Source: a phage
DNA: 64,000 nt
Sequence record: PZ445449.1
Direction: 5' to 3' (one strand)
Shown: one piece after another, positions 1 to 64,000 of the stretch
How the letters are laid out: each line of letters starts with the position of its first letter
Numbering within the stretch: the first letter of the stretch is position 1
Made by a program: the position numbers and the translations under genes
The notes under the pieces: generated by a model
The model's input: the letters and a program-made list of their open reading frames with translations, nothing else
Databases searched by the model: none
Told to the model about the DNA's origin: nothing

Positions 1-482
1 GATACCTTGACGAAGTTGGTAATCAACTTGGTATTCTTAGGAATGGACTTTCAGATGCTGATTTTCGTGCCACACTAATTATTCAGCAGGCCGCAGCATC
101 AAGGGGCGGGACTCGCGAAGATGTCATCTCCACCTTGCGACAATTGTTCGGAAGAGACAATTTCGATACGTGGAAAGGAGACAACTTCAGGTTTGACATA
201 AATATTAGAAAAACTTGCTTTGACATATTGCAGTCTATCGATCAGATCTTAGATATGCTACCATTGCCTTGTCATTTGCGTCTTACAGAATCGCAAGGGC
301 AAGCTTTTGGTTTTGAAGGGGACTCTACAGCTCTGGGCTTCGGATCAGTGTGGGAAGAAAACCAATTCGGAGTTGGTGGGCTGGCTACTTTGCTATATGT
401 TCCTGACGTAAGACCTGATTGGGACACCACAACCATTTATTGTGAAAGTATTACAGTAAACGCAACTAGACAGGAGGGTTAA
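1..482 (+). CDS. structural protein, C-terminal part (5' end lies outside window)
   Basis: Reading frame open from window start (frame 3) to TAA at 480-482; stop overlaps next start (TAATG); sits in tail module. Confidence 0.5.
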   Translation, partial: YLDEVGNQLGILRNGLSDADFRATLIIQQAAASRGGTREDVISTLRQLFGRDNFDTWKGDNFRFDINIRKTCFDILQSIDQILDMLPLPCHLRLTESQGQAFGFEGDSTALGFGSVWEENQFGVGGLATLLYVPDVRPDWDTTTIYCESITVNATRQEG

Positions 483-2554
483 TGGCAACAGCTGTTTTTA
501 AACCTTACCGTGATTACTCTACAATGGCTGCACAGTTTCATTACCGCACAGTTCAGGATACTGCCGTTCCTGGTAGAGATTATGATCATGTTGAGGGCGA
601 TGTAACTATCCCAGTTGGGGCAACCAGTATTGAGATCCCAGTGGAAATTGTTGACAAATTACCCAACAGGTTGCCAAGAAGCTTCTTTATGGAGTTTTCA
701 TCAAAATCTCAAGGAGTGATGATTGGAACACAAAGGGCGAAATGTACAATAGTTTCAGATGAGAATCTTGACAGGATATCTTGGGATACTGTTGAGGAGA
801 GAATGTTTCACCCAAGATACTGGGTTACAACCACTCAGCAGACTGAAAGTACCTGTATTGTTGCAGATAACAACTGTTGTATTAACCGTTTAGTGTCAAG
901 AACATATGGAGGTATGGCTGGGTGCATTTGGGAAACAGTTGACAAGTATGACCATTTCGGTATTGGGTTTGATGATCACTATGAGATGAGAAACACCAAG
1001 CTTTGGTTCAGAATGTCAATAACCAACGCCAGCAACTTCTCCACTCCTGAAAAGATGATTATGACTGTAGACCTTGTTGATGGCACAATCATCTATGTTC
1101 CTTTAGCTCAATATGCTGTCAGCATCTCAGAGGATAAAAATGTTGCAGAAATTCATATTGATTTTGAGGACTGCGTCGGGATGGACCAGAACAACAACAT
1201 GATGGGTGTTGATCCTCGGCAGGTGAGAAGGATTTTAATACCACTTATGCCTAAAGACTGGGTAAGTAATAGCACAGATCCAAGAACGGAAAATGTAGAG
1301 TGTGAGTTGCGCCTAGATCTGCTTCAGCCAGACACAGGCTGGAAAATGATGCAACTTAATAATATCCAGGTGAGAGAGCACGACGTTGGGATCTGCACCG
1401 CATATGACGATATGTGGAACGTGTCCCCTTTAAGGGTGTTGAACAATATCAAGCGTCTGGGCTATACCGGAACCATAAACCATTATGTTGGTATGAGTCA
1501 TTATTATGACTACACATGGTCAGGAACCCAATGGTCTATAAACAGAACAGGAGCGCTAAACGCTGCAGCTTATAAATGGCATGATGATTTTATGTACAAT
1601 GCCAAACGACATAACTTCGACGTTATGCAATCTGTAAGTTTTGAGCTTTTCAGCGATGCCTGCCCGTTGGAATGGACCCAAAGAGACTGGAACGATAACT
1701 ACGCTAAAACAGGGTATACACCTTGTAGCTACCTCCTGTCTCCAACCATTGAAGAGGGTATGAATTTCCTTACTGCAGTATTTAAGAATTTTGCATCAGC
1801 CGCTATGAGAAACAACCTGCCAGTGATTATGCAGGTTGGTGAACCGTGGTGGTGGTACAATACCGATACTCGTAGACCTTGTATTTATGATTACCCTACA
1901 AAACAGGCGTTTTATGATGAGACAGGCGAGTATGCATTAGATATTGGGACTATTGACGATCCTAAAACTGGCGGTGTTTACGATAAGTATGTAGCATTTT
2001 GTCGTGGTAAGCTTGGCGCTCGTATTGCGGCTATTTCAAAGGCAATAAAGGCACACGCTGCATCAGCTCAGATGACAGCTCTACTGTTTTTCCCAACCAT
2101 TATGGAAACCGAGCTTACGCAAAAGCTTAACCTTGCTGACCAATATAAAAAGGAAGCAGGTGCTCTTGATTTCTTCTGCACCGAGTGCTACGATTGGGTG
2201 ATGCAGGGAGGTATTGAAAAGGCAAAAGAGTCTGTAAACATACCTATCGTTAAGTTAGGTTGGCAACCGTCTGAAATACAATACCTTGCAGGGTTCGTTC
2301 CTAGTAAAGAGCTTGCTCCGGTATATGGTTACGACCCAACCAGGAATTACCAAGAATTTTTATGGAGATGTATTTGCGGAAACATGGCAACTATAGAGTA
2401 TAGATATCCTGAGGTAAAACAGTATGTGTGGGCATACCCGCAAGTAATGTCTGACAGCATCACTGTTACCGCTAGAGATTCTACCGTGCTTCATATGGGG
2501 CAGGTTGCTCTGAAAGGGTATGTAGAAGATGTTGTCCCGCCAGACTTCTCATAA
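482..2554 (+). CDS. virion structural protein (tail/baseplate-associated), N-terminal Calx-beta-like motif
   Basis: 690-aa ORF, ATG overlapping upstream stop; N-terminal segment GRDYDHVEGDVTIPVGATSIEIPVEIVD resembles Calx-beta pattern; position upstream of tail fibres. Confidence 0.6.
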   Translation: MATAVFKPYRDYSTMAAQFHYRTVQDTAVPGRDYDHVEGDVTIPVGATSIEIPVEIVDKLPNRLPRSFFMEFSSKSQGVMIGTQRAKCTIVSDENLDRISWDTVEERMFHPRYWVTTTQQTESTCIVADNNCCINRLVSRTYGGMAGCIWETVDKYDHFGIGFDDHYEMRNTKLWFRMSITNASNFSTPEKMIMTVDLVDGTIIYVPLAQYAVSISEDKNVAEIHIDFEDCVGMDQNNNMMGVDPRQVRRILIPLMPKDWVSNSTDPRTENVECELRLDLLQPDTGWKMMQLNNIQVREHDVGICTAYDDMWNVSPLRVLNNIKRLGYTGTINHYVGMSHYYDYTWSGTQWSINRTGALNAAAYKWHDDFMYNAKRHNFDVMQSVSFELFSDACPLEWTQRDWNDNYAKTGYTPCSYLLSPTIEEGMNFLTAVFKNFASAAMRNNLPVIMQVGEPWWWYNTDTRRPCIYDYPTKQAFYDETGEYALDIGTIDDPKTGGVYDKYVAFCRGKLGARIAAISKAIKAHAASAQMTALLFFPTIMETELTQKLNLADQYKKEAGALDFFCTECYDWVMQGGIEKAKESVNIPIVKLGWQPSEIQYLAGFVPSKELAPVYGYDPTRNYQEFLWRCICGNMATIEYRYPEVKQYVWAYPQVMSDSITVTARDSTVLHMGQVALKGYVEDVVPPDFS

Positions 2555-2566
2555 TCAGGAGATAAA

Positions 2567-3607
2567 ATGTCAAAACCTAGTTTTCCATTAGAGATTTGGG
2601 CAGAGGAGGATCAGGTTCTGCCTAACACCCACAGACAGAACAGGCTACGCCCGATTGATGATTTGTGGAGAAAAGGTTGGGATCTTGGTCAAAAGCCCTC
2701 ATGTGAAGAACTTAACTATATTTTCAATATGCTCGGGACTTGGGCAAAATACATCGCTGACGAGCAGATCCCCGCTCAAGAAGGCCGTTATCTGGTACGT
2801 GATAATAACTTGAGTGATCTTTTGAACATTCCTGTTGCCCGTAGAAACCTTGGGATTATTACTAAGGAAGAGGCAGACGCCAGGTATGTAAAAGTTACAG
2901 GTGATACAATGACAGGCCCATTGGGTTTGCAACGTATCAACTTTAAAGCTGCCGAGTCAGATAAGGCTTGGATAGAGACAACTATTGGCCCAGATAAGAC
3001 AACTCTCGACTTTGGGTTAAGTGATAATACCGGGTCGTTTGATGATGGTGGTACATCTACAGTGGATGCGTTCCGTTGGAGATTCCAGCCAACTCAGCCG
3101 GATATTAATCCAGAGTTCACTTTGATGTACCTTAACGCGATCACGGCTAACCGTGCGCTGTTGAAAGTGGTAGGCAATGTTGAAGTTGTCGATAACATGA
3201 GGTGCAATAACCTTACTATCAGCAATACAGCGACATTCACCAACTGTAATGTGGCTAGTCAGTTGACGGCTGGGTCAGTGTATGTTAATGGTGGTGCAAG
3301 TTGTGACAGTATGGTTGTAAGAAGCCAGCACTGTGTTGTCGGTAACAGAAATGTGGTTCGCTCTGTGAACGGAGTGACGGCTAACGGTAACGGTGATGTA
3401 ACGATCACTATCCCGCAGACAGGTGTGCAAGACATCAGAATCGGTGCAAGACTTGTTGACGGCGTTTCCGAATCTCCAATTCGCAACGGCTACGTTGTCA
3501 CAGGCTGGCATTTCGGTGACAAAAAAGAGATGCGTGGTTCAACCTACTGGGCAGGACCCTTACAAAAACTTGTAAATGGTCAATGGATCACTGTTAATTA
3601 TGCATAG
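2567..3607 (+). CDS. tail fibre protein, paralog 1
   Basis: 346 aa; RBS AGGAG upstream; N-terminus (PLEIWA..W..GW) and C-terminus (QKLVNGQWITVNYA) shared with ORF 4619-5665; Gly/Asn/Thr/Val-rich beta-rich middle. Confidence 0.7.
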   Translation: MSKPSFPLEIWAEEDQVLPNTHRQNRLRPIDDLWRKGWDLGQKPSCEELNYIFNMLGTWAKYIADEQIPAQEGRYLVRDNNLSDLLNIPVARRNLGIITKEEADARYVKVTGDTMTGPLGLQRINFKAAESDKAWIETTIGPDKTTLDFGLSDNTGSFDDGGTSTVDAFRWRFQPTQPDINPEFTLMYLNAITANRALLKVVGNVEVVDNMRCNNLTISNTATFTNCNVASQLTAGSVYVNGGASCDSMVVRSQHCVVGNRNVVRSVNGVTANGNGDVTITIPQTGVQDIRIGARLVDGVSESPIRNGYVVTGWHFGDKKEMRGSTYWAGPLQKLVNGQWITVNYA

Positions 3608-3621
3608 ATCGGAGGACTAGC

Positions 3622-4206
3622 ATGAAAATACTTCAAGAGTTTAAACTTTACCAACCGGGATCTGGCGAATACCACTCCAACAAGGAAACCAAGGAGCTGA
3701 CCCCTCAAGAGGTCGAGGATTACACCGCATACACTGGGTATTTTTTACGTAATGATGATGGTGATTGGTATGTGCAGTCACGAACATTACGACAAGAAAA
3801 TCCAGGGTGTATCTTCCTACTTGTTGACGAGAAGGGAATTCTTAAGACATCTACAGAAGAACCTGATGCCTTATGGCCTGCTCCAGGTCTTCGTGTGGTT
3901 ATCGCCAAAAAAGAAGAGGTACCAGAAAACATTATGCTTCACCACGACGCTTTGCGTTTAGTTGGTGATGAATTTGTCACAGACAATGAATTCTTTGTTC
4001 AACAGGCAGAGGGTGTCATAGAGACAGAACTTGCTTGGGCTACTGCTAGAATTGGTGCCTATCAAGACATGATTGACCTTGAATATGATCTTACTGATGA
4101 CCAGAAACGTAACATCAGAGATTTGAAAATGTACAGGGTAAAACTTCTTGAAATAGATACATCTAAAGCCCCTGACATTTTCTTCCCGGAGCGACCTACC
4201 CTCTAA
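3622..4206 (+). CDS. tail fibre assembly / chaperone-like protein
   Basis: 194 aa directly downstream of a tail fibre gene; C-terminal ...DIFFPERP resembles the conserved end of tail fibre assembly proteins. Confidence 0.5.
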   Translation: MKILQEFKLYQPGSGEYHSNKETKELTPQEVEDYTAYTGYFLRNDDGDWYVQSRTLRQENPGCIFLLVDEKGILKTSTEEPDALWPAPGLRVVIAKKEEVPENIMLHHDALRLVGDEFVTDNEFFVQQAEGVIETELAWATARIGAYQDMIDLEYDLTDDQKRNIRDLKMYRVKLLEIDTSKAPDIFFPERPTL

Positions 4207-4217
4207 GAGGAGGTGTT

Positions 4218-4532
4218 GTGGAGTTGGATTTGGCGGCATTGTACGGTATCTGCATGGGTACCGTTGTCCCAATCTGTGTATGGGCTTTCAACCAGTGGCA
4301 CACCAAATGGAAAGGCATTTCCAAGAGGTTGGATGAGCTGGAGAAAGACCTCATCTTAGTGAAAAACAGTATGGTTACAAAAGATAAACTTGATTCCGTT
4401 ATAGAGACCCGGTTAAGCAAGCTAGAGGCCGATATTAACGACCTTAAGCAGGATGTCAGGACAGATGTCTCCGGCATCAGAGCCGATGTACAAAAGATTT
4501 TGCACATGCTCGTAGAGCATAGTAAAAGGTAA
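4218..4532 (+). CDS. small membrane protein with coiled-coil region
   Basis: 104 aa, GTG start with AGGAGG 6 nt upstream; hydrophobic N-terminal helix then heptad-like charged region. Confidence 0.45.
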   Translation: MELDLAALYGICMGTVVPICVWAFNQWHTKWKGISKRLDELEKDLILVKNSMVTKDKLDSVIETRLSKLEADINDLKQDVRTDVSGIRADVQKILHMLVEHSKR

Positions 4533-4541
4533 ACAAAGGTC

Positions 4542-4575
4542 AGAACGGAAAGGACTCCGTTCTTGCATTTTGTTC
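4542..4575 (+). terminator. intrinsic terminator
   Basis: Hairpin GAACGGA-aaggact-TCCGTTC followed by T-rich tract, after stop of 4218-4532. Confidence 0.5.
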
Positions 4576-4618
4576 CCTAAAGTGTTAAAATAGTCCTAAG
4601 GAATTTTCTCAGGAGAAC

Positions 4619-5665
4619 GTGATGACTAAACCAGTTATCCCTCTTGATATTTGGGCCAATCAGGATGTTGTGCTTGAAAATACGGGAGAGTTGAATAAGT
4701 CTCAACCAAAAAAAGAAGAGAGATTGAAAGGTTGGGATATGACACAAAGAGTGGCATGTGAAGTTGTTAACTTTGAACTTCACATGCTTTCTGCGTGGTT
4801 AAAGCATTTAACAGAAGATGTTGTCCCAGGATGGGATAATAGATTCTTAAGGGTCACTAATAATCTAGCAGACGTTCCAGACAAAGCTGCTGCACGTCAA
4901 GTTCTCAATGTATACTCGCCTGAAGAAATGGACGATCTGTATGTTGACAAGTCTGGAGACATAATGACTCAGACTCAAACTTTAGGCCTTCAAAGAATCG
5001 AGTTTGCATCTGCGTCAACAGACAATGCGGCAATATATACCACCATAACTCCAGACAAGACGACGATGGATTTCTGGATTATGGACAACATCGGTGGTGC
5101 TGACGGCACAGACCTTGATGATCCTTCTCACCAAATAGACGGGTTCCGTTGGAGATTTCAACCTTCTGGTGGGCAGCCTGTGTTTTCGGCTATGAAGCTC
5201 AATGCTATAACTGCCAACCGTGCAAGACTGGCCATCCAAGGAAATCTTGAATGCAACGATGCAAAAAGTTCCTCTGCAAATGCCAATGCGGTCACGATAC
5301 CAAGAGCCACTGTTAACGGACAACAATCCTGCGGAAGCGCTCAAATAGGTGGAAGAGTTGATTGTAACGATGAAACAGTCAGGGGTCAATATGCAACAGT
5401 TGGTGGAAGAAACGTGGTCCGCAGGGTAAATGGTAACGGCGCAGACAGTAGTGGCAACCTTACTATCCCTATGCCCAGCAGAGGGGTTGATGATGTAAGG
5501 ATAGCAAACCGTTTCAAAACCACCTACAGAGAGTCAAGAGTCTACCCTGGACATGTGATGTGCTCTGGTAACTACGCTTATAAACACCCTTATCAAGGTG
5601 ATTACTGGACAGGTGCTATCCAAAAACTTGTAAATGGTCAATGGATCACTATATCTTATGCTTAA
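4619..5665 (+). CDS. tail fibre protein, paralog 2
   Basis: 348 aa; shares N- and C-terminal blocks with 2567-3607 (C-term QKLVNGQWITISYA); identical 30-nt stretch at 3' ends of both genes. Confidence 0.7.
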   Translation: MMTKPVIPLDIWANQDVVLENTGELNKSQPKKEERLKGWDMTQRVACEVVNFELHMLSAWLKHLTEDVVPGWDNRFLRVTNNLADVPDKAAARQVLNVYSPEEMDDLYVDKSGDIMTQTQTLGLQRIEFASASTDNAAIYTTITPDKTTMDFWIMDNIGGADGTDLDDPSHQIDGFRWRFQPSGGQPVFSAMKLNAITANRARLAIQGNLECNDAKSSSANANAVTIPRATVNGQQSCGSAQIGGRVDCNDETVRGQYATVGGRNVVRRVNGNGADSSGNLTIPMPSRGVDDVRIANRFKTTYRESRVYPGHVMCSGNYAYKHPYQGDYWTGAIQKLVNGQWITISYA

Positions 5666-5676
5666 AAAGAGGGTAA

Positions 5677-5943
5677 ATGAAACTAACTCAGTTTTTATGG
5701 GGACTGGTTGCGGCATCTGATGACCCTACGAAAGTGTCCCAAACTAAGCTATGGTCGAACATAGGCATGGCGGTGATGACTGGGGTGTTTATTCATATGG
5801 GGTATAATGATACGCTTCCTGAATGGTATGCGTGGATATACGCGCCTTCGGTAGCTTGCCCCCAGCTTATTAGCAAATTCATCTCGCTCCGGTGGGGTTG
5901 CCAGCACCCTGACCACGTTAAAAACGAAGAGCAAAAAGCTTAA
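5677..5943 (+). CDS. hypothetical small protein
   Basis: 88 aa, ATG with AGAGGG RBS; between tail fibre genes. Confidence 0.5.
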   Translation: MKLTQFLWGLVAASDDPTKVSQTKLWSNIGMAVMTGVFIHMGYNDTLPEWYAWIYAPSVACPQLISKFISLRWGCQHPDHVKNEEQKA

Positions 5944-5952
5944 GGAGAAATC

Positions 5953-7698
5953 ATGGCGCAAGACATGACAAGCTTTGAGCAGGCGGTAGATCAAGTAATT
6001 GTTGATTCTGAACGTTTGCACCTGATTGTCAACGGTAACGCTGTGGATGAAGTTGTCGTAGAGGATGGGACCACCATCCCTACGGTACGAAAAGCCATGC
6101 TTGACACCCTTTATTTTAAAACGCCACCGATCCCTTGGGCGTATGGTGCATCCACAACAGTTTTTAACCAGCTGTATGAGTTTAAAGGGGATACAGGCCC
6201 TCAGTGGTGGTACGCTCCCGCAGCATCAAAATCTAACCCGGTTAGAATGCCAGCAGATCCTTCACAATCTCCAAACTGGAGATTATACACCGACTCTGCA
6301 GTAATGGCAAAATACTACGCAAAACTTAACAGCCCAAGGTTCGAAGGTGACCCGCGAGTACCTACACCTCCAATGGACGATAAGTCAGAGTCCATAGCAA
6401 ACACAGAGTTTGTTGTTGACTATGTTGATAGCATATTTGAAGCCATGGAGGGGATGAAAGTTACTGTAGGGTCTTTGGTGGTAAAAGGTCTTACAGAACT
6501 CGCCAACACCATAGTTGGGGGCACCCTTACCTTACATGGACCTGTTAATGGAGCAGATTCTACTGCACGCTTCAGGAACCTAATCCTCACGGCAAATACT
6601 TCTACACTTACTTTTGCGTGGAGCGATCCTAAGCATACAGACTGGAGAAGTACAGAGCTGCAACCTCATGAAGTGTCCACCCACAGGGTTATAGCTGACA
6701 CTATAACTTCTGGGAAACCAGTGGCTAATAATAACGATGTGCATTTTGATGGTCTGGGTAATAACTTTTTTGACTACGTGTACATTCGTGGTAATGCCAT
6801 GAAGGCAGCAACCGAACCGACATTGCAGGTCGATGGGACCACCAGGGTTAAGAACCTTGAGGTGACAGGTACCGTTACAGGGATAACATACTCTGTCGAT
6901 GGCACCATGATCTACCCTAGCTATATTGAAAGCACGGGTGATGCATTGATAAATGGCGATTTGGAGGTTGGCGGGTCTGTAGTTATTCGAGGTACAGCCT
7001 CTATCCAAAATATAGCTCTGAATACTCTAAGAGTCAATGAGCGTGCAACTTTTGAAGGAGAAGGGCTTACAGCCAATAAAGGTACAATTACCGAGCTAAC
7101 CACCACCACTTTAACTGCAACAACTGCAAACTCTGAAAACTGCAACATTACCAGAAACTTGCAGGTAAATGGAGATGTTAGTTTAAACGCCGCAGGGACT
7201 GGCACCACCCACCTTCACAACCTTGAAATATCCGGCACAGTGACCGGGTGGCTGCCAGACTTCTCTAATGTCAACTTTGTCTGTAATGGCATTAACTCCA
7301 GTGGTAAGATAACCACCTCTCAAGAAATTGAGGCGGGTAAAACCATTACTGCCCCCACTTTCCACGCAGGAAAGGTAGATTTTGACTTAGAGGAGGTTGA
7401 CGCGTCCAGTGGGACATGGACACCTAACGGGCAGGCCAGCATGTATGTTGTCCACGCGAAAGGGGATTTTACAATAGGACAGTGGCCTGGGACATCAGCG
7501 GAAGATAAACCTTATCCATTCACTGCAGTTATCTATGTCATTCAGGATGCTGTAGGTCACAACGTGACTTTGCACGATAAGTATGCTATCCTGTCGGCAA
7601 CACCTGTTATTAACAACAAGGCTAACAGTGTTACCTTGCTGCAATTAACGTATTGTGGTGTTGGTGATATTGTAGACGTAGTAATTGCACAACGTTAA
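5953..7698 (+). CDS. tail fibre / tailspike-like protein with beta-helix repeats
   Basis: 581 aa; repeated LEVTGTVTG / LEISGTVTG / LQVNGDVSL units typical of fibrous beta-structure; RBS AAGGAG. Confidence 0.65.
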   Translation: MAQDMTSFEQAVDQVIVDSERLHLIVNGNAVDEVVVEDGTTIPTVRKAMLDTLYFKTPPIPWAYGASTTVFNQLYEFKGDTGPQWWYAPAASKSNPVRMPADPSQSPNWRLYTDSAVMAKYYAKLNSPRFEGDPRVPTPPMDDKSESIANTEFVVDYVDSIFEAMEGMKVTVGSLVVKGLTELANTIVGGTLTLHGPVNGADSTARFRNLILTANTSTLTFAWSDPKHTDWRSTELQPHEVSTHRVIADTITSGKPVANNNDVHFDGLGNNFFDYVYIRGNAMKAATEPTLQVDGTTRVKNLEVTGTVTGITYSVDGTMIYPSYIESTGDALINGDLEVGGSVVIRGTASIQNIALNTLRVNERATFEGEGLTANKGTITELTTTTLTATTANSENCNITRNLQVNGDVSLNAAGTGTTHLHNLEISGTVTGWLPDFSNVNFVCNGINSSGKITTSQEIEAGKTITAPTFHAGKVDFDLEEVDASSGTWTPNGQASMYVVHAKGDFTIGQWPGTSAEDKPYPFTAVIYVIQDAVGHNVTLHDKYAILSATPVINNKANSVTLLQLTYCGVGDIVDVVIAQR

Positions 7699-7705
7699 TA
7701 TATCT

Positions 7706-7733
7706 AACCGCTCCTGACGGGGCGGTTTTCTTA
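7706..7733 (+). terminator. intrinsic terminator
   Basis: Hairpin AACCGC...GCGGTT followed by TTTTCTT just after stop of 5953-7698. Confidence 0.45.
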
Positions 7734-7746
7734 TCTGGAGAACACA

Positions 7747-10700
7747 ATGCTTCCAATCCCTTTGCTAAAACTTGGTCGTCATTTCCTCGATAAGAGGGGT
7801 GGAATTAAGGAACTTGCTGTTCTGTCATACCCAATAGACAACAGTGATGGTACAAGCAACACAGTATCCTATGTAAATAGCTTAGCTATACTTTTTGATG
7901 ATGGTCAGCTTAATATTACTGGCTATAATAGGTTCGGAGAGTGTCGGACTGGAGATCTTGATACAATAAACTATCCTAATGAGGCAGCTTGGAACGTAGA
8001 CCATGTTTGGAGAGCTGACCGTGCATTTGTAATCCGCACATTCGATAATAAATTTTTCTATATTGGTTGCACAGCTGGTCTTATCGGATCGGAGGCAGCA
8101 GGTGGAAACGATGTTTGTGTCAGAGAGTGGACACCTTTGCCGGAACAGATCGTAACAGGGTTGCATTTGGACACCCATCCTGAGAGACTTGTTGAAGTAA
8201 TGGGTGGCGTAAACAATACAGTGTGGGTAATTGCTGCACCAGAGGCTGATGGTATGCTTCACCTGTACGGCTCTGGCAATAATACTTACGGCTCTCTTCA
8301 TGTTGACAAAAGTCAACACGCTACTCCAGTTAAGATCGGTGAAACATCTGAAAGTCCAGAGACAGGTCCTTGGAAAAATCCAAGAATTAATTGTGAAGTT
8401 CATGACAACTCGGTTATTTTTGGTGGTCCTAACGGATTCTGGATTGCAGGTTACGATTTCTTAAGAAATAACAGCAAAAACACACTAGTTTATCCAGCCG
8501 AGCATGTGACTCTTGACCAGTTTAAAGGCATCCCGGTGGGCGAGACATGGAAAGGGTTCATGTGTGGACCTAATGGTGCAATTATAGCCACAGAAAGGAT
8601 GCACAAACCTGATGACCAACAGCTTGTTAATGTGTTTTATGGTCAGGATGTTTGGGGTGACGACACGTGGAGAAGCCTTAACATCACCTATACCCATGAA
8701 GTAATTATGGCTCGCGGGTACGGGACTAGTGGAATTTTCTTCAATAATGGTACAAAACAGTACCGTGGTTTCTCCAGAAACCTGTGTAACGATATTGGTG
8801 CTCAATCTGCTAATAATAGTCCTAGGGCCAATTTTATTCATTACAGAGCGCTGGCAACAGCTAAGTTTGTTGAACAGACAGAGCCAGTAAGCTGGACAGA
8901 AAGCGTTTATTTTCAAGGGATCCACAGGGAAGGTTTCTTAGGCACATTCTGTGTGGTAAATGGAAAGCTTTGGTGGTCAGGAATACCACGTGGTAGTTTT
9001 TCAGGATCTAATAACCTCTTTGGCGGCAGACTTAACAGCCAAGGGTTCACAGAGATTCCGGAGAATTGGTATAAAAATGTCCCGGTAGATAGCTGGGGTA
9101 TCGAAGACATCTTTGATGTCAATGGTGTGAGCAATGTTAGCAACATTTACATCGGAGATACTGTCAAGATGAAATTGAAACCTCAGCCGGAGGGTGCTAC
9201 GTTCATTATTGACAAGATTGAGTTGGTAAATGCTGCAGGCACTGTTGTTACAGATGCAAACTATCAGTTCTCCACTAACTGGAACCATGGTGGTGCTAAC
9301 GAAGTTGTGGTCACCCAGTATAACCGTAACATCAACAGACGTGGTTTGTATTCTATCAAGATCACCTACCATGACAAGCATGGCACTGGAAGAACCTATA
9401 CGACAAGGACTTTGAACTGGAACACTATAGTTCCTGCGTATCCGTCCAACGGCAAGTGGCATACCGTTGGTAGAAACAAGCAGTTCCATGTTAACGATAC
9501 TGTATACTTTGGGCTGAATGGGACCCAGCCTGCAGTAGAAGGGGATACATCGTATATGGTCAGACTCCACAGAATGGATGCTGGATCAGTCACTTATGAT
9601 GTGACCCAAGAGATCTACGATCAAAGACGCTCCACGTATGACAATATTGTGAAAACACAAGCCTTGTGGGAGTTCAATCCTAATGGCAAGGGTGGTAAAA
9701 TGTTGCAGGTTAATGAGCAGAACGGAACGTCGTTGACTGTTCACGAACACCCAGACCCTTGGCCTGATCCTGGAAAACCTCACCCGGGAGCTCGTACACT
9801 GAAAATTGTCAGCCATGATGCAGGATATTTCGGAATACACTGGGAAGCTACAGTAAGATATGTCGACGGGACAACAAACAACATAGGGATTACACTTGGC
9901 GGCACTAGTGAAGATAACTCGCTGAAAATTGCCTACACGCCCAGAGGTATCTCTATTGATAATATGGATGTTGTTCGCAATGGTTACGGCGATGTGAATG
10001 TCAAAGTTACTCTTGGCGAACATCTTGGTGGGGAAAGGATCATCATGTATGCCTTTGATCATGATCCACGCACCAATGGAACTTATGCAAATCAGGCATG
10101 GAGTTACCTGATAAATGCACCTGAGCCGAATACTAAAGAGTTCTACTATGGTATGAAGCGAGATGTGTGCAAGAAAACAGGAACACATGACTGGATTGCT
10201 ATCTGCGTTAAAGATGAGCGCACAGCTTGGGATGAGCCTGTTAACAGATGGTTCATAGGTATTCCTACCAGAAGTGATAAGTATGTCGCAGAATATATTG
10301 TATGCATGGGCGGTACCAACCTAAACATGTGTTGGAACGAAGATGTAAACAAATACTCTGATTATGACTATATGAGGGATTACTCTTGTAATTTGTGGTT
10401 TAACCAAACTACAGGTTACCCTCCAAGACAGGCGAGAGTAAACCCTGCAATCTTCACAGACACGCAGGTTTTCTTGACAAAACAGGCCAACGAGGTCCAG
10501 ACCTTCAAGAACAAATACGACCCTAATAAGTGGTTCTATAACTGCTATGGGGCATTTTTCTGGGGACCTGGAGAATTACCTGGTGGTGGCTCTTGTTTTG
10601 AGGCTGCAACTTACGCCAGTGACAGATTTATGGGCCAGGTCAAGAAATACAAGATAATTCCAGGGCCTGAAACTTTAGGCAACGCTGTCGACCCCTATAT

Positions 10701-13383
10701 CATCATGAGTGATCTAAGATCGAACATGGATGGAACATCCATATCTATGCAAGTTCCGGTAACAAACGGATACAAGCGTGTTGTGATGATCATTAAGTGC
10801 GATCTGATAGGTAAGCAAGTTCTTGCAGAGAACGGAACTTCCACCCACCTATTTGAGACTGCTCTGCACTATCAGTTTGCTGATTCACCTTTTGCAGGGG
10901 ATAAGAGAATATCTGACACAGACGCTGTGCGATGCAAGAAATTTATGCTAGGTGGTGGGTGGTGGTGGTATGAATTTGACTTAACAGACAAATTCACCGA
11001 CACGTCTAAAGTAGTGACGGGGCTTCGTCTAGACCTTGGCGAAAACATGCACAAAAGTGTTTGTGATGGCACCTACGGTGACCCAACAATCTACTTAAAG
11101 TATGTCTCTTTTGAGCACCCAGAGGATGTTGTTTATGGTCCAAAACTGAGACTGTTTGGCAATTGGATTGCTAAAGACAGGGTAGGTATGGGCAAGAAGG
11201 TAAGAGGCTTCTTAATGGATGCCGGTACAGAGGACATGCTAGTCAATGCAGTGTGGCCTGAATTACCTGGGACTCAGTGGAACAACTCAGCCAAATCTAT
11301 AAACTGGTTCAATATCCACAGGGCTATGTGGACAACCAACTGTTACCTGTGGAAAGAGCTGAATGACGGCGCTTTCGGGTTCACAGGCGGCAGAAGAATG
11401 GCAATCATTTGCTGGACAACGTTGCAAAGATGTTATGACCATGACTACGAGATTGGAGGTAGGGCATGGAAAAATATTAGGGATAGAATCATAACCAACT
11501 TTGCAGATCCTAACGGTGGTGGAGCGTATGGCTTCGACTGCAGCAGGCTCATCCATTTGAACGGATCCTCTGCCTACAAGAAAGAAGGTTACTCTGGGTC
11601 TATGATAGAATGGGGCCTGGTGAAAGATGCTCGCGTGCTGATGGGTCAACAACTTGCTGCTGCAATAGGTCCTAATGCAGTGCAATCTGTTAAACCTGCG
11701 TGGTTTGATATCCCATTGTGGTCATCCGGTACACCAGGAACTGCTGCAATCAACCCTACCACGGGGGATCTGGAAATCTCTTGGGAGGACTTGAAGCAGG
11801 TTGGAGGCTGGGATAAAACAGGGTATCAGGTCCAGTGGTGGAGGGCTGATGGATCTTTAGCCGCTGATGAGTTTGTTAAGGACAATTTCTACACCATGTC
11901 CTCTGCAAAAGCACAGGAATTGTTAGGTCAGGCAACTCCGTCAACGATCACCATGTCTATGTGCTGTAAAGACAACAGGACTGGAGCTTTGGGGCCAAGG
12001 GTTGCTAAAGTTTTCTCAGGTATTAAATGGAATCTACCTGTCCAAAGTATTTCATGGAAGCAAATAGGTGATAACAAGCTGCTGGTTACCCCTGCCTGTC
12101 AGTTCAACGCAACTCTTAACGTTGATCCTGCTGTTGCGGCAAACTCAGCTAAAGCCTCTGACTTCTCTGTGTCTAACACTGCTATGGCAGATGTGAGGAA
12201 GATTGACACGCTGAACGCCAGAATTACCTGTAAAAACACTTATGGCACATTCCAAATCATCAACAACTTCACAGATGCTGATTCTAAGGTAGTGAGGACA
12301 GCAAGCCAGACTCTGAGTTTAGGAACTCTGGCCTATGCGGCCCTGATCACCGAGCAGTCGGCAACACTCCAAGGAGGTGGTGTAGGCAAGTCCATTGCAA
12401 CACCTGTGTGGAAGCCAAATGAGTGGGTTGTGTTTGATTTGACTGTGGACTTCTCCAGCGATAATAACTGGACATGGGTAAGGAATTGTTTGTCACAATT
12501 GATGGGAGGTCCAAGCTCCGTTAGTGATAGTCACGACTCTACTGACCCGAGTGTGTTCCAGGTAGGTAAAACTCACCCAGAGACTGGAGAAACGTTGCCT
12601 GACAGGAAGTATGCGTTGGTTTGCATCTCTTACGGGAAGGCAGATGTCACCTTCTCAGGGACACACACTTATAACGGAACCTACAATTTCTCAAGGAAGT
12701 ATAGTCTCAAAGCAGGGAACATTATAGACGAGGTTGGTGCACTGTATAATCCTGGCAACGGCATAGGGATTGTGGGCGGTAAACTGCAGATGCAGGAACC
12801 TTCTATTACCCCTTCCAACGTATCTGGGATTAGAAAGACTTGGGAAAGTAGCAATACCAACATTGCAACAGTGGATGCTACCACAGGACTGGTAACATTT
12901 AAAGCTACTGGGAATGTCACCATAAAGTTTGTAGTTACAGATGATGCAGGCCGCAAAACGTCCTCAACATCTTTTACTGTTAAACAGATGGCACCACAGT
13001 GGAGAATGTGGATAGGTACAGCAACAAACGGGGCATACCCTAATCCGGCAGGTACTTCTGGTATGAAGACTTTCTCTACAAGCAAACCGATGGAGTACGG
13101 CAGCGGTCCTAAGGTAGGGCAGATGGTGTACTTTGGTGCGTATATTCCTGAAATTATAGGGCTTCCGAGAAGTCAGCTTCAGTTGCTGTTTGGGGCTGGT
13201 GTTGACGATCTTGCCACTTTCGGGTATAGCGACAACATCGAGGCTGCAAGGAGTTCAGGATGGGTAGGGTTCAGAATGGAGTCTGGAAAGGAAGGCAGGA
13301 TTCTAGGGACAGCCTCTATAGGTGTTATGTTCCCTGGTGACCAGCAGTATCGTCTAGAAGCCTACGCAACCTTTTCTCGTTAA
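7747..13383 (+). CDS. giant structural protein (long tail fibre / host-recognition protein) with Ig-like (Big_2-type) segment
   Basis: 1878-aa uninterrupted ORF; segment ~12.78-12.98 kb (SNVSGIRKTWESSNTNIATVDATTGLVTFKATGNVTIKFVVTDDAGRKTSSTSFTV) matches bacterial Ig-like group 2 pattern; last gene of tail module. Confidence 0.7.
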   Translation: MLPIPLLKLGRHFLDKRGGIKELAVLSYPIDNSDGTSNTVSYVNSLAILFDDGQLNITGYNRFGECRTGDLDTINYPNEAAWNVDHVWRADRAFVIRTFDNKFFYIGCTAGLIGSEAAGGNDVCVREWTPLPEQIVTGLHLDTHPERLVEVMGGVNNTVWVIAAPEADGMLHLYGSGNNTYGSLHVDKSQHATPVKIGETSESPETGPWKNPRINCEVHDNSVIFGGPNGFWIAGYDFLRNNSKNTLVYPAEHVTLDQFKGIPVGETWKGFMCGPNGAIIATERMHKPDDQQLVNVFYGQDVWGDDTWRSLNITYTHEVIMARGYGTSGIFFNNGTKQYRGFSRNLCNDIGAQSANNSPRANFIHYRALATAKFVEQTEPVSWTESVYFQGIHREGFLGTFCVVNGKLWWSGIPRGSFSGSNNLFGGRLNSQGFTEIPENWYKNVPVDSWGIEDIFDVNGVSNVSNIYIGDTVKMKLKPQPEGATFIIDKIELVNAAGTVVTDANYQFSTNWNHGGANEVVVTQYNRNINRRGLYSIKITYHDKHGTGRTYTTRTLNWNTIVPAYPSNGKWHTVGRNKQFHVNDTVYFGLNGTQPAVEGDTSYMVRLHRMDAGSVTYDVTQEIYDQRRSTYDNIVKTQALWEFNPNGKGGKMLQVNEQNGTSLTVHEHPDPWPDPGKPHPGARTLKIVSHDAGYFGIHWEATVRYVDGTTNNIGITLGGTSEDNSLKIAYTPRGISIDNMDVVRNGYGDVNVKVTLGEHLGGERIIMYAFDHDPRTNGTYANQAWSYLINAPEPNTKEFYYGMKRDVCKKTGTHDWIAICVKDERTAWDEPVNRWFIGIPTRSDKYVAEYIVCMGGTNLNMCWNEDVNKYSDYDYMRDYSCNLWFNQTTGYPPRQARVNPAIFTDTQVFLTKQANEVQTFKNKYDPNKWFYNCYGAFFWGPGELPGGGSCFEAATYASDRFMGQVKKYKIIPGPETLGNAVDPYIIMSDLRSNMDGTSISMQVPVTNGYKRVVMIIKCDLIGKQVLAENGTSTHLFETALHYQFADSPFAGDKRISDTDAVRCKKFMLGGGWWWYEFDLTDKFTDTSKVVTGLRLDLGENMHKSVCDGTYGDPTIYLKYVSFEHPEDVVYGPKLRLFGNWIAKDRVGMGKKVRGFLMDAGTEDMLVNAVWPELPGTQWNNSAKSINWFNIHRAMWTTNCYLWKELNDGAFGFTGGRRMAIICWTTLQRCYDHDYEIGGRAWKNIRDRIITNFADPNGGGAYGFDCSRLIHLNGSSAYKKEGYSGSMIEWGLVKDARVLMGQQLAAAIGPNAVQSVKPAWFDIPLWSSGTPGTAAINPTTGDLEISWEDLKQVGGWDKTGYQVQWWRADGSLAADEFVKDNFYTMSSAKAQELLGQATPSTITMSMCCKDNRTGALGPRVAKVFSGIKWNLPVQSISWKQIGDNKLLVTPACQFNATLNVDPAVAANSAKASDFSVSNTAMADVRKIDTLNARITCKNTYGTFQIINNFTDADSKVVRTASQTLSLGTLAYAALITEQSATLQGGGVGKSIATPVWKPNEWVVFDLTVDFSSDNNWTWVRNCLSQLMGGPSSVSDSHDSTDPSVFQVGKTHPETGETLPDRKYALVCISYGKADVTFSGTHTYNGTYNFSRKYSLKAGNIIDEVGALYNPGNGIGIVGGKLQMQEPSITPSNVSGIRKTWESSNTNIATVDATTGLVTFKATGNVTIKFVVTDDAGRKTSSTSFTVKQMAPQWRMWIGTATNGAYPNPAGTSGMKTFSTSKPMEYGSGPKVGQMVYFGAYIPEIIGLPRSQLQLLFGAGVDDLATFGYSDNIEAARSSGWVGFRMESGKEGRILGTASIGVMFPGDQQYRLEAYATFSR

Positions 13384-13395
13384 CAAGGGGTAAAT

Positions 13396-13426
13396 AAAAA
13401 GGGGCCGTTTGGCCCCTTTCTTTTTA
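13396..13426. terminator. bidirectional intrinsic terminator between convergent genes
   Basis: AAAGGGGCC-gttt-GGCCCCTTT hairpin flanked by A-run upstream and T-run downstream; lies between stop of 7747-13383 (+) and stop of 13430-13630 (-). Confidence 0.7.
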
Positions 13427-13429
13427 TAG

Positions 13430-13630
13430 TTAGTAATACTCCCAACATGCCCCATCTTCAGACGGCTTGACGCGCTTACCTTTATGGTCAACATAGGTAT
13501 AGCCACAACCTTCACAAATAACAGGTGCTGCATAGCCTTCCTTCCACTGATCCTCAGTGATCAGACCTTCCAAATCTTTGCAGTCAAAGCCAAACAACTC
13601 TTCAGAGCAATCTTTACAAAAATCAGCCAT
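13430..13630 (-). CDS. small Cys-rich (zinc-ribbon-like) protein
   Basis: 66 aa with CKDC ... CEGC pairs. Confidence 0.5.
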   Translation of the reverse strand: MADFCKDCSEELFGFDCKDLEGLITEDQWKEGYAAPVICEGCGYTYVDHKGKRVKPSEDGACWEYY

Positions 13631-13633
13631 TTC

Positions 13634-14080
13634 TCAGTCCTCGCATTTAACAAATTTTTCTACAGATCCACCAAGCACAGCTTGTTGTTTGATGGCACTT
13701 TCTTCATCATAGTGGATAGACTTATGTTCCGTACCTCCAAACTTACCTGTGTGGAAGGTGTGCACCCAAATCTCTTTAGGAAGGGATTTATTCTCTTCTT
13801 CCACCAACTCCCACATTCCCCATAAGTGATCTGTGATATCTCTGATGAAATATCCCTCGCCGAGGTTTGTATTCACACTATAAGCTGATTCGTGATCTCC
13901 ACAAATATAACGGAAGGCTGTGTACTCTTTACCTGGTGTGAAGTGAGTGTCCATTAGTATAGCTGTTAAAGAATAAGGGTCTCGAAAGCCCAAGAACTTT
14001 AGCTTAACAATTTCGACATTTACATCTGCAAGATTGTTCATGACGATCTCCTCTGTTTGGTTGGTGAGATAATCATACAT
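13634..14080 (-). CDS. hypothetical protein
   Basis: 148-aa ORF, codirectional with neighbours, 3-nt gap to downstream gene. Confidence 0.5.
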   Translation of the reverse strand: MYDYLTNQTEEIVMNNLADVNVEIVKLKFLGFRDPYSLTAILMDTHFTPGKEYTAFRYICGDHESAYSVNTNLGEGYFIRDITDHLWGMWELVEEENKSLPKEIWVHTFHTGKFGGTEHKSIHYDEESAIKQQAVLGGSVEKFVKCED

Positions 14081-14205
14081 AGATCTGATGTTGTGGTCAA
14101 GCTTAATTTTAAACGATTTTGGAGAGGTATTTTGTTCAGGAGGGTAATCACATAAGGTAGGACAATTTATGAAGGCACAGGCCTCGTTTGAGGCCTTAAA
14201 ATCGA

Positions 14206-14586
14206 TTATGACACTTTTACGTAGCGCTCTGACAGGGCTGGAAAGCCAAAAGCAGTACCTATACTACCGTACGCTACCCACCATTGAAGTTCATCGTGAC
14301 ACCATTTTCCGATCAGGAAGGTGCTGGGGTAGCGGGTCAGTATTTTGGCATAAGCTTTAGGGTCTGCATCTTCTGGGATAATGATACTTGGAACATCTTT
14401 GTTATGACCACAGCAGCAGTTTAGAGTTTTCAATCCTGCCGCCCATAGACTCATGATAGGCTTAACCATGCACTTATCAAGGCACACACGTTTTTTGCCG
14501 TCACGGAGCTTTTTAGGCACATCAACGATAACATTTTGATGCTTGGCACCTTTCACTTTCCAATTATAGGATTTACACTTGCACAT
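14206..14586 (-). CDS. hypothetical Cys-rich protein
   Basis: 126-aa ORF with several Cys clusters (CKCK, CLDKC, CCCGH). Confidence 0.45.
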   Translation of the reverse strand: MCKCKSYNWKVKGAKHQNVIVDVPKKLRDGKKRVCLDKCMVKPIMSLWAAGLKTLNCCCGHNKDVPSIIIPEDADPKAYAKILTRYPSTFLIGKWCHDELQWWVAYGSIGTAFGFPALSERYVKVS

Positions 14587-14616
14587 TTAATCAGTCTCCA
14601 TCTAGAAAGCAATACT

Positions 14617-14787
14617 TTACTTAAAATCTTTGTCACCTATTACGATTGCACGAATCCACTCATTGTGATGTTCAATGGCGGCAAGGCGTAACATAATGCA
14701 GTGATTGTCATTACTAAACACGGTGCGGTAAGCTTTAGCAGCACCATGATATAACTTCCACATCAGGTAATGATATCTTCGCCTCAT
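14617..14787 (-). CDS. hypothetical small protein (56 aa, below ORF-track cutoff)
   Basis: ATG 5 nt downstream of stop of 14793-15263 with GGAG upstream; fills otherwise empty 200-nt gap. Confidence 0.3.
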   Translation of the reverse strand: MRRRYHYLMWKLYHGAAKAYRTVFSNDNHCIMLRLAAIEHHNEWIRAIVIGDKDFK

Positions 14788-14792
14788 GGCTC

Positions 14793-15263
14793 TTACTCCG
14801 GTTCAGGATCTGGGTAATCTTCAATAATAAAAGGCCATCCGTTCCGCTTAGCCTCAGACTTATACTCGATCTCCTTCATTGCAAACTCTAACTGATTTTT
14901 AGCCGGAATACATGCAGGAGAATCATCAATCCAAATATCTGGGTAGATATCAAACTGCGCCAGATAGGCTGCCTTCTGAACACCTCCAGTATAAAACACA
15001 CCAACATCAAGCTCCTTGCGCCAATACTCAATGTCTACATTGTCTTGAGTAATGAATCGGAAAGTCACAAGGTAGACTGTCCACCCCTCCTTCTTCAGAT
15101 CCCTGATCAGGCGGGAGAAGATGAAAGGGCTCGCATTAAATGTTCCATCAAAGTCAATGGCAATGATGTGTGTGCCGTGGCGTGTCTCATATGGATTGCT
15201 TGTGGTAAGATTGCTGTAGTTAAAAGGGACCTCTTCCCCGCAGTAGCTGTAGTCCATATTCAC
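14793..15263 (-). CDS. HAD-superfamily phosphatase / nucleotidase-like protein
   Basis: 156 aa; motif IIAIDFDGTF matches HAD motif I (DxDGT). Confidence 0.55.
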   Translation of the reverse strand: MNMDYSYCGEEVPFNYSNLTTSNPYETRHGTHIIAIDFDGTFNASPFIFSRLIRDLKKEGWTVYLVTFRFITQDNVDIEYWRKELDVGVFYTGGVQKAAYLAQFDIYPDIWIDDSPACIPAKNQLEFAMKEIEYKSEAKRNGWPFIIEDYPDPEPE

Positions 15264-15535
15264 ACCTTCTCGTTGATAAATTTACGGGCGGTTTGGTGAG
15301 TTGTTTCTGCTGTCTTCAGAATGATATTAATTTTATCGTCAAGATCATTCATCTCAGCAGTTAATTCAGGAATCTCTCCGGCATGCATGGTGAAATCATA
15401 CATAGACATGCCCAGAATCTCATTGATTCGGCGGTTGCATTCTGCAGCACGCTGGTTCATTTTCCAAGCCAACACCAGAGCCTCTTGCGTAGCCTCCAGT
15501 GCAAAGTCTAATACGTCAGCTTCTTCTTTCGTCAT
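15260..15535 (-). CDS. hypothetical protein
   Basis: 91-aa ORF, stop overlaps next gene start. Confidence 0.45.
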   Translation of the reverse strand: MTKEEADVLDFALEATQEALVLAWKMNQRAAECNRRINEILGMSMYDFTMHAGEIPELTAEMNDLDDKINIILKTAETTHQTARKFINEKV

Positions 15536-15590
15536 CTCAATCTCTCTTGTTGTATTGTTAGTAGGTGCATGAACACCTTATATCTCACTT

Positions 15591-16157
15591 TTATTCAAAC
15601 TGCAATAGCAAGTCCACCACCGCGCTAGGTCTGTCAACAAATTCCCCAGGTCCACATGCCCACAGAGGGTATCCGTCCACATACCGCCAAATCCAACCTG
15701 CAGTGTGGAGTTCGAGCAGGGCAGTACCGTCCTTACTGTCAACCACTCTTTCCCACAGTGTTGGGCAGCGAAGCTTGAGAATCGGATCACCTCCCTTATA
15801 CCCGTCCATGTAGATACCCATTGCAAAGTTCAGCATCATCTTTTTGTGCACTGATCTCTTACTGAGGGTGCTCATCACTTCCTCTTTGTGAATGTTTGTA
15901 AGCTTCTCTTTGGCTACCCGCAGATCGTTGCAACCATTGTTCAGCAGATCTTCCAGACACTTGATCCGGAGGTCGTGAATGTCTTTGTCGTGTACCGTTG
16001 GCACAGGGTCGTAGCGGTATAGCACTGTTGATACAAGGTTGCTCGGGTGTGGGTCTGACAGCAACCCATAACCCCAATACTCTTCTGTATCTGAAAGGAC
16101 AAGACACCCAATGTCTCTGTCAAGCTTTCCTGTGTTGTAAGCCACATTGACCGCCAT
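15591..16157 (-). CDS. hypothetical protein
   Basis: 188-aa ORF in codirectional block. Confidence 0.5.
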   Translation of the reverse strand: MAVNVAYNTGKLDRDIGCLVLSDTEEYWGYGLLSDPHPSNLVSTVLYRYDPVPTVHDKDIHDLRIKCLEDLLNNGCNDLRVAKEKLTNIHKEEVMSTLSKRSVHKKMMLNFAMGIYMDGYKGGDPILKLRCPTLWERVVDSKDGTALLELHTAGWIWRYVDGYPLWACGPGEFVDRPSAVVDLLLQFE

Positions 16158-16159
16158 GA

Positions 16160-16405
16160 CTATAGCTCCACTAGCAAAGTGCTTTCAAAGTGCCGTTCAT
16201 GCAGACCGTTGTAAGGGACCACTTCCACAACACCATCACGGACATACGGGGCCATCATAGTGGTATAATCTCCAAACGGGTTGGTATTGTCACTAACCAC
16301 AACCACCTTCTGCCCTTCCTTGGCAGAGTGCCAAATAGATCTACACTTCATCAGGTGTTCGAGAGCTCCAGGTAAAATTTTGTTACGTTCTTTACGGGTC
16401 TTCAT
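16160..16405 (-). CDS. hypothetical protein
   Basis: 81-aa ORF, tightly packed with neighbours. Confidence 0.45.
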   Translation of the reverse strand: MKTRKERNKILPGALEHLMKCRSIWHSAKEGQKVVVVSDNTNPFGDYTTMMAPYVRDGVVEVVPYNGLHERHFESTLLVEL

Positions 16406-16851
16406 AAAAGATATAGCTCCTTATGAAAGTGGTCTTTTAATTTCTCACTGAGAAACTTCTTGATACCTTCCTCTAAAGTGTTTTCGATGTAGTCCAGCTT
16501 AACTGCTTCGATGGACATATCATAGATTGCCAGCTCTAAGCTGTCAAGTCCCATCATAGCATGAACCATAAGATTTTCATCTTCAGATACATTCAGGGGA
16601 CTTCCTATAACATCTGGAGGCAGAATAGTTTCCCAATTATTCTGGGTGGTAGTTCTCCCGCCATCTACTTTACGGCGCAGTTCGAATGTGTTCTTAGTGT
16701 AGAACACTTCATAAGAAACGATACGACTGTCACTCTCATAATAAACGAAGTTCAGGTAGGAGCCTAGCCGCAGTCGGCAAACTTCCACCCCAAACCATTG
16801 TTTCTTATAAGAATTCAGGCTAATGCTGTCGCATTCACGTTTGCTCAACAC
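16402..16851 (-). CDS. hypothetical protein
   Basis: 149-aa ORF overlapping downstream start by 4 nt. Confidence 0.5.
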   Translation of the reverse strand: MLSKRECDSISLNSYKKQWFGVEVCRLRLGSYLNFVYYESDSRIVSYEVFYTKNTFELRRKVDGGRTTTQNNWETILPPDVIGSPLNVSEDENLMVHAMMGLDSLELAIYDMSIEAVKLDYIENTLEEGIKKFLSEKLKDHFHKELYLL

Positions 16852-16867
16852 GGCTATCTCCTTTTTG

Positions 16868-17101
16868 TTAATCTTCGTAAATCAGGATTTCTGCTTTAGG
16901 TTTTCGTGCTTTCAGGTCCAGCTCTATCCAGTGCACCATAGCTGTTTCAAGAAAAACAGCTTGGATGCATCCGTCCTCAGCGTGCCCCACCAACATAACG
17001 AGATCTTCACCTTCGTCATCTGCATCACGAACATAAAGAATCTCTCCAGATTCGAAGTCTTTCACAACCTGATTGCTAGATAATTTTCGAATTTTTGCCA
17101 T
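16868..17101 (-). CDS. small protein, member of tandem paralog family (4 copies)
   Basis: 77 aa; shares G-x-V-V ... V-G-F pattern with the three adjacent ORFs. Confidence 0.5.
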   Translation of the reverse strand: MAKIRKLSSNQVVKDFESGEILYVRDADDEGEDLVMLVGHAEDGCIQAVFLETAMVHWIELDLKARKPKAEILIYED

Positions 17102-17102
17102 A

Positions 17103-17366
17103 TCAGAAACCCTCTAAAAAGCTCTTGTAGAAAACAATCTCAGTATCCACACCAGTCACAATCTTGTCGTTCCTGATTTCATCGGTAAGATAGGTGTCAA
17201 AACGCAGAACCTGTGTGGTGTTGTCACACATCCACTCAGCTGTGACCATTGCGAAAATCTTAGCATCTTCATTATCTGGTGTGAATGTTACCACCTCACC
17301 GCACTTAAACTTTTCGATAGGCTGAGTGTTAGCTTTCGGTTCTGCGATAGTGATTTTTGTGGTCAT
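17103..17366 (-). CDS. small protein, tandem paralog family
   Basis: 87 aa; CGEVVTF...; start/stop abut neighbours. Confidence 0.5.
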   Translation of the reverse strand: MTTKITIAEPKANTQPIEKFKCGEVVTFTPDNEDAKIFAMVTAEWMCDNTTQVLRFDTYLTDEIRNDKIVTGVDTEIVFYKSFLEGF

Positions 17367-17629
17367 TATTCTCCTCCTTCTTTTGAATAGCTTGTCTCTC
17401 CAAGGATGGTAATTTTGGTGTCAAGCTCTGTAACTTTCATGTTTGGCGGCAGATCGTACAACTCATTATTTTCTAAATCGAACCCCCACACACAATGTTC
17501 TCCTGTTTTGACAATCATAACTATGTTTTGAATGCCGTCTCCGTCGCAACTTACCACGGTCCCACACGGAAAGCTGTCTGCACGCTTTTTGTTCTTCACC
17601 TTAGAATTGAATACAATGCTGGTAGCCAT
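17366..17629 (-). CDS. small protein, tandem paralog family
   Basis: 87 aa; CGTVVSC...; identical length to neighbours, 1-nt overlaps. Confidence 0.5.
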   Translation of the reverse strand: MATSIVFNSKVKNKKRADSFPCGTVVSCDGDGIQNIVMIVKTGEHCVWGFDLENNELYDLPPNMKVTELDTKITILGETSYSKEGGE

Positions 17630-17892
17630 TATTGTTCCTCCACCATAACTTCGCCAAGAATTTCTATGCAGGCATCCATTTCTGTAACAACCAAACTGTG
17701 AGGTAGTTCTACAAACACCTTTCTGAACAGGTCAAATACCCCAACATATATGTTTGCAGGATGTGATTTTACAACAAGTGCTGTATTCACATCCCCAAGT
17801 TCATCAACAAACATCACCACAGTGCCTGGAGCTACTGAGGACAGATACTTCTTAGTTTTACGGTTTGATGCAAATTTTAACTCTGTTGCCAT
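17629..17892 (-). CDS. small protein, tandem paralog family
   Basis: 87 aa; PGTVVMF...; first gene of array. Confidence 0.5.
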   Translation of the reverse strand: MATELKFASNRKTKKYLSSVAPGTVVMFVDELGDVNTALVVKSHPANIYVGVFDLFRKVFVELPHSLVVTEMDACIEILGEVMVEEQ

Positions 17893-17907
17893 AAATAACC
17901 TCCTCTC

Positions 17908-19389
17908 TTACTTAGCGTACTCGATTAATTCCACAGTTTTCCCAAAGCTCGGGATATAATTTTTATTATACCCCTCAGTGAGGACCCATAGAGTATCGTA
18001 CTTTTTCCACTTGTTGTCAACAACCTTTTGTTCAAAGTTATGCTCAAAGTATAGGTCGGTCAGGACGATGACATCTTTTGCATTCGGTATGTTGGCATCC
18101 AGATACTCGAACACGCAAGCAGCTGTTGTGCCCCATGTTGAGTGGACCTCATAGTTGATCATCTCGTCTATGTTGCCGCGAGTGTATACTTTAACCTCTC
18201 CAACCTCAGTTGACCAACAGAACATTGTAACCTTAAACTCTTTATACAGATTGCACAATCCGGTGATTTCATTGAACATTTTCTTTAAAGTTCTTTGAGA
18301 GATCGAGCCAGAAACGTCTAAAGCCACCACAATATCTATAGTGTTTTCCGGATTACGACCAGGAACAATAACGTGCTGGTTCTTGTTTATAGCCCCAACT
18401 TTTCGCATTGTGCTGGTCAAAGACCCAGATCGGCGACCAGGTTTTCTGTAGGTCAGTTCGGCCTTTCTTTTAGACAACATGCGTTGCTTAATGATGTCTA
18501 TATAGTTGATTACAGGCTTACCTCTGTTCTTGACAAACTCACGCACCGCCTCAGGGCAACGGCCTCCGGACGCTTGCATTGCTGCCTCCAGCATATCGCC
18601 AGAGTCCTGCATGGCCTGATCTTTATCAGATTGGCTGATTACAGGTTGTGGCTGATCATACCCCATAGCCTTTCCAAGATTATCACTGGTGCCACCATTC
18701 CCACTCATGTGATCATCGGTTTGTCGCTTATCACCTTGAGAGTTCTCACCTTTACCGCTCTTACTTTTACCGTTATTCTGATCTCTTTGCTTATCAAGAA
18801 CTGCATAAACGTTCTCAGCAATCCATCCATGAAACTTCATGTCGCAGTAGCAGCTGGCTAAGAAGCCAAAAGGCTTACCTTTCACGAACGTAGTGCTTTT
18901 CCCCTTCGGGAAGAAAACACAAGGAGGTTTGCTAAAGTCAACCACAAGGCCTGTGTTGATAACGTGATCACAAGCAATATTGAACAGTTCCGGCTCAAAG
19001 CTTTTACCACGGACTAGGTGATCACAGATAATATGCCCCACCTCATGTGACAGAAGGAAGGCCACCTCTTTCACAGATTTTGGGGAATAGAAAACTTCAG
19101 CCATCTCAAACTGCTCGTCAGTTAGAGAAGCCTTAAGAATAGCCTTGCGTTCATCAGCCAATCCCATAATGAACTCAGGACTGTAATAGATGCGTTTATG
19201 GTCGGTTGCCATGGTGGAGCACCATGTGTGGTTTTCTACGAACTGCAACCCTGACAGTAGTGTGCCATAAAACGGCAGCTTTTCAAGGAGATACATACGT
19301 GCAGCCTGCAACATTCTCAGGGCATCATCTTTTTGTGAGGCAATGATTTCTGAACTTCTGCTATCCATTAAAACTCCAGAAGTGGCCAA
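17908..19389 (-). CDS. vWA-domain protein with N-terminal HExxH metallopeptidase-like domain
   Basis: 493 aa; HEVGHIICDH (HExxH) in N-terminal half; VVALDVSGSIS (DxSxS MIDAS motif) in C-terminal half. Confidence 0.7.
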   Translation of the reverse strand: MATSGVLMDSRSSEIIASQKDDALRMLQAARMYLLEKLPFYGTLLSGLQFVENHTWCSTMATDHKRIYYSPEFIMGLADERKAILKASLTDEQFEMAEVFYSPKSVKEVAFLLSHEVGHIICDHLVRGKSFEPELFNIACDHVINTGLVVDFSKPPCVFFPKGKSTTFVKGKPFGFLASCYCDMKFHGWIAENVYAVLDKQRDQNNGKSKSGKGENSQGDKRQTDDHMSGNGGTSDNLGKAMGYDQPQPVISQSDKDQAMQDSGDMLEAAMQASGGRCPEAVREFVKNRGKPVINYIDIIKQRMLSKRKAELTYRKPGRRSGSLTSTMRKVGAINKNQHVIVPGRNPENTIDIVVALDVSGSISQRTLKKMFNEITGLCNLYKEFKVTMFCWSTEVGEVKVYTRGNIDEMINYEVHSTWGTTAACVFEYLDANIPNAKDVIVLTDLYFEHNFEQKVVDNKWKKYDTLWVLTEGYNKNYIPSFGKTVELIEYAK

Positions 19390-19401
19390 TGGCCCCTGTC
19401 A

Positions 19402-20442
19402 TTATTTAACGTGTTTGAAAATACCTGCCAACTCGGTCATTGTCATGCGGGTGGTCTTCATAAGATCTGTCATAGCTTTCTCCATAATTGGAGATACTAC
19501 CATAAAGTTTCCTTTAGTGAAACCTTTATTCCAGTCGGTCACCAACAGGGGTTTAAGTCCAGCTCCAAGACGTTCACCAGTTAAAGCACAGCATTTGCGA
19601 ATATACGAACTCTTAAATTGGCTGAACGACAGATCAACTTTCATACCTGCATCGTAGAACGTTTGACAATAGAAAGTGTAAGCCTTAGCAATCTCAACAT
19701 CATCAGGCAGTGCAGGAACCTCTTCTGCAATCCCCTCTTCGACCTCCTGAGGCTCTTTTTCCTCTTCAGAGTTCTGTTCTTCAACTTCTTCTGTCACAGT
19801 CTCGTTCACGATGTCTGAAATGTGTTTGTTGGCTGCACGATCAGCCATGAAATTTTTAAAGTCCTGCATTGGTGACATATCTTCTTCCTCTTCGTCAAAT
19901 AGTGCTAGTTTATCCTCTTCCGTTCCATATTGCAAGATGAAATCTTCAAAAGTATAATCACCTTTCAATTTCTCCATACGCTCTTCGCTCAGGTGGAGCA
20001 TCATCTGCTGGACAATTTTTCGATCAGTTTCGTCTTTAATCAGGATTGCAGTCTTTTTATCTACCAGACAGTCTTTCAGAGCATTGCACCTCAACCCTAC
20101 CACACAACAATTGTCAATTGCGTAAGGGCCTTCATCATCTATACGCTCCAAAGATGGGTAGAAAGGATTCCCCAGCCCGTTTTCATCTGTGTGCATGTCA
20201 AAAGGTATAAGGGTATAGTCGCATACTCCATCTCCTAAAAGTTTTTTACCAAATAGGAGGTATTCTTCCCATGACAGGTCGAACTCTATATCTCGTTTCC
20301 GTGCGTTATTCTGTTTGCGTCTATATTTTTTGAGCAAGCGCTCTAACTCTTCTGGTGTATAATATTTTTCAAGATTCATGAGTCGTCTCTCGTGCTCTGT
20401 AAGTGAAGAAATCGTATCAATTGTCTCAACAGATGTCAACAT
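19402..20442 (-). CDS. hypothetical protein with internally duplicated domain and acidic linker
   Basis: ATG at 20442 (track start 20445 is TTG); N- and C-terminal segments resemble each other; central EEEED/EEVEEQNSEEEKE stretch. Confidence 0.5.
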   Translation of the reverse strand: MLTSVETIDTISSLTEHERRLMNLEKYYTPEELERLLKKYRRKQNNARKRDIEFDLSWEEYLLFGKKLLGDGVCDYTLIPFDMHTDENGLGNPFYPSLERIDDEGPYAIDNCCVVGLRCNALKDCLVDKKTAILIKDETDRKIVQQMMLHLSEERMEKLKGDYTFEDFILQYGTEEDKLALFDEEEEDMSPMQDFKNFMADRAANKHISDIVNETVTEEVEEQNSEEEKEPQEVEEGIAEEVPALPDDVEIAKAYTFYCQTFYDAGMKVDLSFSQFKSSYIRKCCALTGERLGAGLKPLLVTDWNKGFTKGNFMVVSPIMEKAMTDLMKTTRMTMTELAGIFKHVK

Positions 20443-20452
20443 CAAAAACGTG

Positions 20453-20481
20453 TTGACTTTACTCTAACTCTACAATATAGT
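20453..20481 (+). promoter_or_regulatory. sigma70-type promoter for rightward replication-module genes
   Basis: TTGACT - 17 nt - TATAGT in divergent intergenic region before 20522. Confidence 0.5.
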
Positions 20482-20521
20482 GCACCCATTCGAAAGAAAA
20501 CTAACATAGGAGCACTTACTT

Positions 20522-21421
20522 ATGGCAAATCTTAACAGTTTTAGTACGCGGTGGAAACAGGACATAACAACCAATCTTTCAGCTGGGGACATCCTTTCTG
20601 CAATTTACGAGGCTTTAGATGATAAAGCTACTTCAAAAGCGGTTTGTACCAACCCGCTAATTCCTGTAGTGATGAAGGTTATTGAGCGTAGATTGGTATC
20701 TGGGTCTGATAAGTGGACATATTTAGATAATGAAGGACACACCTATTCCAATGGGTACGTCGATATAAAAGTAGAATACGCGGTATCATACCGCCGGAGC
20801 GGTTCTGTAACTTTCAACTTCTCTGGAGGTTTTCGATCTCTGGCTACCTCACCTTTTGTTTCCTCAGAGGAGAAGTATGAGCTGCCATTTCTTTGGATGA
20901 TGGCTAACGCGACAGGAAAAACCCCCGTTAGCATCCGAGTAAAATACAACTACAACGGATCTAGTAAGATCTATGCCGAAAGTGTCTCAGCAAGTTTTTA
21001 TTTTGTGATGGGAGATGGAATCCTCAAACATATAAAGATGTGCGATATGCATGATGTTATAAATGAAGTGACTGATAAGAATGTTCTAGTGAAAGACCTC
21101 AACAATTTTTATACACCCGGAGACTATTACGTCAGCCGTCCACTGTGCATCTTTAATGCCGCACACCCTCTAGGTGAGTATTTGATCGCCAATAGCGATA
21201 TTGCCAATAACCGATTCGAGGTAGCAAGAGTTCAGAATGAGGTATTGACATCTTGCAAGAGTGGTGATAAGTTTACCGAAGAAGAGATGAGTGTTTTAGA
21301 AATGATGGGATATAAGTGTAGCCTTTGGGTAGATGAGGTGTTTAATGATTGCATCTATGGACAGGATATTTACCCATTAAAGAAGTATACTGATACAAGT
21401 TTAATTTATGCGAGGGTTTGA
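20522..21421 (+). CDS. hypothetical protein
   Basis: 299-aa ORF with AGGAG RBS, first gene after divergent promoter. Confidence 0.55.
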   Translation: MANLNSFSTRWKQDITTNLSAGDILSAIYEALDDKATSKAVCTNPLIPVVMKVIERRLVSGSDKWTYLDNEGHTYSNGYVDIKVEYAVSYRRSGSVTFNFSGGFRSLATSPFVSSEEKYELPFLWMMANATGKTPVSIRVKYNYNGSSKIYAESVSASFYFVMGDGILKHIKMCDMHDVINEVTDKNVLVKDLNNFYTPGDYYVSRPLCIFNAAHPLGEYLIANSDIANNRFEVARVQNEVLTSCKSGDKFTEEEMSVLEMMGYKCSLWVDEVFNDCIYGQDIYPLKKYTDTSLIYARV

Positions 21422-21696
21422 CTATGATGAAGGCATGTGGTAATGTATATTACGTCGGTGAACATGTTCAGGCAGACAGTGTGTGGAAATCTACTAAGTC
21501 CACCACTGACGATGCCTTTCTGAGTGGACTATGTTTCCCCAATCCGGGAGACATCCTCCCTCATCCTGGAGATTTTGTTGTCAACAAGATGGACGGTTAT
21601 ACCGTGTGCCTGATGGTTGAAAAAATCTTTTTAGACACTAGACACAATCACCGTCTTGTGTTAAAATTTCAAGAATGTAAAATGACAATTGCCTAA
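21418..21696 (+). CDS. hypothetical protein
   Basis: 92-aa ORF overlapping upstream stop. Confidence 0.45.
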   Translation: MTMMKACGNVYYVGEHVQADSVWKSTKSTTDDAFLSGLCFPNPGDILPHPGDFVVNKMDGYTVCLMVEKIFLDTRHNHRLVLKFQECKMTIA

Positions 21697-21709
21697 GGAG
21701 ACCTTACCG

Positions 21710-22066
21710 ATGTCTAAAGTTACTTATCGTGCAGCTATTTACTGCAATGAACACCCAATCAACAATGATGGTCACTGCCTTTTTAAAGAAAATCAGTTGG
21801 GATGTATTGTCCTCCCTGATGAAGGGAAAGGTTATCTGATTGCATTGACAGGGTTTGAACCTGAAGCTCTGGAAGCCAATCTGGACTACCTGGTAGAAGA
21901 GGGTGCTGCAGACCTGGTTGCCAATGGCTTCTCCATAAGCCTTGACGAAGTGGAGCGCTTCATGGGCAATTACCGTGTAGTGCGTGAGTTTACTATCGAG
22001 GTGGAAACTCCAGAGTGGGGTAGCCATGAAACTAATGCCGAAGAAAAAGAAGAGGAGGTAGAATAA
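21710..22066 (+). CDS. hypothetical acidic protein
   Basis: ATG at 21710 preceded by AAGGAG; acidic C-terminus (EEKEEEVE). Confidence 0.5.
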   Translation: MSKVTYRAAIYCNEHPINNDGHCLFKENQLGCIVLPDEGKGYLIALTGFEPEALEANLDYLVEEGAADLVANGFSISLDEVERFMGNYRVVREFTIEVETPEWGSHETNAEEKEEEVE

Positions 22067-22323
22067 TGAAAGTGCAGATCTTGACTAATGCCGAGAAGAT
22101 GTTTATTGAAGATACACCTTTTGAAGCTGGTGAGCTCCAGTTCATTTATTTTGTTGACTTAGATAAGGTGTTCCCTGCACTGAATCTTGGTCTGGATGAA
22201 GTTCCTCATAAGGTTTTGTGCCAAGTTGTTCGTGCATTAGCGGCAGATGGGGAGTTCCACACCCTTGAAGATGTCCAGACCTACGGGTATCTTGAACTAC
22301 AACGAGAAGAAGAGGTGGACTGA
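22066..22323 (+). CDS. hypothetical acidic protein
   Basis: 85 aa, ATG overlapping upstream stop. Confidence 0.45.
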   Translation: MKVQILTNAEKMFIEDTPFEAGELQFIYFVDLDKVFPALNLGLDEVPHKVLCQVVRALAADGEFHTLEDVQTYGYLELQREEEVD

Positions 22324-22325
22324 TA

Positions 22326-22706
22326 ATGGCTCGGTGGAAGACAACAGTTGACCTTCATGATCAGTGGTTAGGACGCATCACTGAAGACGGGAAGCTAGTG
22401 GAGTGGGACAATAAGCATGTTAGCGAGTTGGCAAGTATTGTGGCTGGCAAGTTACGCTCCAAGTTCCCTGAACAACTGGATCCTGATAGTTCAAAGTTCG
22501 ATCCTGAGTTGGAGGATGTTGTATACTACTTCGACACCGTTGATGACTACGACGCGTGGTTTGCAGCACGGGAGCTTTACCCACAAGGCTCTGCTATGCG
22601 TCAGATGGAAGAAGATTATCCTCCGTGTGAGCAATTCAATAGTGCAATGACTTGCCTCTATGATTGGGCAGATAAGAACCTTGTCTGGATTCGGACTGCA
22701 TTTTAG
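22326..22706 (+). CDS. hypothetical protein
   Basis: 126-aa ORF. Confidence 0.45.
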   Translation: MARWKTTVDLHDQWLGRITEDGKLVEWDNKHVSELASIVAGKLRSKFPEQLDPDSSKFDPELEDVVYYFDTVDDYDAWFAARELYPQGSAMRQMEEDYPPCEQFNSAMTCLYDWADKNLVWIRTAF

Positions 22707-22750
22707 TGAGCAGGAATGGCGGCAAGGATGCTGCTTAAGGAGTAGTAGAG

Positions 22751-23020
22751 ATGTTATACCAGCAATATGAACTTCGTGCAGAAAAAGAGTTAAATTTTGA
22801 CAAAGATATTCACAGATATTATTATGGGAAAGTTAGAGGGCAAGCAAGAAAGTGTACTCCAACACTCTTTTATGCCAGCAGACGACTAGCGCCAGAAGAG
22901 GCAACAGCAGAAAGGGTTGCGTACAACTGGAGAGTCACGTATGATATTGACAGATCCGATGTGATATCTGTTTTGGAAAACTTTGAAAACACTTACACAC
23001 AAGTAGAGGACTTTTACTAA
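22751..23020 (+). CDS. hypothetical protein
   Basis: 89-aa ORF, stop overlaps next start. Confidence 0.45.
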   Translation: MLYQQYELRAEKELNFDKDIHRYYYGKVRGQARKCTPTLFYASRRLAPEEATAERVAYNWRVTYDIDRSDVISVLENFENTYTQVEDFY

Positions 23021-24204
23021 TGTCAAGAAACGTATTCGAAAGTGGTCAAATCGCTGTCCGTGAGTTGCCAGCTATTATTCAGTTTGCCCAACGTCATAGC
23101 CGATCTGTCCTAATTTTGGGACCAATGGGTGTGGGTAAAAGCCAGGTGATGAAGCAGATCGCTGATAATATGTTCGGTGAGCGAGATGACAACCTTGTTG
23201 ACGTGCGACTGTCAGATAAAGATCCTGCCGACTTATCTGGGCTACCTATCCCTGTAGAGGCGGATGGAACTACACGTACAGTGTTTGCAATTCCAGAATT
23301 TTGGCCTGCGGATCCTGACTGGAGCGGAATTATCTTTCTGGATGAGCTCACTCATGCAGATAACTACCTGCAAAAGGTTGCAATGCAAATTATGCTTGAC
23401 CACAAGTGCGGTACCTATGCATTCCCTAAGGGTTCTGTTTTTGTGGCTGCTGGTAACCGTTCTACAGATGGTGCGGTTCTTTCGGCGCTCGAAGCCCCTC
23501 TGGCTAACCGTTTTATCATTGTAGAGGTTACAAGCAATGCAGAGGTGTTTATTGAGGACTACGCATTCCTTAATGGGGTGCACTCCTCTGTAATTGGATA
23601 TCTGAAAAGAGTTCCATCAGCTATTGATAATTATGAGGCCATGGCTGAGATTAATTGTCCATCTTTTGCCACACCGCGATCTTGGGTTGCTGCATCTGAT
23701 ATCTTGCACGATTTTGACAGCGGTATTATTTCTGACGCTATGGCCCGTGTTCTTCTGCAAGGTGCTATTGGTCACACTGCAGCGGTAGAGATCTGGACAT
23801 ACCACACCAAGAAACGCAATTTACCTGAAATCGGTCGGATTATGGCAGGTGGTTGCAAAGAATACGTAGGTCCTAAGCAGCCAGACATTTTGTGGATTCT
23901 TGGATCTGAAGGTTGTATCGCTATTCGCAATATGATGGAAAATGCAAGTATCTCAGACGAAGATCTTGTCAGCTGCGTGGCAAACTTCCTCGATTTCCTT
24001 TGGGAAAACTTCAAGGACGAGAACCGAGATTTTGTATTCTCAGTCTTTATGGCGATGATGAAACCTAATGCCTTAGGAAATGCCTTGCTTATCGGTAAAG
24101 GGCGTGACAAGATTGTTGCTCAGCTGATCAAAGCATACCCAAACCTGATGAAGATTGTAAAAGAGTTTGGTGAAGAGTTTAGCGCCATTTTGGCTAAAGC
24201 TTAA
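23020..24204 (+). CDS. MoxR-like AAA+ ATPase
   Basis: 394 aa; Walker A GPMGVGKS, Walker B IIFLDEL, sensor AAGNRS. Confidence 0.75.
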   Translation: MSRNVFESGQIAVRELPAIIQFAQRHSRSVLILGPMGVGKSQVMKQIADNMFGERDDNLVDVRLSDKDPADLSGLPIPVEADGTTRTVFAIPEFWPADPDWSGIIFLDELTHADNYLQKVAMQIMLDHKCGTYAFPKGSVFVAAGNRSTDGAVLSALEAPLANRFIIVEVTSNAEVFIEDYAFLNGVHSSVIGYLKRVPSAIDNYEAMAEINCPSFATPRSWVAASDILHDFDSGIISDAMARVLLQGAIGHTAAVEIWTYHTKKRNLPEIGRIMAGGCKEYVGPKQPDILWILGSEGCIAIRNMMENASISDEDLVSCVANFLDFLWENFKDENRDFVFSVFMAMMKPNALGNALLIGKGRDKIVAQLIKAYPNLMKIVKEFGEEFSAILAKA

Positions 24205-24214
24205 GGGGGGTTGT

Positions 24215-24595
24215 ATGGCTAAAGTAGGTAAGCGGGGAAACTACCTGGTGGTATTGACCGAGGAGCCGGAGAAGGAGTACGAATGCAGCTCCACTTGCGT
24301 GATCGATATCCGAGAAAAAGATGTAGATGAAATCTGGTTTAAAATATTGGACGCTTGCGACAGCAGTGATTATTTCTTCATCTATGTCAACGATAAGGCT
24401 GGGTTCTTCCATGACGACGGAGAGTTGCCGTATGAAATCTATGAACTTGTAGAGGCTTGCCATCGTGGAGATGCGGAGTTGTTTGGCTTACGGCTGAAAA
24501 GCGGTAAATTCTTCTATCAAGATGAGTGCATGAATCTTCATAACTTTGTAGAGGGAACTTGCAACGATGGAGAGATTTTGGCACACTACGATTAA
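24215..24595 (+). CDS. hypothetical protein
   Basis: ATG at 24215 with GGGGGG RBS (track start 24167 is upstream alternative). Confidence 0.5.
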   Translation: MAKVGKRGNYLVVLTEEPEKEYECSSTCVIDIREKDVDEIWFKILDACDSSDYFFIYVNDKAGFFHDDGELPYEIYELVEACHRGDAELFGLRLKSGKFFYQDECMNLHNFVEGTCNDGEILAHYD

Positions 24596-24605
24596 TTTCT
24601 AAGAC

Positions 24606-24636
24606 CTCCCCCGCTTCGGCGGGGATTTTCTATTTG
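24606..24636 (+). terminator. intrinsic terminator
   Basis: CCCCGC-ttcg-GCGGGG hairpin followed by ATTTTCTATTT. Confidence 0.6.
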
Positions 24637-24644
24637 GAGTTATT

Positions 24645-25145
24645 GTGAAAATTAAGATCTTTGCTATTATTTTGAGCGCATTTTTATCGCTGCCTGTTGT
24701 TGCAGCACCAAAACAAAAAGTATACCATACTTGCAAGCCATCAGATACTAAGGAAAACATTCTAGCATGCAATATCTACAGGGAAGCTAGAGGGGATGGC
24801 ACGATGGGTATGCTGGCATCTGGGTTTGCCACCCTAAACAGGAAATCTCACCCCAAATACCCAGACACCATAAGAAAGATTGTCTACCAACCTAACCAGT
24901 TTTCGTGGACAAACCACGGCAAAACTTTTAAGGTGACAGAAAAAGATTCATGGGATCACGCTAAAAGTCTTGCAAAGATGCTTCTAAAGGTCTATAATAA
25001 CAACCATGTTGCATACATGGCTATGGACATAACAGGTGGAGCAACACACTACCATACAACCAAAGTACGACCGAAATGGGCAAAAAAGATGCAGAGGACA
25101 GCTCAATTCGGGAGCCATATCTACTACAAGGAGCGCAATAAATGA
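24645..25145 (+). CDS. secreted cell-wall hydrolase, SleB/CwlJ-like family
   Basis: 166 aa; N-terminal signal-peptide-like segment MKIKIFAIILSAFLSLPVVAAP; motifs NIYREARGD and VYQPNQFSW characteristic of SleB/CwlJ hydrolases. Confidence 0.6.
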   Translation: MKIKIFAIILSAFLSLPVVAAPKQKVYHTCKPSDTKENILACNIYREARGDGTMGMLASGFATLNRKSHPKYPDTIRKIVYQPNQFSWTNHGKTFKVTEKDSWDHAKSLAKMLLKVYNNNHVAYMAMDITGGATHYHTTKVRPKWAKKMQRTAQFGSHIYYKERNK

Positions 25146-27124
25146 TTGTAAACAGTAATGAAACTAAAGCAGTGCTAACCGGAAATATGGAGGTCACCAG
25201 GGGCTCAATTTCTCTTAACAAAGAGACTTTTGGGCTAATCATTAAAGGGATTTACGAAGATAAGGTGCTGGCAAGCTGCCGTGAACCAATCTTCAATGCT
25301 GTGGACTCTCATGTTGAGTCTGGACGGGGTGATGTGCCGATCATTATTCACTCTCCTACAGACCTTGAACCATACTTCTTTGTGCAGGACGTTGGATTGG
25401 GCATGTCAGAAGAGATGGTCCGCAACACTTTCATGAACCTCGGTGAGTCAACCAAGCGCAACAGCAACGCTCTGGTTGGCAATAAAGGTGTTGGTTCAAA
25501 GGCTCCGTTCAGCATGGTGGACACTTTCGATGTTATCAGTGTGCACAATGGTATTGAAAGCACATATCTATTGTTCTTGGATCAGGGTATCCCAAACGTT
25601 ACCAAGATCCGCGAGCGGAAGACTGAAGAGCACAACGGGGTAAAAGTTCAGTTCCATGTTAAGAAAGAGCATGTCCTGAAATATCGCACTGCTATTGCAT
25701 CGTGCTTACGCTATGCGAAGTTTCCGTTCATCGTCACCGATCCCATGACCAGTAAGATGTTAGAAGGTGACAAGGTTGAGGCACAGTATCATTACGAGAA
25801 GGATGGCTGGAAAATGACCATCCTGAAAGGTTATACCAGTTCTGATGAGAGCCGTGTTGTGATGGGTCACCAACCTTACCGCTCCAAGTTCCTGGAGACA
25901 TTGACCGATTACCCTGCAATCTGCGTGGAAATTCCTATTGGGGATTGCAATATTAACCCTGGGCGTGAATGGACCATAGAGGGCCATGACGACGGTGGAT
26001 TCCAGGATCGCCTGGAGGCATTTGTCAAAGAAGGTATACGTCTTCGCGGGGCAGAAGTTGTTGCAGAACTGGAGACGGCAAAAACCTCCGCAGAAGCACG
26101 TGAAATGATGAAGAATAGTGGAGTGTTCGGACACATCTTCGGCAAGAACTTTATGTGGAACCGTTGGGAAGAAACAGGGCTTGGCGACTTAGGCGATTGT
26201 GAAATTTTCGCTGGCGGCTTAAATAAAGGCCGCATAGGCTATGCTTGTTACGGAAAGTCGGAGTTCTTACGAGGTGTATACCTTGTATTTAACGACGGAG
26301 ACGGCAAATATAACCGGAATAAGTGTAACTACTTAAGCGAGATCACCGGACGCAACGTTTTCTATTGCCGGAACACGGATCTGGTGAAAGAGTTTAAAGA
26401 GGCGGCACACCATCCGTTCTTTGCAGATACGGTCAAATTGTTATCGGAGCTTCCACGCCGACCTGCGAAGAAAGGTGAAACCAAAACTCGTTACGAGCCA
26501 GGCTACTGGGTTAAGAAGCTTAGAGAGGATGGCTACTTCCATCGTGAGCGCCTCACGAAGGCAGAGTTCAAGAAGATTAAGCATTGCATCCCTTATGAGG
26601 GGGATATCCAACGGGGAAGCTGCTGGCTGGGCCAGATGAGTAACATCTACCAGCAAAATTATGACCGTGTGCGTGCTGCACTCCAGATTCCTGAAGGTGA
26701 AGATCTGTACCTGGTATCAGAATCTCGTCTGCTTTGGACTGATCCTGATTGCCAGTATGTTACAGAGAAGAATGTGGAACATTTGTTGAAAGAGGATGCT
26801 TGGAAATTCTTACTGACTCGCGCAGCAAATGAAACTTCATATGACAGCCTGTATAGACAATTAGGGAAAATTATCCCCATGCAGGATTTTGGAAATTATC
26901 GGCCACATTTCCACAAGTGGGAAGGTAACACCACGTGGAAGCACAGTGAGCTAAATCATCGTGCCAAAATCTTAATCGCCAACCTAGTTAAATGCGGGAA
27001 GGCCTATATTGCAAGATTGGAAAAGAAATACCCACTTTTGAAGCATGTAGGCTTGAAATATTGGGACACCCCTGCTATGATTGAATACCGTGAGCTGATT
27101 GATACAAAGAATAACACCAAATAA
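25142..27124 (+). CDS. GHKL-type ATPase-domain protein (Hsp90/MutL/MORC-like ATP-binding fold)
   Basis: 660 aa; N-box-like FNAVDS, G1 box VQDVGLGM followed by ...NLGESTK..., G2 box GNKGVGSKA, in canonical order; rest of protein unrecognised. Confidence 0.6.
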   Translation: MIVNSNETKAVLTGNMEVTRGSISLNKETFGLIIKGIYEDKVLASCREPIFNAVDSHVESGRGDVPIIIHSPTDLEPYFFVQDVGLGMSEEMVRNTFMNLGESTKRNSNALVGNKGVGSKAPFSMVDTFDVISVHNGIESTYLLFLDQGIPNVTKIRERKTEEHNGVKVQFHVKKEHVLKYRTAIASCLRYAKFPFIVTDPMTSKMLEGDKVEAQYHYEKDGWKMTILKGYTSSDESRVVMGHQPYRSKFLETLTDYPAICVEIPIGDCNINPGREWTIEGHDDGGFQDRLEAFVKEGIRLRGAEVVAELETAKTSAEAREMMKNSGVFGHIFGKNFMWNRWEETGLGDLGDCEIFAGGLNKGRIGYACYGKSEFLRGVYLVFNDGDGKYNRNKCNYLSEITGRNVFYCRNTDLVKEFKEAAHHPFFADTVKLLSELPRRPAKKGETKTRYEPGYWVKKLREDGYFHRERLTKAEFKKIKHCIPYEGDIQRGSCWLGQMSNIYQQNYDRVRAALQIPEGEDLYLVSESRLLWTDPDCQYVTEKNVEHLLKEDAWKFLLTRAANETSYDSLYRQLGKIIPMQDFGNYRPHFHKWEGNTTWKHSELNHRAKILIANLVKCGKAYIARLEKKYPLLKHVGLKYWDTPAMIEYRELIDTKNNTK

Positions 27125-27134
27125 GGAGATAGTT

Positions 27135-28340
27135 ATGATTTTCATCTACGAACACTTCAAAACTCGTAAAGAAGCACGCGACCGCCGTGCAGAACTTGAG
27201 AAGAAGGGTTTCACATGTGCCATTGAGAAAGGCGACACAACCTGGACACTGGCAGTTGGTGCCCCAGAGTTGTTCGATCCTGACCGTGACAGCGTCTGCT
27301 ACACCCGTGAGGATTTTGAAACCCGTGAAGAGGCCCGTCTATTTCGATATGGGCTGGAAGATAATGGTAAGTACGCCATGATCTTAGACTTAGGCGAAGG
27401 TTCCGTTAAACGTTGGGGCGTGGTATACCCACTGTGTGTTGTTCACGGTGTGGGGTTCACTGGGGTGGCAATCAAGTCAGAAGAACCTTTAGTAGAAGTC
27501 AAAGACCCGGTGCTGGAGGTGGTGAGCAGTGTGTCTCAGCAACAGACTCGAAGCATCGAGCCTTTAGTAGTTATTTGTGGGGAACTCCTCCAGATCACCT
27601 GCAACGAAGGCATTTTTGAAATTCGCCGCAGCGAAAGTGAGGAAGTTTACCAGAAAGTCTTCGACCATATCTCTGTTCAGGAATATGATGAGGCAATTGG
27701 TGAAATCCTTGTCTGGCTGGAACGCAAGAATGAGTTCACCACACTTGCAGACAACCTGATCATGAAAGATGGTAAGCTCTACTACTACGGTGTAGAGATG
27801 CGATCCACCATTGCAAAGAAAATTGAGAAAGACTATGCAGACGGAACACTGGATGACCGCTATGTGAAATTCCTCGTTCGCCTGCTACGCAATCCTTCTG
27901 CAAAATCTGTAAACATGCTCTACGATTTTATGCAGGCCAACGATATCCAGATTGCAGAAGATGGTCGAATCATTTGCTACAAAGGGGTTCAGTTTAACGG
28001 CAGCAAGTGGGTGGATTGGCACAGTGGTAAAGTTCCACAATACCAGGGTGCTTTTGTATCCATGCCTCGTAACTTTGTAGAGGATGATCCTGAAGCTGCG
28101 TGCTCCTATGGCTTACACTGCGCCAGCAAGGAGTATGCAAAGAGCTACGGCACTGTAATGACTGTCATGGTTGACCCTGCAGATGTGGTTAGTGTGCCAT
28201 ACCAACACAATAGCGCTAAGTGCCGTGCATGCCGCTATGAGATTGTGGTAGCTCCGGAAGCACGCAAGGACGGAGACCCGATTGAATACGTGGTTGACCG
28301 AGACGGTAACACTATCGACATTCTTTACGAGGAGGCGTAA
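27135..28340 (+). CDS. hypothetical protein with duplicated N-terminal motif
   Basis: ATG at 27135 with AAGGAG RBS; repeated F-x-TR-x-EAR ... G segments near N-terminus; no recognisable catalytic motif. Confidence 0.55.
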   Translation: MIFIYEHFKTRKEARDRRAELEKKGFTCAIEKGDTTWTLAVGAPELFDPDRDSVCYTREDFETREEARLFRYGLEDNGKYAMILDLGEGSVKRWGVVYPLCVVHGVGFTGVAIKSEEPLVEVKDPVLEVVSSVSQQQTRSIEPLVVICGELLQITCNEGIFEIRRSESEEVYQKVFDHISVQEYDEAIGEILVWLERKNEFTTLADNLIMKDGKLYYYGVEMRSTIAKKIEKDYADGTLDDRYVKFLVRLLRNPSAKSVNMLYDFMQANDIQIAEDGRIICYKGVQFNGSKWVDWHSGKVPQYQGAFVSMPRNFVEDDPEAACSYGLHCASKEYAKSYGTVMTVMVDPADVVSVPYQHNSAKCRACRYEIVVAPEARKDGDPIEYVVDRDGNTIDILYEEA

Positions 28341-29710
28341 TGGAAAAAGGGCAGTATGATGTAGGCACAGATGCTGCCCTTGTTGCAATCATGAGCGGTG
28401 AGAATGTCTTCGTTTCAGGACCTGCAGGTTGTGGGAAGACGTATCTCATCAACATGATCCAGTCAATGTATGGAGACTCTTGCATAACGGTTGCCCCGAC
28501 AGGGGTAGCCGCTTTAAACGTTAATGGAGCAACAGCACACCGAACCTTCGATCTTGCAGCAGGTGTGAGCATGGAGTCAGACTGGACCGCAATAAGGGCA
28601 AAAACAGCAAAGCCTTTGAAAAGCAAGGCATTTACCATCCTAATTATCGATGAAATCTCTATGATCCGTGCTGATAAGTTTATAGAGATGGATAGGAAAC
28701 TCCGCTTCCTTCGAAAAAATGACAAACCTTTCGGAGGCATACAGGTCATATTGTTTGGCGATTTTTACCAGGCACCTCCTGTTGTCTCTTCTATGGAGAA
28801 GGAAGCCTACTTCAACTTCTACCATACGGACCTGTGTTGCTATACCGAATCTTGGAAAGAGCTTGACCTCCACAACATAGCCCTAATAGATCAGTTCCGA
28901 CAGGAGTCTATTCGATTTGCTACAATGCTCAACTGTGTTCGTGAGGGTCGTCGCATAAAAGAGGTTGTAGCAGAACTTAATGCTCGCTGTTACAAAGGAG
29001 GTGTACCAACAGACGCTCTCACAATTTGCGCCACCAACAAACAAGCAGAGGAAGTGAACAGAAGGTTCTATGATGCCATCAACGCCCCAGAGAAGGTATA
29101 CACTGGTGAAATGAAGGGTAAGTTTCCCTCCACCCTACCAGTTGAGCAGGAGATGAAGTTGAAAATTGGCATGAAAGTTATGATAACCGCCAACGATGTT
29201 GACCCGACGCACAAAGTACCTTATTATGTTAACGGAACACGTGCTACAATTGTTAAATTTAAGAACAAGGCGGTGGTGGTAGAGCTTGAAGATGGAACAC
29301 AGGTTGACATAGAGCAGAGGTTGTGGGAGAATAACGAGTATAAGCCATCTCAGAGATACAACATTGCAGAAAGGAAGATGGAGAAGTTTATAGAGAGGGT
29401 AGTGATTGGGTCATACAAGCAACTTCCTCTGAAATCTGGGTACGCCGTAACATCTCATAAAAGTCAAGGACTTACACTAGATTGTTACAACCTAGACCTT
29501 GGAAAGAACGGAGCTTTCTCTCCTGGGATGACGTATGTCGCTTTGAGTAGAGTTAAGACAATACAAGGAATAAACTTGTTGCGTCCACTAAGAGAGGTTG
29601 ACATTATTGTTGACCCGCGAGTCGTAGAGTTTTACAATACAACATTCCCTGACTTAGACAAAATTGTCAGGAAAGATTTTGAAACCAGAGCAGAAGAGGG
29701 GGACGTATGA
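28340..29710 (+). CDS. PIF1/Dda-like SF1B DNA helicase
   Basis: 456 aa; Walker A GPAGCGKT, TVAPTGVAA...TAHRTF, Walker B IIDEISM, C-terminal VTSHKSQGLT...TYVALSR. Confidence 0.8.
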   Translation: MEKGQYDVGTDAALVAIMSGENVFVSGPAGCGKTYLINMIQSMYGDSCITVAPTGVAALNVNGATAHRTFDLAAGVSMESDWTAIRAKTAKPLKSKAFTILIIDEISMIRADKFIEMDRKLRFLRKNDKPFGGIQVILFGDFYQAPPVVSSMEKEAYFNFYHTDLCCYTESWKELDLHNIALIDQFRQESIRFATMLNCVREGRRIKEVVAELNARCYKGGVPTDALTICATNKQAEEVNRRFYDAINAPEKVYTGEMKGKFPSTLPVEQEMKLKIGMKVMITANDVDPTHKVPYYVNGTRATIVKFKNKAVVVELEDGTQVDIEQRLWENNEYKPSQRYNIAERKMEKFIERVVIGSYKQLPLKSGYAVTSHKSQGLTLDCYNLDLGKNGAFSPGMTYVALSRVKTIQGINLLRPLREVDIIVDPRVVEFYNTTFPDLDKIVRKDFETRAEEGDV

Positions 29711-30048
29711 GTTTGTGGAGAAATATCGTTAACTACGTGTGCGGCAATCCAACTCCTGAAGAGAAGGATGTTGTGATTCACGATTTTACTAAAAGATCTC
29801 GTGAAAAAGATCTACTGCTAACAAAGGTGACTGATAAAGATCCTGCAGTAGGGGACTGGGCAGGTTTTGCGTTTACATCGGACAAATACACCTTTAACAA
29901 AGGTGACTACCTTGTTGTGGATTTTAACGAAGACATTGAGGGTGCTGAACCTTACTATCAAACCCTTATTGTTGCAGGGTGTGTTGATCTCTCTGCAGGC
30001 ATGCACAGTTTGATTCTTTTTGAGCTTGACTCTGAAGACCTTGAGTAG
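29707..30048 (+). CDS. hypothetical protein
   Basis: 113-aa ORF overlapping upstream stop. Confidence 0.45.
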   Translation: MSLWRNIVNYVCGNPTPEEKDVVIHDFTKRSREKDLLLTKVTDKDPAVGDWAGFAFTSDKYTFNKGDYLVVDFNEDIEGAEPYYQTLIVAGCVDLSAGMHSLILFELDSEDLE

Positions 30049-30108
30049 TAAGATGTGAGTATAAAGGGGAGGCACTCCTCCCCACAAAAACTAAGGAAGC
30101 ACTAAACG

Positions 30109-30411
30109 ATGAAACGTTATAAACCATACACTTTTGAAATCGATTTCGAACTTGACGATATGTTTACTGTGGAAGCTCAGGCAGTTGTCCAGTTGCCAGA
30201 CTCGGAGTGCCGTGACTCTGATGTTGACTATTACGGGTTTAGACAAATTACCGATGTGCGTGTTTACCACAACGGTGAAGAGGTGGACTTCCACCAACTG
30301 CCAAACGATATGCGCCACTCAATTTACAAACGTGCAGCCCGTGAACTAGAGTCCTATCTGGATGCAGCGACGACAGCAGCTGCATTTGCTGAAGAAGTGG
30401 GAGGTTTCTGA
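30109..30411 (+). CDS. hypothetical protein
   Basis: 100 aa; preceded by hairpin GGGGAGG-cac-TCCTCCCC and AAGGAAG RBS. Confidence 0.5.
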   Translation: MKRYKPYTFEIDFELDDMFTVEAQAVVQLPDSECRDSDVDYYGFRQITDVRVYHNGEEVDFHQLPNDMRHSIYKRAARELESYLDAATTAAAFAEEVGGF

Positions 30412-30806
30412 TGATTACAGGTGTGAAGATTATCCAATACCACTTAACCAAATTGGAAGATGCTGAAAAAGAGCTTGCAGAAGTTCTGAATAGTGGATAT
30501 ACTTTGCTATCATGCGCCTGCTCAGACACATACGCTGTGTGGACACTTATCCGGAAGGAAGAGCCTGCGGGGATCTTGGTGCCAAACCCTAAGATCATTA
30601 GTGAGGTGGATGACTACGCTCAGGACGGCCTGCCAGAAGGCTGGGAAGTATGGGAAGGTGGTGAAAACCCTGCACCAGGTAAGTGGGTAAAATACAAACT
30701 GCGTAGTGGCGCACAGTACGCTGACTATTCTGATGACCTGGACTGGAGTCATTCTTCACCAGAATCATCTGCAAGTTCCTATGATATCATAGCTTTTAAG
30801 GAATAA
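30411..30806 (+). CDS. hypothetical protein
   Basis: 131 aa; ATG overlaps upstream stop. Confidence 0.5.
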   Translation: MITGVKIIQYHLTKLEDAEKELAEVLNSGYTLLSCACSDTYAVWTLIRKEEPAGILVPNPKIISEVDDYAQDGLPEGWEVWEGGENPAPGKWVKYKLRSGAQYADYSDDLDWSHSSPESSASSYDIIAFKE

Positions 30807-30818
30807 GGAGAAGGTGGT

Positions 30819-31301
30819 ATGTCAGATTTTATGTGGAAAGTTGGTTATTCCTCCCCTGAAATGTGTAAGGCCTGTTTTGTGAAAATAGGTCGCGAGGATA
30901 TCGACAAAGTGATTCTTAAGTTTCGTGATGTGGCTGTAATCGGCAACCGAGTGCTTAAGCACTTAAAGAATCTGAAGCTCACCAAAAAGAAGTTCTTTGG
31001 ACTTTTCGAAGAGAAGGTTGATGCTTGGACCCATTGCATTCAGGAAGCTAAATCTCACTACAGTGCTATCATTACCCCAGAACGGGTAGCCAAGATGGAA
31101 GGATTCATCAACAGCACAGAGTTTGAGTGCCTGAAAGCTGCACTTGATAGTTATCCGAAATGCCTCAAGCACTTGGACAAGTATGTAGAAAAGGATGGGG
31201 AAATGTACCTAACCCTGGACGCATATTATGAGATGCAAGAAATTTTAAATTTAGATTTGACATTGGTATCCACCGAGTATACAATAGGTATCCGGGTTTA
31301 A
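30819..31301 (+). CDS. hypothetical protein
   Basis: 160 aa; GGAGAAGG RBS. Confidence 0.5.
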   Translation: MSDFMWKVGYSSPEMCKACFVKIGREDIDKVILKFRDVAVIGNRVLKHLKNLKLTKKKFFGLFEEKVDAWTHCIQEAKSHYSAIITPERVAKMEGFINSTEFECLKAALDSYPKCLKHLDKYVEKDGEMYLTLDAYYEMQEILNLDLTLVSTEYTIGIRV

Positions 31302-31306
31302 CACTA

Positions 31307-31335
31307 GGCCCTGCCCGAAAGGGTGGGGCTTTTTG
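31307..31335 (+). terminator. intrinsic terminator with GAAA tetraloop (copy 1 of 2)
   Basis: GCCCTGCCC-gaaa-GGGTGGGGC followed by TTTTT; same element recurs at 43531-43560. Confidence 0.6.
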
Positions 31336-31352
31336 CATTAGGAGACAGCAAA

Positions 31353-32114
31353 TTGAAATTCATCTACAAAGAACACTACCACAAAGGTGTTGTGTGGAGT
31401 CTATTTGACGGGTCTGGTGGTGCAGTTATTGACTGGGCGAAAGCTGGGTACCTGTGCCTGTGCTTTAATGCAGAAGGTGCTGACCACGGCAGTTATGCAG
31501 AGGTGATAACCGATCATCCTAACATTCACTATGTGGATTATTGGATTGACCCATGGTTCCCTCAGGAAACTTTTTGCATGTATCCAGCTCCAGACTTTAT
31601 TCTTGCATTTCCTCCGTGCACGCATTTAGCGGTATCAGGTGCTGCACATTTTAAGAAAAAGCTGGCTAAGGATCCTTTGATCCAAATTAATGCTGTAAAG
31701 GATGCTCGGGTTGCGGAAGAGTTGGGAGAGATTTACGATTGCCCGTGGCATGTAGAGAATCCTGTAGGGGTTATGTCCACACTGTGGCGAAAACCTGATT
31801 ACCGTTTTCATCCTTCGGATTATGGTGGGTATTTACCGGAGGATGATGTAAACCCCTGGTTTCCTGAATTTATAGCTCCACGTGATGCCTATCCAAAAAT
31901 AACTTGCGGCTGGATAGGCAATGGATTTATAATCCCGGCCACAAAACCTGTCCCGCAAATAGTTGACGCGGTTAGCGGGTATTCCATGCAACACGCCAAG
32001 CTGGGTGGAAAGAGTGCAAGAACGAAGATGATTCGAAGCCTCACACCACGTGGCTGGGCAAAAGCCGTATTCTTAGCAAACGAGCCTGCAGTAAGGAGAA
32101 GGTCCAATGGTTGA
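31353..32114 (+). CDS. DNA (cytosine-5)-methyltransferase-like protein
   Basis: Motifs in order LFDGSGG (motif I-like), AFPPCTHLAVSGA (PC catalytic motif IV-like), HVENPVG (ENV motif VI-like); start assigned to TTG 31353 after AGGAGA, uncertain. Confidence 0.45.
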   Translation: MKFIYKEHYHKGVVWSLFDGSGGAVIDWAKAGYLCLCFNAEGADHGSYAEVITDHPNIHYVDYWIDPWFPQETFCMYPAPDFILAFPPCTHLAVSGAAHFKKKLAKDPLIQINAVKDARVAEELGEIYDCPWHVENPVGVMSTLWRKPDYRFHPSDYGGYLPEDDVNPWFPEFIAPRDAYPKITCGWIGNGFIIPATKPVPQIVDAVSGYSMQHAKLGGKSARTKMIRSLTPRGWAKAVFLANEPAVRRRSNG

Positions 32115-32778
32115 CTGGAGCAAGTATTTCACCTATCGCGACGGCAAACTGTTCTGGGCGTATACCGCAAAAGCCGGAAGGGGCAGGATCATACATTACG
32201 CAGGTGAGGAGGCCACAGGCACAGATAAAGATGGCTATAGAGTAATAAATGTGTCAGGTGTTGGGAGTGTTCGTAGGCATAGAATAATTTGGGAGATGCA
32301 TTACGGAGAGATACCTGAAGGTCTTGTTGTGCGGCACAAGAACGACATGGCAGGGGATGATAGGATAGAGAACTTAGTCCTAGGGACACAGGGTGATAAT
32401 GCACGAGACATGATCTACAGTGACAAGCTGAACATTAATAATACCTCAGGGTATCGTGGCGTGCGCTATCATAGAGGTATAAAAAGATGGACTGCATCTG
32501 CTGGAGACATATACTTAGGGTGTTTTAAGACAAAAGAGGATGCAATTGCATGCAGAAAGTTATGGGAGAAGGGAAAATTCGTCCCGCAAGAATTAGATGT
32601 TAGAAACACTAGCGGTGTGACAGGGGTGTTCTATGTGCCGAGCTCTGGAAGGTGGAGAGTCCGAGTGCAAAGCGGCAAAAAGAGAAAGAGCTATGGCACT
32701 TACAACACTTTAGAAGAAGCAAAAGCTGTAAGGGATAAAGTGATGAAAGATATTGAGGAGTTTAAAGATGGGGAATAA
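32107..32778 (+). CDS. HNH homing endonuclease with AP2-type DNA-binding repeats
   Basis: 223 aa; HNH_3-type segment HRIIWEMHYGEIPEGLVVRHKNDMAGDDRIENL; two SGYRGV / SGVTGV ... W AP2-like repeats. Confidence 0.7.
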   Translation: MVDWSKYFTYRDGKLFWAYTAKAGRGRIIHYAGEEATGTDKDGYRVINVSGVGSVRRHRIIWEMHYGEIPEGLVVRHKNDMAGDDRIENLVLGTQGDNARDMIYSDKLNINNTSGYRGVRYHRGIKRWTASAGDIYLGCFKTKEDAIACRKLWEKGKFVPQELDVRNTSGVTGVFYVPSSGRWRVRVQSGKKRKSYGTYNTLEEAKAVRDKVMKDIEEFKDGE

Positions 32779-34846
32779 GTTTATACCCTCTGCATATAAC
32801 CGCTATGGAGAACCTAACCCAGTTGCAACAAGATACAAAAGCGGAGGTAGTATGAAACGAGACTATCGAGATGAAAAAGAGGTTGAAACCGTAGAGACCG
32901 TTTTAGAAAATACTAAAATTGTCCCTGTCCCACAACAAAATATCGGTCTAATGGCTGCACAATATTTTGGTGTGCGATCAGCATTGTCCCAAGAAGATGG
33001 TGTGACAGTGACTGCAACATATTTCCCATATTACGACCGCTACGGAAATCTGTCCGGTTTCAAAAAGCGTGATTGGTCTAAGCCAAAAGAGCAGAAAGGG
33101 CACTGGTCTGTGGTAGGCATAGTAAAGGCTAACTCCCAGATGTTTGGTCAAAAGCTGTGTGCATCTTCCAACAACCGTAAGCAGATTAACGTTTGTGAGG
33201 GAGAAGGTGATGTTATTGCAGCATGGCAGGCTGCATATCAGATACAAGTAAAAGGGATTCTCACCAACGCTAAAGCCCCGGCAAAGGTGAAGCAGTGGGC
33301 TAAAGAGGTCCAGGACGGAATCGATGCAGTTATCAACGGTGGTGATCTGGCAGGAAAACCCTGCCTGCCTTTTGTTGGAATTAACTGTGGATGTGCAAAC
33401 GCAGTAGATACTTTTGCAAACAATGAGAAGTTTATCCGTAGCTATGGAACAGTTGTGCTGGCAATGGATAACGATGCAGCTAACGAGGTAGAGAAGCAAA
33501 AACACGTCATTAAAGGTGTTGAGGCCACGCACAATATCGCAGCATTTTTGATGGCTGATAACGTTTACCACGTAGAATACCCTGGTGAAGTAAATGACCC
33601 TGACGGTGTAAAAGATATCCGAGACATGCTGAAGGCTAAAAAGCTGGAAGATATTGTCAACATGTTCCGGCACCCTGTTAAATATGTGCCTGATGCTGTG
33701 TCGGATTTAGAAGACTTCTCTATCGAGTCTTTGCGGAAAAAGACTTCCAACGGGGTAGATATCAGTGCAGAGTTCCCAAAACTGCAAAAAATGCTAAAAG
33801 GCTTGCACAAAGGGACACTTGTAATGCTTACAGGTCCATCAGGCGGCGGTAAAACAACCGTGGCTAAAAAACTGGAACACTGTATTGCAAGATACCTAAT
33901 GGACCCGACATGCCCGAAGGCCGATGACTATGAAGAGGATGATCGTCTATGCATGATCCATCTTGAGGAGGATCCAGAGGAAGCAATTAACTCCTTGTAT
34001 GCAAACCAGTTAGGGTTTGATGTTAAAGAGTTTGTTGAAGATCCTAGCCAGTTTTTAACTGATCAAGAACACGCAGAGATTCACCAATCATGGGCAAAAG
34101 CTGGAAAAATCAAAGTGTTCAAACATTTCGGGTCTATTCCGGTGGACGAGTTGATTACCAAGCTTAAGCAAATGGTTTGCCTGTACCATTGTCGTTATAT
34201 TGTGCTGGATCACCTGTCCATGGTAATTTCAGGGCTTAATGTTAAGGATGAGCGAAAAGAACTGGACATGGCTATGACCCAACTGGCTGCGTTTTGTAAG
34301 CAGTTTAACGTGTTTATCTTGGTGATCGCTCACCTCAAACGTACAGAGATTGTGCCCCCTAAGGACAAGGATGGTAACCCATTACCTTTCTGGTATCCTG
34401 TGCGAAAAGAGAATTTGCGAGGATCGGCTGGGCTTGAACAGTTGAGTTGGGTAGTCATAGGTGTCGAGGCCGAAGAAATGGTGGATCGTTCTCGTGGACG
34501 TGTCCGTCTGGTAGGTCTTAAAAACCGTCCAGCAAAAACTTTAGGTATTGCTGACACTTTAGTTATGGATCCGCATACAGGTAAGTTCCACGATGCCAGT
34601 AATTGGTACTGGGACAAAGAAATGCAGATGTTCACAGACGGAGAAGGTGGGGAGGTTGTTTGGAGACCTCAGGCTATGTTTGAGGATCAGGAGCATGCAG
34701 TTGTAGAAACACCTATGGGCAAGGTTGTGGCTGATAAGGTTGTAACACCCACTGTCAAGCCTATTGACACGCAGGAAGACCTCCAATACGATGATCCATC
34801 CTCTGATCCGGTCCCTGGTTTTGAGGATGATGAAACACCTTTTTAA
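32768..34846 (+). CDS. bifunctional DNA primase-helicase (T7 gp4-like)
   Basis: TOPRIM-like VCEGEGDVIAAW in N-terminal half; DnaB-family Walker A LTGPSGGGKTT and H4-like region in C-terminal half; ATG 32768 with AGGAG RBS. Confidence 0.75.
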   Translation: MGNKFIPSAYNRYGEPNPVATRYKSGGSMKRDYRDEKEVETVETVLENTKIVPVPQQNIGLMAAQYFGVRSALSQEDGVTVTATYFPYYDRYGNLSGFKKRDWSKPKEQKGHWSVVGIVKANSQMFGQKLCASSNNRKQINVCEGEGDVIAAWQAAYQIQVKGILTNAKAPAKVKQWAKEVQDGIDAVINGGDLAGKPCLPFVGINCGCANAVDTFANNEKFIRSYGTVVLAMDNDAANEVEKQKHVIKGVEATHNIAAFLMADNVYHVEYPGEVNDPDGVKDIRDMLKAKKLEDIVNMFRHPVKYVPDAVSDLEDFSIESLRKKTSNGVDISAEFPKLQKMLKGLHKGTLVMLTGPSGGGKTTVAKKLEHCIARYLMDPTCPKADDYEEDDRLCMIHLEEDPEEAINSLYANQLGFDVKEFVEDPSQFLTDQEHAEIHQSWAKAGKIKVFKHFGSIPVDELITKLKQMVCLYHCRYIVLDHLSMVISGLNVKDERKELDMAMTQLAAFCKQFNVFILVIAHLKRTEIVPPKDKDGNPLPFWYPVRKENLRGSAGLEQLSWVVIGVEAEEMVDRSRGRVRLVGLKNRPAKTLGIADTLVMDPHTGKFHDASNWYWDKEMQMFTDGEGGEVVWRPQAMFEDQEHAVVETPMGKVVADKVVTPTVKPIDTQEDLQYDDPSSDPVPGFEDDETPF

Positions 34847-34904
34847 TGTTTAACAAAGAGTGGGAGGGGTAGTACAACCGCCTCCCCTTTAAGGAGAACT
34901 GTAT

Positions 34905-37328
34905 ATGAGCATGTGGTCGTTCGATTTTGAGTCATCCGGTTTGCTGGAAGACCCAGATCTTTATTATCACTGCGGTCTGTTTAAAGAGCTGAATAAGAAC
35001 CGTTTTATGCTGTTCCTTCCTCTAAATGACCGCACACACTACTCCGAGGAGGATATAGAAAAGGCTAAGAACTTCATTCTGGCAAAGAAAACTCTTTATA
35101 AAGATTTTGAAGTTCGCATAGCAGATTTTTCGGAGTTGGAAGGTTGGCTTACAGGCAATTCTGACTGGTCACCAACAGCTTTGAACTGCCATAACTGCTA
35201 CAGTTATGACTTTATGCTGATGGAAAGATTATCCGGTATTCATTTTGATATGTTCCGTGATCCTAAATGCATGGGAACTATCAACGACCACCAGGTTAAC
35301 CTGTTTGATACGTTGGCGATGAGCCGAATCTTGTGGCCTGATCGCCCTTTACCAAAAGGTTGTCCGGACTCTGTATTCAACCCGGTTACTAAGAAAATGC
35401 AGCCTGTTGGTCCTCACGGCCTTATGGCATGGGGCTACGCCCTTGGTAACCAGAAAGTTCAAATTGATGACTGGCGCGATCTTCCGTTGTGGAAGTATGT
35501 GGATCGTGTATTCGAGGACGTTATCATCCAGGAGCTGCTCTGGAAAGAGCTGGTAGCGGAATCAAAAGGTGTATTCTACGGCAAATCTGACATGCAGAAC
35601 TTTATGTACGATCCAGCCAAAGAGAAGCCGAAAGGGTTCAAGAAAATCACCTGGAAGAACGCATTACGCCGAGGCATGCTGCAGCACTTCCTGATGGAGC
35701 TGCAGGCCCGTCAGGGTGTGTATTTCGACATAGATGGGGCTATTGCTTTACGTGACCGTTGCGATGCGTGGATGAAAGAGATCGCTGATCGTGTTGAACC
35801 TCAACTTCCTTTAAAAGAGTTGTCAATGTCTCAGCGGCCAAAGTTCCCTGAAAAGCCGTTTAACCAAGATGGGACAATCTCCAATAATGGTTGGAAATGG
35901 TTAAAAGATAAGCTTGGCTATCCTGTAGACATGAGCGCTTTAGAATTCAAAGCCCCGCCTAAGCGAGCATTTACCTCCACAGGAGATGTCAGCAAGATGG
36001 GGATAAAATGGTGTGAAGAGATGGGCTGCAAAGACCCAGACAAGATGGCTGATTTCTTGAGAGGTTATATTAAGGGCACCTCCACACCACAACCTTTACC
36101 TAAAGAGCTGATGGATCAGGCAATAAGTGATCTGCAGCAGAAGCGAATGCCTGACTGCAAGATACCTATGAAAATCAGCAATCAGGACGACATTAAGCGA
36201 TACCTGATCAGTGCTGGTTGGCTTCCGACAATGTGGAGAACTAAGGATGTAACTAAGGACAGCAAGAAGAAAGCTCTACCTGATGCAGATGTTGATGCAC
36301 GAGTATATGCATACATGGACGAGCTTTTAGAGTCAGAGTATTGTGACCTAATTATCAACTTCTGGAACAAAACTGATGCTAAGTTTCAGACAACAGTGCA
36401 CAAGTTCCGAAGCTTTCCTAACTCCGAAAGGATTAAAAAGGAAGTGTTCGGGAAAATACGCAGAAAAGCCAGGGCACTTATTACTTCTCCGCAACTGAAA
36501 GATACGTTTGGACACCTATGTCCGAATCTTGAAAAATTGAACGGAGAGATGGCTAAAGATATCGTCTTGTGGTTATCATTGCGAAACCGCAGATCGGTCC
36601 TTGATCCAATCAAGGAGGATAAGGTTGATACTGGTCTTCTTAATCACCCACGTTTGAAGATTGACCATAAGCTTCCTGCTAAAAGCTCTGGATTAACAAA
36701 CACTTCCCGACAGAAACACAGTATTTGTGCAAACATGCCTAAACCATCTCCTAAAGTGGTTATGGGTAAAGAGATGCGTAGCTTGTGGGGTGTTCCTCCT
36801 GGATACTTTGAGATCGGTATTGACGGGTCCAACTTAGAGCAGCTTATCGGGGCTTGGGGTGCCTTTGAGTTCGACAACGGCTTGTACTATGATGTTGTAA
36901 GTAACGGGGACGCACACCAAAACAATGCTGAGGCATATACAAAAGTAGCAGGCAGAGAGGTGTCTCGTAACGACGGTAAACCTATCACGTATGGGGTTAT
37001 GTACGGGGCACAAAAAGATAAAGTTGCAGATATGCTGGATATCTCCCCAGAGTTGGGGCAAAGGGTGATCGATGCACTTTGGGATGCCAACCCCGGTCTT
37101 AAGGGGCGCAAAGAGGATCTGGAGAAATTCTGGGAAGCAACAGGTAAGAAGTTTATCTACTCTTTTGATGGTCATGCTATCTGGACCCGATCTAAACACT
37201 CTTTACTTAATGCATACCAACAAAATGGTGGTGCATCGCTGTGTGACTTAGTTGGGATACTCATGCACCACCAAATGGTGAAGCGTGGGTGGTACGATGA
37301 AGGTGTCCGTCGTATTATCTATTACCAT
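34905..37328 (+). CDS. DNA polymerase family A, exon 1 (exonuclease and polymerase motifs A and B)
   Basis: Exo I FDFESSG; motif A IDGSNLEQL; motif B KPITYGVMYGAQ; ORF ends ...RIIYYH then K-stop exactly where motif C (HDE) is expected. Confidence 0.75.
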
Positions 37329-38170
37329 AAATAACATTGTGGCTTCGTGCAGTGATGCACGTCGAAAACCTCTTTAATTGACGGGAAGGCTAAGTTGACT
37401 TTTACACCTAAACATGGTAAAAGCTCAATATGCTAATCCGCAGCGAAGACTAAAGGGGTGTAGTTAAAATGGCTAGATCAGCTGATTATCACGGATATAC
37501 CGTGTTTGATGATGGAACAATACCTTTATCGAAACGTGATCATACAACAATGTTTTGTTTTGATAATGGTCGAGGTTACCTTTGCGTAACCATGCTCATT
37601 GAGGGGAAGCAGTGCACAAAAGGTGTCCACCACTTGGTTGCTGAATGCTTTGTATCAAACCCTGATCCTGAAAAGCTCACATGGGTGAACCATAAGGACG
37701 GAAACAAGTACAACAATGCATACTGGAACCTTGAATGGACCACCCCTGGTGGAAATATCAAACACGCCTATGATAATGACCTCAGAGTAAGGCCAGTTGG
37801 TGAGTATAATGCCAACGCTGTGCTGACCGAGGATGAGGTAATGGAGATTTGTGAACTGTTGCAGAGTGGTCTACGACAATGGGAGATTAGGGATCTTGGG
37901 TATCCTTATGAGACGGTCAGAGCCATAAAGCAAAGAAGACAGTGGAAACATATCTCTAAAAACTACACCTGGTAGTAACGTTCAGAGACTATCGAAAGCA
38001 TAGCTCCAACATAGTTTGGTGTGAAGAAGCGAGTAGAGTAGGCCAGCAAGTGCGGTCGAAATGAGAGGTGCCTTGGTAACAAGGTAGTGAGATAGTCCGA
38101 TCCATACAGGAAACCGTATGGCTGTGCACGTAATGGTGCGGGGTAGCTTAACGACCTACCTGAACTATTG
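37329..38170 (+). mobile_element. candidate group I intron carrying an HNH homing endonuclease gene, inserted in the DNA polymerase gene
   Basis: 842-nt insertion between ...YYH (last exon-1 nt is T) and DEYQLQV...; last inserted nt is G; contains free-standing HNH ORF 37469-37975. Confidence 0.55.
37469..37975 (+). CDS. HNH homing endonuclease (insertion-encoded)
   Basis: 168 aa; HNH_3 motif VNHKDGNKYNNAYWNLEWTT; AAAGGGG RBS. Confidence 0.7.
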   Translation: MARSADYHGYTVFDDGTIPLSKRDHTTMFCFDNGRGYLCVTMLIEGKQCTKGVHHLVAECFVSNPDPEKLTWVNHKDGNKYNNAYWNLEWTTPGGNIKHAYDNDLRVRPVGEYNANAVLTEDEVMEICELLQSGLRQWEIRDLGYPYETVRAIKQRRQWKHISKNYTW

Positions 38171-38524
38171 GATGAGTACCAACTTCAAGTCCCTGACACG
38201 CCTAAGTATAAGACTGTGTACACCTTCGACACAATCGAAGAACTGGAAGCATTTAAGGCAGAGCAGGAGGCCAAACTTCATGTGTTCGACGGTCATAAGT
38301 ACAAAAAGGCACGCAAGGATGAGGACGGAAACGAAGTGGTTGACAGAGACGGAAACACGGTGTACGATCCTATCCTGAACGATGACGGAAAGCTTGAACT
38401 TATCTGGAGCCCTGTGGGTGAAATGGTGGTGCATTGCTTCTGGCAAGCTTCTAAAATGATGGGCGTCCCGTTCCAGATCACAGGTGAATACCTGTGTGGT
38501 CGTAATTGGGGTGATTGTCACTAA
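38171..38524 (+). CDS. DNA polymerase family A, exon 2 (motif C to C-terminus)
   Basis: Frame opens just upstream and reads DEYQLQV...; C-terminus ...GRNWGDCH resembles T7 DNA polymerase terminus ...GPNWAICH as recalled from memory. Confidence 0.6.
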   Translation, partial: DEYQLQVPDTPKYKTVYTFDTIEELEAFKAEQEAKLHVFDGHKYKKARKDEDGNEVVDRDGNTVYDPILNDDGKLELIWSPVGEMVVHCFWQASKMMGVPFQITGEYLCGRNWGDCH

Positions 38525-38573
38525 TGTAAACTATCAACACATGGAAGTGTTGTTGAGCAAAGAGGAGACTTTT

Positions 38574-38858
38574 ATGGTAGTAGAACCAACAAAAACATTT
38601 ACATCCATGACTATCCCTGTTATTATGCAGGTGGAGTGTGTTCAGGTATCTCAAGTGTGGCCAGGCACTAAAATCCCAACAGGGCCTGATTTCTTTCAGG
38701 TTGGGAAAGTGTACAATGTCTGGAAGGCACCAAATTGCTACCCTTTCATCAAAGATGACCGTGGAATGCTGTGGTATCTTGGAAATGATTTGACACTGCA
38801 CCTTGGGAATGCTATTATTGCAGTATTCAGACTTAACAAGAAGGAGACCGATCAATGA
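38574..38858 (+). CDS. small protein, paralog family A
   Basis: ATG 38574 with AGAGGAG RBS; KDDRGMLWYLGND motif shared with next two ORFs. Confidence 0.45.
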   Translation: MVVEPTKTFTSMTIPVIMQVECVQVSQVWPGTKIPTGPDFFQVGKVYNVWKAPNCYPFIKDDRGMLWYLGNDLTLHLGNAIIAVFRLNKKETDQ

Positions 38859-39082
38859 CGACTTTGGTTAAAGCTACCTTTGTAGAAGAAAAGATGACAG
38901 ACATGTCATTCTTTAAAGAAGGAAAGACCTACGAGGTTTATTACGATAAAGCTCGTGCAAACAAAATGATTAAAGACGAGGAAGGGGTTGACTGGTATAT
39001 CTCTCACCTGGCAAACGGTGAGTATCATATCTACGGAACCACTTTGCTTGCCAAGTTTGTAGTTGTTGAAGAGGACCTATGA
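38855..39082 (+). CDS. small protein, paralog family A
   Basis: 75 aa; KDEEGVDWYISH motif. Confidence 0.45.
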   Translation: MTTLVKATFVEEKMTDMSFFKEGKTYEVYYDKARANKMIKDEEGVDWYISHLANGEYHIYGTTLLAKFVVVEEDL

Positions 39083-39273
39083 AAGTAAAGTATCTTGCTG
39101 AAGGTATGAATAGGTATTTTACCCTTGGTGAAGAATATTGGCCCTTTACAAACAACGGCGATGTCTACGTGAAAGATAATTTCGGCACGCCGTGGTTTCT
39201 GCACTCTAATGGGCTGGGATACTCCATTTACTGCGGTGCAGTGAACAACACAACTCTTGCAGAGTTCGTTTAG
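39079..39273 (+). CDS. small protein, paralog family A
   Basis: 64 aa; KDNFGTPWFLHSNG motif. Confidence 0.45.
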   Translation: MKVKYLAEGMNRYFTLGEEYWPFTNNGDVYVKDNFGTPWFLHSNGLGYSIYCGAVNNTTLAEFV

Positions 39274-39283
39274 AGGAGGTAGG

Positions 39284-39655
39284 ATGTTAGTAAAAGGTAC
39301 CCACACAGTTAAACAACGTATTGAAGTTGAGATTGATGATTGTGAGCTGAAGCATATTTTACGGTCATGCTCCAACGTTTTGCTCCTTAGTATTCTTCAG
39401 GAGCGAGCGGAGAATGAGTTCTTAAATGCATTGGCAGGCCGTCCCGGTGACTTCTGTGTGCGTAAGCGTGGTGACAACAAGTCATGGTTGTGGGAAATCG
39501 ATGCCGACTGGGATTACCACAAAAATGAGGGTATAGATGAGCCTATTCGTGAACTGACTGAAAACGAAGTTCAGATGTACGAAGATGTTTGCCAGTGGGC
39601 AAAAAGTCAACAAACCTACCTTGATCCTTGGTGGATGATTGAAAATAGTCGTTGA
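39284..39655 (+). CDS. hypothetical protein
   Basis: ATG 39284 preceded by AGAGGAGG. Confidence 0.5.
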   Translation: MLVKGTHTVKQRIEVEIDDCELKHILRSCSNVLLLSILQERAENEFLNALAGRPGDFCVRKRGDNKSWLWEIDADWDYHKNEGIDEPIRELTENEVQMYEDVCQWAKSQQTYLDPWWMIENSR

Positions 39656-39680
39656 CAAGAAGTAAGGTTAGATGTAAGAT
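39652..39680 (+). promoter_or_regulatory. sigma70-type promoter
   Basis: TTGACA - 17 nt - TAAGAT. Confidence 0.45.
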
Positions 39681-39731
39681 ACTCCTCACAAACAGAGTAT
39701 TGATTGTTAAATAATTAAGGAGACCTCTAAG

Positions 39732-39986
39732 ATGAAAATCATGTTGAAACCAGAATGCGTTGCAAACGACCGAGCTTTTAAAGATTGCACACTTGGCGCT
39801 ACTTATGAAGCAGAGTTTTGTGAGAACCCTTTGGTAAAAGCCCTTTTGGAAGAAGGGGCCCCTCTATCACAAGAAGAGCTTGATGAGCTGGAAAACTCAG
39901 CACAGTGCCTTACCTTTAAAGATGATGAAGGAGACTCTGTCTGGTGCACTGTTAACGAAGTAGTTTTTGTAAAAACTGAACATTAA
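39732..39986 (+). CDS. small protein, paralog family B
   Basis: 84 aa; KPECVANDRAFKDCT... aligns with 40050-40310 product. Confidence 0.5.
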   Translation: MKIMLKPECVANDRAFKDCTLGATYEAEFCENPLVKALLEEGAPLSQEELDELENSAQCLTFKDDEGDSVWCTVNEVVFVKTEH

Positions 39987-39989
39987 TAC

Positions 39990-40018
39990 TTGACAACAGC
40001 GATAGGACCTAATACAAT
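39990..40018 (+). promoter_or_regulatory. sigma70-type promoter
   Basis: TTGACA - 17 nt - TACAAT; its position supports the 40050 start for the next gene. Confidence 0.5.
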
Positions 40019-40049
40019 GGTCCTATCAAAACGAAAGGGGACCACAGCA

Positions 40050-40310
40050 ATGACCAAACAATATCAACGAATTAAAGCCAAGGTTAAGCCAAACTATCTA
40101 GAGAAGGACTCTGCTTTTCGGGACTGCACAGCCGACAAAGTTTACACAGGGACTGTCCTGTTGAACGATAAACTTGAAGTGGATGTGCTGGGTAAAGAGG
40201 CCGTTATCGAGGATGACAACGGTGACTGTGTTTTCTGCACCACACGAGAGCTAGAAGTCTTAGAATATTTCGGTGAAATCTTCAACTCCTTAGACGACGA
40301 GGAAGCGTGA
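40050..40310 (+). CDS. small protein, paralog family B
   Basis: ATG 40050 after AAAGGGGA; KPNYLEKDSAFRDCT... paralogous to 39732-39986. Confidence 0.5.
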   Translation: MTKQYQRIKAKVKPNYLEKDSAFRDCTADKVYTGTVLLNDKLEVDVLGKEAVIEDDNGDCVFCTTRELEVLEYFGEIFNSLDDEEA

Positions 40311-40699
40311 TGAAAAATATTTGGGATATCGATATCTTTGAAGCCTCTAAGCTTGACGGTGCTGATGGAGTGATTATGGTGTCTGATGGCAAGGCAACAC
40401 TAACTTCCGGAGATATCATCTATGCCTTGGACGAGCTGGCGCTTCTGAAATCTACCGGTAACACTTTGGAGGAGCGTCTTCAAGGATTCGCTTTCAAAGA
40501 AGGTACAAATACAGCCATGATGTGCACCACACGGACAGTTCAGGTTGGTAACGGTGTCTATATGATTATTGCTGTGTGTCCTAAATTCAGCAACGTCAGC
40601 AAAGATGATGCTGACGCGGTCAACGATGTGGTTGTTCTCTTCGTGGGTGACGCTATGGCAGATCTGATGAATGCAGGAGAAGCAGCAAATGAAGACTGA
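40307..40699 (+). CDS. hypothetical protein
   Basis: 130-aa ORF overlapping upstream stop. Confidence 0.5.
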   Translation: MMKNIWDIDIFEASKLDGADGVIMVSDGKATLTSGDIIYALDELALLKSTGNTLEERLQGFAFKEGTNTAMMCTTRTVQVGNGVYMIIAVCPKFSNVSKDDADAVNDVVVLFVGDAMADLMNAGEAANED

Positions 40700-40991
40700 A
40701 AACATCACCCCAGCAGGGTTCTTAAAAGTATACCGTGAACTGCTATATACTACAGAGGACAGTGTTCTAGAGTATCCAGAATATCTTTTGCTGTATAAGT
40801 ATCTGCAGGAGGCTGGTGAAAATCTGCCAGTTAGTGCAGAAGGTGGTCCAAACTGGATATACAGCGCATGGAGAAAGGTTGACATTCTCCCCGACCCAGG
40901 TAAAGATATGGTAGTTTGGCAGCTTATTAACAACATCGGGATTTCAATCTTTGATGAAGCTGTTAAAATATATTTTGAACTTGACGATTAA
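40689..40991 (+). CDS. hypothetical protein
   Basis: ATG 40689 after AGGAGAAG. Confidence 0.45.
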   Translation: MKTENITPAGFLKVYRELLYTTEDSVLEYPEYLLLYKYLQEAGENLPVSAEGGPNWIYSAWRKVDILPDPGKDMVVWQLINNIGISIFDEAVKIYFELDD

Positions 40992-41008
40992 TATCAGGAG
41001 ACCTTAAG

Positions 41009-41254
41009 ATGACTGAAGTAGTTGCTCGCGCAGGACAGAAAGTACGTTGTGTTGAAGTAGGTTTTGGTGGCAAAGGGTGTCAAAACTTGACTCAAGGTAA
41101 GGAATACGCTGTTATTTCTGGTGGTGGCGACGAAAGTATTGTGTTCGAGGGCCACATCCTGGATGCTGAAAACTTTGAAATCTTTGACGACGATGGGGAT
41201 CCGATCACCTGCCTGCTGGACGGGAATTGGGGAACTTTCGAAGTGATTGGCTAA
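41009..41254 (+). CDS. hypothetical small protein
   Basis: 81 aa; AGGAGA RBS. Confidence 0.45.
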   Translation: MTEVVARAGQKVRCVEVGFGGKGCQNLTQGKEYAVISGGGDESIVFEGHILDAENFEIFDDDGDPITCLLDGNWGTFEVIG

Positions 41255-41337
41255 CAAATACCTATTGTAATTTGCAGAAGGGGATGCTAAAATAGTGTCT
41301 ACTTCTATGTTGTTCAAATAAAATCGGAGATTCCATA

Positions 41338-41703
41338 ATGGAACAAATGAACGATCAAGCGTCGGTTGCGATGAACGAGCAAGAACAACCTCAAGAATTT
41401 TTCTTAGGGTTAAGTAAAGATCAAGTGTCTCTTCTGCTAGTGCTTTCTTCTTTCATGGGAAGACTTCAGGAGCTCACACAACAGCCAGAGGCTGAACAAT
41501 TATTTCAGGCTCTGCGTGAAGAAGAAAAATATCGTCGTTTGGACTATGCCTTAGGTTGGGTAGCTCAACAACGAGATATGCTGATGGCCCTCTCTGGGAC
41601 CACAAGTTTTGCAATGGGCCTGTTGGCTCAAGTTCAGGACAAATTAATTCAAGCAGGGTTTGCACACACGGCAAACACTAACGAAGAACAAGGAGACAAA
41701 TAA
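41338..41703 (+). CDS. hypothetical protein
   Basis: 121 aa; GGAGA RBS. Confidence 0.5.
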   Translation: MEQMNDQASVAMNEQEQPQEFFLGLSKDQVSLLLVLSSFMGRLQELTQQPEAEQLFQALREEEKYRRLDYALGWVAQQRDMLMALSGTTSFAMGLLAQVQDKLIQAGFAHTANTNEEQGDK

Positions 41704-42929
41704 TGAGCGTTATTCAACAATTCGCTAACCCGATGAATCCGCGTGAAACTGTTTTACTAGCTCACGGCATGATTAAACGTGTCAGCATCAAGCCTATCAA
41801 AGGTGCTGATCCTACAACAGGTATTAAAACCACTGTGTGGCAAGGTAAGAAAATTGAATCCAGCCACACCATCTCTTTACTGATTTCTGAACTGGATTCC
41901 TCTGATAACCTACTTCAAGGTGGTGAAGAAGTTTGGATCAGCATGGGCGATAAGCTGCTTAAACCGGGTCATCAAGACTCCGTCTCTGTTAAAATTGATG
42001 ACAAGTGGGAAACCGTAACGCCAGGATGGATCGTAAATATCCCTCTGAAGGCAAACGAGCATAACGGTAAGACCTATTACAAAGGCTCACTGGCTAAGAT
42101 GGTCAAACTGGGTGCAGGAGAGGCTCCAGCAGCGACTCAGCAGCAAAAACAGCAACAAGGTGCACAATCACAAGGTCAGAAGCAGAAACCCCAGCAGAAT
42201 GCCAATCAGGACGTTTTACGCATCTATGGCGATGTGACTCAGATTGTTGGCAACGTGGTTACTGTTAATGACCACAAGATTGGCGAAGGTGCTATGGTTG
42301 TCACTGATGAGCAGCTTAAAGACCTGGTGGTAGGTGGTCGTGTTGCAGCCATTGTTGACAAAGACACCGGAAACATTATCAGTGGTTTCAAAGCCTATCC
42401 ACCTAAGGCAGAGAACGGCACTCAAGGCTCTGGTGGCAAGCGTAAATCCTCTTACGACCCTATTGGTGTAGAGACGGGGCATAGCATCAATGCTTTGCAG
42501 ATCATCCTGGATCGCGGGTTTAAGGTGGATGACCCACTAAGCGTGGCTAAAACACTGCACGTAGTCACCATTGAGCTTAAGAAAGAGTATGCTCAAGCCA
42601 CCAACCGAACTGAAGATGAAGTAGGTGCCAGTGTCGGTAATGCGGTGTTGAACGCTTGTCGCCGTATTGACAAGAAAACGAAAGTTGATGATTTTGCAGC
42701 GGCAATTACTGCAGAAGCAAAAGATGTCTTGACTAATCTTGCTGAACCGTTGTATGATTGGATCAAGAACGGTGCGGGAGCCACTGACCATCAAGAACCT
42801 CAAGCTGCCAAACAGGAAGCTGCTCCGCAGCAAAACACTGTAGACGCTCCTCCTGTAAATGACGAGGAAGATGACCCGATGGATCAGAATCCAGCACAGT
42901 ATGAGTTCGATGACTCGATCCCTTTCTGA
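41703..42929 (+). CDS. single-stranded-DNA-binding-like protein with SSB-type acidic C-terminal tail
   Basis: 408 aa; C-terminus ...EEDDPMDQNPAQYEFDDSIPF resembles the E. coli SSB tip (DFDDDIPF); Q-rich linker QQQKQQQGAQSQGQKQKPQQ; lies next to replication genes. Confidence 0.5.
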   Translation: MSVIQQFANPMNPRETVLLAHGMIKRVSIKPIKGADPTTGIKTTVWQGKKIESSHTISLLISELDSSDNLLQGGEEVWISMGDKLLKPGHQDSVSVKIDDKWETVTPGWIVNIPLKANEHNGKTYYKGSLAKMVKLGAGEAPAATQQQKQQQGAQSQGQKQKPQQNANQDVLRIYGDVTQIVGNVVTVNDHKIGEGAMVVTDEQLKDLVVGGRVAAIVDKDTGNIISGFKAYPPKAENGTQGSGGKRKSSYDPIGVETGHSINALQIILDRGFKVDDPLSVAKTLHVVTIELKKEYAQATNRTEDEVGASVGNAVLNACRRIDKKTKVDDFAAAITAEAKDVLTNLAEPLYDWIKNGAGATDHQEPQAAKQEAAPQQNTVDAPPVNDEEDDPMDQNPAQYEFDDSIPF

Positions 42930-42937
42930 GGTCAGTT

Positions 42938-43516
42938 ATGAAATGCAAACGTTGTGGAGAGGACAAGGAGGCCTCCGACTTCTACACCAGTAACAAATCA
43001 ACGTGCAAAGAGTGTTGCAAGAAGGCCAGCAGGGAGGCTGACCAATTTGCTAAAGACTCTTCAGAAAAAGGTGTAATACGCGTGCTGTACAAGGCTCAAA
43101 AGTGCAACAGCAAGCAAAGAGGTCACCCGCCTCCGACTTACACCAAAAAAGAGTTTAAGGAGTGGCTATACCTAAACGGTTACAAAGAGTTGTATGATCA
43201 ATGGGTAGCCAGCGGATACGACAAAAGGAAAAAGCCTTCTTGTGACAGGATAGATGATTTCAAAGGGTACTCTTTTGATAATATCCGTTTAACGACTTGG
43301 GGAGAAAATAAAGACAAGCAGACAGAGGATATTCTGTTGCATAGAAGCACCAGCGGTAGACGGTGCAAAAATGTAAGGAGGTTGGACATGAATGGTAACG
43401 TTCTTAAAGAATGGGTATCTCACAACTCTTGTAGCAGAGAAACCGGAATATATATTGGTTACTACATTCATGAAAAAATTCCAGCTCCAGATGGATACTT
43501 ATACGAATACTTTTAA
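42938..43516 (+). CDS. zinc-finger protein with degenerate HNH-like segment
   Basis: 192 aa; N-terminal CKRC...CKECC; segment CDRIDDFKGYSFDNIRLTTWGENK resembles HNH-type core. Confidence 0.35.
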   Translation: MKCKRCGEDKEASDFYTSNKSTCKECCKKASREADQFAKDSSEKGVIRVLYKAQKCNSKQRGHPPPTYTKKEFKEWLYLNGYKELYDQWVASGYDKRKKPSCDRIDDFKGYSFDNIRLTTWGENKDKQTEDILLHRSTSGRRCKNVRRLDMNGNVLKEWVSHNSCSRETGIYIGYYIHEKIPAPDGYLYEYF

Positions 43517-43530
43517 CACATAACTAACAT

Positions 43531-43560
43531 AGCCCTGCCCGAAAGGGTGGGGCATTTTTG
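43531..43560 (+). terminator. intrinsic terminator with GAAA tetraloop (copy 2 of 2)
   Basis: Same GCCCTGCCC-gaaa-GGGTGGGGC + T-run as at 31307-31335. Confidence 0.6.
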
Positions 43561-43578
43561 TATAAGGAGATCTGAAAA

Positions 43579-43995
43579 ATGACATTAGAAGATATCATTG
43601 TTAAACCTGAGAACTATGACCAATACAACCTGTCAACTCAATCTGTAGACCTTGGATGCGCCACGGTCAGTGCGTGGCTGGTTAACGGAAAAGAGCTTGA
43701 CGAGTGCCTGGAAGCACACATGTCGGTGAATAAATTTCTTGATGAAAATACCCACTGGCTAGAGGGTGCAGGAGTATATGCTTCATGGTTGGAGAGTATG
43801 GGATTCGACTACCAATCTGAAGAGGGGTGGTGGAGCTATTTAGCTATCTGCCCAGAGACGCTGCAATGCTTCATGAAATATTCTGAAGATTTGGAGTACC
43901 GGGCGGTGGTTGATAGTGCTATTGCCCGTTATAGCCGTAAACCTTTTTCCCACGACATTAAAACTGTGGAAGAATTTGTTGAAGTTTTCTGTTGA
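43579..43995 (+). CDS. hypothetical protein
   Basis: 138 aa; AAGGAGA RBS. Confidence 0.5.
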   Translation: MTLEDIIVKPENYDQYNLSTQSVDLGCATVSAWLVNGKELDECLEAHMSVNKFLDENTHWLEGAGVYASWLESMGFDYQSEEGWWSYLAICPETLQCFMKYSEDLEYRAVVDSAIARYSRKPFSHDIKTVEEFVEVFC

Positions 43996-44020
43996 CACAA
44001 GTTGAAAGGTGTGCAATTAT
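43992..44020 (+). promoter_or_regulatory. sigma70-type promoter
   Basis: TTGACA - 17 nt - AATTAT. Confidence 0.45.
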
Positions 44021-44091
44021 AACTTCATAGAACGGGAGGACGTGATGAACGAAGAAAACTGGGATGTATAACTAACAGGAGGCCACTGCCC

Positions 44092-44289
44092 ATGATTTAT
44101 CGAATCCGTGTAAGAGAAGATGCACCAGGCTGTTACTTTGACTGGCGTGGGTGGTGGTTTCTCCACCCGATGGATGGACTCACAGATAGAATGCTGGATG
44201 CTGCCCTTTATACAGATACCGACATAGAATATAATCTCTATCTGAAGGACGGTATAGATAACGGTCTATTTGAAGCAATTCCTGTGTAA
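44092..44289 (+). CDS. hypothetical small protein
   Basis: 65 aa; AGGAGG RBS. Confidence 0.45.
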   Translation: MIYRIRVREDAPGCYFDWRGWWFLHPMDGLTDRMLDAALYTDTDIEYNLYLKDGIDNGLFEAIPV

Positions 44290-44357
44290 GAGACTGTGAT
44301 AGCTATGTTTTATGATCTTCCTGTAGCACCACCACCTGTTGAACCCGGAGAACTAAG

Positions 44358-44783
44358 ATGATCTATGAAATGCCAAAACTGATTCGTGACGATGCCCAAA
44401 ACGCTCACACCATTATTATGGGCAAACGCATGGATATTATTTGTCATAAAGATTTCTGGGAAGGAAGTTACTTCACAGAGTATTTTGGTAAACTGGACAA
44501 TGGTCTGCTGATCCAGTTCTACACCGATGCGGAAAACAACATTCACTGGGAGTTCGAAACTGAAGATATCCATAAACTTTTCACCTTCCTCGGTATCAAG
44601 GTTGAGGCTAAGTTTGAAGAAGGCGAGTGCGACGATTGTGGATTCTATGAGGTAACAGATTTCTATCTTCCAAGTGGCAAGAACCTTTACTATGAGAGTC
44701 ACTTCGGAAACACCAACATGCCTCAAAGCTGGGAAGAATTTTTCAGTATCGTAGAAGAGGAGCTGGCATACCGTGATTATTGA
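44358..44783 (+). CDS. hypothetical protein
   Basis: 141 aa; GGAGAA RBS. Confidence 0.5.
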   Translation: MIYEMPKLIRDDAQNAHTIIMGKRMDIICHKDFWEGSYFTEYFGKLDNGLLIQFYTDAENNIHWEFETEDIHKLFTFLGIKVEAKFEEGECDDCGFYEVTDFYLPSGKNLYYESHFGNTNMPQSWEEFFSIVEEELAYRDY

Positions 44784-45231
44784 TACTGTAAAGGGAGATT
44801 TAATCTCCCTTTTTAAGAGCGGTGCTGGTCACCTAATCCACGGTTGTAACTGCTTCCACACAATGGGTAAGGGCATAGCAAAACAGATTGCCCGTGAGTT
44901 TCCTCAAGCATTGTCAGCCGACAAAGAGACCAGACACGGTTGCCTAAGTAAACTGGGTGCGTTCTCCCGATGGGAGCACTTATCTCCGAGAGGTATTGTC
45001 TACGGAATCAATCTGTATACTCAGTTCTACCCAGGGCCTAATGCTGAATATTTCTCAATCCTGAAAGGCTTTGAGCTAGTCAATGAGGTATTCAGTGGAT
45101 CGACTTTACCATTCTACATCCCTAAGATCGGGTGCGGCATAGGCGGTTTGAAGTGGGAGCACGTAGAGGACGTTATTAACCTCGCCACTTTTGATATAGA
45201 TATTATCGTGGTGGAGTACAAAGAGTGTTGA
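44773..45231 (+). CDS. macro-domain-like protein (ADP-ribose binding / ADP-ribosyl hydrolase fold)
   Basis: 152 aa; VKGDLI ... HLIHGCNC ... GKGIAKQIAREF follows macro-domain order (GDIT ... NAAN ... GGGVxGAIHRAAG); GTG start overlapping upstream gene. Confidence 0.45.
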   Translation: MIIDTVKGDLISLFKSGAGHLIHGCNCFHTMGKGIAKQIAREFPQALSADKETRHGCLSKLGAFSRWEHLSPRGIVYGINLYTQFYPGPNAEYFSILKGFELVNEVFSGSTLPFYIPKIGCGIGGLKWEHVEDVINLATFDIDIIVVEYKEC

Positions 45232-45257
45232 CAGCTGACTTTTGAGATGGTATAGTC
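45229..45257 (+). promoter_or_regulatory. sigma70-type promoter
   Basis: TTGACA - 17 nt - TATAGT. Confidence 0.5.
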
Positions 45258-45287
45258 ACCACAACGATTGAGAGAGGGAGCACCACT

Positions 45288-45488
45288 ATGGAGACTAAAA
45301 TCTTAATTCTGGCTGTGATAGATACGACCGAAGGGGCCGTGTTCGAATCTGCAGGAGGGTATTTCTACCTGCCCTACGGAAAAATAACTTCCGAACCGAG
45401 TAAAGATTCAATCCTTAAAGTGTTCCCTTGTGCTTTCTGGCTGGAGATTCTGGTAGAAGATTGCAGAGGATTGGGGAGAGAATTATGA
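45288..45488 (+). CDS. hypothetical small protein
   Basis: 66 aa; GAGGGAG RBS. Confidence 0.45.
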   Translation: METKILILAVIDTTEGAVFESAGGYFYLPYGKITSEPSKDSILKVFPCAFWLEILVEDCRGLGREL

Positions 45489-45679
45489 GAAACAAGAAAG
45501 AGCTTTACTCTGGCGAGTGGATCAACGATCAACAGGTCGGAGAGGTAACCTGCTTCCGGTGTTTTACTCGGTACAATCTTAAAACTGCACCAAAAAGTGT
45601 TCCAAAGACTGACGGTTATTACATAAAAGAACCTCATTGCCCAAAATGTAAATGCCGATTGTACTGGAGCAATCTATAA
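45485..45679 (+). CDS. small zinc-ribbon-like protein
   Basis: ATG 45485 overlapping upstream stop (ATGA); CFRC ... CPKCKC. Confidence 0.45.
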   Translation: MRNKKELYSGEWINDQQVGEVTCFRCFTRYNLKTAPKSVPKTDGYYIKEPHCPKCKCRLYWSNL

Positions 45680-45683
45680 GAGG

Positions 45684-45711
45684 TTGACATCTGAAAACTG
45701 CAGTGTATAGT
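45684..45711 (+). promoter_or_regulatory. sigma70-type promoter
   Basis: TTGACA - 16 nt - TATAGT. Confidence 0.5.
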
Positions 45712-45742
45712 ATACGCATAAACTAACAGAGAGCGATGTATT

Positions 45743-45934
45743 ATGGTAATTTTTAACCGGGATGGTATCATAGTTAGACAGCACCCGTTCCTTGAATACT
45801 ATCAAATTGAGCAATGGTGCTACGGGGATTGCAGTCACTCCTATGGGCAAAGTTGGGGATATCGTACAGTTTTTGAATCAACAGACCTTGACAAAGTAAG
45901 ACAGAAAGTTTTAGAACTTATTAACAACAAGTGA
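45743..45934 (+). CDS. hypothetical small protein
   Basis: 63-aa ORF downstream of promoter. Confidence 0.4.
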   Translation: MVIFNRDGIIVRQHPFLEYYQIEQWCYGDCSHSYGQSWGYRTVFESTDLDKVRQKVLELINNK

Positions 45935-45943
45935 GTATGATAC

Positions 45944-46276
45944 ATGGTAACATTAGAAAGACGTAAAGCTATCGCCGCCACACTGGCAGACATCTTTTGG
46001 GATTGCAACTTAAAAGATACCCGAAATTGTGGCGCATCTGTAGATGTATTATTCCCACGGCCCACCATTGTTGCAATGGGAAACCTGTTAAACGTAGTGT
46101 ACGGAGCATGGGACAAAGAAGGTGGATTCTATATCTGGCAACCTGACTACGGAGCCTGGAAAGAGGTAAGGGGTGCGGATGACTTTGGGCCTACAGTTGC
46201 TAAGATGGATGGCTGGGAAATTTATGTTGGAAACGACATGAAGCTGAAAGGCGAGATTGTTTACTGGTTACCTTAA
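45944..46276 (+). CDS. hypothetical protein
   Basis: 110-aa ORF. Confidence 0.45.
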   Translation: MVTLERRKAIAATLADIFWDCNLKDTRNCGASVDVLFPRPTIVAMGNLLNVVYGAWDKEGGFYIWQPDYGAWKEVRGADDFGPTVAKMDGWEIYVGNDMKLKGEIVYWLP

Positions 46277-46296
46277 GAAAGTGCAGGAGATAAAGT

Positions 46297-46542
46297 ATGA
46301 ACAAAGGGTGGACATTTGTAGACGGCGTTAAAAACATGCCTCTAGGAAAGTATATCGTAGCCATGGCTGATGAGGATGGCAATGTAGATTTCGGAGCTTG
46401 CGAGGTTGTTCTTGCAGGATCTGGTAACTATGTGAGTAAAACCGGGATAATTAACGGTCAGTTCTACTTTGATCACAACCCTGTTGTAGCGTATATGGCT
46501 ATGCCAGAGTTCAAGTTCCCAAAGGAGGGTGCAGATGTTTAA
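46297..46542 (+). CDS. hypothetical small protein
   Basis: 81 aa; AGGAGA RBS. Confidence 0.45.
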   Translation: MNKGWTFVDGVKNMPLGKYIVAMADEDGNVDFGACEVVLAGSGNYVSKTGIINGQFYFDHNPVVAYMAMPEFKFPKEGADV

Positions 46543-46732
46543 GCTTAAATCTGCATGGAACATCGCTGTGGGGGACGAGATCCGTATCCCAGGTGGAAAG
46601 ACCATTATGAAGATATCTCGTATTGAGTACGAAGGTGACCGTGTATTCCACATCTTCGCAGAAGATGGTCGAGAAATTTATATACAGGCAGGTTCTCACA
46701 TTTATATCCGTAAGAAAGGGGACGACAAATGA
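46535..46732 (+). CDS. hypothetical small protein
   Basis: ATG 46535 after AAGGAGGG. Confidence 0.4.
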   Translation: MFKLKSAWNIAVGDEIRIPGGKTIMKISRIEYEGDRVFHIFAEDGREIYIQAGSHIYIRKKGDDK

Positions 46733-47058
46733 CAGAGATCATCATTTCAACTGCAGGGTATGTGTTCCTGACAATCATTGCACTGACTATTTTGGTGACA
46801 GTGTATGGGTTTGTTATCCTTCCTATCCTTGAGACATTTAGTTTGTGTCGGTATTGGAGAAAAGCTTACGGTCCACAACCATGGAAGGACTGGCCCCACC
46901 TGGTGCGCTTAGCGTTCTCTTATGCTTACGATCACTCCAGTAGTGCATGCATAACCGGATACCACGCCCACAACTGGAGCTGGGAAGGATTGAGGAAATG
47001 GAATGTTACAAAGACCATACCTCTACGCATGTACAAACCTAAAAACAAAGACAGCTGA
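46729..47058 (+). CDS. small membrane protein
   Basis: 109 aa; N-terminal double hydrophobic helix. Confidence 0.45.
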   Translation: MTEIIISTAGYVFLTIIALTILVTVYGFVILPILETFSLCRYWRKAYGPQPWKDWPHLVRLAFSYAYDHSSSACITGYHAHNWSWEGLRKWNVTKTIPLRMYKPKNKDS

Positions 47059-48080
47059 TACTTGAAAATTCCTGGCATATCAAGTGTAAGGGGGATTTCT
47101 AAAATGGATTTCCTCCTTTTGATATTTCACCGGGCTGGATATTTTAAAATTCTTAGAAAATCAGAAAATGGATCGAAAACTAAAATGGATTTTTCAGAGT
47201 AGGCGCGACAAGCTGAATAACTCATCCTATCGTTTGCACCATATTCCAGGCCACCATTATAGATTTCCCACACATGCTAACCTCCCTCTACTAGAACTTC
47301 CTCCACTTGCCCTTAACCTTCTATGGTAACAATCTAACCACTATCTTGAAGTTGCGGTGCAGCTTTCCAAGTACTCGATCTACTTTTCATTTCATGGCTT
47401 GGATTTTCTGAAAATTTTTCTCGATAAATTTCTCAGTACTCGATCTGTTTTTCGTTTTCTGAATCGGATTTTCTGGAAATCGTTCCGGATCTCGACCTGA
47501 AATTTTTGGGGACGAAATCGATTTTTCGTTTTCAGAAATGGATTTTTAAAATTTCTATATGGGAATATTTTATGGGATACTGTTTTATAGGAAATTGTTA
47601 CGGAGGGTAATTAGCATGCTAATTAAATTTATTAAATGCGAGGAGTTCTCATTTAGAATTTTGAATGATAATCATTCTCGTTTGCAGAATAACGGGCAGG
47701 CCCGGTGATTGTCTCCCGGCCCCTGTTGCCCCGGCTTGTTATTATAGTAACACACAGGACAAAGAAAGCAAGAAGTTTTTGCATAAATTTTTATACGATA
47801 ATGATAATCGTTCTCATTTCATGCAGCGCCCATCCCCAGTGGTTGTCTCCCCCGTCACCGGTGCCTGCCGTCCTTTCGATAGGTATATTTTGCCACCTGG
47901 CGGGGCCGCTGTCAACACTTTTCAAAAAAAAAAAAAATTTCTAACCTGATGCGCTGACCGCTGCAACCTGGCGGGGCCAGCCTGGCAGGGACTAACTGAC
48001 CAGGTAGGAGAGAATGAAGGCTTGCAAACCTGGTGGGCCTATGCTATAGGATAGGTAACAATTGAAGAGGAGGTACAAAA
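47059..48080. repeat. about 1 kb non-coding region with short direct repeats, duplicated ~90-nt units and an A14 tract
   Basis: AAAATGGATTT x4, GTACTCGATCT x2, GGATTTTCTG x2, GATAATC(A/G)TTCTC...TTGTCTCCC units x2, CCTGGCGGGGCC x2, A14 at 47924-47937; no convincing ORF. Confidence 0.6.
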
Positions 48081-48263
48081 ATGGAAGGTAATATGATCCC
48101 CATGGAAAATGTAGCTATTAATGACGCTGAGGCTATCGCCTTGGTTGAAAAGGCTATGGCGGGAGCGTTGGAACATAAAGAAGAGTACGAAAAAATGATG
48201 GTTAACCTGGCAGGGGCGGCGGCTGGAGAATTCTACCCAAAAATAATTTTAACTAATGGTTGA
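48081..48263 (+). CDS. hypothetical small protein (first early-region gene)
   Basis: 60 aa; GAGGAGG RBS. Confidence 0.45.
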   Translation: MEGNMIPMENVAINDAEAIALVEKAMAGALEHKEEYEKMMVNLAGAAAGEFYPKIILTNG

Positions 48264-48288
48264 CAGCTCGGACAGTTCTTGTTATTCT
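48260..48288 (+). promoter_or_regulatory. sigma70-type promoter
   Basis: TTGACA - 17 nt - TATTCT. Confidence 0.5.
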
Positions 48289-48341
48289 TATCCTCGCAAG
48301 GTGAACAACACCACACCAATTAACAGAGAGGATAAAAAATC

Positions 48342-48539
48342 ATGAACGCCTACGGAATTAAAGTACGTCGCAACACTCGCCAGGTGGTCACCAATCAAGT
48401 GATTTGCCGGGTGGATGTAACCATCAACAACGGGCAAGGCCTTTATAAATTTCGTCGCGGTCATAGCTATACCCTGCAACAGCTTAACCGTTGCGCCCTG
48501 ACAAAAGGTCAGATCAACCACTGGTTTAATAAAAAATAA
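48342..48539 (+). CDS. hypothetical small basic protein
   Basis: 65 aa; GAGAGGA RBS. Confidence 0.45.
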   Translation: MNAYGIKVRRNTRQVVTNQVICRVDVTINNGQGLYKFRRGHSYTLQQLNRCALTKGQINHWFNKK

Positions 48540-48541
48540 TG

Positions 48542-48570
48542 TTGACATATGGTCTGACACAAAATATACT
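48542..48570 (+). promoter_or_regulatory. sigma70-type promoter
   Basis: TTGACA - 17 nt - TATACT. Confidence 0.55.
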
Positions 48571-48602
48571 GAAATCGCAAAAGACACTAAGAGGATAAAA
48601 TC

Positions 48603-49001
48603 ATGAAAACCACTACCTTTAATTTTGATAATGCGGACTTTTCTTTTTCTGATGTCAAGAACTGCCGCCGTGATCGTGGATTTTACAAGGCTTATAATCT
48701 GGTGGGCCTAGACGATGATAATAATTTGCACGAAGTAGCGGAGATCCGGTACTATGCCGCCGCCAGCGGTAACACTAACTACTGCGTTTTTTGGATACAC
48801 GACAACAAGAATAATAAGTACGGTTATACTGGTGGCAAGGCGAGCGGTCACGGTTATGATAAGGCCAATGCAGCACTTGAAAGCGCGTTAAATGCTATGG
48901 GGATCACTGCCAACGGCTGGATCTATGAAGATGAGTTTTTGTCAGCACTTGCTGCCCACCTGGGGTATAAAAAGCACATTGTGACATGCGCCCACGAATA
49001 A
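48603..49001 (+). CDS. hypothetical protein
   Basis: 132 aa; AAGAGGA RBS. Confidence 0.5.
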   Translation: MKTTTFNFDNADFSFSDVKNCRRDRGFYKAYNLVGLDDDNNLHEVAEIRYYAAASGNTNYCVFWIHDNKNNKYGYTGGKASGHGYDKANAALESALNAMGITANGWIYEDEFLSALAAHLGYKKHIVTCAHE

Positions 49002-49012
49002 AAAAAAAATTA

Positions 49013-49069
49013 TTGACACGCTGCAAAATTAAAGTAAACTAGACACAAAAGGCGGGAATGTTTCCCGCC
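49013..49069 (+). promoter_or_regulatory. promoter plus 5'-UTR hairpin cassette
   Basis: TTGACA 49013-49018 then -10-like AAAGTAAACT; hairpin GGCGGGAA-tgt-TTCCCGCC at 49051-49069 followed by ACACAAAGGA. Confidence 0.45.
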
Positions 49070-49089
49070 AACACAAAGGAAAAAAGATC

Positions 49090-49485
49090 ATGAATAAGAA
49101 CGTACGCCGCATCATGAACGAACTGGCAAACGATGAAAAAATTATTGATATGCATTTGGTCAACATTTGCCGCCGTTGTGTAACATATAACAACCGCGCC
49201 GCAAAAGCGCGTGAGATGAACGCAAAAGGCACCTTAAAGCCCTTTCAGGTGGTTGTAAAATCTATAACCAGTGCAGCAGGCCAGGCGCATGACCACAACA
49301 ACGGGAGCACTAATATTGATCCGTCTTACGTAATGAAACGGATCCGGACTTGCAAGAATAAAGAGCAGGTGTATAACGTCATAGATTGGCTGGACTCCCT
49401 GGGCGATGTGGTTTATAATAGGTTTTCTGCAGCTATCGAGATCCAGCTTGACAGACTGGACGGGAAAGTACTGAAAACTTACTAA
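49090..49485 (+). CDS. hypothetical protein
   Basis: 131-aa ORF. Confidence 0.5.
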   Translation: MNKNVRRIMNELANDEKIIDMHLVNICRRCVTYNNRAAKAREMNAKGTLKPFQVVVKSITSAAGQAHDHNNGSTNIDPSYVMKRIRTCKNKEQVYNVIDWLDSLGDVVYNRFSAAIEIQLDRLDGKVLKTY

Positions 49486-49486
49486 G

Positions 49487-49533
49487 TTTATTTTTAGATG
49501 GCCTTGACGCCAGGGCCATCAATAAAGTAAACT
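49487..49533 (+). promoter_or_regulatory. conserved 45-bp palindromic promoter element, copy 1
   Basis: TTTATTTTTAG-ATGGCC-TTGACG-CCAGGGCCATC-AATAAAGTAAAC; -35-like hexamer lies inside palindrome ATGGCC...GGCCAT; AT-rich UP-like tract upstream. Confidence 0.5.
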
Positions 49534-49564
49534 AATCCCAGTTAAGCTAAAAGGAGGCTTGAAG

Positions 49565-49684
49565 ATGAGCACTACACGCCAGCACACAAAGGTAACTATT
49601 ATCGTTTGCATCATTGGTTATATCCTGGCGCAAATGTTGATGGGTAGCGCCAACGGTGTCGCAAAATTTTTCTTAAACTTTTAA
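49565..49684 (+). CDS. small hydrophobic membrane peptide (39 aa, below ORF-track cutoff)
   Basis: ATG with AAAGGAGG RBS just downstream of conserved promoter element; single transmembrane-like helix. Confidence 0.4.
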   Translation: MSTTRQHTKVTIIVCIIGYILAQMLMGSANGVAKFFLNF

Positions 49685-49712
49685 TTGACAAGCTAACTTA
49701 GATCGGTATACT
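49685..49712 (+). promoter_or_regulatory. sigma70-type promoter
   Basis: TTGACA - 16 nt - TATACT; followed by hairpin GGGAA-aac-TTCCC. Confidence 0.5.
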
Positions 49713-49762
49713 AAACACATCAACGGGAAAACTTCCCAGAACACACAAAAGGAGAAAACACC

Positions 49763-50104
49763 ATGACCACTATGACCGCCGCAGAAAAAGCTATTCAGAT
49801 CGCTGCCCTGAAAAAACAGATCGCAGACCTTGAGAATAAGATCGATAACTTTGAAATCGACGAGGACAAGTACGACGAAAACTATGATGAATGGTTAGAC
49901 GAGATCTACGGCGAAATTATGATCGGAAACATTTCTTTTCTTCCGTCGCGTATCCTCAAGGAGCTAGATCCTATCGCTTACCGCTGCGGATTTAGCGACT
50001 ACATCGACAGCCTGGATATTGAGGACGATGAAGAATACCAGGAATTACAGACAGAGTTGGAAGAAGCAAAAGAAGAGCTTGCGGAGCTGGAAGAAAACGA
50101 GTAA
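49763..50104 (+). CDS. highly acidic coiled-coil protein
   Basis: 113 aa; strongly D/E-rich (EIDEDKYDENYDEW..., DIEDDEEYQELQTELEEAKEELAELEENE). Confidence 0.5.
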   Translation: MTTMTAAEKAIQIAALKKQIADLENKIDNFEIDEDKYDENYDEWLDEIYGEIMIGNISFLPSRILKELDPIAYRCGFSDYIDSLDIEDDEEYQELQTELEEAKEELAELEENE

Positions 50105-50106
50105 GA

Positions 50107-50152
50107 TTATTTTTAGATGGCCTTGACTCCAGGGCCATCAATAAAGTAAACT
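50107..50152 (+). promoter_or_regulatory. conserved 45-bp palindromic promoter element, copy 2
   Basis: Near-identical to copy 1 (TTGACT instead of TTGACG). Confidence 0.5.
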
Positions 50153-50193
50153 TTATACTGTTAACACTGAACTAATGCATAGGAGTTAAAACC

Positions 50194-50439
50194 ATGGCAG
50201 CACTAATCACTAAATATTACGCCCCTACCAACACCAAAAGCGCCCGTATCATGGTAAAAGGCTTCGGACGTAAAAAGGTTTACACCTGGGATTATTCCCT
50301 AGACATGGAAGACAACTACACCAACGCGATGACCGATTTTATTAATGAACTAAATAAGCAGATCTTAACCAATTATAAGGTGACCGACATCGCCTATGTT
50401 GGGGAAGGTGGGATCTGTTTTGTCGGTATTGTCAAATAA
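50194..50439 (+). CDS. hypothetical small protein
   Basis: 81 aa; TAGGAG RBS. Confidence 0.5.
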   Translation: MAALITKYYAPTNTKSARIMVKGFGRKKVYTWDYSLDMEDNYTNAMTDFINELNKQILTNYKVTDIAYVGEGGICFVGIVK

Positions 50440-50440
50440 G

Positions 50441-50490
50441 CTGTTTTTTCGGTGGCCCTGGTGGCAGGGCCATCTATAAAGATAGTTTAT
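50441..50490 (+). promoter_or_regulatory. variant of conserved palindromic element
   Basis: T-rich tract then GGTGGCCCTG-gtgg-CAGGGCCATC then TATAAAG; shares CCAGGGCCATC-(A/T)ATAAAG core. Confidence 0.4.
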
Positions 50491-50514
50491 TAACACCATG
50501 AAAGGAGAAAGTAC

Positions 50515-50868
50515 ATGATCAGCGGGGCTAGTTTTATTATTGGCGCTATTGCTACAGCTTTAATTGTAAACAAGATCCAGGATAAAAAGGAAAGAGGAAG
50601 TACCGCCCTTGCAGAATATCCATTTTGGACATTCAACGATAACGAAGATTATATTATAAAGTATAAAAATAAAGAAGGTGACCAAGTAACACCGCGACCG
50701 ATCCCGGCTTACAAGATGCAGGAAACACTATACCGCTTGGAGGCAGGGGGCGCAAAAATTGTAGACTTTTGGGGATACGATCACACAGATCAGGAAGTTA
50801 TAAAGCGCCGTATCCGGGCTATTCAGGCCAATATTGAAGTTAGCAAGGGGGGAATATATGAAGATTAA
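50515..50868 (+). CDS. membrane-anchored protein
   Basis: 117 aa; hydrophobic N-terminus MISGASFIIGAIATALIV. Confidence 0.5.
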   Translation: MISGASFIIGAIATALIVNKIQDKKERGSTALAEYPFWTFNDNEDYIIKYKNKEGDQVTPRPIPAYKMQETLYRLEAGGAKIVDFWGYDHTDQEVIKRRIRAIQANIEVSKGGIYED

Positions 50869-51055
50869 TTTTGAGAAAATTGTAAAGCGATCTCATGATT
50901 CCGAAGAGCTGCCGGAACGCCGCCAGCGTAACAATAAACTGAATAAGCCAAAAAGATTTGGGAAGATCTGGCGGAATCATTATGATCGTAAATTGCCGGG
51001 CCTCCTTTTGGAACGTGAACGGCAGGCGGAACGATACCGCCACAAAGGCAACTAA
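50858..51055 (+). CDS. small basic protein
   Basis: ATG 50858 overlapping upstream gene; Arg/Lys-rich. Confidence 0.4.
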   Translation: MKINFEKIVKRSHDSEELPERRQRNNKLNKPKRFGKIWRNHYDRKLPGLLLERERQAERYRHKGN

Positions 51056-51063
51056 CAACCAAC

Positions 51064-51091
51064 GCCCCGCCATCGTGCGGGGCTTTTTATT
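51064..51091 (+). terminator. intrinsic terminator
   Basis: GCCCCGC-catcgt-GCGGGGC followed by TTTTTATTT. Confidence 0.65.
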
Positions 51092-51213
51092 TCTACCCTA
51101 CGAATAGCGCCCCTGGTTGGCCCCACAACGCCCTAAAAGCCCCCTACCCATGCAATCCCATTTCTTAACCTGAAAACATCGTCAAAGGCTGTTTTAAAGC
51201 GTTAAAAATATTG

Positions 51214-51241
51214 TTGACATCTAAAATATTCTAGATATACT
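51214..51241 (+). promoter_or_regulatory. sigma70-type promoter
   Basis: TTGACA - 16 nt - TATACT. Confidence 0.5.
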
Positions 51242-51276
51242 AATCGCATCAAAGCGAGAAGTAAGGAGTAAACGCC

Positions 51277-51537
51277 ATGCGTAAATTAAAAAATTTTGAT
51301 AAAGTTGATATTGTCCTGAATAATTTTTACTACTGCAATAACAAGGCCGTTTGGTGGCGTGATAGTTCCACCGATAAAGTCAAGGCGCGCTTTCTCCAGG
51401 GGCACTGGCAAGGCCGCCCAGTGATTAAAATCATGGGGCAATTGGTAGCGTTTAAAAATTGCCGCCGTGTTGATGACGTTGAAGAGATTTTAAACATTTT
51501 GCGCCACAATAATTTAAAAAATAGTGTTGACAAGTAA
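51277..51537 (+). CDS. hypothetical protein
   Basis: 86 aa; AAGGAG RBS. Confidence 0.5.
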   Translation: MRKLKNFDKVDIVLNNFYYCNNKAVWWRDSSTDKVKARFLQGHWQGRPVIKIMGQLVAFKNCRRVDDVEEILNILRHNNLKNSVDK

Positions 51538-51583
51538 ATCTCAATAAGTATAATTAAAAACACAGGCGGGAAAACTTCCCGCC
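51527..51583 (+). promoter_or_regulatory. promoter plus 5'-UTR hairpin cassette
   Basis: TTGACA - 16 nt - TATAAT (51549-51554), then hairpin GGCGGGAA-aac-TTCCCGCC at 51565-51583, then ACAGGAG RBS. Confidence 0.6.
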
Positions 51584-51611
51584 ACTAACAAAGAAAACAG
51601 GAGAAAATATC

Positions 51612-52235
51612 ATGACCACCGTTAACATTACCACAGGTTGCAATTTATCTTTCGACGTGCTGACCGACGAACAAAAAGAAAAGGCTATTGAAATGGTCCG
51701 CGAAAGAGAAGAACACAGCGGAGAGGATTTTTTCGCAGAAAGTGTAATTGAATACTATAAAGAATATGTTTTTCCAGAGTACGGCCTTGAAGATACCAAA
51801 GTACATTGGTCCGGCTTTTGGTGTCAAGGCGACGGCGCATCAATTAGTGCTGAAAATGTAAACTTAGAAAAATTCTTGCGTAAGGTTAAAGCGCTTACAA
51901 AATTCCGCTTAATTAGACACTTGTTCGGCACAATGCATGATGGCGAACTGTCAGCCAGCGTTGAACGTATCCCGTTTAGCCATTATCATCACGAAAACAC
52001 AATAGGCGGGTGCATCGATACCAATTGGCTAGACCTGACCACCAAGCAAGAGGATAAAGTTGAAGAGCTGGAAGAGCTGATCACCGAGACGGTACGGGAG
52101 TTATCCCGCAAGGTTTACGTAGACCTGGAGCAAGCCTATCTTGAACAATTCACCACCGAAAACCTGATCGGCCTTATCGAGGCCAATGATTGGCGGTTTG
52201 ATGTGGATGAATATGGCGAGATGACTTTTTCATAA
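51612..52235 (+). CDS. hypothetical protein
   Basis: 207-aa ORF. Confidence 0.5.
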   Translation: MTTVNITTGCNLSFDVLTDEQKEKAIEMVREREEHSGEDFFAESVIEYYKEYVFPEYGLEDTKVHWSGFWCQGDGASISAENVNLEKFLRKVKALTKFRLIRHLFGTMHDGELSASVERIPFSHYHHENTIGGCIDTNWLDLTTKQEDKVEELEELITETVRELSRKVYVDLEQAYLEQFTTENLIGLIEANDWRFDVDEYGEMTFS

Positions 52236-52243
52236 ATAAAGTG

Positions 52244-52299
52244 TTGCAATAACCTAAAAACCTGCTATATTAAAACTCAAGGGGCAAGACGTTTGCCCC
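52244..52299 (+). promoter_or_regulatory. promoter plus 5'-UTR hairpin cassette
   Basis: TTGCAA - 16 nt - TATATT, then hairpin GGGGCAA-gacgt-TTGCCCC, then CACACAAAACAAAGAGG. Confidence 0.55.
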
Positions 52300-52324
52300 C
52301 ACACAAAACAAAGAGGTAAACATT

Positions 52325-52705
52325 ATGAAAAACACTACTAAAGCTATTGACACCGTTATGTTTAACCTGGTTACCTTTCGCGAGGACATGAAAGATCTTC
52401 CACGTGAAACAGTGTGCGATCACATTGAAAACTATCGCAAACTAATCAAAGAGTTGCCTTTAAAACGTGACCAGTATGCGGCTAACGCTATGCTCAACGC
52501 CATGATCAAAAAGATGATTCAGTGTGATTTAACCCTGGCCTATGATTATGCAGGTGGTCGTTTTGCAGTATACAATCAGCCCGTGCCTGGTATGGGCACC
52601 ACCGAAGAATTGCACGCGCTCAATCTAAAACAAGACGTGTGGGATAGTATGCCCCGCGTGGTGGTGTGGGCAGAAAGCGGAAAGATTTACGGCGATAATT
52701 TTTAA
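52325..52705 (+). CDS. hypothetical protein
   Basis: 126-aa ORF. Confidence 0.5.
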   Translation: MKNTTKAIDTVMFNLVTFREDMKDLPRETVCDHIENYRKLIKELPLKRDQYAANAMLNAMIKKMIQCDLTLAYDYAGGRFAVYNQPVPGMGTTEELHALNLKQDVWDSMPRVVVWAESGKIYGDNF

Positions 52706-52715
52706 TCAGGTAACA

Positions 52716-52742
52716 GGCGGCATATTTGCCGCCTTATTGTTA
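52716..52742 (+). terminator. intrinsic terminator
   Basis: GGCGGCA-tat-TTGCCGCC followed by TTATTGTT. Confidence 0.5.
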
Positions 52743-52766
52743 AACAGAACTGCAAAAGAGGTACAT

Positions 52767-53141
52767 GGAATGGAATTTATTATTTTGGCCGTATTAGTTG
52801 CCTTGTTTAACGCCTGGATCGCTGGCAAGATGGGTAGATCCGCCTTTTTATGGTTTATTATATCTATTTTCCTGGGGGTGGTTGCAACTATTGTACTTGT
52901 TATCCTTGCAATTGTTGACAAAGGCGATAATAGAAAGGGTAAAGTATTTTCCGACCTGTATGACGCGCAAACATTTGTCAACGCCTATTATAGTGATCTT
53001 CCAGTCTCCCTACGCTGCAGCCTTGCACAACAGGTTTTCGATGAAGCTAAAACCAGAGATCACGCCCATGAGATTTGTTTAACTGAGGCGGATCGCCTAT
53101 TTGAGAGGAATAGAAAATATGTGGGCCAGCCGTTTAAATAA
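52767..53141 (+). CDS. membrane protein
   Basis: ATG 52767 after AAAGAGG; two hydrophobic helices. Confidence 0.5.
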   Translation, partial: GMEFIILAVLVALFNAWIAGKMGRSAFLWFIISIFLGVVATIVLVILAIVDKGDNRKGKVFSDLYDAQTFVNAYYSDLPVSLRCSLAQQVFDEAKTRDHAHEICLTEADRLFERNRKYVGQPFK

Positions 53142-53364
53142 TACCACGTTAATTAATCCCTTTGATGAAGATTTGAAGCCAGCCGCCTGGCGTGATGGAT
53201 TCAATAACGAACGCTTTATTTTCAGGCCTGATCTTAAGGAATTTTATAACAATGGATCGAACAACGACAGAGATAATTTTTCTTGTGATGTGCGTGGTGA
53301 TGGTACTCCTGGGGGCCATTGTAAACCACGTCACTACTACCAGGATGAAAGGGGGAGACGATGA
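53119..53364 (+). CDS. hypothetical small protein
   Basis: ATG 53119 after GAGGA; overlaps alternative-frame ORF 53192-53377, so frame choice is uncertain. Confidence 0.3.
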   Translation: MWASRLNNTTLINPFDEDLKPAAWRDGFNNERFIFRPDLKEFYNNGSNNDRDNFSCDVRGDGTPGGHCKPRHYYQDERGRR

Positions 53365-53480
53365 CAACCAAGGATAAGCCCCGCACCGATAAGGTGCGCC
53401 GGGTTATGGTATGGCTTGAGATCATCGCCCTTGAAATATTGTTAGGCGTAGGGATGTATTTTATCGCTGTAAGTAACTGA
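53361..53480 (+). CDS. small membrane peptide (39 aa, below ORF-track cutoff)
   Basis: ATG after GGGGGAG RBS; hydrophobic helix; followed by terminator. Confidence 0.35.
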   Translation: MTTKDKPRTDKVRRVMVWLEIIALEILLGVGMYFIAVSN

Positions 53481-53484
53481 TAAC

Positions 53485-53515
53485 GGCCCCCGATCCCTGG
53501 GGGCCTAACTTTTTC
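53485..53515 (+). terminator. intrinsic terminator
   Basis: GGCCCCC-gatccct-GGGGGCC followed by TAACTTTTTC. Confidence 0.6.
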
Positions 53516-53537
53516 AAAAAATTTTTCTTCCGGGGTG

Positions 53538-53593
53538 TTGCAATCCGGTCCGAAATATGGATAATAATAATAATCAACGGGGAGCTAATCCCC
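53538..53593 (+). promoter_or_regulatory. promoter plus 5'-UTR hairpin cassette
   Basis: TTGCAA - 17 nt - ATAATA, then hairpin GGGGA-gctaa-TCCCC, then CACAAAAACCAGAAAGGAG. Confidence 0.5.
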
Positions 53594-53624
53594 ACCAACA
53601 CAAAAACCAGAAAGGAGAAACAAA

Positions 53625-53825
53625 ATGAGCAACAATATCCGCGTTATTAACTTCAAAAAAGAAGAAAAAATTGCCGTGCTGATTGACGGTCAAGAAATCT
53701 TTAAAGGTGATTATGAAGATCATCAAACGGCGATTAGTATCACTCGCGTGATTGGTTACCATAATTTTTACCCTCAAGGCGCTGAGGCAGCAGTAAAACG
53801 AATTAAAGAGATTGTAGGCCTGTAA
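53625..53825 (+). CDS. hypothetical small protein
   Basis: 66 aa; AAGGAG RBS. Confidence 0.5.
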   Translation: MSNNIRVINFKKEEKIAVLIDGQEIFKGDYEDHQTAISITRVIGYHNFYPQGAEAAVKRIKEIVGL

Positions 53826-53827
53826 AA

Positions 53828-53873
53828 TTTATTTTTAGATGGCCTTGACTCCAGGGCCATCAATAAAGTAAAT
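53828..53873 (+). promoter_or_regulatory. conserved 45-bp palindromic promoter element, copy 3
   Basis: Identical to copy 2 over the palindrome and flanks. Confidence 0.5.
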
Positions 53874-53916
53874 TTAAACCCTGTTAAAATAATCAGTGCA
53901 AAAAGGAGTAATGATC

Positions 53917-54216
53917 ATGTTTATCCAGGCTAATAATCTTTATTTCTTTGATGGTCAGATCGTAGACGGCGTGGAGGTGGAAATCACCGGGTGCCCTGGC
54001 GGTCAGGTTATGACTTTTCGGAATAATGCCTTTGATGATTCTCATATCGTTATGAGAATGGAAGTTAGTAAGCTGGATGACAAGAAAACACTTATCGACT
54101 ATTCCGTCAAAGATCATCCAGACTACCACATGATCTATGGTGATTTGTGCATTGTTGACCGTGACAAGGTGGGCGGCATTGTGATCGCTATTGTGAACGA
54201 TGTTTTCTCAAACTAA
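53917..54216 (+). CDS. hypothetical protein
   Basis: ATG 53917 with AGGAG 8 nt upstream. Confidence 0.5.
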   Translation: MFIQANNLYFFDGQIVDGVEVEITGCPGGQVMTFRNNAFDDSHIVMRMEVSKLDDKKTLIDYSVKDHPDYHMIYGDLCIVDRDKVGGIVIAIVNDVFSN

Positions 54217-54233
54217 TTTCAGCAGGTGATTTT

Positions 54234-54584
54234 ATGAAAGTAAAACTATATTACCTTAATGAGCTTAACCCCCTTGCCCAGGTCCGCGCCCTGGCTAATA
54301 CCTTGATTTGTGAGAAATCTGTATATTGTGTTGAGCTTAACGCCATGCGTGAACGTCTCAAAGGTGGTTACTTTGACATCCATGCTGCAATCAACGGCCT
54401 GAATATGGAATTTATCCGCTTACGTAACAGCCGCCAGAATCTGGCAAGAATGGAACAAGATCCGGCCCACCTTCGTAAGCTGGTTATTGAAAATCATCTG
54501 ATGTTTAATGCCGATGGTGATTATTACCATTTTCACCGTAAACGCTGGTACCGTAGCGGCAATATAGGAAAGAATGCAAAATAA
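54234..54584 (+). CDS. hypothetical protein
   Basis: 116-aa ORF. Confidence 0.5.
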   Translation: MKVKLYYLNELNPLAQVRALANTLICEKSVYCVELNAMRERLKGGYFDIHAAINGLNMEFIRLRNSRQNLARMEQDPAHLRKLVIENHLMFNADGDYYHFHRKRWYRSGNIGKNAK

Positions 54585-54621
54585 GGCCCCTGGCAGGGCC
54601 TGCAGCGATATAATCACATAA

Positions 54622-54652
54622 AGGCTATGCGGTTGCATAGCCTTTATTATTT
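54622..54652 (+). terminator. intrinsic terminator
   Basis: AAAGGCTATGC-ggt-TGCATAGCCTTT followed by ATTATTTTGG. Confidence 0.6.
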
Positions 54653-54702
54653 TGGCGTTACAGCGGCCCCCAAGGCGCTTAAAAAAATTTTTAAAGAAGT
54701 AC

Positions 54703-54732
54703 TTGCATCAAGTCCTACAATATGGATAATAA
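54703..54732 (+). promoter_or_regulatory. sigma70-type promoter
   Basis: TTGCAT - 17 nt - ATAATA. Confidence 0.45.
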
Positions 54733-54790
54733 AGGGTGTCGGGGGCGGTGAGGCCTCCAATCATTAACCGGATAGATAGGAGTTAAAACC

Positions 54791-55075
54791 ATGGCTATTG
54801 TTACCGTTGGCGATGTAGTAGAAATGGAAGCCAAATACTTAAAAGCTGGTATGCATATCATACGGAATGATCAAGAATTGTTATTAACCATGGTTGAATA
54901 TAATCCCGGTCAGGATTATCCAAGCATTGACTACTTTTTCCAGTATGTTGATGAAGAATTAAAAGAGGATGAGGCTTATCAGGGTGAATTCTGCAATTTC
55001 TTTTGCCCTGATGAGGTTGTAAAAGTTATCTATCAACCTGGCGTACCTTTCCCGCTGCACGCTATCAATAAATAA
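54791..55075 (+). CDS. hypothetical protein
   Basis: 94 aa; TAGGAG RBS. Confidence 0.5.
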   Translation: MAIVTVGDVVEMEAKYLKAGMHIIRNDQELLLTMVEYNPGQDYPSIDYFFQYVDEELKEDEAYQGEFCNFFCPDEVVKVIYQPGVPFPLHAINK

Positions 55076-55129
55076 ACCTGGCGGGGCCGAAAAGGCCCCA
55101 ATTATGAAAATAAAGAGAGGTAAATCATC

Positions 55130-55363
55130 ATGATGGAACAAATTAAACGCGCTGAGGCTATTAATGGCAATGTGATCTATTTTGTCAGCAAAAACGAAAA
55201 AGGCGTACCATATGCGGCGGTAATAGTACAACCTGACGGCGATTATTGGTTTACTGTATACGGATCTTATTCTTTTGGGCGTCCAGTGCATGATAAAATT
55301 TTGAAAGTAGCGAACCCCACCGGGAAGAATATCACGGCAGAAAAATTTTTTGAAAAGTGTTGA
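55130..55363 (+). CDS. hypothetical small protein
   Basis: 77 aa; AGAGAGG RBS. Confidence 0.5.
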   Translation: MMEQIKRAEAINGNVIYFVSKNEKGVPYAAVIVQPDGDYWFTVYGSYSFGRPVHDKILKVANPTGKNITAEKFFEKC

Positions 55364-55414
55364 CATGACCATATAAAACTGTAGTATATAAATCAAAGGG
55401 GGCAACAAGCCCCA
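55360..55414 (+). promoter_or_regulatory. promoter plus 5'-UTR hairpin cassette
   Basis: TTGACA - 16 nt - TAGTAT, hairpin GGGGC-aacaa-GCCCC, then CCACAAAGAGG. Confidence 0.5.
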
Positions 55415-55438
55415 CCAACCACAAAGAGGATAAAAATC

Positions 55439-55618
55439 ATGGCTATTATTGCAAAAACTGAGATCGTAGGCTTAGATTCTATTCTCCTCGCATATGAGGA
55501 AGCTATAGAAATGTATGTGGTTTCCTATGGTGAGTATATCCGTGAATATAAATCTATTGATCTGGCTTTTGAATGTTATATTCGCCAGGTAAATAAAGCA
55601 TATGATGATTATCGTTAA
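55439..55618 (+). CDS. hypothetical small protein (59 aa, below ORF-track cutoff)
   Basis: ATG immediately after promoter/hairpin/RBS cassette. Confidence 0.45.
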   Translation: MAIIAKTEIVGLDSILLAYEEAIEMYVVSYGEYIREYKSIDLAFECYIRQVNKAYDDYR

Positions 55619-55709
55619 AATAGTTTGGCAACAAACAACCATCTAACAAAGCATAATACATAAGGTGGTAGAATGATCCTCCACCCGGAACAAAGAAGAG
55701 GTAAACACC

Positions 55710-55814
55710 ATGAAACAAAAATTAATTGATGCTGTGATCCTTGTTATTGCCCTGGGTATTGTCCTGATTGCAACCATGGCTAATGTGATCTTGTCTTCCA
55801 ACGGTATCGGGTGA
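55710..55814 (+). CDS. small membrane peptide (34 aa)
   Basis: ATG after AAGAGG; single hydrophobic helix. Confidence 0.3.
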   Translation: MKQKLIDAVILVIALGIVLIATMANVILSSNGIG

Positions 55815-55823
55815 GGTTGGCAA

Positions 55824-56039
55824 ATGATCACTAACAAAACAGGCAAAACAGAATTTTTACGCAACTTGCAGATCGGCAAGCCTGAGATCTGGCATTGCAC
55901 TAAAGCGCCACGTGACGAAATGAAAGACTTCACCGCCACGCTGCAACGGGTAAAGATATCCATCACGCAGAAAAAGGCCTTAATAGTGGTGGAAGGTGAG
56001 ATCCCTCAAACCGTTGTTATAGTTGAGCGTACAGCATAG
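55824..56039 (+). CDS. hypothetical small protein
   Basis: 71-aa ORF. Confidence 0.4.
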   Translation: MITNKTGKTEFLRNLQIGKPEIWHCTKAPRDEMKDFTATLQRVKISITQKKALIVVEGEIPQTVVIVERTA

Positions 56040-56130
56040 TTTAATTTATACCGATACCCGAAAATTAACCAACAAAGCATAAACAGGCGGTTACCGCCGC
56101 CTTAAACGTAGCAGAAAGAGGATAGACACA

Positions 56131-56415
56131 ATGAAAAAGATGATCGCAGTGGTTGCCCTGGTTGTTGGACTTAATGCGCCTGTAATGGCTAAAGAGCTGG
56201 CAAAAGAGGTTAATCTAACGGATATTCATGCCGTCAATCAAATAGGGGTTACTTATCGCTTATGCCTTGCCGCTAAAACTTTTAAGGACGGCACGACAGA
56301 GTACTACGGATTCGAGGGTATCCGGTGCGGTGAGCTTGCTCGCGACCTTAAGGAAGATCCAGACCTGGAAGATCTGCCCATAACCGTGAACGGGAAAACT
56401 TACGTAAACCGTTAA
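56131..56415 (+). CDS. secreted small protein (signal-peptide-like N-terminus)
   Basis: 94 aa; MKKMIAVVALVVGLNAPVMA; preceded by hairpin GGCGG-tta-CCGCC and GAAAGAGG RBS. Confidence 0.5.
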   Translation: MKKMIAVVALVVGLNAPVMAKELAKEVNLTDIHAVNQIGVTYRLCLAAKTFKDGTTEYYGFEGIRCGELARDLKEDPDLEDLPITVNGKTYVNR

Positions 56416-56417
56416 CC

Positions 56418-56552
56418 ATGAGAAAGATAATTATCACCTTGGGGATTGTGGCGGGATCGCTGGCGCTCTTTCCCCTTATGGTTAGATATGTGCTGATCAG
56501 TATTGTCCTGATAGTCAGTGATCTATTGGAAACGGTTGGCACCTTGTTTTAA
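56418..56552 (+). CDS. small membrane peptide (44 aa)
   Basis: ATG 2 nt after upstream stop; two hydrophobic stretches. Confidence 0.3.
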   Translation: MRKIIITLGIVAGSLALFPLMVRYVLISIVLIVSDLLETVGTLF

Positions 56553-56564
56553 AGAGCGGTAAAA

Positions 56565-56756
56565 ATGAATATCGAACAAGTTAGAAAGGTATTAGCAGTA
56601 CTGCGTTATCATAATCATAGAAAGGTTATAGACGATCCTGATTATGTTGATTCAAGTCTGGAAGGGGATACACTGCAAGCCATAAGCAACATGCAAGAAT
56701 TGCTAAAGCGCATGACAGAGAAAAACCGACCGGACTACATAGGCGAAAAAATATAA
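56565..56756 (+). CDS. hypothetical small protein
   Basis: 63-aa ORF. Confidence 0.45.
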   Translation: MNIEQVRKVLAVLRYHNHRKVIDDPDYVDSSLEGDTLQAISNMQELLKRMTEKNRPDYIGEKI

Positions 56757-56773
56757 TCCTTATAAACTACAAA

Positions 56774-56803
56774 ACAGGGCTTGCAATGGTCCTGTTTTTT
56801 GTT
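56774..56803 (+). terminator. intrinsic terminator
   Basis: ACAGGGC-ttgcaatg-GTCCTGT followed by TTTTTGTT. Confidence 0.55.
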
Positions 56804-56884
56804 ATACTTGTTTCACGGCAGGCACCTGGCGACGGGGGGAGACAATCACCGGGTGTGCCTGCTATATAAAAACTATAAAAACCG

Positions 56885-56913
56885 TTGACATCTGCCAGGT
56901 GGTGGGGTAGCAT
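56885..56913 (+). promoter_or_regulatory. sigma70-type promoter
   Basis: TTGACA - 17 nt - TAGCAT. Confidence 0.5.
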
Positions 56914-56968
56914 TTATCTCGAAGGGGGCAAAAGCGCCCACACAACAACCGGAAGAGAGGAAAACGCC

Positions 56969-57241
56969 ATGTTAAGCTGGATTAACCAAGAAGTTGAATC
57001 ACGTTTTAATGCTATTTGGGATCTCATCGAAAAAGAGGACGGAACATCAAGCCCTTATCTCAATAATCTTGAATTCCATTTCGTGGAAGCGATGAACGCA
57101 GAACATGATCACGAAGGTGGTGCGGATGAATTCGCTAAAGGATATGGCTTCAACAATGCCAACGAAATGATCGAGGCGGTTGTACTCCAGGCTGAGGAAG
57201 ATTATCAATTAAAAACGCTTGAATTCTGCCGCCGTAAGTAA
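56969..57241 (+). CDS. hypothetical protein
   Basis: ATG 56969 after AGAGAGG. Confidence 0.5.
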   Translation: MLSWINQEVESRFNAIWDLIEKEDGTSSPYLNNLEFHFVEAMNAEHDHEGGADEFAKGYGFNNANEMIEAVVLQAEEDYQLKTLEFCRRK

Positions 57242-57301
57242 TAAGATAATGACACGGGCCAAAAGGCCCACTAATCAGAACCGCACAAAGAGGTAAACAT
57301 C

Positions 57302-57565
57302 ATGAAACGTCTTGATCAGCTCAAATTAGTTCAATATATGGCTTATCGTGTTCTTGAAGTCCAGAAAGGTAGCAAAAAAGAGGTTTGCGAGAAAGCTTAT
57401 AAGATCTTCACTCGCAAAAAAGATGACTGGATGCTACGCCAGACTAAAAAGGCTGACATCTTGGGGTACCTGGAAGAAGAGATCCGCCTTGAAGAGCAAG
57501 AAGAGATCCGCCGTAGTGAGGCAGATTATCAGGCAGCTTGGGAAAACTGGATGAGCAACAAATAA
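57302..57565 (+). CDS. hypothetical small protein
   Basis: 87 aa; preceded by hairpin GGGCC-aaaa-GGCCC and AAAGAGG RBS. Confidence 0.5.
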   Translation: MKRLDQLKLVQYMAYRVLEVQKGSKKEVCEKAYKIFTRKKDDWMLRQTKKADILGYLEEEIRLEEQEEIRRSEADYQAAWENWMSNK

Positions 57566-57631
57566 TACAACAAGTTACATGGTCAGGGGCAATAAAGCCC
57601 CTTGATCACATAAAAATTATGCTATCCCTGG

Positions 57632-57660
57632 TTGACAGGGATCGGCAGTTTTGCTATATT
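57632..57660 (+). promoter_or_regulatory. sigma70-type promoter
   Basis: TTGACA - 17 nt - TATATT. Confidence 0.55.
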
Positions 57661-57709
57661 CTTTTTTGAAGGGAAGTTGTAAGAAAATTAACTAAGAGGT
57701 AAAAACACC

Positions 57710-58129
57710 ATGAACATTAAATCTAATAATCCGGCATATAGCTTTGATAACGCTTTTTGTCACGGTCCGGCGGCGAAAGGATTCGAAATCGATGGTAAAC
57801 TAATTATTGTCAATGTTGACGGGGAAGAGGTTGCAGTATATCCGGTGGCAGACGTAAAAAGCCGTTTACAATGCCGCATGGATGTTACCGCCTATCAGCT
57901 TGATCCGGTCCGCATAGTTGCCCTGGTCCTGGAAGAAGAAATTAAAGCCATGCACCATAGCAACAGATTTATTGGTGACGCGCAGGATAATATGAAAGTA
58001 TGCCGCCATAAAGTTAATAAAGTGCTTAAAGAGTACGGCTATAAAGATCTTATGATCAAACGTGAGGAAAAATTCCGCTACCGTAACGACCTGGCAAATC
58101 GGATTTTTGAAATATACGAATCATTATAA
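57710..58129 (+). CDS. hypothetical protein (last gene of rightward early block)
   Basis: 139 aa; TAAGAGG RBS. Confidence 0.5.
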   Translation: MNIKSNNPAYSFDNAFCHGPAAKGFEIDGKLIIVNVDGEEVAVYPVADVKSRLQCRMDVTAYQLDPVRIVALVLEEEIKAMHHSNRFIGDAQDNMKVCRHKVNKVLKEYGYKDLMIKREEKFRYRNDLANRIFEIYESL

Positions 58130-58147
58130 TTTTTTAACTGAATTATC

Positions 58148-58173
58148 AAGGGGCTTAGGCCCCTTTCTTTTTG
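58148..58173 (+). terminator. intrinsic terminator
   Basis: AAGGGGC-ttag-GCCCCTT followed by TCTTTTTG. Confidence 0.65.
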
Positions 58174-58179
58174 TCTGCT

Positions 58180-60620
58180 CTTCTCCTACCATAAACGGCC
58201 CTACCTGGCAAGTGGAATAATTGACGAGCCATCAATCCCACACACTGTACAAATATACATGTAAAATAACTATTGCATAACCTTTCATTGTGTGGTAGCA
58301 AGTCCATTTTTACCCGTTTTCTCTCCCAAAAGTGCACGTAATGCCGCTATTGCACAAATTTTAACCTGATGCACATCTCCAATATCTTGTCAACAACTAA
58401 AAATCTTTATAAGTCATACACTTACACAGCATCGAAAGCGTGTTCTACGCGAAAAATCGAGTATAACTATAGCCGCCAGATCTCAGAATTCACGTACGCA
58501 CGCCATTCTATAGCCTGCAAAGTATTTATTCCAACCACAGAATAACGGAATAGTCAATACCTGCATAAAATAATTATTCGTGTAAACTGCATAACATAAA
58601 TCAGCTCAGGTGTCAACATTTTTCGTAAACAGTCCGAAATTATCACGATGAGTTATCATAAACAGAGAAATCTTTAGTCGTCTAATGTTTACTGTACATT
58701 ACTATACTGACTGGAATCATTAGATGACTAAGAGAAAGATAAGAAATAATTAATAATGTAATTATTTTACCTGTAACAATAAGGCAACTATGCAAACGAA
58801 TGGCATGGCGCGACGGAGTCGCGACATAATATAAAAGCAGTAACCATCACCCCCGTGATAGTTTGTCTGCAATCTATTAATCAGATCATAGTTGCCTTGT
58901 ATTTAGTTAATCATGACATGATAAGCAAGGCAACTATAGATCTTCTAATAGTTGCCCTGCTTTTATATTATGTCATCTATTGTAAACAAGTTAATTATTA
59001 TCATGCAAACGAATGGCATGGCTTATCATCTCTGTATAAACAGTTTATGCGTGAACAGTGAGGCATGCAATAGTAAGGGCGGGAATAATGAGAGTGTAAA
59101 CGGTCAGGCATGTCAATTATGTCAATCGTGTCAGTTATGTCACCATTATGTCAGACAAGTTTTTCCCCTCTTTGTCAAGTGCTGCATGAAAAATTTACAA
59201 GCTTGTATGGTAGCATTTTTGCGGCCCTGTTTACATTCAGTAATGTATGTATAACCCTTGATGTGTGGGCGCTTAGACGTCTAGACGGTCAGAAGTCTGC
59301 AGGTCAATATCTAATCTATCGGCTGCTAACTATATCCCACACAAATAGTAATAAATATAATTGTTATATGCGTAAACAGTGACTCATGTTATCAATCCCT
59401 GTATGGATCGCCAGTGGTGCGCATAATGGGTATTATGTTAAATTGCCCGTAATGATAACAGTTCTCACAATGATAGGTATTCTCATTCATCCACACAAAA
59501 TAGGTTGCAAATGTTGTGCCACTGTGTGAACGGCCTGGCCTATTAATTTCTCTCACTGCCTCGATATTTGAGAATTGTTATAAGAATGAGAAGTATTCCC
59601 ATTCCGTCCGCCTGGCAGCGCTCCTGTAGGTCCTGCAAGGACTCTAGCTGAAAGCTAGACCCTTCGGGCCTCCCTGTAGGTCAGGTCAAAATCGTGGTAG
59701 AATTGGGCCTATTCAGATATTTCTGGCTGACTCTTCAGGTCTGTGTGGGAAAAGCCAACCTCTCCGGCGGGGCAGGGGGAGGTCAATTAAAAAATTTACG
59801 TGGTGTATGAAGCGCTCTTCAGGTAAGGCAGGTATTATGGGATGAAACCCTCTTCAGGCAATGATATTTGTGGGTGTGATATTTGCTGGAAAGCCAGATA
59901 TGACGGGACTCCCGGCGGGGCAGGGGTAGTACAGACAGGGAAAATATGGGGATGTAGTTGGGGAAATTGATCAGACAGGTAGAGTATGGAATATGTTACA
60001 AGTATGTTAAATATGGAGGGTGAATATCTGTAGGATTTGTGTGTAAAATCAAAGACTTAAGCGGTGTTGTGGTATTTTCTATAAATAATTCAAGTTTAAT
60101 AGGCAATATTTGTCTCTATCCGTTTTGTGTGGTAAACAGATTCAGATTAGATTGGTTTACAAGTGTATACATAATATACAAATTAAAGATACAAGAAACC
60201 CCCCCTCCCCCCTTCGGCTACCATTCACCTTTTCCTCTGACTGGTACTTAAACACTTATTCAGACTCTTCAGGTTATCACCCATATATCATATGGCAGTG
60301 ACTGGTGTCCTCCGGCCCCTCTTTCGTCACCCGTCCGCTTCGCCATGCTAATGCCATAGCCAATGGTTCGGTTGTTCACCCTGTTCACTCAGGTGTATCT
60401 CCATACCCCTTCAAACCGAAGAGAACAGAAAACCCGAATTACTCGGTAAAAGAAAAGAGAAGAACTTAATTTTATCAGGATAGGCAAGAATGTCAAGGCA
60501 TGACTGCTCACTAAACAAGCAAACAGTCATGTGTGGGAGGTAAGTGATTGTGGTGGTAGGAAATTTAGTTGAAAGATGTGTTATAGGTGCTCCCAGCACT
60601 TTAGCCGGGTAGCTAATTGT
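58180..60620. repeat. about 2.4 kb non-coding, repeat- and hairpin-dense region between convergent transcription units
   Basis: No convincing ORF; ATGCAAACGAATGGCATGGC x2; inverted GGCAACTAT/ATAGTTGCC arms; five TGTCA repeats 59111-59153; CCTGTAGGTC x2; CTCTTCAGG x4; CCGGCGGGGCAGGGG x2; C-rich tract at ~60199. Confidence 0.6.
59101..59156. repeat. iteron-like array of five TGTCA repeats at 9-11 bp spacing
   Basis: TGTCA starts at 59111, 59120, 59129, 59138, 59149. Confidence 0.6.
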
Positions 60621-60623
60621 GTG

Positions 60624-60839
60624 TCAGTCCAGTGGTTCATCACCTACTTCACTGAAATCAATGTTCATGGTCTCCTCCCAACCATCAATCTCAGCACCAG
60701 AGTAGAGATCTTTAGGACTTACTCCCAAAGCCTCAGCAACAGAGTCTATATTTAACACCTCTGGCAGGTATGATTCATCGAATTCAAGGTAAATCAGGCC
60801 ACGAGTGTTGTCAGCTCCACCAAATATTTCTATCTTCAT
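60624..60839 (-). CDS. hypothetical acidic small protein
   Basis: ATG at 60839 preceded by AGGAGA (track start 60905 is upstream alternative). Confidence 0.45.
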   Translation of the reverse strand: MKIEIFGGADNTRGLIYLEFDESYLPEVLNIDSVAEALGVSPKDLYSGAEIDGWEETMNIDFSEVGDEPLD

Positions 60840-60959
60840 GAAATCTCCTCTGGAAATGAGAATGTGAACAGGGTTTATATGTTCCAATGCACTGGAATTA
60901 TGCACGTTTGCCTCTTCAGGCCATGCTTTAGCATGAGGAACCTGTGTGGGCTCGGTGCT

Positions 60960-61373
60960 TCATAGTCTACCACCTCTGAACTCTTCGTGCTCAGGCATAA
61001 TAGAGAACCAGATATCTACGATGTCTTCCCACGTTAGGTCATCAGCCTCAGGATCTACCTGGAGCGAAGATGGAGAATCTTCAGAATCGAAGTTTTCCTC
61101 TTGCACTGGCTCAGTCAAGGGACATATAGTCACTCCTTTGGATGTCTCTTCAGATGCATGTGTGTTTATCATGTTCCACCCGTGAGTATTCCGGCAACAG
61201 CCACTATGGACGTAATGATCATCAGGATCACCACCAAAACCTCTGACAATGTTTTCATTGTGTATCCCATATTCTCCAAACGATGTGTGGATACTATCAC
61301 TGGAGCGGCAATGTGTCAACAGAAACGCCGCGAGGGTTTGGTTAAAATCCGAGCGTATGGTGATTTGGGTCAA
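60960..61373 (-). CDS. hypothetical protein
   Basis: 137-aa ORF. Confidence 0.45.
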   Translation of the reverse strand: MTQITIRSDFNQTLAAFLLTHCRSSDSIHTSFGEYGIHNENIVRGFGGDPDDHYVHSGCCRNTHGWNMINTHASEETSKGVTICPLTEPVQEENFDSEDSPSSLQVDPEADDLTWEDIVDIWFSIMPEHEEFRGGRL

Positions 61374-61532
61374 AACGGACGTGCGTTCTCGCTACGCTCG
61401 AAATATGGGGTTGTTTGTAGGGAGCTCTTAAACGCTCTGTAATGAGATTAACTACCCAAGGTATGCAATCGTGCACCAGATAAAGAAAAGGACGCCACAG
61501 AGCGTCCTAGGTGTCTTAAATTTGATATTTTG

Positions 61533-61844
61533 CTATACCCACGAGGGCTTATCAAGGTTGGAGTAGCTGAAAGGTGTCAAAAGGTGACTGTCAAAATCTC
61601 TCAAACTATCCAAATCTTTTTCCTCGTCCTGACACCATCTGTGCCTACATTTGTTGTTGTAGTGCATGGAATGCATAGCGTTCTGCAACTTAACAGGCAC
61701 AAGTGATTCAGGAGTAGATAGTATTGTTGGGTATGCCAGAACCACCTCAAACAGTGGAAACACATCGAAACTAAAGTCTACCTCTGCAGAGGTTGATGGC
61801 ATATAGGAGTATTTAGCCGCCTTTGTAGACATAATCCACCTCAC
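61533..61844 (-). CDS. hypothetical protein
   Basis: 103-aa ORF, stop overlaps next start. Confidence 0.45.
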   Translation of the reverse strand: MRWIMSTKAAKYSYMPSTSAEVDFSFDVFPLFEVVLAYPTILSTPESLVPVKLQNAMHSMHYNNKCRHRWCQDEEKDLDSLRDFDSHLLTPFSYSNLDKPSWV

Positions 61845-62218
61845 ACAGGTTTGATAATACCTTCACCGAATAACTCTTCATATCTAATCTTATCCGGATC
61901 CCACTCCTGGATAATTTCGAAGACAATATCCAACCCAGGAATAATCACTTCTCCAGTGTCAAGTTTGGCAAGAACAAAACCAGAAGGCTGAATGGTTTCC
62001 CAGTTGCGACGATTGGAATAGAAGACCTCGAAAATATCACCGACCTTGATCTGTTGATCAAGATGTTCAAGATTCTCTTTCATATAGACGCAGCGGATTT
62101 TTCGTGCAGGCCATAGACCACCTGCATCACGTTCATTTAGCTCTTTCACAGTGATTGGCATTCTCATAGCTGGTTCCTTTTGCAAATAGTGAAAGAGGGG
62201 CCGTAGCCCCTCTGCCAT
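61841..62218 (-). CDS. hypothetical protein
   Basis: 125-aa ORF. Confidence 0.5.
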   Translation of the reverse strand: MAEGLRPLFHYLQKEPAMRMPITVKELNERDAGGLWPARKIRCVYMKENLEHLDQQIKVGDIFEVFYSNRRNWETIQPSGFVLAKLDTGEVIIPGLDIVFEIIQEWDPDKIRYEELFGEGIIKPV

Positions 62219-62219
62219 A

Positions 62220-62525
62220 TTATTCTACAGAGCGTTTGAACAGAATGTCTGCCTCAGACATGTGCTCAACCTCTTCTTCAATCTTAGCGCGACGTTTTTC
62301 AGCTTCGTAGCGGATATCAAACTCTGTAGCCACCAAAGATTTGATGAATTTAGGAGAATACAGATGATCCTGCTTCTCAACAAGAATGATATCCTTGATG
62401 GCATCTTTCAAATCTTTAATCTGAAGCTGGAGTTCCACCAGTTCTTCGATTGTTTTGCGAAGGCGATCACGCTCTGCAGTGTCAGAAGGAAGAGAGGTGA
62501 ACAGTTCAACTTTAGATTTAGCCAT
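62220..62525 (-). CDS. coiled-coil protein
   Basis: 101 aa; charged heptad-like sequence. Confidence 0.5.
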   Translation of the reverse strand: MAKSKVELFTSLPSDTAERDRLRKTIEELVELQLQIKDLKDAIKDIILVEKQDHLYSPKFIKSLVATEFDIRYEAEKRRAKIEEEVEHMSEADILFKRSVE

Positions 62526-62553
62526 AGTAAGAGTCTCCTTATGTTGTTTTAAA

Positions 62554-62805
62554 TTAACGTTCTACAAAAATACCGTTCAGTTCAATAACCAGGAATTTCT
62601 GGTCTTCACTATCGTCTCGTGCCAGCACCTCACAGACGTATCGGTCATCCCCATCATCATCGCAGTCAAATACAAGACTGAGGACTTTATCATGGTAAAC
62701 CTTCGCCACTACCGCCTCGTAAGTATTGCCGATTGTGAATCCAAGATAATCTCCGATGCATTTGACAACAACATGGTCTCCAGCATTTAAGTCAATCTTC
62801 GTCAT
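62554..62805 (-). CDS. hypothetical small protein
   Basis: ATG at 62805 after AAGGAG. Confidence 0.45.
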   Translation of the reverse strand: MTKIDLNAGDHVVVKCIGDYLGFTIGNTYEAVVAKVYHDKVLSLVFDCDDDGDDRYVCEVLARDDSEDQKFLVIELNGIFVER

Positions 62806-62932
62806 TACTGCGCTCCTTGGGTAATAATACTGTATGTAAAACTTTAACCAGAGATGTGAATAACGCCCCAAAACACACCGATAGCGCTAAAACAGACAAG
62901 GCCATCATTAAAGCTTCAGTAAAATCAGTCAT
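62792..62932 (-). CDS. small membrane peptide (46 aa)
   Basis: ATG after AAGAGGTGAGGA RBS; hydrophobic core; overlaps downstream gene start. Confidence 0.3.
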   Translation of the reverse strand: MTDFTEALMMALSVLALSVCFGALFTSLVKVLHTVLLPKERSNDED

Positions 62933-62960
62933 TCCTCACCTCTTGTTAGTCACTATACTA

Positions 62961-63224
62961 TCATTTATCCTTGTCGTCAAGAACTTTTTTAAATCTTTCA
63001 GGGATATCTCCCGTTCTTAGATAGTTCATGACCTCGCAAGGTTCCCACTTGAATTTCTTACAGAGCAGGGCGGCTGAGATTGTTTCATTGCGAAAAGAAA
63101 GGATATTAATATCCCACTCTGAGAACCCCAACTTCCGAAGGGTAGCTACAGAAATCCTCACCGCAACCCAGCAGCAAAAACATGCAACAAACGCCACTGC
63201 TACAACCCACATCAGGATGTTCAT
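62961..63224 (-). CDS. small membrane protein
   Basis: 87 aa; N-terminal hydrophobic helix. Confidence 0.45.
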   Translation of the reverse strand: MNILMWVVAVAFVACFCCWVAVRISVATLRKLGFSEWDINILSFRNETISAALLCKKFKWEPCEVMNYLRTGDIPERFKKVLDDKDK

Positions 63225-63313
63225 ATAAGCACCTTACTGAAATACAAGACACAGTGTTAAGGTTACTGACCAGCAAATAATTAGCAGGACCATTGCAACC
63301 TTGGCAAGATTTA

Positions 63314-63601
63314 TCATAGTGCCTCTAAGATTTCATATCCTTCAGGTCGAAATACAAGCCACTCCGTGGCTCCGTTTGGTCGATACGCTTTATACAGAAC
63401 AACCTGATCTCGGCACATGCACATAGCTACATAGTTTTCATCCACACCTGCAGCCTGCATTGCAGCTTCTTCTCCGGCAACTGCTTTGCTTACAACCTCC
63501 TTGGTAGGCAGGTGTGCGATCAGCTCGTCACCATCATTAATTCCAAAATGGCTGAGTTCTCCATTGGTATCTTTAATCTTAATCTTAACCAGATCTTTCA
63601 T
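63314..63601 (-). CDS. hypothetical protein
   Basis: 95-aa ORF, start abuts upstream gene stop. Confidence 0.5.
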   Translation of the reverse strand: MKDLVKIKIKDTNGELSHFGINDGDELIAHLPTKEVVSKAVAGEEAAMQAAGVDENYVAMCMCRDQVVLYKAYRPNGATEWLVFRPEGYEILEAL

Positions 63602-63930
63602 TAGTCTTCCTCCAGGTTCAAAGGCCCTAAGATTTCATATGCCAGATTAGAAGTTACCAGAGGGTCTTCTGCATCTTTAGTATTGTACCACCCGTGAATA
63701 ACCAGAGTCCCACTTTGTTTCATGTCCAACTGGAACTCTTCTGCCGTTTCCTCATCCAGCTCCAAGATTTCCATGAGGTATTTGATGTTAGGAAGGTATG
63801 CAGCTGTTACAGTTCCCTCCACCAAACCTTCGGGCCAACCTACATCCGGATGACAAGTAGGAACCAAGTTGGTCAACTTAATGGTGTACGCTTTTTCTGC
63901 ACGAGCCTTCAGTAACGGGTCAATCTTCAT
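63601..63930 (-). CDS. hypothetical protein
   Basis: 109 aa; GAGGAGG RBS. Confidence 0.5.
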   Translation of the reverse strand: MKIDPLLKARAEKAYTIKLTNLVPTCHPDVGWPEGLVEGTVTAAYLPNIKYLMEILELDEETAEEFQLDMKQSGTLVIHGWYNTKDAEDPLVTSNLAYEILGPLNLEED

Positions 63931-64000
63931 TATTCGTCCTCCTCTTCGGTACCTGCTTCCAGTAATAAGTTAAGAATATCTTCTGCACAAGGTTCATAGA
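63930..64000 (-). CDS. 3' end of a gene whose start lies beyond the window
   Basis: Minus-strand frame open to window edge, ends acidic ...EAGTEEEDE; stop overlaps start of 63601-63930. Confidence 0.3.
   Translation of the reverse strand, partial: YEPCAEDILNLLLEAGTEEEDE

Follow-up and report, generated by a model that had tools for sequence, protein, structure and literature searches.

Two paralogous short tail fibre genes of an rV5-like phage: evidence for one old duplication and of recurrent gene conversion at their 3' ends

The two paralogous short tail fibre genes of an rV5-like phage, here called A and B, very probably encode fibres of the phage Mu GpS type which derive from one duplication, are served by a single tail fibre assembly chaperone (Tfa) and have been subject to recurrent gene conversion at their 3' ends. 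The analysis was carried out on a stretch of 64,000 nt (sequence record PZ445449.1), referred to as the window. It should be said that the paralogue pair and its chaperone are already known from rV5-like phages, and are real and ordinary; finding them again adds little because it restates the published rV5-like annotation. New here are the single old duplication, the recurrent 3' gene conversion and the location of B in the slot of a 157-aa gene.

The window comes from a member of Vequintavirus (rV5-like coliphages), with the locus showing about 99% nucleotide identity to more than 100 Vequintavirus genomes in GenBank, and the locus is the short tail fibre module of an rV5-like myovirus of this genus. 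Annotation comparison gave a gene-by-gene correspondence to rV5 gp33 to gp29, with the same genes, order and sizes as gp33/gp32/gp31/gp30/gp29 and nothing of substance differing, and the ORF map of the window was matched in synteny to the annotations of rV5 and CarlMeissner (fibre A, Tfa, 104-aa ORF, fibre B, 88-aa ORF and a 581-aa fibre). The features of the locus are as follows:

2567..3607, plus strand: short tail fibre paralogue A, 346 aa, orthologue of rV5 gp33 (ORF; annotated "short tail fiber protein", rv5_gp033)
2567..2917, plus strand: predicted N-terminal baseplate-attachment joint and linker of A, residues 1-117 (phiTE 9cuy profile match)
3401..3604, plus strand: predicted C-terminal tip domain of A, residues 279-346, Mu GpS type (5yvq profile match)
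3563..3592, plus strand: first copy of the 30-nt tract, codons QKLVNGQWIT, probable gene conversion footprint (identical to 5621-5650)
3622..4206, plus strand: Tfa tail fibre assembly chaperone, 194 aa, orthologue of rV5 gp32 (PF02413 Caudo_TAP, phrog_136)
4218..4532, plus strand: 104-aa single-pass membrane protein, rV5 gp31 (N-terminal transmembrane segment, phrog_5345)
4542..4563, plus strand: terminator-like hairpin followed by a T-rich run (consensus scan; lies in the one intergenic gap of any size here)
4563..4592, plus strand: promoter-like element ahead of B, TTGCAT-17 nt-TAAAAT, with TGTTAAAATA at 4583-4592 (conservation; putative function)
4622..5665, plus strand: short tail fibre paralogue B, 347 aa, orthologue of rV5 gp30 (ORF; rv5_gp030)
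5621..5650, plus strand: second copy of the 30-nt tract (identical to 3563-3592)
5677..5943, plus strand: 88-aa small protein, rV5 gp29, annotated as a membrane protein (phrog_1322; orthologues aligned; conserved neighbour)

By tblastn, fibre A is 99.4-100% identical in amino acids to its counterparts in Vequintavirus genomes including V5 (99.4%), and fibre B 95.7-100% across the genus (99.4% to V5); both match the tail fiber family phrog_4465 (E=2e-171 for A, E=4e-166 for B), while Pfam has no family for either fibre or for the small ORFs of the relatives. A preliminary description of this DNA had placed the two ORFs at 2567-3607 and 4619-5665; both are present, with the correction that the second most likely starts at ATG 4622 and not at GTG 4619, there being an AGGAG 6 nt upstream and the same start in the annotations of rV5 and CarlMeissner. 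The two genes said to lie between the fibres were also found, namely the Caudo_TAP gene (PF02413, 3622-4206) and the 104-aa ORF, whose product has one hydrophobic segment by hydropathy (residues 5-23) and an otherwise charged, helix-like sequence, and which is kept in single-copy relatives (orthologues were aligned from Seunavirus, TH18 and metagenomic relatives). For the 88-aa protein, a simple hydropathy scan at a strict threshold identified no hydrophobic segment.

A and B are homologous end to end (43% amino acid identity, BLASTP E=7e-94), which bears out their description as paralogous tail fibre genes of receptor-binding type, agrees with the annotation of rV5 gp33/gp30 and is close to the 42.3% identity published for the rV5 pair (Kropinski et al., 2013; PMC3606486). 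By segment, in A numbering, identity is 43% at residues 1-60, 35% at 61-117, 57% at 118-205, 32% at 206-285, 33% at 286-332 and 86% at 333-346. Two parts of the preliminary picture have to be given up: the N-terminal block held to be conserved is only average (43% over residues 1-60), and the beta-rich centre held to have diverged is, at residues 118-205, the best-conserved large segment (57%), so that the centre is not the most diverged part. Only the last 14 residues stand out in conservation. The lengths are near-equal in all lineages (346 aa for A and 347-354 aa for B), and the proteins are colinear with short indels only. In rV5, gp30, gp32 and gp33 were all found in virions by mass spectrometry (Kropinski et al., 2013; PMC3606486); with both fibres and the chaperone in the virion proteome, the possibility raised earlier that one copy is not expressed or not a virion component does not hold. 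A pseudogene or redundant copy was likewise rejected, both ORFs being intact in all two-copy lineages and both proteins being in the proteome.

Comparison of family profiles with PDB sequences suggests that A and B are compact fibres of the Mu GpS type. Residues 1-117 match residues 1-120 of the short tail fibre of Pectobacterium phage phiTE (9cuy; domain E=1.3e-27), and the single sequences also match 9cuy chain c (E=1.4e-19 for A and E=1.3e-9 for B). In the cryo-EM structure of phiTE, residues 3-92 of the short fibre form a globular joint bound to wedge 1 (PMC11972413). Residues 279-346 match residues 438-503 of Mu tail fibre protein S in complex with its chaperone (5yvq; domain E=5e-7, whole-sequence E=1e-13), and residues 75-191 weakly match GpS 150-261. 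In single-sequence searches of the PDB, A matched 5yvq at E=2e-6 and B, 43% identical to A end to end, gave no 5yvq match. The AlphaFold2 monomer models (mean pLDDT 59.5 for A and 59.4 for B) were too poor for fold arguments, and the domain boundaries therefore rest on the sequence profiles; a Foldseek search with a low-confidence model had 5yvq_A as its top match (E=4e-6) and re-found only Mu GpS and phiTE. These matches are consistent with a fibre in which an N-terminal joint of about 90 residues would plug into the baseplate wedge, followed by a beta-rich shaft and by a small C-terminal tip domain closing with the strand P/A-L/I-QKLVNGQWIT.

The Mu pair GpS and GpU/TfaMu (5yvq) has a homologous tip ending in a ..QK.(I/V)NG.W..V strand, weaker similarity in the shaft and, as for A in the window, a Caudo_TAP chaperone gene that directly follows the fibre gene. 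However, Mu S is longer (504 aa against 346 aa) and has an unrelated N-terminal attachment domain, and Mu has a single S gene whose variable 3' part is switched together with U by inversion of the G segment, whereas the window has two complete fibre genes fixed in direct orientation with one chaperone. The phiTE fibre (9cuy/9mjn), from the same subfamily Vequintavirinae, is homologous in joint and tip, but it is a single 554-aa protein with a long coiled coil and Ig-like domains, in a phage that is flagellotropic and LPS-independent (PMC11972413). HHpred similarity of rV5 gp30 and gp33 to T4 gp12 (1PDI) has been reported (Kropinski et al., 2013; PMC3606486). This homology was not recovered by our PDB sequence or profile searches, where no gp12 chain was among the matches at E<=1 (single sequences) or E<=0.1 (profile). 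T4 gp12 offers a functional analogy only, being a baseplate fibre with the LPS core as its presumed terminal receptor, and its chaperone is gp57A, not a Tfa/Caudo_TAP protein. The published description closest to ours is the BASEL annotation "short tail fiber protein x2 + tail fiber chaperone" (Maffei et al., 2021; PMC8594841), where the genes are given as homologues of Mu GpS/GpU.

Tfa matches PF02413 Caudo_TAP over residues 121-192 (E=9e-12; 45.7 bits against a cutoff of 22.1 bits) and phrog_136 (E=2e-36), and is 100% identical to the rV5 chaperone. Its gene begins 14 nt past the stop codon of A, while the next gene downstream of B is the 88-aa ORF and not a Caudo_TAP gene. Each of the 208 phage records matched by Tfa in tblastn has it at a single place. 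By analogy with Mu, this single Tfa (gp32), encoded right after A, would act on both fibres. According to the summary of North et al. (2019) in PMC9608196, TfaMu binds the distal fibre and stays in virions; Tfa may in the same way nucleate trimer folding from the distal tip and remain on the virion. We infer that the common C-terminus is selected for by the shared chaperone. In the profile, however, conservation of the C-terminal strand extends from Mu to phiTE, and at the protein level ordinary structural constraint accounts for it without the chaperone.

The relationships of the two genes point to a pair that arose by one old duplication in the ancestor of the two-copy lineage. Neighbour-joining trees on p-distances with codon bootstrap, including metagenomic two-copy relatives and few outgroups, gave over alignment columns 1-330 an A clade (100%), a B clade (100%) and a grouping of A with B (100%) to the exclusion of the single-copy Seunavirus, TH18 and L012; the split into A and B clades is clean throughout the 5' 80% of the genes across the metagenomic two-copy relatives. 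After the duplication, the 5' four-fifths of A and B would have diverged independently. Horizontal acquisition of B from an unsampled close relative, in place of a duplication, is a less likely origin of the pair. The single-copy relatives Seunavirus (SSE121, GAP31 and PVP-SE1) and TH18 have the same module order, with a short fibre, Tfa and the 104-aa gene followed by an approximately 89-aa gene and an approximately 600-aa fibre, but only one short fibre, 41-45% identical to A by tblastn and 47-51% by global alignment. A retains the ancestral place directly upstream of the chaperone gene, and synteny comparison places B in the slot which in these relatives is occupied by a gene for a 157-aa multi-pass membrane protein. 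This protein is assigned in L012 to PF26221 (Phage_phiTE_239) by precomputed annotation, and no homologue or remnant of it was found in the window.

According to the duplication model, B would have been placed at the former position of the 157-aa gene together with its own terminator and late-promoter motif. A terminator is annotated in phage Murica beneath the region of the hairpin at 4542..4563. The promoter-like element is kept in the window and in the relatives L006, L009, L010 and L011 amid differing intergenic sequence, and resembles the published rV5 late-gene motif TggTAaAAtA; the string TGNTAAAATA occurs four times in the window against 0.9 expected. The element escaped a generic sigma-70 scan, since only three of the six positions of its -35 agree, and was recognised from its conservation among the relatives and from the late-gene motif.

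At the 3' ends the picture is different, and here A and B have very probably undergone repeated paralogue-to-paralogue gene conversion. The 30-nt stretch shared by the two genes was correctly noted in the preliminary description: CAAAAACTTGTAAATGGTCAATGGATCACT occurs exactly twice in the 64-kb window against none expected in shuffles. It represents 10 consecutive identical codons (permutation p=0.0008), whereas over the whole gene the same codon is used at only 35% of the identical degenerate residues. That this identity stems from chance, codon bias or selection acting on the RNA or DNA sequence, in place of recombination, is highly improbable. The tract is short, and the peptide QKLVNGQW is strongly constrained, so that the amino acids must match; but in the single-copy relatives and in the sister lineage an identical or similar peptide is specified by other codons, which argues against a universal nucleotide-level constraint or a strong codon bias, and a functional element at the nucleotide level within the 30-mer was rejected for the same reason. 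Besides the permutation result, the A and B genes of L006 have 29 nt in common and both depart from the window at three shared synonymous sites, thus repeating the identity between paralogues with three different codons. Far longer identical tracts are found in L010 (110/110 nt, 33 consecutive identical codons, p<5e-5), and L011 also has a run of 13 consecutive identical codons (p=0.006). In the last 79 alignment columns, A and B of L009, L010 and L011 cluster together at 100% (neighbour-joining). The window-type block GTAAATGGTCAATGGATCAC is present in B of the window lineage (L006 and L019 excepted) and in B of the L009-type sister lineage, where A reads GTCAACGGACAGTGGATWACC at this site. 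Most parsimoniously, the 30 identical nucleotides of the window are the footprint of one conversion from B to A. The earlier proposal that both conserved ends are available for homologous exchange is thus upheld by the comparative evidence for the 3' end, but not for the 5' end, where A and B form separate clades and no gene conversion was seen. Published accounts of the rV5 paralogues call them "very similar", without 3' gene conversion or replacement of the 157-aa gene (PMC3606486; PMC8594841), and nothing specific on gene conversion in these paralogues was found in the literature, which is weak evidence of absence.

One possible reason for keeping both copies, on the doubtful side, is dual specificity, as proposed in the preliminary description and by Kropinski et al. 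(2013), with A and B binding two putative receptors such as two LPS core chemotypes and so widening the host range. In the window and L006, the tip regions of A and B (residues 286-332) are only 33% identical; A and Seunavirus read GW.FG.KKE.RG at a place where B has a different loop, SGNYAYKHPYQG. Virions contain both proteins, and in the Mu homologue it is the C-terminal part of S that determines host range. Different specificities are plausible in the window lineage, where the unlike tips may lead to distinct fine specificities for the LPS core. In the sister lineage (L009, L010, L011 and IMG/VR relatives), however, both copies are kept with tips that are 79-87% identical in amino acids, and in L010 partly identical at the nucleotide level; with nearly the same tip on both copies, different specificity is not a general reason for keeping the pair. 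Moreover, the genetics of LL12 and the BASEL phages points to a single terminal receptor in the LPS core that they have in common, and little or no allelic variation is seen in the paralogues (Maffei et al., 2021; PMC8594841), both of which sit uneasily with two specificities.

A structural sub-functionalisation, in which A and B would differ in baseplate place, role, partners or timing of deployment while perhaps binding the same receptor, is also possible, and we put it forward tentatively. The A/B differences consistent in every lineage are those of the N-terminal joint and the shaft, which sort strictly by orthology: residues 1-60 are 38-43% identical between A and B in five out of five genomes, with the joint of A ancestral (60-65% identity to single-copy relatives, 70 bits to phiTE) and that of B derived (45-47%, 37 bits). 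B has its own promoter-like element, and both copies persist even where the tips have been homogenised. On the other hand, the phiTE baseplate has one short fibre site per wedge (PMC11972413), and the N-terminal divergence could be neutral drift if both joints still fit the same site. Mixed trimers of A and B, with nucleation at the C-terminal strand that they share and by the one Tfa, would fit the near-equal lengths, the colinearity, the common C-terminus and the one chaperone. They are nevertheless very unlikely: the known fibres of Mu/P2 type are homotrimers, shaft indels and tips only 33% identical would strain a three-fold beta structure, and the two genes are in separate transcription contexts. 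A broader proposal, somewhat unlikely as it stands, is that A and B are baseplate fibres with distinct joints that both need the one chaperone for folding, whose C-termini evolve in concert via recurrent conversion, and that the pair is not mainly a matter of two receptors. If this were true, phage receptor-binding proteins would here show concerted evolution under a chaperone constraint, with conversion overwriting the whole tip domain in some lineages and so resetting specificity.

The short fibres matter since the terminal LPS-core receptor step sets host range, and since Vequintaviruses are frequent candidates for therapy and biocontrol, with E. coli O157 and other strains as targets. The locus provides a small concrete example of tail fibre paralogues which exchange sequence within one genome: recurrent 3' conversion can go as far as replacing a whole tip, but it leaves the N-terminal joints distinct. 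This suggests that engineered tip swaps may be tolerated downstream of approximately residue 285, provided that the last 14 residues are kept, and that two fibre copies do not necessarily mean two specificities.

The locus encodes two virion fibres of the phage Mu S type with a phiTE-type baseplate joint and a single chaperone gene, and its history comprises one old duplication and recurrent conversion at the 3' ends. More than 100 GenBank genomes of rV5-like coliphages (genus Vequintavirus in the Vequintavirinae) match positions 2400-6000, the best of them with 98.8-99.3% nucleotide identity. The annotation of BASEL phage CarlMeissner labels the first and fourth of the five genes short tail fiber protein, the second tail fiber chaperone, and the third and fifth hypothetical protein; their counterparts in the rV5 reference are, in order, gp33, gp32, gp31, gp30 and gp29. 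Both fibre ORFs of a preliminary description, together with the assembly-protein gene and the small membrane protein gene that it placed between them, were recovered in the ORF map, and the features of the locus are:

2567-3607: A, short tail fibre paralogue, 346 aa
3622-4206: Tfa, tail-fibre chaperone, Caudo_TAP domain (PF02413, E=9e-12)
4218-4532: 104-aa ORF, one hydrophobic segment (residues 5-23)
4542-4563: terminator-like hairpin in the gap upstream of B
4622-5665: B, short tail fibre paralogue, 347 aa

For B the annotated ATG at 4622, with AGGAG 6 nt upstream, was preferred over GTG at 4619. Upstream of A, a 690-aa gene (482-2554) shares with the N4-type non-contractile tail sheath protein its N-terminal and TIM-barrel domains (PF23844, PF23845) and has an additional weak Calx-beta match; a 2026 preprint ties this deacetylase-domain fibre to the NGR polysaccharide receptor. 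It should be noted that 16-21 GenBank records (MG0656xx) titled 'Campylobacter phage', with Campylobacter jejuni as host, share ~99% identity with the present locus of an E. coli Vequintavirus; these deposits look like contamination or mislabelled hosts.

The proposed paralogy of the fibres is borne out by an end-to-end BLASTP alignment (43% identity, E=7e-94). By segment (A numbering), amino acid identity is 43% for residues 1-60, 35% for 61-117, 57% for 118-205, 32% for 206-285, 33% for 286-332 and 86% for 333-346. The central beta-rich block, earlier described as diverged, is therefore the best-conserved large part, and of the supposedly conserved termini only the final 14 residues are set apart, the N-terminal block being no better than the whole. 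A second, shorter identical run, of 15 nt (GTTCCGTTGGAGATT, codons FRWR; 3065-3090 and 5138-5163), has a 20-nt identical A/B counterpart at nearly the same position in the metagenomic two-copy relative L006; it may stem from a further small conversion event or from strong constraint.

The 30-nt identity at the 3' ends was verified as CAAAAACTTGTAAATGGTCAATGGATCACT at 3563-3592 and 5621-5650, with no other site in the 64 kb even with three mismatches, and none in shuffled sequences. Where A and B have the same degenerate residue, the codon is also the same in only 35% of cases gene-wide; the tract holds 10 same-codon residues in a row (p=0.0008), and the related peptide in single-copy relatives uses other codons. 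In L006, A and B are identical over 29 nt at this site, with codons CTG, GTC and CAG vs CTT, GTA and CAA in the window, both copies having changed together. A and B of a sister lineage (L009, L010 and L011) agree at 79-87% of their last ~60 residues, and over the last 79 alignment columns they form one clade (100%) and do not group with their orthologues. L010 carries a 110/110-nt identical A/B tract with 33 identical codons (p<5e-5), and L011 a 30-nt identical run at a different position. An IUPAC scan of IMG/VR covering all synonymous versions of the tract peptide returned further genomes with intermediate states. These sequences mark the 30-nt tract as the trace of a gene conversion and show 3' conversion to be recurrent; chance and a nucleotide-level function of the 30-mer were rejected. 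The suggestion that conserved ends serve homologous exchange thus holds for the 3' end but not for the 5' end, where no conversion signal was found. B carries the block GTAAATGGTCAATGGATCAC both in the window lineage, L006 and L019 excepted, and in the sister lineage, whose A has GTCAACGGACAGTGGATWACC in its place, which argues that, most parsimoniously, the A tract of the window lineage was copied from B.

Searches with tblastn found two short-fibre copies only in Vequintavirus and a single copy in Seunavirus, TH18, Mydovirus-like Klebsiella phages, Phapecoctavirus and phi92-like phages. With B as query, a large protein collection yielded diverged proteins of its kind, 78% and 46-49% identical to it, and this two-copy locus is present on every one of their contigs (L006-L011). 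Neighbour joining with codon bootstrap (first 330 alignment columns, single-copy outgroups) recovered the A clade, the B clade and A+B each at 100%, which indicates one duplication that predates the genus as described. Single-copy relatives have the short fibre followed by Tfa, the 104-aa protein, a 157-aa multi-pass membrane protein, a ~89-aa protein and a ~600-aa fibre, with a trio of small membrane proteins lying inside the tail-fibre cluster. B in two-copy genomes sits exactly at the former site of the 157-aa gene, no homologue of which remains within the 64-kb window. In L012 the 157-aa protein is PF26221 (Phage_phiTE_239). In the sister lineage the small protein after B (88 aa in the window) has a 30-40-residue C-terminal extension of RYSD/YSD-like repeats.

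L002 5997-6470, L003 6020-6493, L004 5961-6434, L012 7958-8431: 157-aa gene between the 104-aa and ~89-aa ORFs
L009 7076-7432, L010 7067-7447, L011 6024-6404: extended small protein after B

The 89-nt gap ahead of B (4533-4621) is the only sizeable intergenic gap of the fibre cluster. Its hairpin is followed by the motif TTGCAT-17-TAAAAT / TGTTAAAATA (both within 4542-4592), which is kept in all two-copy lineages while the remaining spacer varies, and which resembles the published rV5 late-gene motif TggTAaAAtA; TGNTAAAATA has further + strand copies at 40961, 41285 and 53882.

A profile built from A, B and 28 homologues was run against the PDB. Its N-terminal part matches the first 120 residues of the Pectobacterium phage phiTE short tail fibre (9cuy; domain E=1.3e-27), in which cryo-EM shows residues 3-92 as a globular joint attached to the baseplate wedge 1 protein (PMC11972413). 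Residues 279-346 match the homologous tip of Mu tail fibre protein S (438-503; 5yvq, the Mu fibre in complex with its chaperone; whole-sequence E=1e-13), whereas the shaft likeness (75-191 vs Mu S 150-261) is weaker. AlphaFold2 monomer models of A and B were poor (pLDDT 59) and Foldseek recovered 5yvq and 9cuy again; PDB sequence and profile searches with A and B gave no match to T4 gp12. A linker motif, (R/F)L..-NL(A/S)D(V/L)-.K..AR.NL(G/D), occurs once per fibre (residues ~72-98; 2780-2860 and 4835-4915). In gp92, the short tail fibre of Pakpunavirus P7-1 (9zd7), it stands in at least 5 tandem repeats, and Mu GpS matches it near residues 81-117 and 150-175.

Searches with tblastn found one Tfa per genome. 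As summarised in PMC9608196, the variable N-terminal domain of TfaMu binds the distal fibre, its conserved C-terminal helices drive trimerisation, and the protein remains on the mature virion. We infer that one shared Tfa would fold both A and B, and that this common requirement, plus a structural role of the last strand, would keep the C-termini alike.

As to why both fibres are kept, the tips of A and B in the window lineage are only 33% identical, with the loop SGNYAYKHPYQG in B vs GWHFGDKKEMRG in A, and these unlike tips may give different fine specificity. The sister lineage speaks against dual specificity as a general reason, for it has kept A and B although their tips are closely similar. 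It is the N-terminal joint that always differs between A and B, being ancestral in A (60-65% identical to single-copy relatives) and derived in B (45-47%). Given this constant difference and the similar sister tips, distinct structural roles in the baseplate are favoured about as much as distinct receptors; A/B heterotrimers are possible but unlikely.

Kropinski et al. (2013; PMC3606486) described gp30 and gp33 as tail-fibre-like proteins, 42.3% identical, raised the possibility that they recognise two LPS chemotypes, and detected gp30, gp32 and gp33 among the virion proteins, which supports the reading of both fibres as virion components. The same fibre pair and chaperone were also described by Maffei et al. 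(PMC8594841). The pair is thus genuine but already on record: this is an ordinary, previously described phage module, which the preliminary description read correctly apart from the diverged centre. The modest additions made here, neither of which was found in the searchable literature, are that comparison across relatives supports concerted evolution of the 3' ends and that B has replaced the 157-aa gene.

Follow-up and report, generated by a model that had tools for sequence, protein, structure and literature searches.

The window analysed here, a 64,000-nucleotide stretch of phage DNA (sequence record PZ445449.1), belongs to a Vequintavirus (rV5-like) coliphage, and more than 100 Vequintavirus genomes match its segment 16000-20500 at 97-99.6% identity. 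On the minus strand, an Srd-like anti-sigma gene is followed by a gene for a DUF2201 putative metallopeptidase with a vWA-like domain, then by four small genes referred to below as A, B, C and D, by F149, and by more small genes (Table 1). The genome annotations list A-D as "hypothetical protein". The initial annotation had described the four as minus-strand reading frames of 87, 87, 87 and 77 aa with abutting start and stop codons, lying directly downstream of the metallopeptidase/vWA gene, and our gene map agrees on each of these points. The A/B and B/C junctions read TAATG, with stop and start overlapping by one base, and the C/D junction reads TGAtATG.

Table 1. Features of the locus, with positions given in the window.
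Feature	Position	Strand	Details
Promoter of the operon, sigma-70-type	20411-20439	minus	consensus scan: TTGACA-17-TACGAT, extended -10
Srd-like anti-sigma gene	19403-20380	minus	annotated ATG start at 20380
DUF2201 putative metallopeptidase with vWA-like domain	17908-19368	minus	Pfam PF13203 E=1.2e-27, PF09967 E=6.4e-11; start as annotated for bas50_0056
Shine-Dalgarno of A	17899-17907	minus	GAGAGGAGG
Gene A	17629-17892	minus	87 aa, pI 5.0; first in array; in variable cassette
Exchangeable cassette	17378-17877	minus	codon 6 of A to 11 nt before the start of C
Shine-Dalgarno of B	17636-17641	minus	GGAGGA
Gene B	17366-17629	minus	87 aa, pI 4.9; second in array; in variable cassette
Shine-Dalgarno region of C	17371-17379	minus	within codons of the tail of B
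Gene C	17103-17366	minus	87 aa, pI 4.5; conserved remote paralog
Gene D	16868-17101	minus	77 aa, pI 4.6; conserved; most divergent paralog
F149 (phrog_6790)	16402-16851	minus	downstream of array; directly after the peptidase gene in other Vequintavirinae genera
Cys-rich 126-aa gene (MCKCKSYN...CCCGH)	14206-14586	minus	no Pfam match

Several records of this region carry annotations that deserve comment. The program-made list of reading frames begins the Srd-like gene at a TTG at 20445 (19403-20445), upstream of the annotated ATG; the shorter start is plausible because the promoter sits within the TTG extension. The DUF2201 peptidase is labelled 'HNH endonuclease' (phrog_1314) or 'anti-sigma factor' in places, which looks like propagated mis-annotation. 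It is split into two overlapping reading frames, gp012 and gp013, in the rV5 reference NC_011041 (our L007, 2257-3718), and a frameshift or sequencing error in that record is likely because the window and other genomes have a single 486-aa peptidase frame. Finally, 16 records named 'Campylobacter phage' (MG0656xx, e.g. H42, H43 and H58; host given as Campylobacter jejuni) are near-identical to rV5-like coliphages at this locus, and their host assignment is doubtful.

The promoter sequence upstream of the Srd-like gene is identical to P011 in Table S4 of the rV5 paper, where genes 11-26 are proposed as a single transcription unit and the morphogenesis genes are 27-81. Within this unit, every start from A to D is preceded by a GGAGG-type Shine-Dalgarno site at a distance of 5-9 nt. 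For B and C in the window, for C in rV5 and for B' in a more distant phage (L012), the site is made of codons for the acidic tail of the preceding protein. In the Glu/Gly-rich C-terminal tails of A and B, the GGAGGA codons at the same time form the ribosome-binding site for the gene that follows, and this double use of bases could account for the conservation of tails for which disorder is predicted (pLDDT below 50). No Rfam family was found within the array.

The four products are full-length members of PHROG families (E=1e-41 to 1e-62), all of them of 'unknown function'. A and B match phrog_10698 (E=7.6e-43 and 4.8e-41, respectively), C matches phrog_12861 and D matches phrog_12046; against phrog_10698, C reaches only E=0.078 and D has no match. 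Proteins of the family range from 77 to 88 aa, have an acidic pI (4.2-5.7) and show moderate hydrophilicity.

That the four genes are paralogs had been proposed from a shared sequence pattern. A and B are readily paired by BLASTP (39% identity, E=1e-12), and BLASTP gave no match for B-C or C-D; paralogy was therefore tested in four ways, by shuffling, decoy ranking, profiles and a bridging sequence. Shuffling gave z-scores of 5.6 (B-C), 4.1 (B-D) and 4.4 (C-D), compared with a control, the neighbouring 81-aa gene, that scored below 1 against A, B and C, and 2.4 (local) or 0.8 (global) against D. The decoys were all 222 six-frame reading frames of 55-130 aa in the window; among them the best non-self matches of B are A, C and D in that order, those of C are B and D, and that of D is C. 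A profile of the A/B/X group, X being the rV5-type paralog described below, was built with diverged orthologs and metagenome members (A' and B' from L012, X from rV5 and L018, P0024 and P0025). With this profile C scored E=6e-7 and D scored E=2.4e-4, and the best decoy among the 222 frames came next at 0.34. In hhalign comparisons with the same profile, C aligned over 73-80 colinear columns (P=6e-7) and D gave P=2.5e-5; once C was added to the profile, D reached E=3.3e-7 by hmmsearch and P=3.3e-7 by hhalign. Moreover, P0025, a single-copy relative from a metagenome, bridges all four genes in BLASTP (X 2e-9, B 1e-4, C 2e-4, A 2e-4, D 4e-4). From these sequence and profile comparisons we conclude that A, B, C and D are all homologous and form one superfamily, as the initial annotation held: A with B by BLASTP, C and D by profile.

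The proposed motif survives in part. The element G-[TE]-[VI]-[VL] is common to all four proteins, but VGFDL occurs in A and B only, its position being occupied by LRFD in C and AVFLE in D. Across the family the motif reads F-x-x-G-[TE]-[VI]-[VL], and the only invariant columns are M1, G23 and I73, the motif glycine being one of these three. The three separate PHROG families phrog_10698, phrog_12861 and phrog_12046 are shown here to be one superfamily; the only earlier hint of this kinship was the weak match of C to phrog_10698. The paralogs are old, the product of ancient duplication. No significant DNA-level repeat was found within the array, and a recent amplification at the DNA level was ruled out since no DNA repeats remain.

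The distribution of the family is narrow. A HMMER family profile run against 1.84 billion representative proteins gave 9 matches, all vequintavirus-type sequences or fragments, and word-indexed searches of 5.8 billion proteins found only near-identical relatives. In a tblastn search of 50,697 phage records, family genes were present in 117 Vequintavirus records and nowhere else. The local amplification suggested at the outset is borne out by the comparison of related phages, which carry 0, 1, 3 or 4 copies. In Avunavirus (Av-05), Seunavirus (4MG) and Mydovirus (Mydo, VLCpiM5a) there are none, the peptidase gene being followed directly by the F149 homolog; no family member was found among the ~87-aa genes that flank the peptidase gene in these phages, the best candidate being Av-05 gp176 (E=0.068). 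A single copy, P0025, lies between the peptidase gene and F149 in L021, a 123.6-kb metagenomic contig whose peptidase is 62% identical, and tblastn with P0025 and with P0006 found the arrangement of neither in a cultured phage. Three copies (X, C and D; rV5 gp014-016) are present in 74 Vequintavirus records and four (A, B, C and D) in 43. Four copies are also found in a more distant phage (L012-L014), with a peptidase 81% identical. On the L021 contig, a TnpB/Cas12f-like gene (1119-2258; PF07282, weak OrfB_IS605) occupies the space between the two divergent early operons, directly upstream of the Srd-like gene.

The difference between three and four copies is confined to a sharply bounded cassette. 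Window and rV5 DNA are 97% identical up to 17878 and again from 17377 onward, and cannot be aligned in between, where 500 bp encoding A and B in the window correspond to ~230 bp encoding a single 85-aa paralog, X (rV5 gp014), in rV5-type phages. The breakpoints are identical in the comparison with L018. Like A and B, X falls in phrog_10698. At ~40% identity to each of the two, it represents a third lineage rather than an allele of either; an assignment of the rV5-type first gene to the B variant P0002 (70% identical) was rejected on this ground. Both haplotypes occur inside Vequintavirus murica, with A+B in Murica and X in Pr121LW. Variability of the first slot thus arises by replacement of the whole cassette, A+B for X, and not by rapid point divergence.

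The position of the array invites a second reading, that A-D are accessory partners (ligand, substrate, inhibitor or adaptor) of the adjacent DUF2201 vWA/metallopeptidase, an enzyme that in this case would probably work with the MoxR-type ATPase of the divergent operon. In every Vequintavirus record the array comes immediately after the peptidase gene, as does the single copy on the metagenomic contig, and the DrSchubert annotation places a MoxR ATPase gene close by. Ligands of vWA domains are typically bound at the MIDAS site through an acidic residue, and all family members are acidic. The peptidase gene is nevertheless present in 510 phage records, mostly without the array: 392 of them have no family member, the family being in 117, and the sister genera pass directly from the peptidase gene to F149. 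In L015 and L024, family members lack the peptidase gene as a neighbour, and the two do not co-occur obligatorily. Furthermore, the window and rV5 have peptidases of 99.3% identity despite their different cassettes (A+B versus X), and the enzyme therefore does not co-vary with the cassette. We consider this main rival to a host-directed role unlikely.

The initial annotation had called the genes fast-diverging. This holds only for the first slot or slots, in relative terms, and there mostly by the replacement of alleles; purifying selection acts on every member, and C and D are highly conserved. C has a dN/dS of 0.01-0.02 and D one of 0.014-0.08; the values are 0.22-0.29 in A, 0.135 in B, 0.13 in X and, for comparison, 0.03 in the peptidase. 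C is at least 93% identical in 117 of 117 records and D is retained in all 117, and both are among the most conserved genes of the operon, whereas only 43 of the 117 have A at an identity of 90% or above. Because every member has a dN/dS below 1, A-D are real, constrained genes; a Shine-Dalgarno site at each start, the dN/dS range of 0.01-0.29 and the presence of the family in 117 of 118 matching Vequintavirus records all attest to it.

These values weigh against the notion that A-D are dispensable 'filler', kept because they are embedded in a coupled operon, with the cassette polymorphism as neutral mosaicism. Homologs are undetectable outside a narrow phage group, the proteins have no known domain, and copy number varies with no obvious consequence, three- and four-gene phages both being common, all of which favours such a view. 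Selection and retention speak against it: dN/dS is far below 1 throughout, C and D have values as low as that of the peptidase and are never lost from the 117 records, and a distant phage has acquired C in a different context at 81% identity. We therefore judge the filler explanation to be improbable.

Members of the conserved pair also appear to have moved between lineages. In L012, A' and B' are 58% and 70% identical to their counterparts in the window, while C and D are 98% and 95% identical; the neighbours F149, E81 and g188 are at 56-68%, and the flanking genes overall at 56-81%. At the nucleotide level, C and D are ~90% identical and their flanks ~73%. The dS of C and D is ~0.6 and that of the flanks is saturated, which points to a later exchange of the C-D segment. 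The distant phage mentioned above, L015, carries its C-like gene alone, and its peptidase is only 47% identical. A Cys-rich gene downstream of the array behaves in a similar way: it is 97% identical in L012, where its neighbours are 34-64% identical, and its homologs adjoin family members in L015 (the C-like gene) and in L024 (P0024). Possibly this is a further accessory gene that is exchanged horizontally in company with the array family.

The structure predictions proposed earlier as a check, together with the alignments, find similarity beyond chance and all-beta models of medium confidence (pLDDT 70-73) for B and D, the two members modelled. The AlphaFold model of B (pLDDT 73) has 8 strands, and that of D, from a separate run, has a pLDDT of 69.7. 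The two models were compared through strand maps and shared Foldseek neighbours; in the sequence alignment their strands coincide at 32 of 44 strand residues. In Foldseek searches of BFVD, the two best matches of B are A and X, and X ranks third for D. Both models appear to resemble small SH3/Tudor-like barrels, although such barrels are defined by five bent strands and these models have 7-8, at pLDDT 70-73. A Pfam search of A-D returned no match at E<=1, and a family-profile search of PDB sequences returned no meaningful one.

Comparison with known small SH3-like barrels (Tudor, KOW, the L2 C-domain and the LexA/cI C-terminal domain) reveals no sequence relationship to the family. The conserved aromatic cage of Tudor domains is absent, no aromatic position being conserved. 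Unlike the C-terminal domain of LexA and lambda cI (S24), the family has no catalytic Ser-Lys dyad, no conserved Ser or Lys column and no Peptidase_S24 match, and it has neither a KOW match nor the KOW glycine motif of the NusG, L24 and L2-type proteins. The ribosomal protein L2 C-domain and KOW domains bind RNA with a basic surface, in contrast to the acidic array family. Similar in size and predicted fold to B are BFVD proteins of 70-90 aa from lytic coliphages and their relatives (for instance N4 Gp21, and proteins of SU7, LAMP, EP335, ES17, 172-1 and NJ01), with 12-19% sequence identity, Foldseek TM-scores of 0.55-0.65 and E values of 2e-3 to 3e-2 that are not significant for the size of the library. 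Several of these neighbours recur in the list for D, and the look-alikes are likewise without known function.

Small beta-barrel domains are common among virion proteins, and PHROGs and some GenBank records call the downstream F149 a 'tail protein'. Both facts would suit a role of A-D as minor virion or assembly components, such as small decoration or chaperone proteins. The F149 label, however, is without visible support (there is no Pfam match) and looks mis-annotated. The array belongs to the sigma-70-type gp11-gp26 unit, apart from the morphogenesis genes. Moreover, the rV5 virion mass-spectrometry table contains no X, C or D peptides, and these products are not among the virion proteins of that paper. 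A virion role is accordingly very improbable.

Taken as a whole, the array is best explained as a family confined to one lineage, whose small, acidic and soluble proteins are all-beta, with a predicted SH3/Tudor-like barrel. Family libraries (PHROG, Pfam), the PDB profile search and the searchable literature assigned no role to A-D or X, and the same sources gave no link of the family to a known anti-defence protein. Operons with a sigma-70-type promoter beside an anti-sigma gene are the usual home of host-takeover genes. The host-type promoter, the Srd-like neighbour, the small acidic single-domain proteins, the coupled translation and the exchangeable slot make an early host-binding role the most likely one: A-D could act early and stoichiometrically by binding a host (possibly a phage) protein, for host takeover or counter-defence, a proposal to which we give somewhat less than an even chance. 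The early timing, the binding activity and the nature of the targets are what we infer for A-D. Two observations count against a takeover or anti-defence role: conservation as strong as that of C and D is unusual for arms-race proteins, and the vWA/peptidase gene is nearly always adjacent, which could instead point to a joint role with its product.

The history of the locus may be pictured as follows. A single gene between the DUF2201 peptidase gene and F149 of an ancestral vequintavirus would have been tandemly duplicated, and the family would then have split into the conserved C and D and a first slot, or slots, holding either A+B or one X, a cassette presumably exchanged by recombination at gene boundaries. 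Transcription of the array would start at the sigma-70-type promoter that drives the gp11-gp26 unit, and its genes would be translated serially by coupling, with the GGAGGA codons of each acidic tail providing the ribosome-binding site of the next gene. On the host-binding proposal, the conserved members would address invariant targets and the swappable cassette strain-variable ones.

A bolder version, which we hold only tentatively and think is considerably more likely to be wrong than right, is that the first slot (A+B or X, with the alleles A', B' and P0024) is the specificity cassette of an unrecognised anti-defence or takeover family directed against strain-variable E. coli factors, and that C and D are a pair valuable enough to spread horizontally between phage lineages otherwise 47-81% identical. 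If this were true, three orphan PHROGs would become one new family of small-barrel inhibitors, with a natural allele series ready for target mapping.

In more than 100 deposited rV5-like genomes, among them those of phages employed in typing, in biocontrol and in the BASEL collection, these genes carry a hypothetical annotation. The merger into one superfamily, the series of 0, 1, 3 and 4 copies, and the combination of a swapped slot with two constrained members make them tractable candidates for host-takeover and counter-defence screens.

Parallels among known systems are the host-takeover module of SPO1 and the 'tre' genes in the terminal repeats of Twort-like phages, which we take to be tandem arrays of small paralogous early genes. 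Like the present array, arrays of this type consist of short coupled genes behind host-type promoters, with copy numbers that vary among close relatives. They differ from it in that there is no sequence or demonstrated structural relationship, and in that two members are unusually conserved here. The array is thus a new, lineage-restricted case of a familiar kind, a tandem family of small early accessory proteins, and as such fairly ordinary phage biology, to which it adds two useful details: three orphan PHROGs are one family, and a single locus joins two highly conserved members to a swappable cassette.

Follow-up and report, generated by a model that had tools for sequence, protein, structure and literature searches.

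The two genes at positions 25142-27124 and 27135-28340 of the window, the 64,000-nucleotide stretch of phage record PZ445449.1 analyzed here, are identified by their sequences as the classical rIIA and rIIB genes of a Vequintavirus (rV5-like) phage of E. coli. The pair is, with a probability of about 0.93, a counter-defence module for growth in hosts that carry Rex-type abortive-infection systems. The finding is an ordinary one, since the pair consists of long-recognized anti-defence genes that have been annotated before, and the rIIA and rIIB labels are present in many near-identical GenBank genomes. The original prediction of a GHKL-type ATPase gene and a partner gene next to a helicase gene was confirmed in its basic observation, but the labels "undescribed" for the pair and "uncharacterized" for the partner are wrong, because the two are homologs of the founding T4 rIIA and rIIB, are annotated in GenBank and have orthologs in phage EdH4 that have already been tested. 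A match to a well-characterized topoisomerase or MutL-type system had been named as what would refute the prediction; the pair does match a known system, which counts in spirit as that refutation, but the system is rII. An assignment to the N4-like phages, which was suggested by the gene set (rIIA/rIIB, a MoxR-type ATPase, a helicase and Pol A), was rejected because the DNA matches are to Vequintavirus. The features of the locus are as follows.

24609..24624, plus strand: terminator-like hairpin that precedes the gene string hydrolase-rIIA-rIIB-helicase (consensus scan)
25142..27124, plus strand: rIIA gene, 660 aa (open reading frame; phrog_612; BLASTP to T4 rIIA; identity to EdH4 RIIA)
25220..25711, plus strand: Bergerat-fold (GHKL) ATP-binding domain of rIIA, about residues 27-190
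25727..25996, plus strand: second, transducer-like domain of rIIA, about residues 196-285, where Y246, R275 and E276 are invariant
26000..27121, plus strand: lineage-specific C-terminal region of rIIA, about residues 287-660
27135..28340, plus strand: rIIB gene, 401 aa (open reading frame and ribosome-binding site; phrog_609; identity to rV5 and EdH4)
27141..27260, plus strand: N-terminal repeat 1 of rIIB, beta-alpha-beta-beta, residues 3-42
27291..27443, plus strand: N-terminal repeat 2 of rIIB, residues 53-103 (motif conservation; structure model)
27564..28250, plus strand: conserved core of rIIB, folded residues 144-372, of which residues 172-371 (27648-28247) can be aligned to T4
28340..29710, plus strand: Dda/PIF1-like SF1 helicase gene (Pfam PIF1, E 1.1e-32; phrog_325, E 6.4e-112)

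Essentially the same rIIA and rIIB genes, with the same neighbors and 94-99% nucleotide identity, are found in rV5, EdH4, the Vequintavirus isolates of the BASEL collection (e.g., EduardKellenberger) and PMBT16, from which the genes in the window differ by point differences only. The rIIA protein is identical to EdH4 RIIA at 648 of 660 residues and rIIB to EdH4 RIIB at 391 of 401 residues, while rIIB is 100% identical to the "rIIB protector" of rV5. With the T4 rII locus, which is that of Benzer, the pair shares homologous proteins, the order rIIA then rIIB on one strand and the GHKL motifs. The proteins differ in length from those of T4 (660 versus 725 aa for rIIA, 401 versus 312 aa for rIIB), and the flanking cell-wall hydrolase and Dda-like helicase genes set the locus apart from the T4 arrangement. 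The requirement for the T4 rII genes is Rex-dependent, and the same has been reported for the 98%-identical EdH4 orthologs. According to PMC11879866, RIIA and RIIB are needed on RexAB hosts, which is stated collectively for five phages including EdH4, and the knockdown of either gene had no effect on infection where the host lacked Rex. By analogy with the EdH4 proteins, this RexAB-dependent requirement very probably extends to the pair in the window. The anti-defence module that had been considered in the original prediction was thus the right kind of function, as the rII pair counters lambda RexAB.

Residues 1-657 of rIIA match positions 1-723 of the 725 positions in the phrog_612 "RIIA" profile (PHROGs search, E 4.7e-124). 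Residues 1-196 of T4 rIIA align with the protein at 28% identity (BLASTP, E 3e-21), and no pairwise similarity to T4 rIIA was detected by BLASTP beyond residue 196. This fits the layout described for the family, in which an N-terminal GHKL ATPase domain is followed by a highly variable C-terminal part (Iyer et al. 2021, PMC7824862). The ATP-binding motifs are intact and the GHL-type ATPase module is complete. The C-terminal region lies within the span of the full-length phrog_612 match and is modeled with high confidence as a mixed alpha/beta structure, with no Pfam family above the cut-off and no attributable PDB match in the structure comparison. In NCBIfam, rIIA produced only sub-threshold matches of the GHKL type (sacsin, Hsp90, BbrUII). 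The best hit for either protein in the PDB sequence search had an E-value of 0.12, and there is therefore no solved structure of rIIA or rIIB.

The top structural matches of rIIA are the ATPase modules of type II topoisomerases, including phage T6 topoisomerase II, and the combination of a GHKL domain with a transducer domain is as in the ATPase subunit of type IIA topoisomerases (GyrB/ParE/T4 gp39). Sequence identity to the GHL modules (GyrB/ParE 43K, T6 topoisomerase II ATPase, the MutL N-terminal domain, MORC and Hsp90) is only 8-16%, and rIIA differs from these systems by sequence in that it is without a TOPRIM domain, a GyrA-type partner, a MutL C-terminal domain and the middle and C-terminal domains of Hsp90; the GHL systems, in turn, have no counterpart of rIIB. 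Searches of Pfam, PHROGs and NCBIfam identified neither Toprim nor any topoisomerase family nor a GyrA-type breakage-reunion domain in the two rII proteins, and a MutL C-terminal dimerization/endonuclease domain was not found after the GHKL-transducer module of rIIA. Profile and structure comparisons hence bear out the description of the 660-aa protein as a GHKL-fold ATPase with neither TOPRIM nor the MutL C-terminal domain.

The rIIA gene immediately precedes rIIB, in the same orientation and with a gap of 10 nucleotides between them, and this order is common to all 16 related loci and T4. The tight linkage of the three genes was likewise corroborated: the order rIIA-rIIB-helicase is kept in 16/16 related IMG/VR viral contigs, down to a protein identity of 33-40%. 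However, all 16 loci belong to one broad lineage, and the linkage may for this reason reflect inherited gene order rather than functional coupling. The helicase is a conserved downstream neighbor, whose membership in the rII function is not implied by the linkage. At the other end of the gene string, the start of rIIA is overlapped by a gene for a cell-wall hydrolase of the secreted type. The hairpin at 24609..24624 is likely the 5' limit of the transcription unit, and the equivalent site in EdH4 is annotated as a putative terminator. The promoter scan was uninformative (23 sites versus 20 expected), and no RNA genes were found in the whole window with Rfam at the gathering threshold or ARAGORN. 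Homing endonuclease insertions occur elsewhere in the window, outside the rII genes.

Both the conserved gene order and the topoisomerase-like matches would suit a GHKL clamp and its partner that act on replicating DNA together with the adjacent Dda-like helicase, as would the DNA-binding HTH or NUMOD domains of many rIIB homologs, T4 included. In the older genetics of T4, rII mutations were tied to the suppression of ligase mutants. Nevertheless, we regard such a role as very unlikely: the TOPRIM, breakage-reunion and MutL endonuclease domains are absent from both proteins and the HTH domain is missing from rIIB in the window. The suggestion that the pair is a replication accessory is furthermore unsupported because, in PMC11879866, knockdown in the five phages, including the 98%-identical Vequintavirus, left infection unimpaired in hosts without Rex.

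The rIIB protein matches the phrog_609 "RIIB" profile (PHROGs search, E 1.3e-61), was without matches in NCBIfam, and belongs to a family of which every listed homolog carries PF26926.1 in the precomputed annotation. The core shows 37% identity over 204 residues to residues 107-304 of T4 rIIB (BLASTP, E 4e-39) and is widespread, with 7639 representative clusters at E<=1e-3. Eight residues (N253, K283, R312, C323, H328, K362, R364 and Y368) are invariant in 40 diverse members, and the motifs NPS, MPRN, C-S-x-G-L-H, P-x-D-V-V-S-x-P and K-x-R-x-C-x-Y are invariant in the alignments of 28 homologs and of the 40 diverse members. The structure model is moderately confident (mean pLDDT 73), with a low-confidence linker at residues 101-141 after the repeats, and no PDB relative of the core was found by structure comparison.

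The two N-terminal repeats share the motif F-x-[ST]-R-x-E-A-R ... W-x-V, which is conserved in the alignment of 28 homologs. They resemble SPOR domains: the Pfam score is 19.3 bits for the whole protein (cut-off 21) and rises to 23.4 bits when the fragment is searched alone, but the match covers only positions 12-49 of the 76 in the profile and repeat 2 has no match. Compared with the SPOR domains of CwlC and RlpA, about half of the profile is matched and the export signal is missing. The resemblance may represent nothing but a common small fold, since designed EHEE mini-proteins match the repeats better than SPOR domains do. No export signal or N-terminal hydrophobic segment was found in the hydropathy scan of rIIB, in which the highest 19-residue value (1.69) falls in a poorly conserved stretch at residues 95-113. 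Transmembrane segments were predicted in neither rII protein, and if the proteins do associate with a membrane, they should therefore do so peripherally.

SPOR domains bind peptidoglycan, and the repeats could together with the overlapping hydrolase gene suggest that the rII proteins are "lysis inhibitors", as they are labeled in PHROGs and many GenBank records, which delay lysis directly, perhaps with the upstream hydrolase. The rapid-lysis plaques of the T4 r mutants, a historical phenotype, also speak for this idea, which we consider scarcely credible. In T4, genuine lysis inhibition depends on rI and the holin and is not known to involve rII. In the T4 record, the rII genes are said to protect against early lysis induced by a prophage, and the phenotype therefore depends on the prophage genes of the host. 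Moreover, rIIB should not reach the peptidoglycan because it has neither a signal peptide nor a transmembrane segment, and rII knockdown gave no phenotype without Rex in PMC11879866.

In T4, the N-terminal module of rIIB is instead an HTH-like segment (weak matches to HTH families, among them HTH_7 at E 5.6e-5), and HTH families are the most common accessory domains among 40 diverse proteins with the rIIB core. For the orthologs in jumbo phages, it has been proposed that rIIB acts in transcription and adjusts the phage program to host physiology as a transcription factor (Iyer et al. 2021, PMC7824862). For rIIB here this is extremely unlikely. The invariant portion of the family is the core, and the Pfam search identified no HTH in the protein studied here, which has the SPOR-like repeats in its place; we treat the HTH-like segment as a lineage trait rather than a family-defining one. 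In addition, RIIB alone is toxic and sets off a gasdermin defence system, an indication that its action in the cell goes further than gene regulation. The terminal domains vary by lineage, with HTH or NUMOD domains in many, ACP-like domains in a few and the SPOR-like tandem in rV5-like phages.

In the counter-defence reading, rIIA and rIIB would be made together from a single tightly packed gene string. RexAB of lambda depolarizes the membrane and aborts the infection unless it is countered, and the rII pair would let the phage multiply anyway, while being dispensable in hosts without a Rex-type system. Like other GHL ATPases, rIIA could act as an ATP-driven dimerizing clamp, with the second domain sensing the gamma-phosphate (R275 is a candidate residue), rIIB as its partner or effector, and targeting provided by the variable terminal domains of both proteins. 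We offer this specific clamp-plus-partner model, drawn by analogy, only tentatively. Two proposals are more doubtful still. One is that the rIIB core, with its invariant residues and without a solved structural relative, is an enzyme or small-molecule-binding domain rather than a passive partner. The other is that the rIIB terminal domain is a swappable targeting module; in that case, the Vequintavirus version would be anchored to another cellular target than that of T4.

These structural details concern the whole rII family and are no discovery on this locus, so that little is at stake for the window itself. For the family, they suggest targets for mutational studies, namely the intact active site of the GHL module in rIIA, the invariant Cys/His/Lys/Arg/Tyr constellation of the rIIB core and the lineage-specific swapping of rIIB terminal domains. 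The general interest lies in how rIIA and rIIB neutralize RexAB, seventy years after Benzer.

Searches against viral protein profiles matched the 660-aa protein over its full length to phrog_612 ("RIIA", E = 4.7e-124), the 401-aa protein to phrog_609 ("RIIB", E = 1.3e-61) and the third protein to the Dda-like helicase family (E = 6.4e-112). We compared the first two to rIIA and rIIB sequences taken from the T4 genome record; residues 1-190 of rIIA aligned with residues 1-196 of T4 rIIA (28% identity, E = 3e-21), and residues 172-371 of rIIB with residues 107-304 of T4 rIIB (37% identity, E = 4e-39). The pair shows each defining feature of rIIA and rIIB that was tested. At the DNA level, 120 phage records match the locus with 94-99% identity, and in 85 of them the match spans 80% or more of the rIIA-rIIB query. 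Almost all of the records belong to Vequintavirus, which are rV5-like E. coli myoviruses of about 131-143 kb. Since the first 25 kb of the window also show a 97% match to this group, the sequence identifies the window as a Vequintavirus and the gene pair as its rII locus. Many matching records carry annotations such as "rIIA/rIIB lysis inhibitor", "RIIA protector from prophage-induced early lysis" and "membrane integrity protector rIIA/rIIB", and the "rIIB protector" of phage rV5 is 100% identical to rIIB in the window. Hence, the pair is not the undescribed module suggested in the original prediction but a known one, with annotations in dozens of near-identical genomes and experimental tests in a sister phage. 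Sixteen or 17 unannotated GenBank records (MG0656xx) that bear the label "Campylobacter phage" (host Campylobacter jejuni) share 95-98% identity with the window and would seem to be coliphage genomes, either mislabelled or present as contamination.

The genes are arranged in the order cell-wall hydrolase (Hydrolase_2), rIIA, rIIB, Dda-like helicase and several small ORFs.

Features of the rII locus
25142-27124, + strand, rIIA ORF, 660 aa
27135-28340, + strand, rIIB ORF, 401 aa plus stop
28340-29710, + strand, helicase ORF, 456 aa
24609-24624 and 31306-31331, terminator-like hairpins flanking the string from the hydrolase gene to the small ORFs

The three ORFs had been correctly placed, except that the second protein was given as 402 aa. 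Both rII genes have AAGGAG 8-9 nt 5' of the start codon, and the counterpart of hairpin 24609-24624 carries a putative-terminator annotation in the related phage EdH4. The tight linkage was also borne out, with a gap of 10 nt between rIIA and rIIB and overlaps of 4 nt (hydrolase/rIIA), 1 nt (rIIB/helicase) and 4 nt (helicase/following ORF). The rIIA-rIIB-helicase order is kept in 16/16 related IMG/VR contigs, most of them 84-148 kb long and a single one 38 kb, with rII protein identities down to 33-40%. However, these contigs represent one broad lineage and the neighbours of the T4 rII genes are different, so the linkage may simply be inherited gene order.

The hydrolase gene (24645-25145; SleB/CwlJ-type, Pfam Hydrolase_2, E = 2.1e-19) encodes a hydrophobic, signal-peptide-like N-terminus and is located immediately 5' of rIIA, its stop codon overlapping the rIIA start, within the early/replication block and outside any lysis cassette; among the 16 related contigs, 11 have the hydrolase gene at this position. 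Just 3' of the helicase operon, the related phage PMBT16 has an extra gene (L001 10970-12295) with the annotation "type III restriction-modification methylation subunit", which is absent from the window (gap near 30048-30109) and from phage EduardKellenberger, and this site is thus a variable anti-restriction or methylase slot. A homing-endonuclease gene (32107-32778, 223 aa, HNH_3 and AP2) overlaps both of its flanking genes, for a Dcm-like methyltransferase (31323-32114) and a primase/helicase (32753-34846). It is a mobile insertion, since the flanking genes are directly adjacent in PMBT16 and EduardKellenberger. As compared to the PMBT16 polymerase (925 aa), the family-A DNA polymerase gene of the window (34905-37334 and 38171-38521) is split after residue 808 by 842 bp (37329-38170) that carry an HNH endonuclease ORF (37469-37975; phrog_59, E = 3.9e-37); the final 117 residues continue in a different frame. 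No group I intron was identified in this insertion at the Rfam gathering threshold, which leaves two readings: the insertion is an unmodelled intron, or it is a free-standing homing endonuclease and the polymerase is now encoded by two genes. Neither tRNA genes (ARAGORN) nor Rfam families at the gathering threshold were identified in the 64-kb window.

In T4, the requirement for rIIA and rIIB is confined to hosts carrying lambda RexAB, which acts in abortive infection and depolarises the membrane. T6 RIIB, when alone, is toxic and sets off a gasdermin defence system of bacteria. Adler et al. (2025; PMC11879866), who knocked down RIIA or RIIB in T4, MM02, EdH4, SUSP1 and N4, report for the five phages collectively that they plated less efficiently on E. 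coli that expressed lambda RexAB, with no effect on E. coli without Rex. EdH4 is a Vequintavirus murica with 648/660 (RIIA) and 391/401 (RIIB) residues identical to the window proteins. The function has thus been established in an essentially identical pair, to the extent that it has for any rII system. The suggestion of an anti-defence module was right in kind, whereas the lack of effect of the knockdowns on Rex-free hosts argues against the alternative suggestion, a replication role as such.

The GHKL signatures of rIIA (E48-x3-N52-A-x-D55, D83-x-G-x-G, N99-L-G-E-S-T-K and G113-x-x-G-x-G) are genuine and not due to chance, since Pfam HATPase_c_3 scored 35.6 bits (cut-off 25) and the motifs do not vary among 30 homologues. 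As predicted, no TOPRIM or MutL C-terminal domain was detectable in the pair with Pfam, PHROGs or NCBIfam profiles. The pair thus lacks the defining features of MutL and, with no breakage-reunion partner, of type II topoisomerases.

Structural matches to rIIA (score; aligned length)
ParE 43K, 15.8; 261
Phage T6 topoisomerase II ATPase, 15.4; 264
TRAP1, 14.9; 308
GRP94, 14.7; 321
MutL N-terminal domain, 14.4; 245
MORC3, 13.6; 248
Histidine kinases, <= 6.9

Because the aligned lengths exceed the Bergerat fold (about 160-180 residues), rIIA contains a second, transducer-like domain (residues ~196-285) in addition to the ATP-binding domain (~27-190). Y246, R275 and E276, the other invariant residues, fall in the second domain, where a Lys or Arg senses the gamma-phosphate in GyrB, MutL and Hsp90; by analogy, R275 is a candidate sensor. 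Residues 287-660 were well modelled and matched nothing known, and the likeness to GHL ATPases is limited to the ATPase module.

The rIIB model, based on 28 homologues, has a mean pLDDT of 73 and three parts.

Parts of the rIIB model
Residues 3-42 and 53-103, two beta-alpha-beta-beta units
Residues 101-141, low-confidence linker
Residues 144-372, mixed core

The duplicated N-terminal motif noticed earlier was confirmed. Between residues 6-25 and 59-78, 11 of 20 positions are identical, and both copies keep the pattern F-x-[ST]-R-x-E-A-R ... W-x-V in 28 homologues. The repeats resemble half-SPOR units, with Pfam SPOR scores of 23.4 bits for the isolated fragment and 19.3 bits for the whole protein (cut-off 21) and a Foldseek probability of 0.99 to the CwlC SPOR domain; no export signal was found in rIIB. 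In contrast, T4 rIIB has weak HTH matches at this position, and the accessory domains of 40 diverse rIIB-core proteins are mostly of HTH or NUMOD types. Two of the 40 contain a phosphopantetheine-attachment (acyl-carrier) domain, which is unexpected alongside an anti-defence protein. The terminal module thus varies by lineage, and the duplicated motif is its Vequintavirus version. In the database protein P0005, TPR repeats are fused to the C-terminal 55% of a 99%-identical rIIB, possibly as an assembly chimera.

The rIIB core family comprises 7639 representative clusters at E <= 1e-3, and tblastn matches to rIIB were obtained in 2877 of 50,697 phage records. N253, K283, R312, C323, H328, K362, R364 and Y368 are invariant in the 40 diverse members, including T4, with C323 and H328 in the motif C-S-x-G-L-H. 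Judged from conservation, these residues look like a putative functional pocket, which tempers the earlier statement that the partner has no recognisable catalytic site. It seems rather unlikely that the core is enzymatic or ligand-binding, with lineage-specific retargeting via swappable terminal domains. Mildly new for the rII family as a whole are the invariant polar constellation in a core without a solved relative, and the SPOR-like tandem repeat in place of HTH in the rV5-like lineage. What has been shown is the family identity, the fold, the intact motifs and, in the EdH4 pair, the Rex-dependent phenotype. In the best-supported working model, an ATP-driven rIIA dimer or clamp would act together with rIIB, variable domains of the pair would supply targeting, and the two proteins together would keep Rex-type systems from being activated or from taking effect.

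Follow-up and report, generated by a model that had tools for sequence, protein, structure and literature searches.

The question raised by this locus is how a phage obtains a complete DNA polymerase from a gene that is interrupted within catalytic motif C. The window, i.e. the whole stretch of 64,000 nucleotides analysed (sequence record PZ445449.1), belongs to a Vequintavirus (rV5-like E. coli phage). Its polymerase ORF at 34905-37334 encoded 809 aa and terminated in ...GVRRIIYYHK followed by TAA; the His codon CAT has its T at position 37328. The original prediction had pointed to this stop one codon after ...RRIIYYH and to a frame opening as DEYQLQV some 840 nt downstream and running to ...GRNWGDCH; both were confirmed, the second frame starting at 38171 behind an insertion of 842 nt. 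This insertion (37329-38170) is very probably a mobile, IA2-like group I intron with an HNH homing-endonuclease gene, the splicing of which would restore the polymerase. The main parts of the locus were as follows.

34905-37328, plus strand: exon 1 of the family-A (T7-like) DNA polymerase gene, residues 1-808, ending ...RRIIYYH (from the ORF list)
37329-38170, plus strand: group I intron, 842 nt, probably of an IA2-like subgroup (exact boundaries from intron-less alleles; RF00028; covariation)
37469-37975, plus strand: putative HNH homing-endonuclease gene, I-HmuI-like, 168 aa (complete ORF in the P6a loop)
38171-38524, plus strand: exon 2 of the DNA polymerase gene, residues 809-925, DEYQLQV...GRNWGDCH, then stop

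The insertion corresponds exactly to 37329-38170, because related intron-less phages, a comparison that had been proposed, read straight across the site. Intron-less alleles of closely related phages read ...TATTACCAT|GATGAGTAC..., the same sequence as that given by excision of 37329-38170, and near-identical phages without the insertion read further across the site as ...TATTACCAT|GATGAGTACCAAC.... The boundaries (first bases AAATAAC, last bases ...CTATTG) are not a matter of judgement, since the intron-less alleles are known and the flanking bases permit no shift. An in-frame UAA is located at 37332-37334, two codons into the intron. The insertion separates the His codon of motif C from the Asp codon next to it (H|DE; H653|D654 in T7), this His being what we take to be position 881 of E. 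coli Pol I (Klenow numbering).

Intron-less, ORF-less and ORF-bearing alleles of this site coexist, and the flanking exons of the phages concerned are 90-99% identical. Among coliphage isolates the three occurred at roughly 50:25:25, respectively; JohannBauhin and pangalan are examples of phages with an intron-less allele. Natural alleles comprised sites with no intron, ORF-less introns of 254-329 nt and introns of ~690-920 nt with three endonuclease arrangements. The core of one ORF-less allele, JLBYU08, was 91-94% identical to the window copy.

The polymerase gene is restored by exact removal of 37329-38170. As predicted, joining 37328 to 38171 gave an in-frame product, which is 925 aa long and has IIYYHDEYQLQVPDTPK as its expected junction peptide. 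Exon 2 opens with GAT GAG TAC (DEY...) at 38171 and stops at 38524; in intron-less phages it follows exon 1 uninterrupted, and the genes there also encode 925 aa. Exon 1 matched Pfam DNA_pol_A and T7 DNA polymerase entries of the PDB (E 7e-16). When the joined protein was aligned to T7 DNA polymerase, the alignment spanned the junction and ran through HDE, with YYHDEYQL over WVHDEIQV (T7 H653-D654-E655; E 7e-16). A profile alignment (7-sequence profile, E 1.8e-26) also crossed the junction, by ~20 residues at most. The DNA_pol_A match grew from profile positions 137-261 to 137-348 on joining, the joined protein scoring 31.8 bits, just under the 34.3 cut-off. Motif C HDE is contiguous with motifs A and B only once the exons are joined, exon 1 alone stopping before Asp and Glu. 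The resemblance to the C-terminus of T7 polymerase that had been claimed found no support in sequence searches: neither exon 2 alone nor the last 45 residues matched T7 polymerase or another polymerase among PDB sequences. The C-terminal His was invariant in seven aligned relatives.

The group I nature of the insertion, first proposed from the sequence, was supported by its precision, a U.G pair in P1, a terminal G, P10, a match to RF00028 and a covarying core. The covariance-model search gave a full-length RF00028 match at 37319-38120, which covered all 253 model positions and accommodated the ORF in a peripheral loop (33 bits, E 1.3e-4) and was the sole match in 64 kb. The RF00028 gathering threshold is 50 bits; a whole-window Rfam scan at gathering threshold returned no matches, and the intron surfaced only with an E-value threshold. 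ORF-less alleles at the same site scored 64.7-91.2 bits (JLBYU08 among them), and the sub-threshold score of the window copy is consistent with an effect of its 510-nt ORF insertion.

Covariation was assessed in 12 introns that occupy the same site and represent six phage groups, aligned by sequence only (MAFFT) with ORFs deleted. Base pairs were formed in 96.3% of pair cells, and 30 of the 65 pairs were compensatory, i.e. changed on both sides. None of 500 shuffles matched the observed pairing and covariation, and slid controls were 35-41% paired. P4 was partly misaligned in this alignment and its pairing is therefore under-counted. On either side of the ORF, non-coding sequence totalling ~335 nt was conserved as a group I fold via compensatory changes. 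The minimum-energy fold of the ORF-deleted core recovered P1, P2, P3, P5, P8, P9, P9.1 and P9.2 and was no stabler than that of shuffled sequence (z = -0.70); the element would not have been flagged by stability alone. Scanning 37000-38700 for promoters and terminators gave no signal inside the intron in excess of shuffled expectation. The structural elements were located as follows.

37325-37342, plus strand: P1 hairpin, exon CCAU and intron AA (37325-37330) paired with guide UUGUGG (37337-37342)
37346-37361, plus strand: P2 hairpin, CGUGCA-GUGA-UGCACG, six of six pairs changing on both sides, 100% paired in the 12 introns
37368-37374, plus strand: P3 5' strand ACCUCUU, partner GAGAGGU at 38063-38069, three pairs compensatory
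37379-37442, plus strand: P4-P5-P5a/b domain, P4 UG(A)CGGG/UCCGCA, P5 GGC/GCU, same architecture in 12 of 12 segment folds
37394-37429, plus strand: 12-bp extension hairpin of the P4-P5 domain, from segment folds
37443-37981, plus strand: P6 and P6a, P6 being GCG (37443-37445) with CGU (37979-37981), covarying; endonuclease gene in the P6a loop
37987-37991, plus strand: P7 5' strand GACUA, partner UAGUC at 38093-38097, forming a pseudoknot with P3
37992-38057, plus strand: P7.1 region (37992-38037), GUA linker (38038-38040) and P7.2 hairpin (38041-38057)
38063-38069, plus strand: P3 3' strand GAGAGGU, pairing with 37368-37374
38070-38085, plus strand: P8 hairpin GCCUUG-GUAA-CAAGGU, five of six pairs compensatory
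38093-38097, plus strand: P7 3' strand UAGUC, inside the conserved J8/7-P7 block GAGAUAGUCC
38102-38161, plus strand: hairpins P9 (38102-38121), P9.1 (38125-38140) and P9.2 (38141-38161)
38170, plus strand: terminal G (omega G) at the 3' splice site, intron-final G in 12 of 12 same-site introns

All core helices from P1 to P9.2, the P3/P7 pseudoknot included, were present in the window copy, in line with the folding that had been anticipated. The earlier remark that the insertion follows a T and ends in G corresponds to U37328 and G38170. U37328.G37339 is a wobble pair at the 5' splice site, inside CCAUAA/UUGUGG; it was invariant in the 12 introns, in all of which the P1 helix was 100% paired. 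A single guide, CAUUGUGG, base-pairs with the end of exon 1 and with the start of exon 2, its P1 and P10 parts being contiguous. The P10 part (CAUU, 37335-37338) pairs with GAUG, the first four nt of exon 2, and P10 comprised four bp in 10 of the 12 introns. P7 was 100% paired throughout the set, with a swap from U-A to C-G in three introns.

The 510-nt insertion was placed in the P6a loop by the Rfam alignment, where ORF-less alleles display a 5-bp hairpin. The P6a stem of the window copy was built from ORF-end sequences (ACUA..GGUG at 37449-37460 with CACC..UAGU at 37966-37976), its exact register being uncertain. According to PMC3428280, subgroup IA2 is recognised by two additional helices, P7.1 and P7.2, which lie between P7 and P3' and are connected by G-U-A. 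All 12 introns contained the GUA linker as well as a P7.2 that covaries; P7.1 folds as a clean GNRA-capped hairpin in short alleles, whereas the corresponding region of the window copy is longer (46 nt) and of ambiguous fold.

The HNH gene, the only ORF inside the insertion, was complete, as had been predicted along with its own ribosome binding site: a Shine-Dalgarno-like AAGGGG at 37453-37458, possibly partly paired, lies 10 nt upstream of the ATG. Judged from its sequence, the product appears to belong to the I-HmuI-like HNH homing endonucleases. It matched PHROG 59 'HNH endonuclease' (E 3.9e-37), PDB 1u3e (I-HmuI) over the HNH motif (E 3.3e-5, ~65 residues) and, weakly, Pfam HNH_3 (18.1 bits against a cut-off of 24.8). 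With the motif defined by a His general base and a downstream Asn, ...VHHLVAECF...VNHKDGNKYNNAYWNLEW aligned to VHRLVAIHF...VDHKDGNKDNNLSTNLRW of I-HmuI. An Asn aligned with Asp74 of I-HmuI (VNHKDGN), and endonuclease activity is therefore not assured. The ORF was intact in four of four close alleles, which showed 7-10 synonymous and five non-synonymous codon differences. Homologous HNH ORFs were found in P6a of introns from five other phages.

The intron is already known, having been annotated or experimentally shown in close relatives. WalterGehring (MZ501111, joined CDS) carries an intron 97.9% identical over all 842 nt, with the same HNH ORF, while LL12 (MH491969, 'intron-interrupted gene') and MaxTheCat (MZ501094, joined CDS) display a 276-nt ORF-less allele. 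Gene, codon position and intron core are in these three phages the same as in the window, with base differences of a few percent; their joins are homology-based annotation. Pectobacterium phage vB_PatM_CB7 (Certrevirus, Vequintavirinae) has the identical insertion point (..RRIIYYH|DEYQLEV..), between CB7_51 and CB7_49, with a homologous P1, P2, P3 and P7-P9.2 core and the same guide sequence. Splicing of this CB7 polymerase intron was shown by RT-PCR and Sanger sequencing (PMC7344957); for the phage of the window we infer splicing. CB7 differs by a second, upstream polymerase intron, which the window lacks, and by its HNH protein: CB7_50 is a different one, starting in the P5 extension and spanning the P4 3' strand and P6, in contrast to the position in P6a found here.

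Introns at this polymerase site in T7-like phages were reportedly described by Bonocora & Shub in 2004. Those of the T7-like phages PhiI and W31 (AY769989 and AY769990) are placed by PMC3428280 at position 881 of E. coli Pol I and in subgroup IA2, with an HNH ORF in P6a; site, class and ORF location in these podoviruses would accordingly be as in the window. Phages SPO1, SP82 and Bastille also have group I introns in a family-A polymerase, encoding the nicking HNH endonucleases I-HmuI, I-HmuII and I-BasI, respectively. Their hosts are Gram-positive, and their site differs (position 674, in the fingers, according to PMC3428280). The HNH protein of the window and I-HmuI are 168 and 174 aa long, with similarity confined to ~65 residues (E 3e-5). 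A weak match in a coliphage contig of 43 kb proved to represent another group I intron, which occupies a different site in a different family-A polymerase and is not of the PhiI/W31 type.

The element would function as follows. The polymerase gene would be transcribed as a single pre-mRNA; in unspliced RNA, translation would halt at the UAA, giving an 809-aa product devoid of catalytic Asp and Glu. Folded as a P1-P10 ribozyme, the intron would pair its internal guide 5'-CAUUGUGG-3' with CCAU at the end of exon 1 (through U.G at the splice site) and with GAUG at the start of exon 2. Free guanosine would attack after U37328, then the freed 3'-OH of exon 1 would attack after G38170, and joining of the exons (...YYH-DEYQLQV...) would yield the full 925-aa polymerase. 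We likewise infer endonuclease activity and homing for the 168-aa HNH protein: in mixed infections it would nick or cut polymerase alleles that lack the intron, close to where the intron inserts, and repair of the cut allele would copy the intron in. Such homing would explain the coexistence of intron-less, ORF-less and ORF-bearing alleles among near-identical phages.

An alternative is an insertion of the HNH gene that does not splice, the polymerase being produced in two pieces of 809 aa and 117 aa that assemble post-translationally; NrdA of Aeromonas phage Aeh1, split by mobE, is the precedent. Many GenBank records, that of the closest relative APECc02 included, indeed show two separate 'DNA polymerase' CDSs flanking the HNH gene, a TTG at 38168 opens an ORF across exon 2, and one HNH-associated insertion in another CB7 gene failed to splice (PMC7344957). 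This TTG, however, lacks an upstream Shine-Dalgarno sequence (ACCTGAACTA), and the break separates the His from the metal-binding Asp of motif C. Two polypeptides are moreover hard to reconcile with the retention of the ~335 nt flanking the HNH ORF as a covarying group I fold and with splicing of the homologous CB7 intron (PMC7344957). ORF-less versions of 254-329 nt exist at the same site, and insertion of an endonuclease gene fails to explain them. This model is extremely improbable. Phage replication genes also harbour inteins and group II introns within conserved motifs, and CB7 carries inteins in other genes (PMC7344957). An intein was rejected on account of the in-frame UAA at the second intron codon and of the separately arranged HNH ORF with its own start; a group II intron was rejected since no group II family matched 37250-38250 at E up to 10 and no reverse-transcriptase ORF was present. 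The probability of either is negligible.

The element could also be a group I intron by descent that has lost splicing or homing and is decaying. The RF00028 score under the gathering threshold, the ambiguous P7.1 and the Asn at the Asp74 position of I-HmuI would fit such decay, as would ORF-less introns in about a quarter of the sampled relatives, expected if endonuclease genes are being lost. A splicing-dead intron would nevertheless be lethal, because the stop lies two codons in, within the only polymerase gene seen; and ~30 isolated, plaque-forming phages carry the allele of the window at 95-99% identity. Every core helix is intact in the window copy and the HNH ORF is uninterrupted in the four close alleles. 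Decay is on these grounds very unlikely, while endonuclease activity alone may have been lost, with splicing kept. A mobile group I intron that splices remains the preferred reading.

More tentatively, and rather doubtfully at present, the H|DE intron might represent one horizontally spreading lineage, the peripheral loops of which would be interchangeable docking sites for unrelated endonuclease genes. Its members may include Vequintavirinae, Plateaulakevirus (Aeromonas), Pakpunavirus (Pseudomonas), a Vibrio myophage and possibly T7-like phages. If so, the 50:25:25 split of alleles would reflect ongoing interference competition between co-infecting phages and not neutral parasitism.

The main value of these results concerns annotation. 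In place of a single spliced gene, many rV5-like phage records show a polymerase cut short, an HNH gene and a small ORF designated 'hypothetical' or 'DNA polymerase'; the closest relative (in its RefSeq entry) and the type genome, rV5, are among them. The records of APECc02, rV5_ev146 and FV3 leave the polymerase as two CDSs. In the rV5 genome paper, terminase is the only gene for which introns are mentioned and the polymerase is given as 775 aa; the LL12 paper is silent on the intron. Such misannotation alters gene counts, pangenomes and polymerase phylogenies. The finding opens no new question and adds a further instance to a class already well understood, in which mobile group I introns bearing HNH endonucleases occupy conserved motifs of genes for phage replication. 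The natural alleles gathered at this one site could serve studies of homing endonuclease gain and loss and, the genus being therapeutic, of phage-phage competition.

The loops of introns at this site were found to be differently occupied: by an HNH gene in P6a, by a LAGLIDADG gene in the P7.1-P7.2 region of PVP-SE1 and by a different HNH gene across P5-P6 in CB7.

As judged from its sequence, the phage is a Vequintavirus, an rV5-like myophage of E. coli. About 118 phage records matched 36900-38600 of the window in a search of the phage collection, and the best matches were Escherichia phage APECc02 (98.6 %), WalterGehring, I29 and rV5 derivatives, all of them Vequintavirus. The polymerase and its insertion belong to the replication module, directly 3' of the primase-helicase gene (32753-34846). 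WalterGehring (record L001) displayed a free-standing 'putative homing endonuclease' gene (275-1009) between the primase-helicase and polymerase genes, where the window had only a 58-nt spacer (34847-34904). Around 16 unannotated records (MG0656xx) named 'Campylobacter phage', host C. jejuni, were 94-98 % identical to E. coli Vequintaviruses at the polymerase locus; they look mislabelled, or like coliphage contaminating those preparations.

The insertion is interpreted, with high confidence, as a standard mobile group I intron in the polymerase gene. The interrupted gene was composed as follows:
34905-37334: ORF of exon 1 and the first intron codons, 809 aa, ending ...GVRRIIYYHK, then TAA
37329-38170: insertion, 842 nt, starting AAATAAC, last bases CTATTG
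37469-37975: complete HNH ORF, 168 aa, with AAGGGG 10 nt 5' of its ATG
38171-38524 (stop): exon 2 frame, starting GAT GAG TAC, DEYQLQV...GRNWGDCH

The break one codon after ...RRIIYYH, the downstream frame and its in-frame restoration by joining 37328 (T of the His codon) to 38171 were all found as originally predicted. The joined product was 925 aa long, and intron-less polymerase genes likewise comprised 925 codons. Its alignment to T7 DNA polymerase crossed the junction (YYHDEYQL versus WVHDEIQV, T7 H653-D654-E655; E 7e-16), bearing out the expected kinship with family-A polymerases, and a seven-sequence profile of the polymerase reached E 1.8e-26. The interrupted HDE motif is presumably the same as His881-Asp882-Glu883 in Klenow numbering. 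Exon 1 alone matched Pfam DNA_pol_A up to profile position 261, the joined exons up to 348. The C-terminal histidine was invariant in all seven aligned relatives. A search with exon 2 alone did not support the proposed resemblance of the C-terminus to that of T7 DNA polymerase: it gave no T7 polymerase match, owing to an extra stretch of at most ~50 aa behind the HDE motif. This insertion (KYKKARKDEDGNEVVDRDGNTVYDPILNDDG in the window) accounted for exon 2 lengths of 67 to 117 aa across phages.

Natural alleles were surveyed by comparing the joined exons with the phage collection and typing an evenly spaced 60 of the 116 matching records by match span. The site was continuous in 29, and insertions of 276, 329 and 842 nt were found in 14, one and 16 records, respectively. 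Intron-less alleles such as that of JohannBauhin (...TATTACCAT/GATGAGTACCAAC..., slash at the site) fixed the insertion at exactly 37329-38170, following T37328 and ending in G38170 as proposed; its end bases permitted no shift of these boundaries. Both shorter insertions were the same element without ORF, with a 5-bp hairpin at the position of the HNH gene. These four states occurred among near-identical Vequintaviruses (window versus records L003-L006). The 329-nt allele (JLBYU08) resembled the window intron with its ORF cleanly swapped for a CAUCC-GAGA-GGAUG hairpin. Flanking exons were 90-99 % identical between phages with empty, ORF-less and ORF-bearing sites, and this coexistence agrees with the cycle of gain and loss usual for such endonuclease genes in homing elements.

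Searched against Rfam at gathering thresholds, the whole window gave no match. At an E-value threshold, the group I model RF00028 (Intron_gpI) was the sole match in 64 kb (37319-38120, 33 bits, E 1.3e-4 over the whole window), covering 253 of 253 model positions and placing 510 inserted nt in the P6 loop. Same-site alleles lacking the ORF scored above the 50-bit threshold (TH18 91.2, Vibrio phage K460 77.3, JLBYU08 72.5 and MaxTheCat 64.7 bits) and the JLBYU08 core was 91-94 % identical to that of the window; the ORF insertion is thus the best explanation for the low score of the window copy. The P1-P9 fold anticipated in the original prediction was located together with P9.1, P9.2 and P10:
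37325-37330 with 37337-37342: P1, exon CCAU and intron AA with UUGUGG; wobble pair U37328.G37339 at the 5' splice site
37335-37338 with the first four bases of exon 2: P10, CAUU with GAUG
37346-37361: P2
37368-37374 with 38063-38069: P3
37379-37442: P4-P5 and a 12-bp P5 extension
37443-37445 with 37979-37981: P6
37987-37991 with 38093-38097: P7, crossing P3 in the usual pseudoknot
37992-38057: P7.1 region, GUA linker and P7.2
38070-38085: P8
38102-38161: P9, P9.1 and P9.2
38170: G, 3' end of the intron

Since CAUU lies just 5' of the exon-1-pairing GUGG, a single guide CAUUGUGG aligns both exons through eight contiguous base pairs. Conserved junctions GUUCAGAGACUA and GAGAUAGUCC agreed with Rfam consensus blocks. 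Subgroup IA2 is assigned in the literature by P7.1 and P7.2 joined through GUA (PMC3428280); the P7.1 fold was ambiguous in the window copy, and the intron is therefore called only IA2-like.

The fold was examined in the window and 11 introns at the same YH/DE codon boundary, from Vequintavirinae of E. coli (MaxTheCat, JLBYU08, TH18, LTH01), Seunavirus (GEC_vB_MG, PVP-SE1), Certrevirus (CB7, CR9), Plateaulakevirus (Aeromonas phiA009), Pakpunavirus (Pseudomonas SPA01) and Vibrio phage K460. ORF insertions were removed, the introns were aligned by sequence alone, and the 65 pairs of the window structure were counted on this alignment. Standard pairs occupied 96.3 % of cells (mean of 500 shuffles 84.2 %; 35-41 % with the partner slid by one to three columns), and 30 of the 65 pairs were changed on both sides (mean of the shuffles 16.6; slid 2-11); no shuffle reached either value. 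All six P2 pairs were changed on both sides without pairing ever being lost, and P3, P6, P7, P7.2, P8, P9, P9.1 and P9.2 each displayed compensatory swaps. Segments folded independently gave the same architecture in almost all introns, and most helices were recovered when the whole core, with its ORF deleted, was folded to minimum energy. This core displayed no unusual stability (z = -0.70); support for the fold comes from covariation, not stability. Among the 12 introns, the stems of P9.1 and P9.2 covaried but the loops of P9.1 (GUAAUG, 38130-38135) and P9.2 (CUUAACGAC, 38147-38155) hardly changed, a pattern suggestive of tertiary contacts.

Sister genomes already carry an annotation of the element, and a relative provides experimental validation. 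Splicing of the CB7 intron between CB7_51 and CB7_49 was shown by RT-PCR and Sanger sequencing (PMC7344957); its insertion site was identical to that of the window (..RRIIYYH/DEYQLEV..) and its core homologous. The LL12 GenBank record joins the exons ('intron-interrupted gene; intron splice site predicted based on homology'), and in WalterGehring and MaxTheCat the CDS is in two pieces and shorter than its span by 842 and 276 nt, respectively. A passage of PMC3428280, citing Bonocora & Shub 2004, reports that polymerase introns of the T7-like phages PhiI and W31 belong to subgroup IA2, are inserted at Pol I position 881 and carry an HNH ORF in P6a. Two polymerase CDSs stand in the records of rV5_ev146, FV3 and APECc02 (RefSeq), the last of which also lists an HNH gene. 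Annotation of the type phage rV5 is inconsistent: its genome (NC_011041 / DQ832317) harbored the 276-nt allele at 126785-127060, although the rV5 paper gives the polymerase as 775 aa and speaks of introns solely for the terminase gene. The practical value of the present result is the correction of such inconsistent annotation.

Under the proposed mechanism, the polymerase gene would be transcribed through the intron, and unspliced RNA would yield an 809-aa protein ending at UAA 37332-37334, without the catalytic Asp and Glu. In all nine same-site introns whose exon-1 frame was translated, the second intron codon was an in-frame stop. The ribozyme core would fold, guanosine would attack after U37328, exon 1 would then attack after G38170, and the ligated mRNA would encode the 925-aa enzyme. 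Homing would take place in mixed infections: intron-less alleles, nicked or cut by the HNH protein, would acquire the intron during repair. Both splicing and homing in the window phage are inferences.

A polymerase divided into two polypeptides is contradicted by the absence of a ribosome-binding site before exon 2, the position of the break inside the catalytic triad (as originally argued), ~335 nt of non-coding RNA structure under selection and ORF-less alleles at the same site. That the intron is a relic which no longer splices is unlikely, since ~30 viable isolates carry the window's allele. The stop codon, together with a lack of RNA or protein features of the expected kind, rules out an intein and a group II intron. 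The mobile group I intron might also harbor an inactive endonuclease. Three close alleles retained an intact HNH ORF; codon differences numbered 7-10 synonymous versus five non-synonymous.

The HNH gene, complete and with a putative ribosome-binding site of its own as first described, encoded a protein matching PHROG 59 'HNH endonuclease' (E 3.9e-37) and the structure of I-HmuI (1u3e, E 3.3e-5), the homing endonuclease that is encoded by the polymerase intron of SPO1 and acts by nicking. The aligned motif was VNHKDGNKYNNAYWNLEW in the window and VDHKDGNKDNNLSTNLRW in I-HmuI. Promoter and terminator signals inside the intron did not exceed chance. Homologous HNH proteins were encoded in P6a of the introns of LTH01, GEC_vB_MG, CR9, phiA009 and SPA01. 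In Salmonella phage PVP-SE1 (L010), the homologous intron (~601-1519, same H/DE site, 54.4 bits with RF00028) shared the ribozyme core but differed in endonuclease family and occupied loop, with a LAGLIDADG gene (ORF 792-1385) in the P7.1-P7.2 region and a short hairpin as P6a. The same-site intron of Pectobacterium phage CB7 (L012, 1950-2636) carried an HNH ORF, CB7_50, unrelated in sequence to that of the window. CB7_50 starts within the P5 extension and extends across the 3' strand of P4 and P6, its codons thus also forming core helices of the ribozyme.

A second group I intron match was found further upstream in the polymerase genes of TH18 (L007, 14-217, 47.5 bits) and CB7 (895-1565, 47.0 bits); the window lacked an insertion there, as exon 1 was one continuous 809-aa ORF. 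A contig of Escherichia phage ECO104 4-5-2 (L016) harbored a different group I intron (1350-2036, 51 bits with RF00028) with a 180-aa ORF displaying an HNH-like motif near its C-terminus. The polymerase it interrupted was another member of family A, and the site differed too (...RLSASNP / ...QQLPRE); of this intron, only the P9 region was similar to the window intron.
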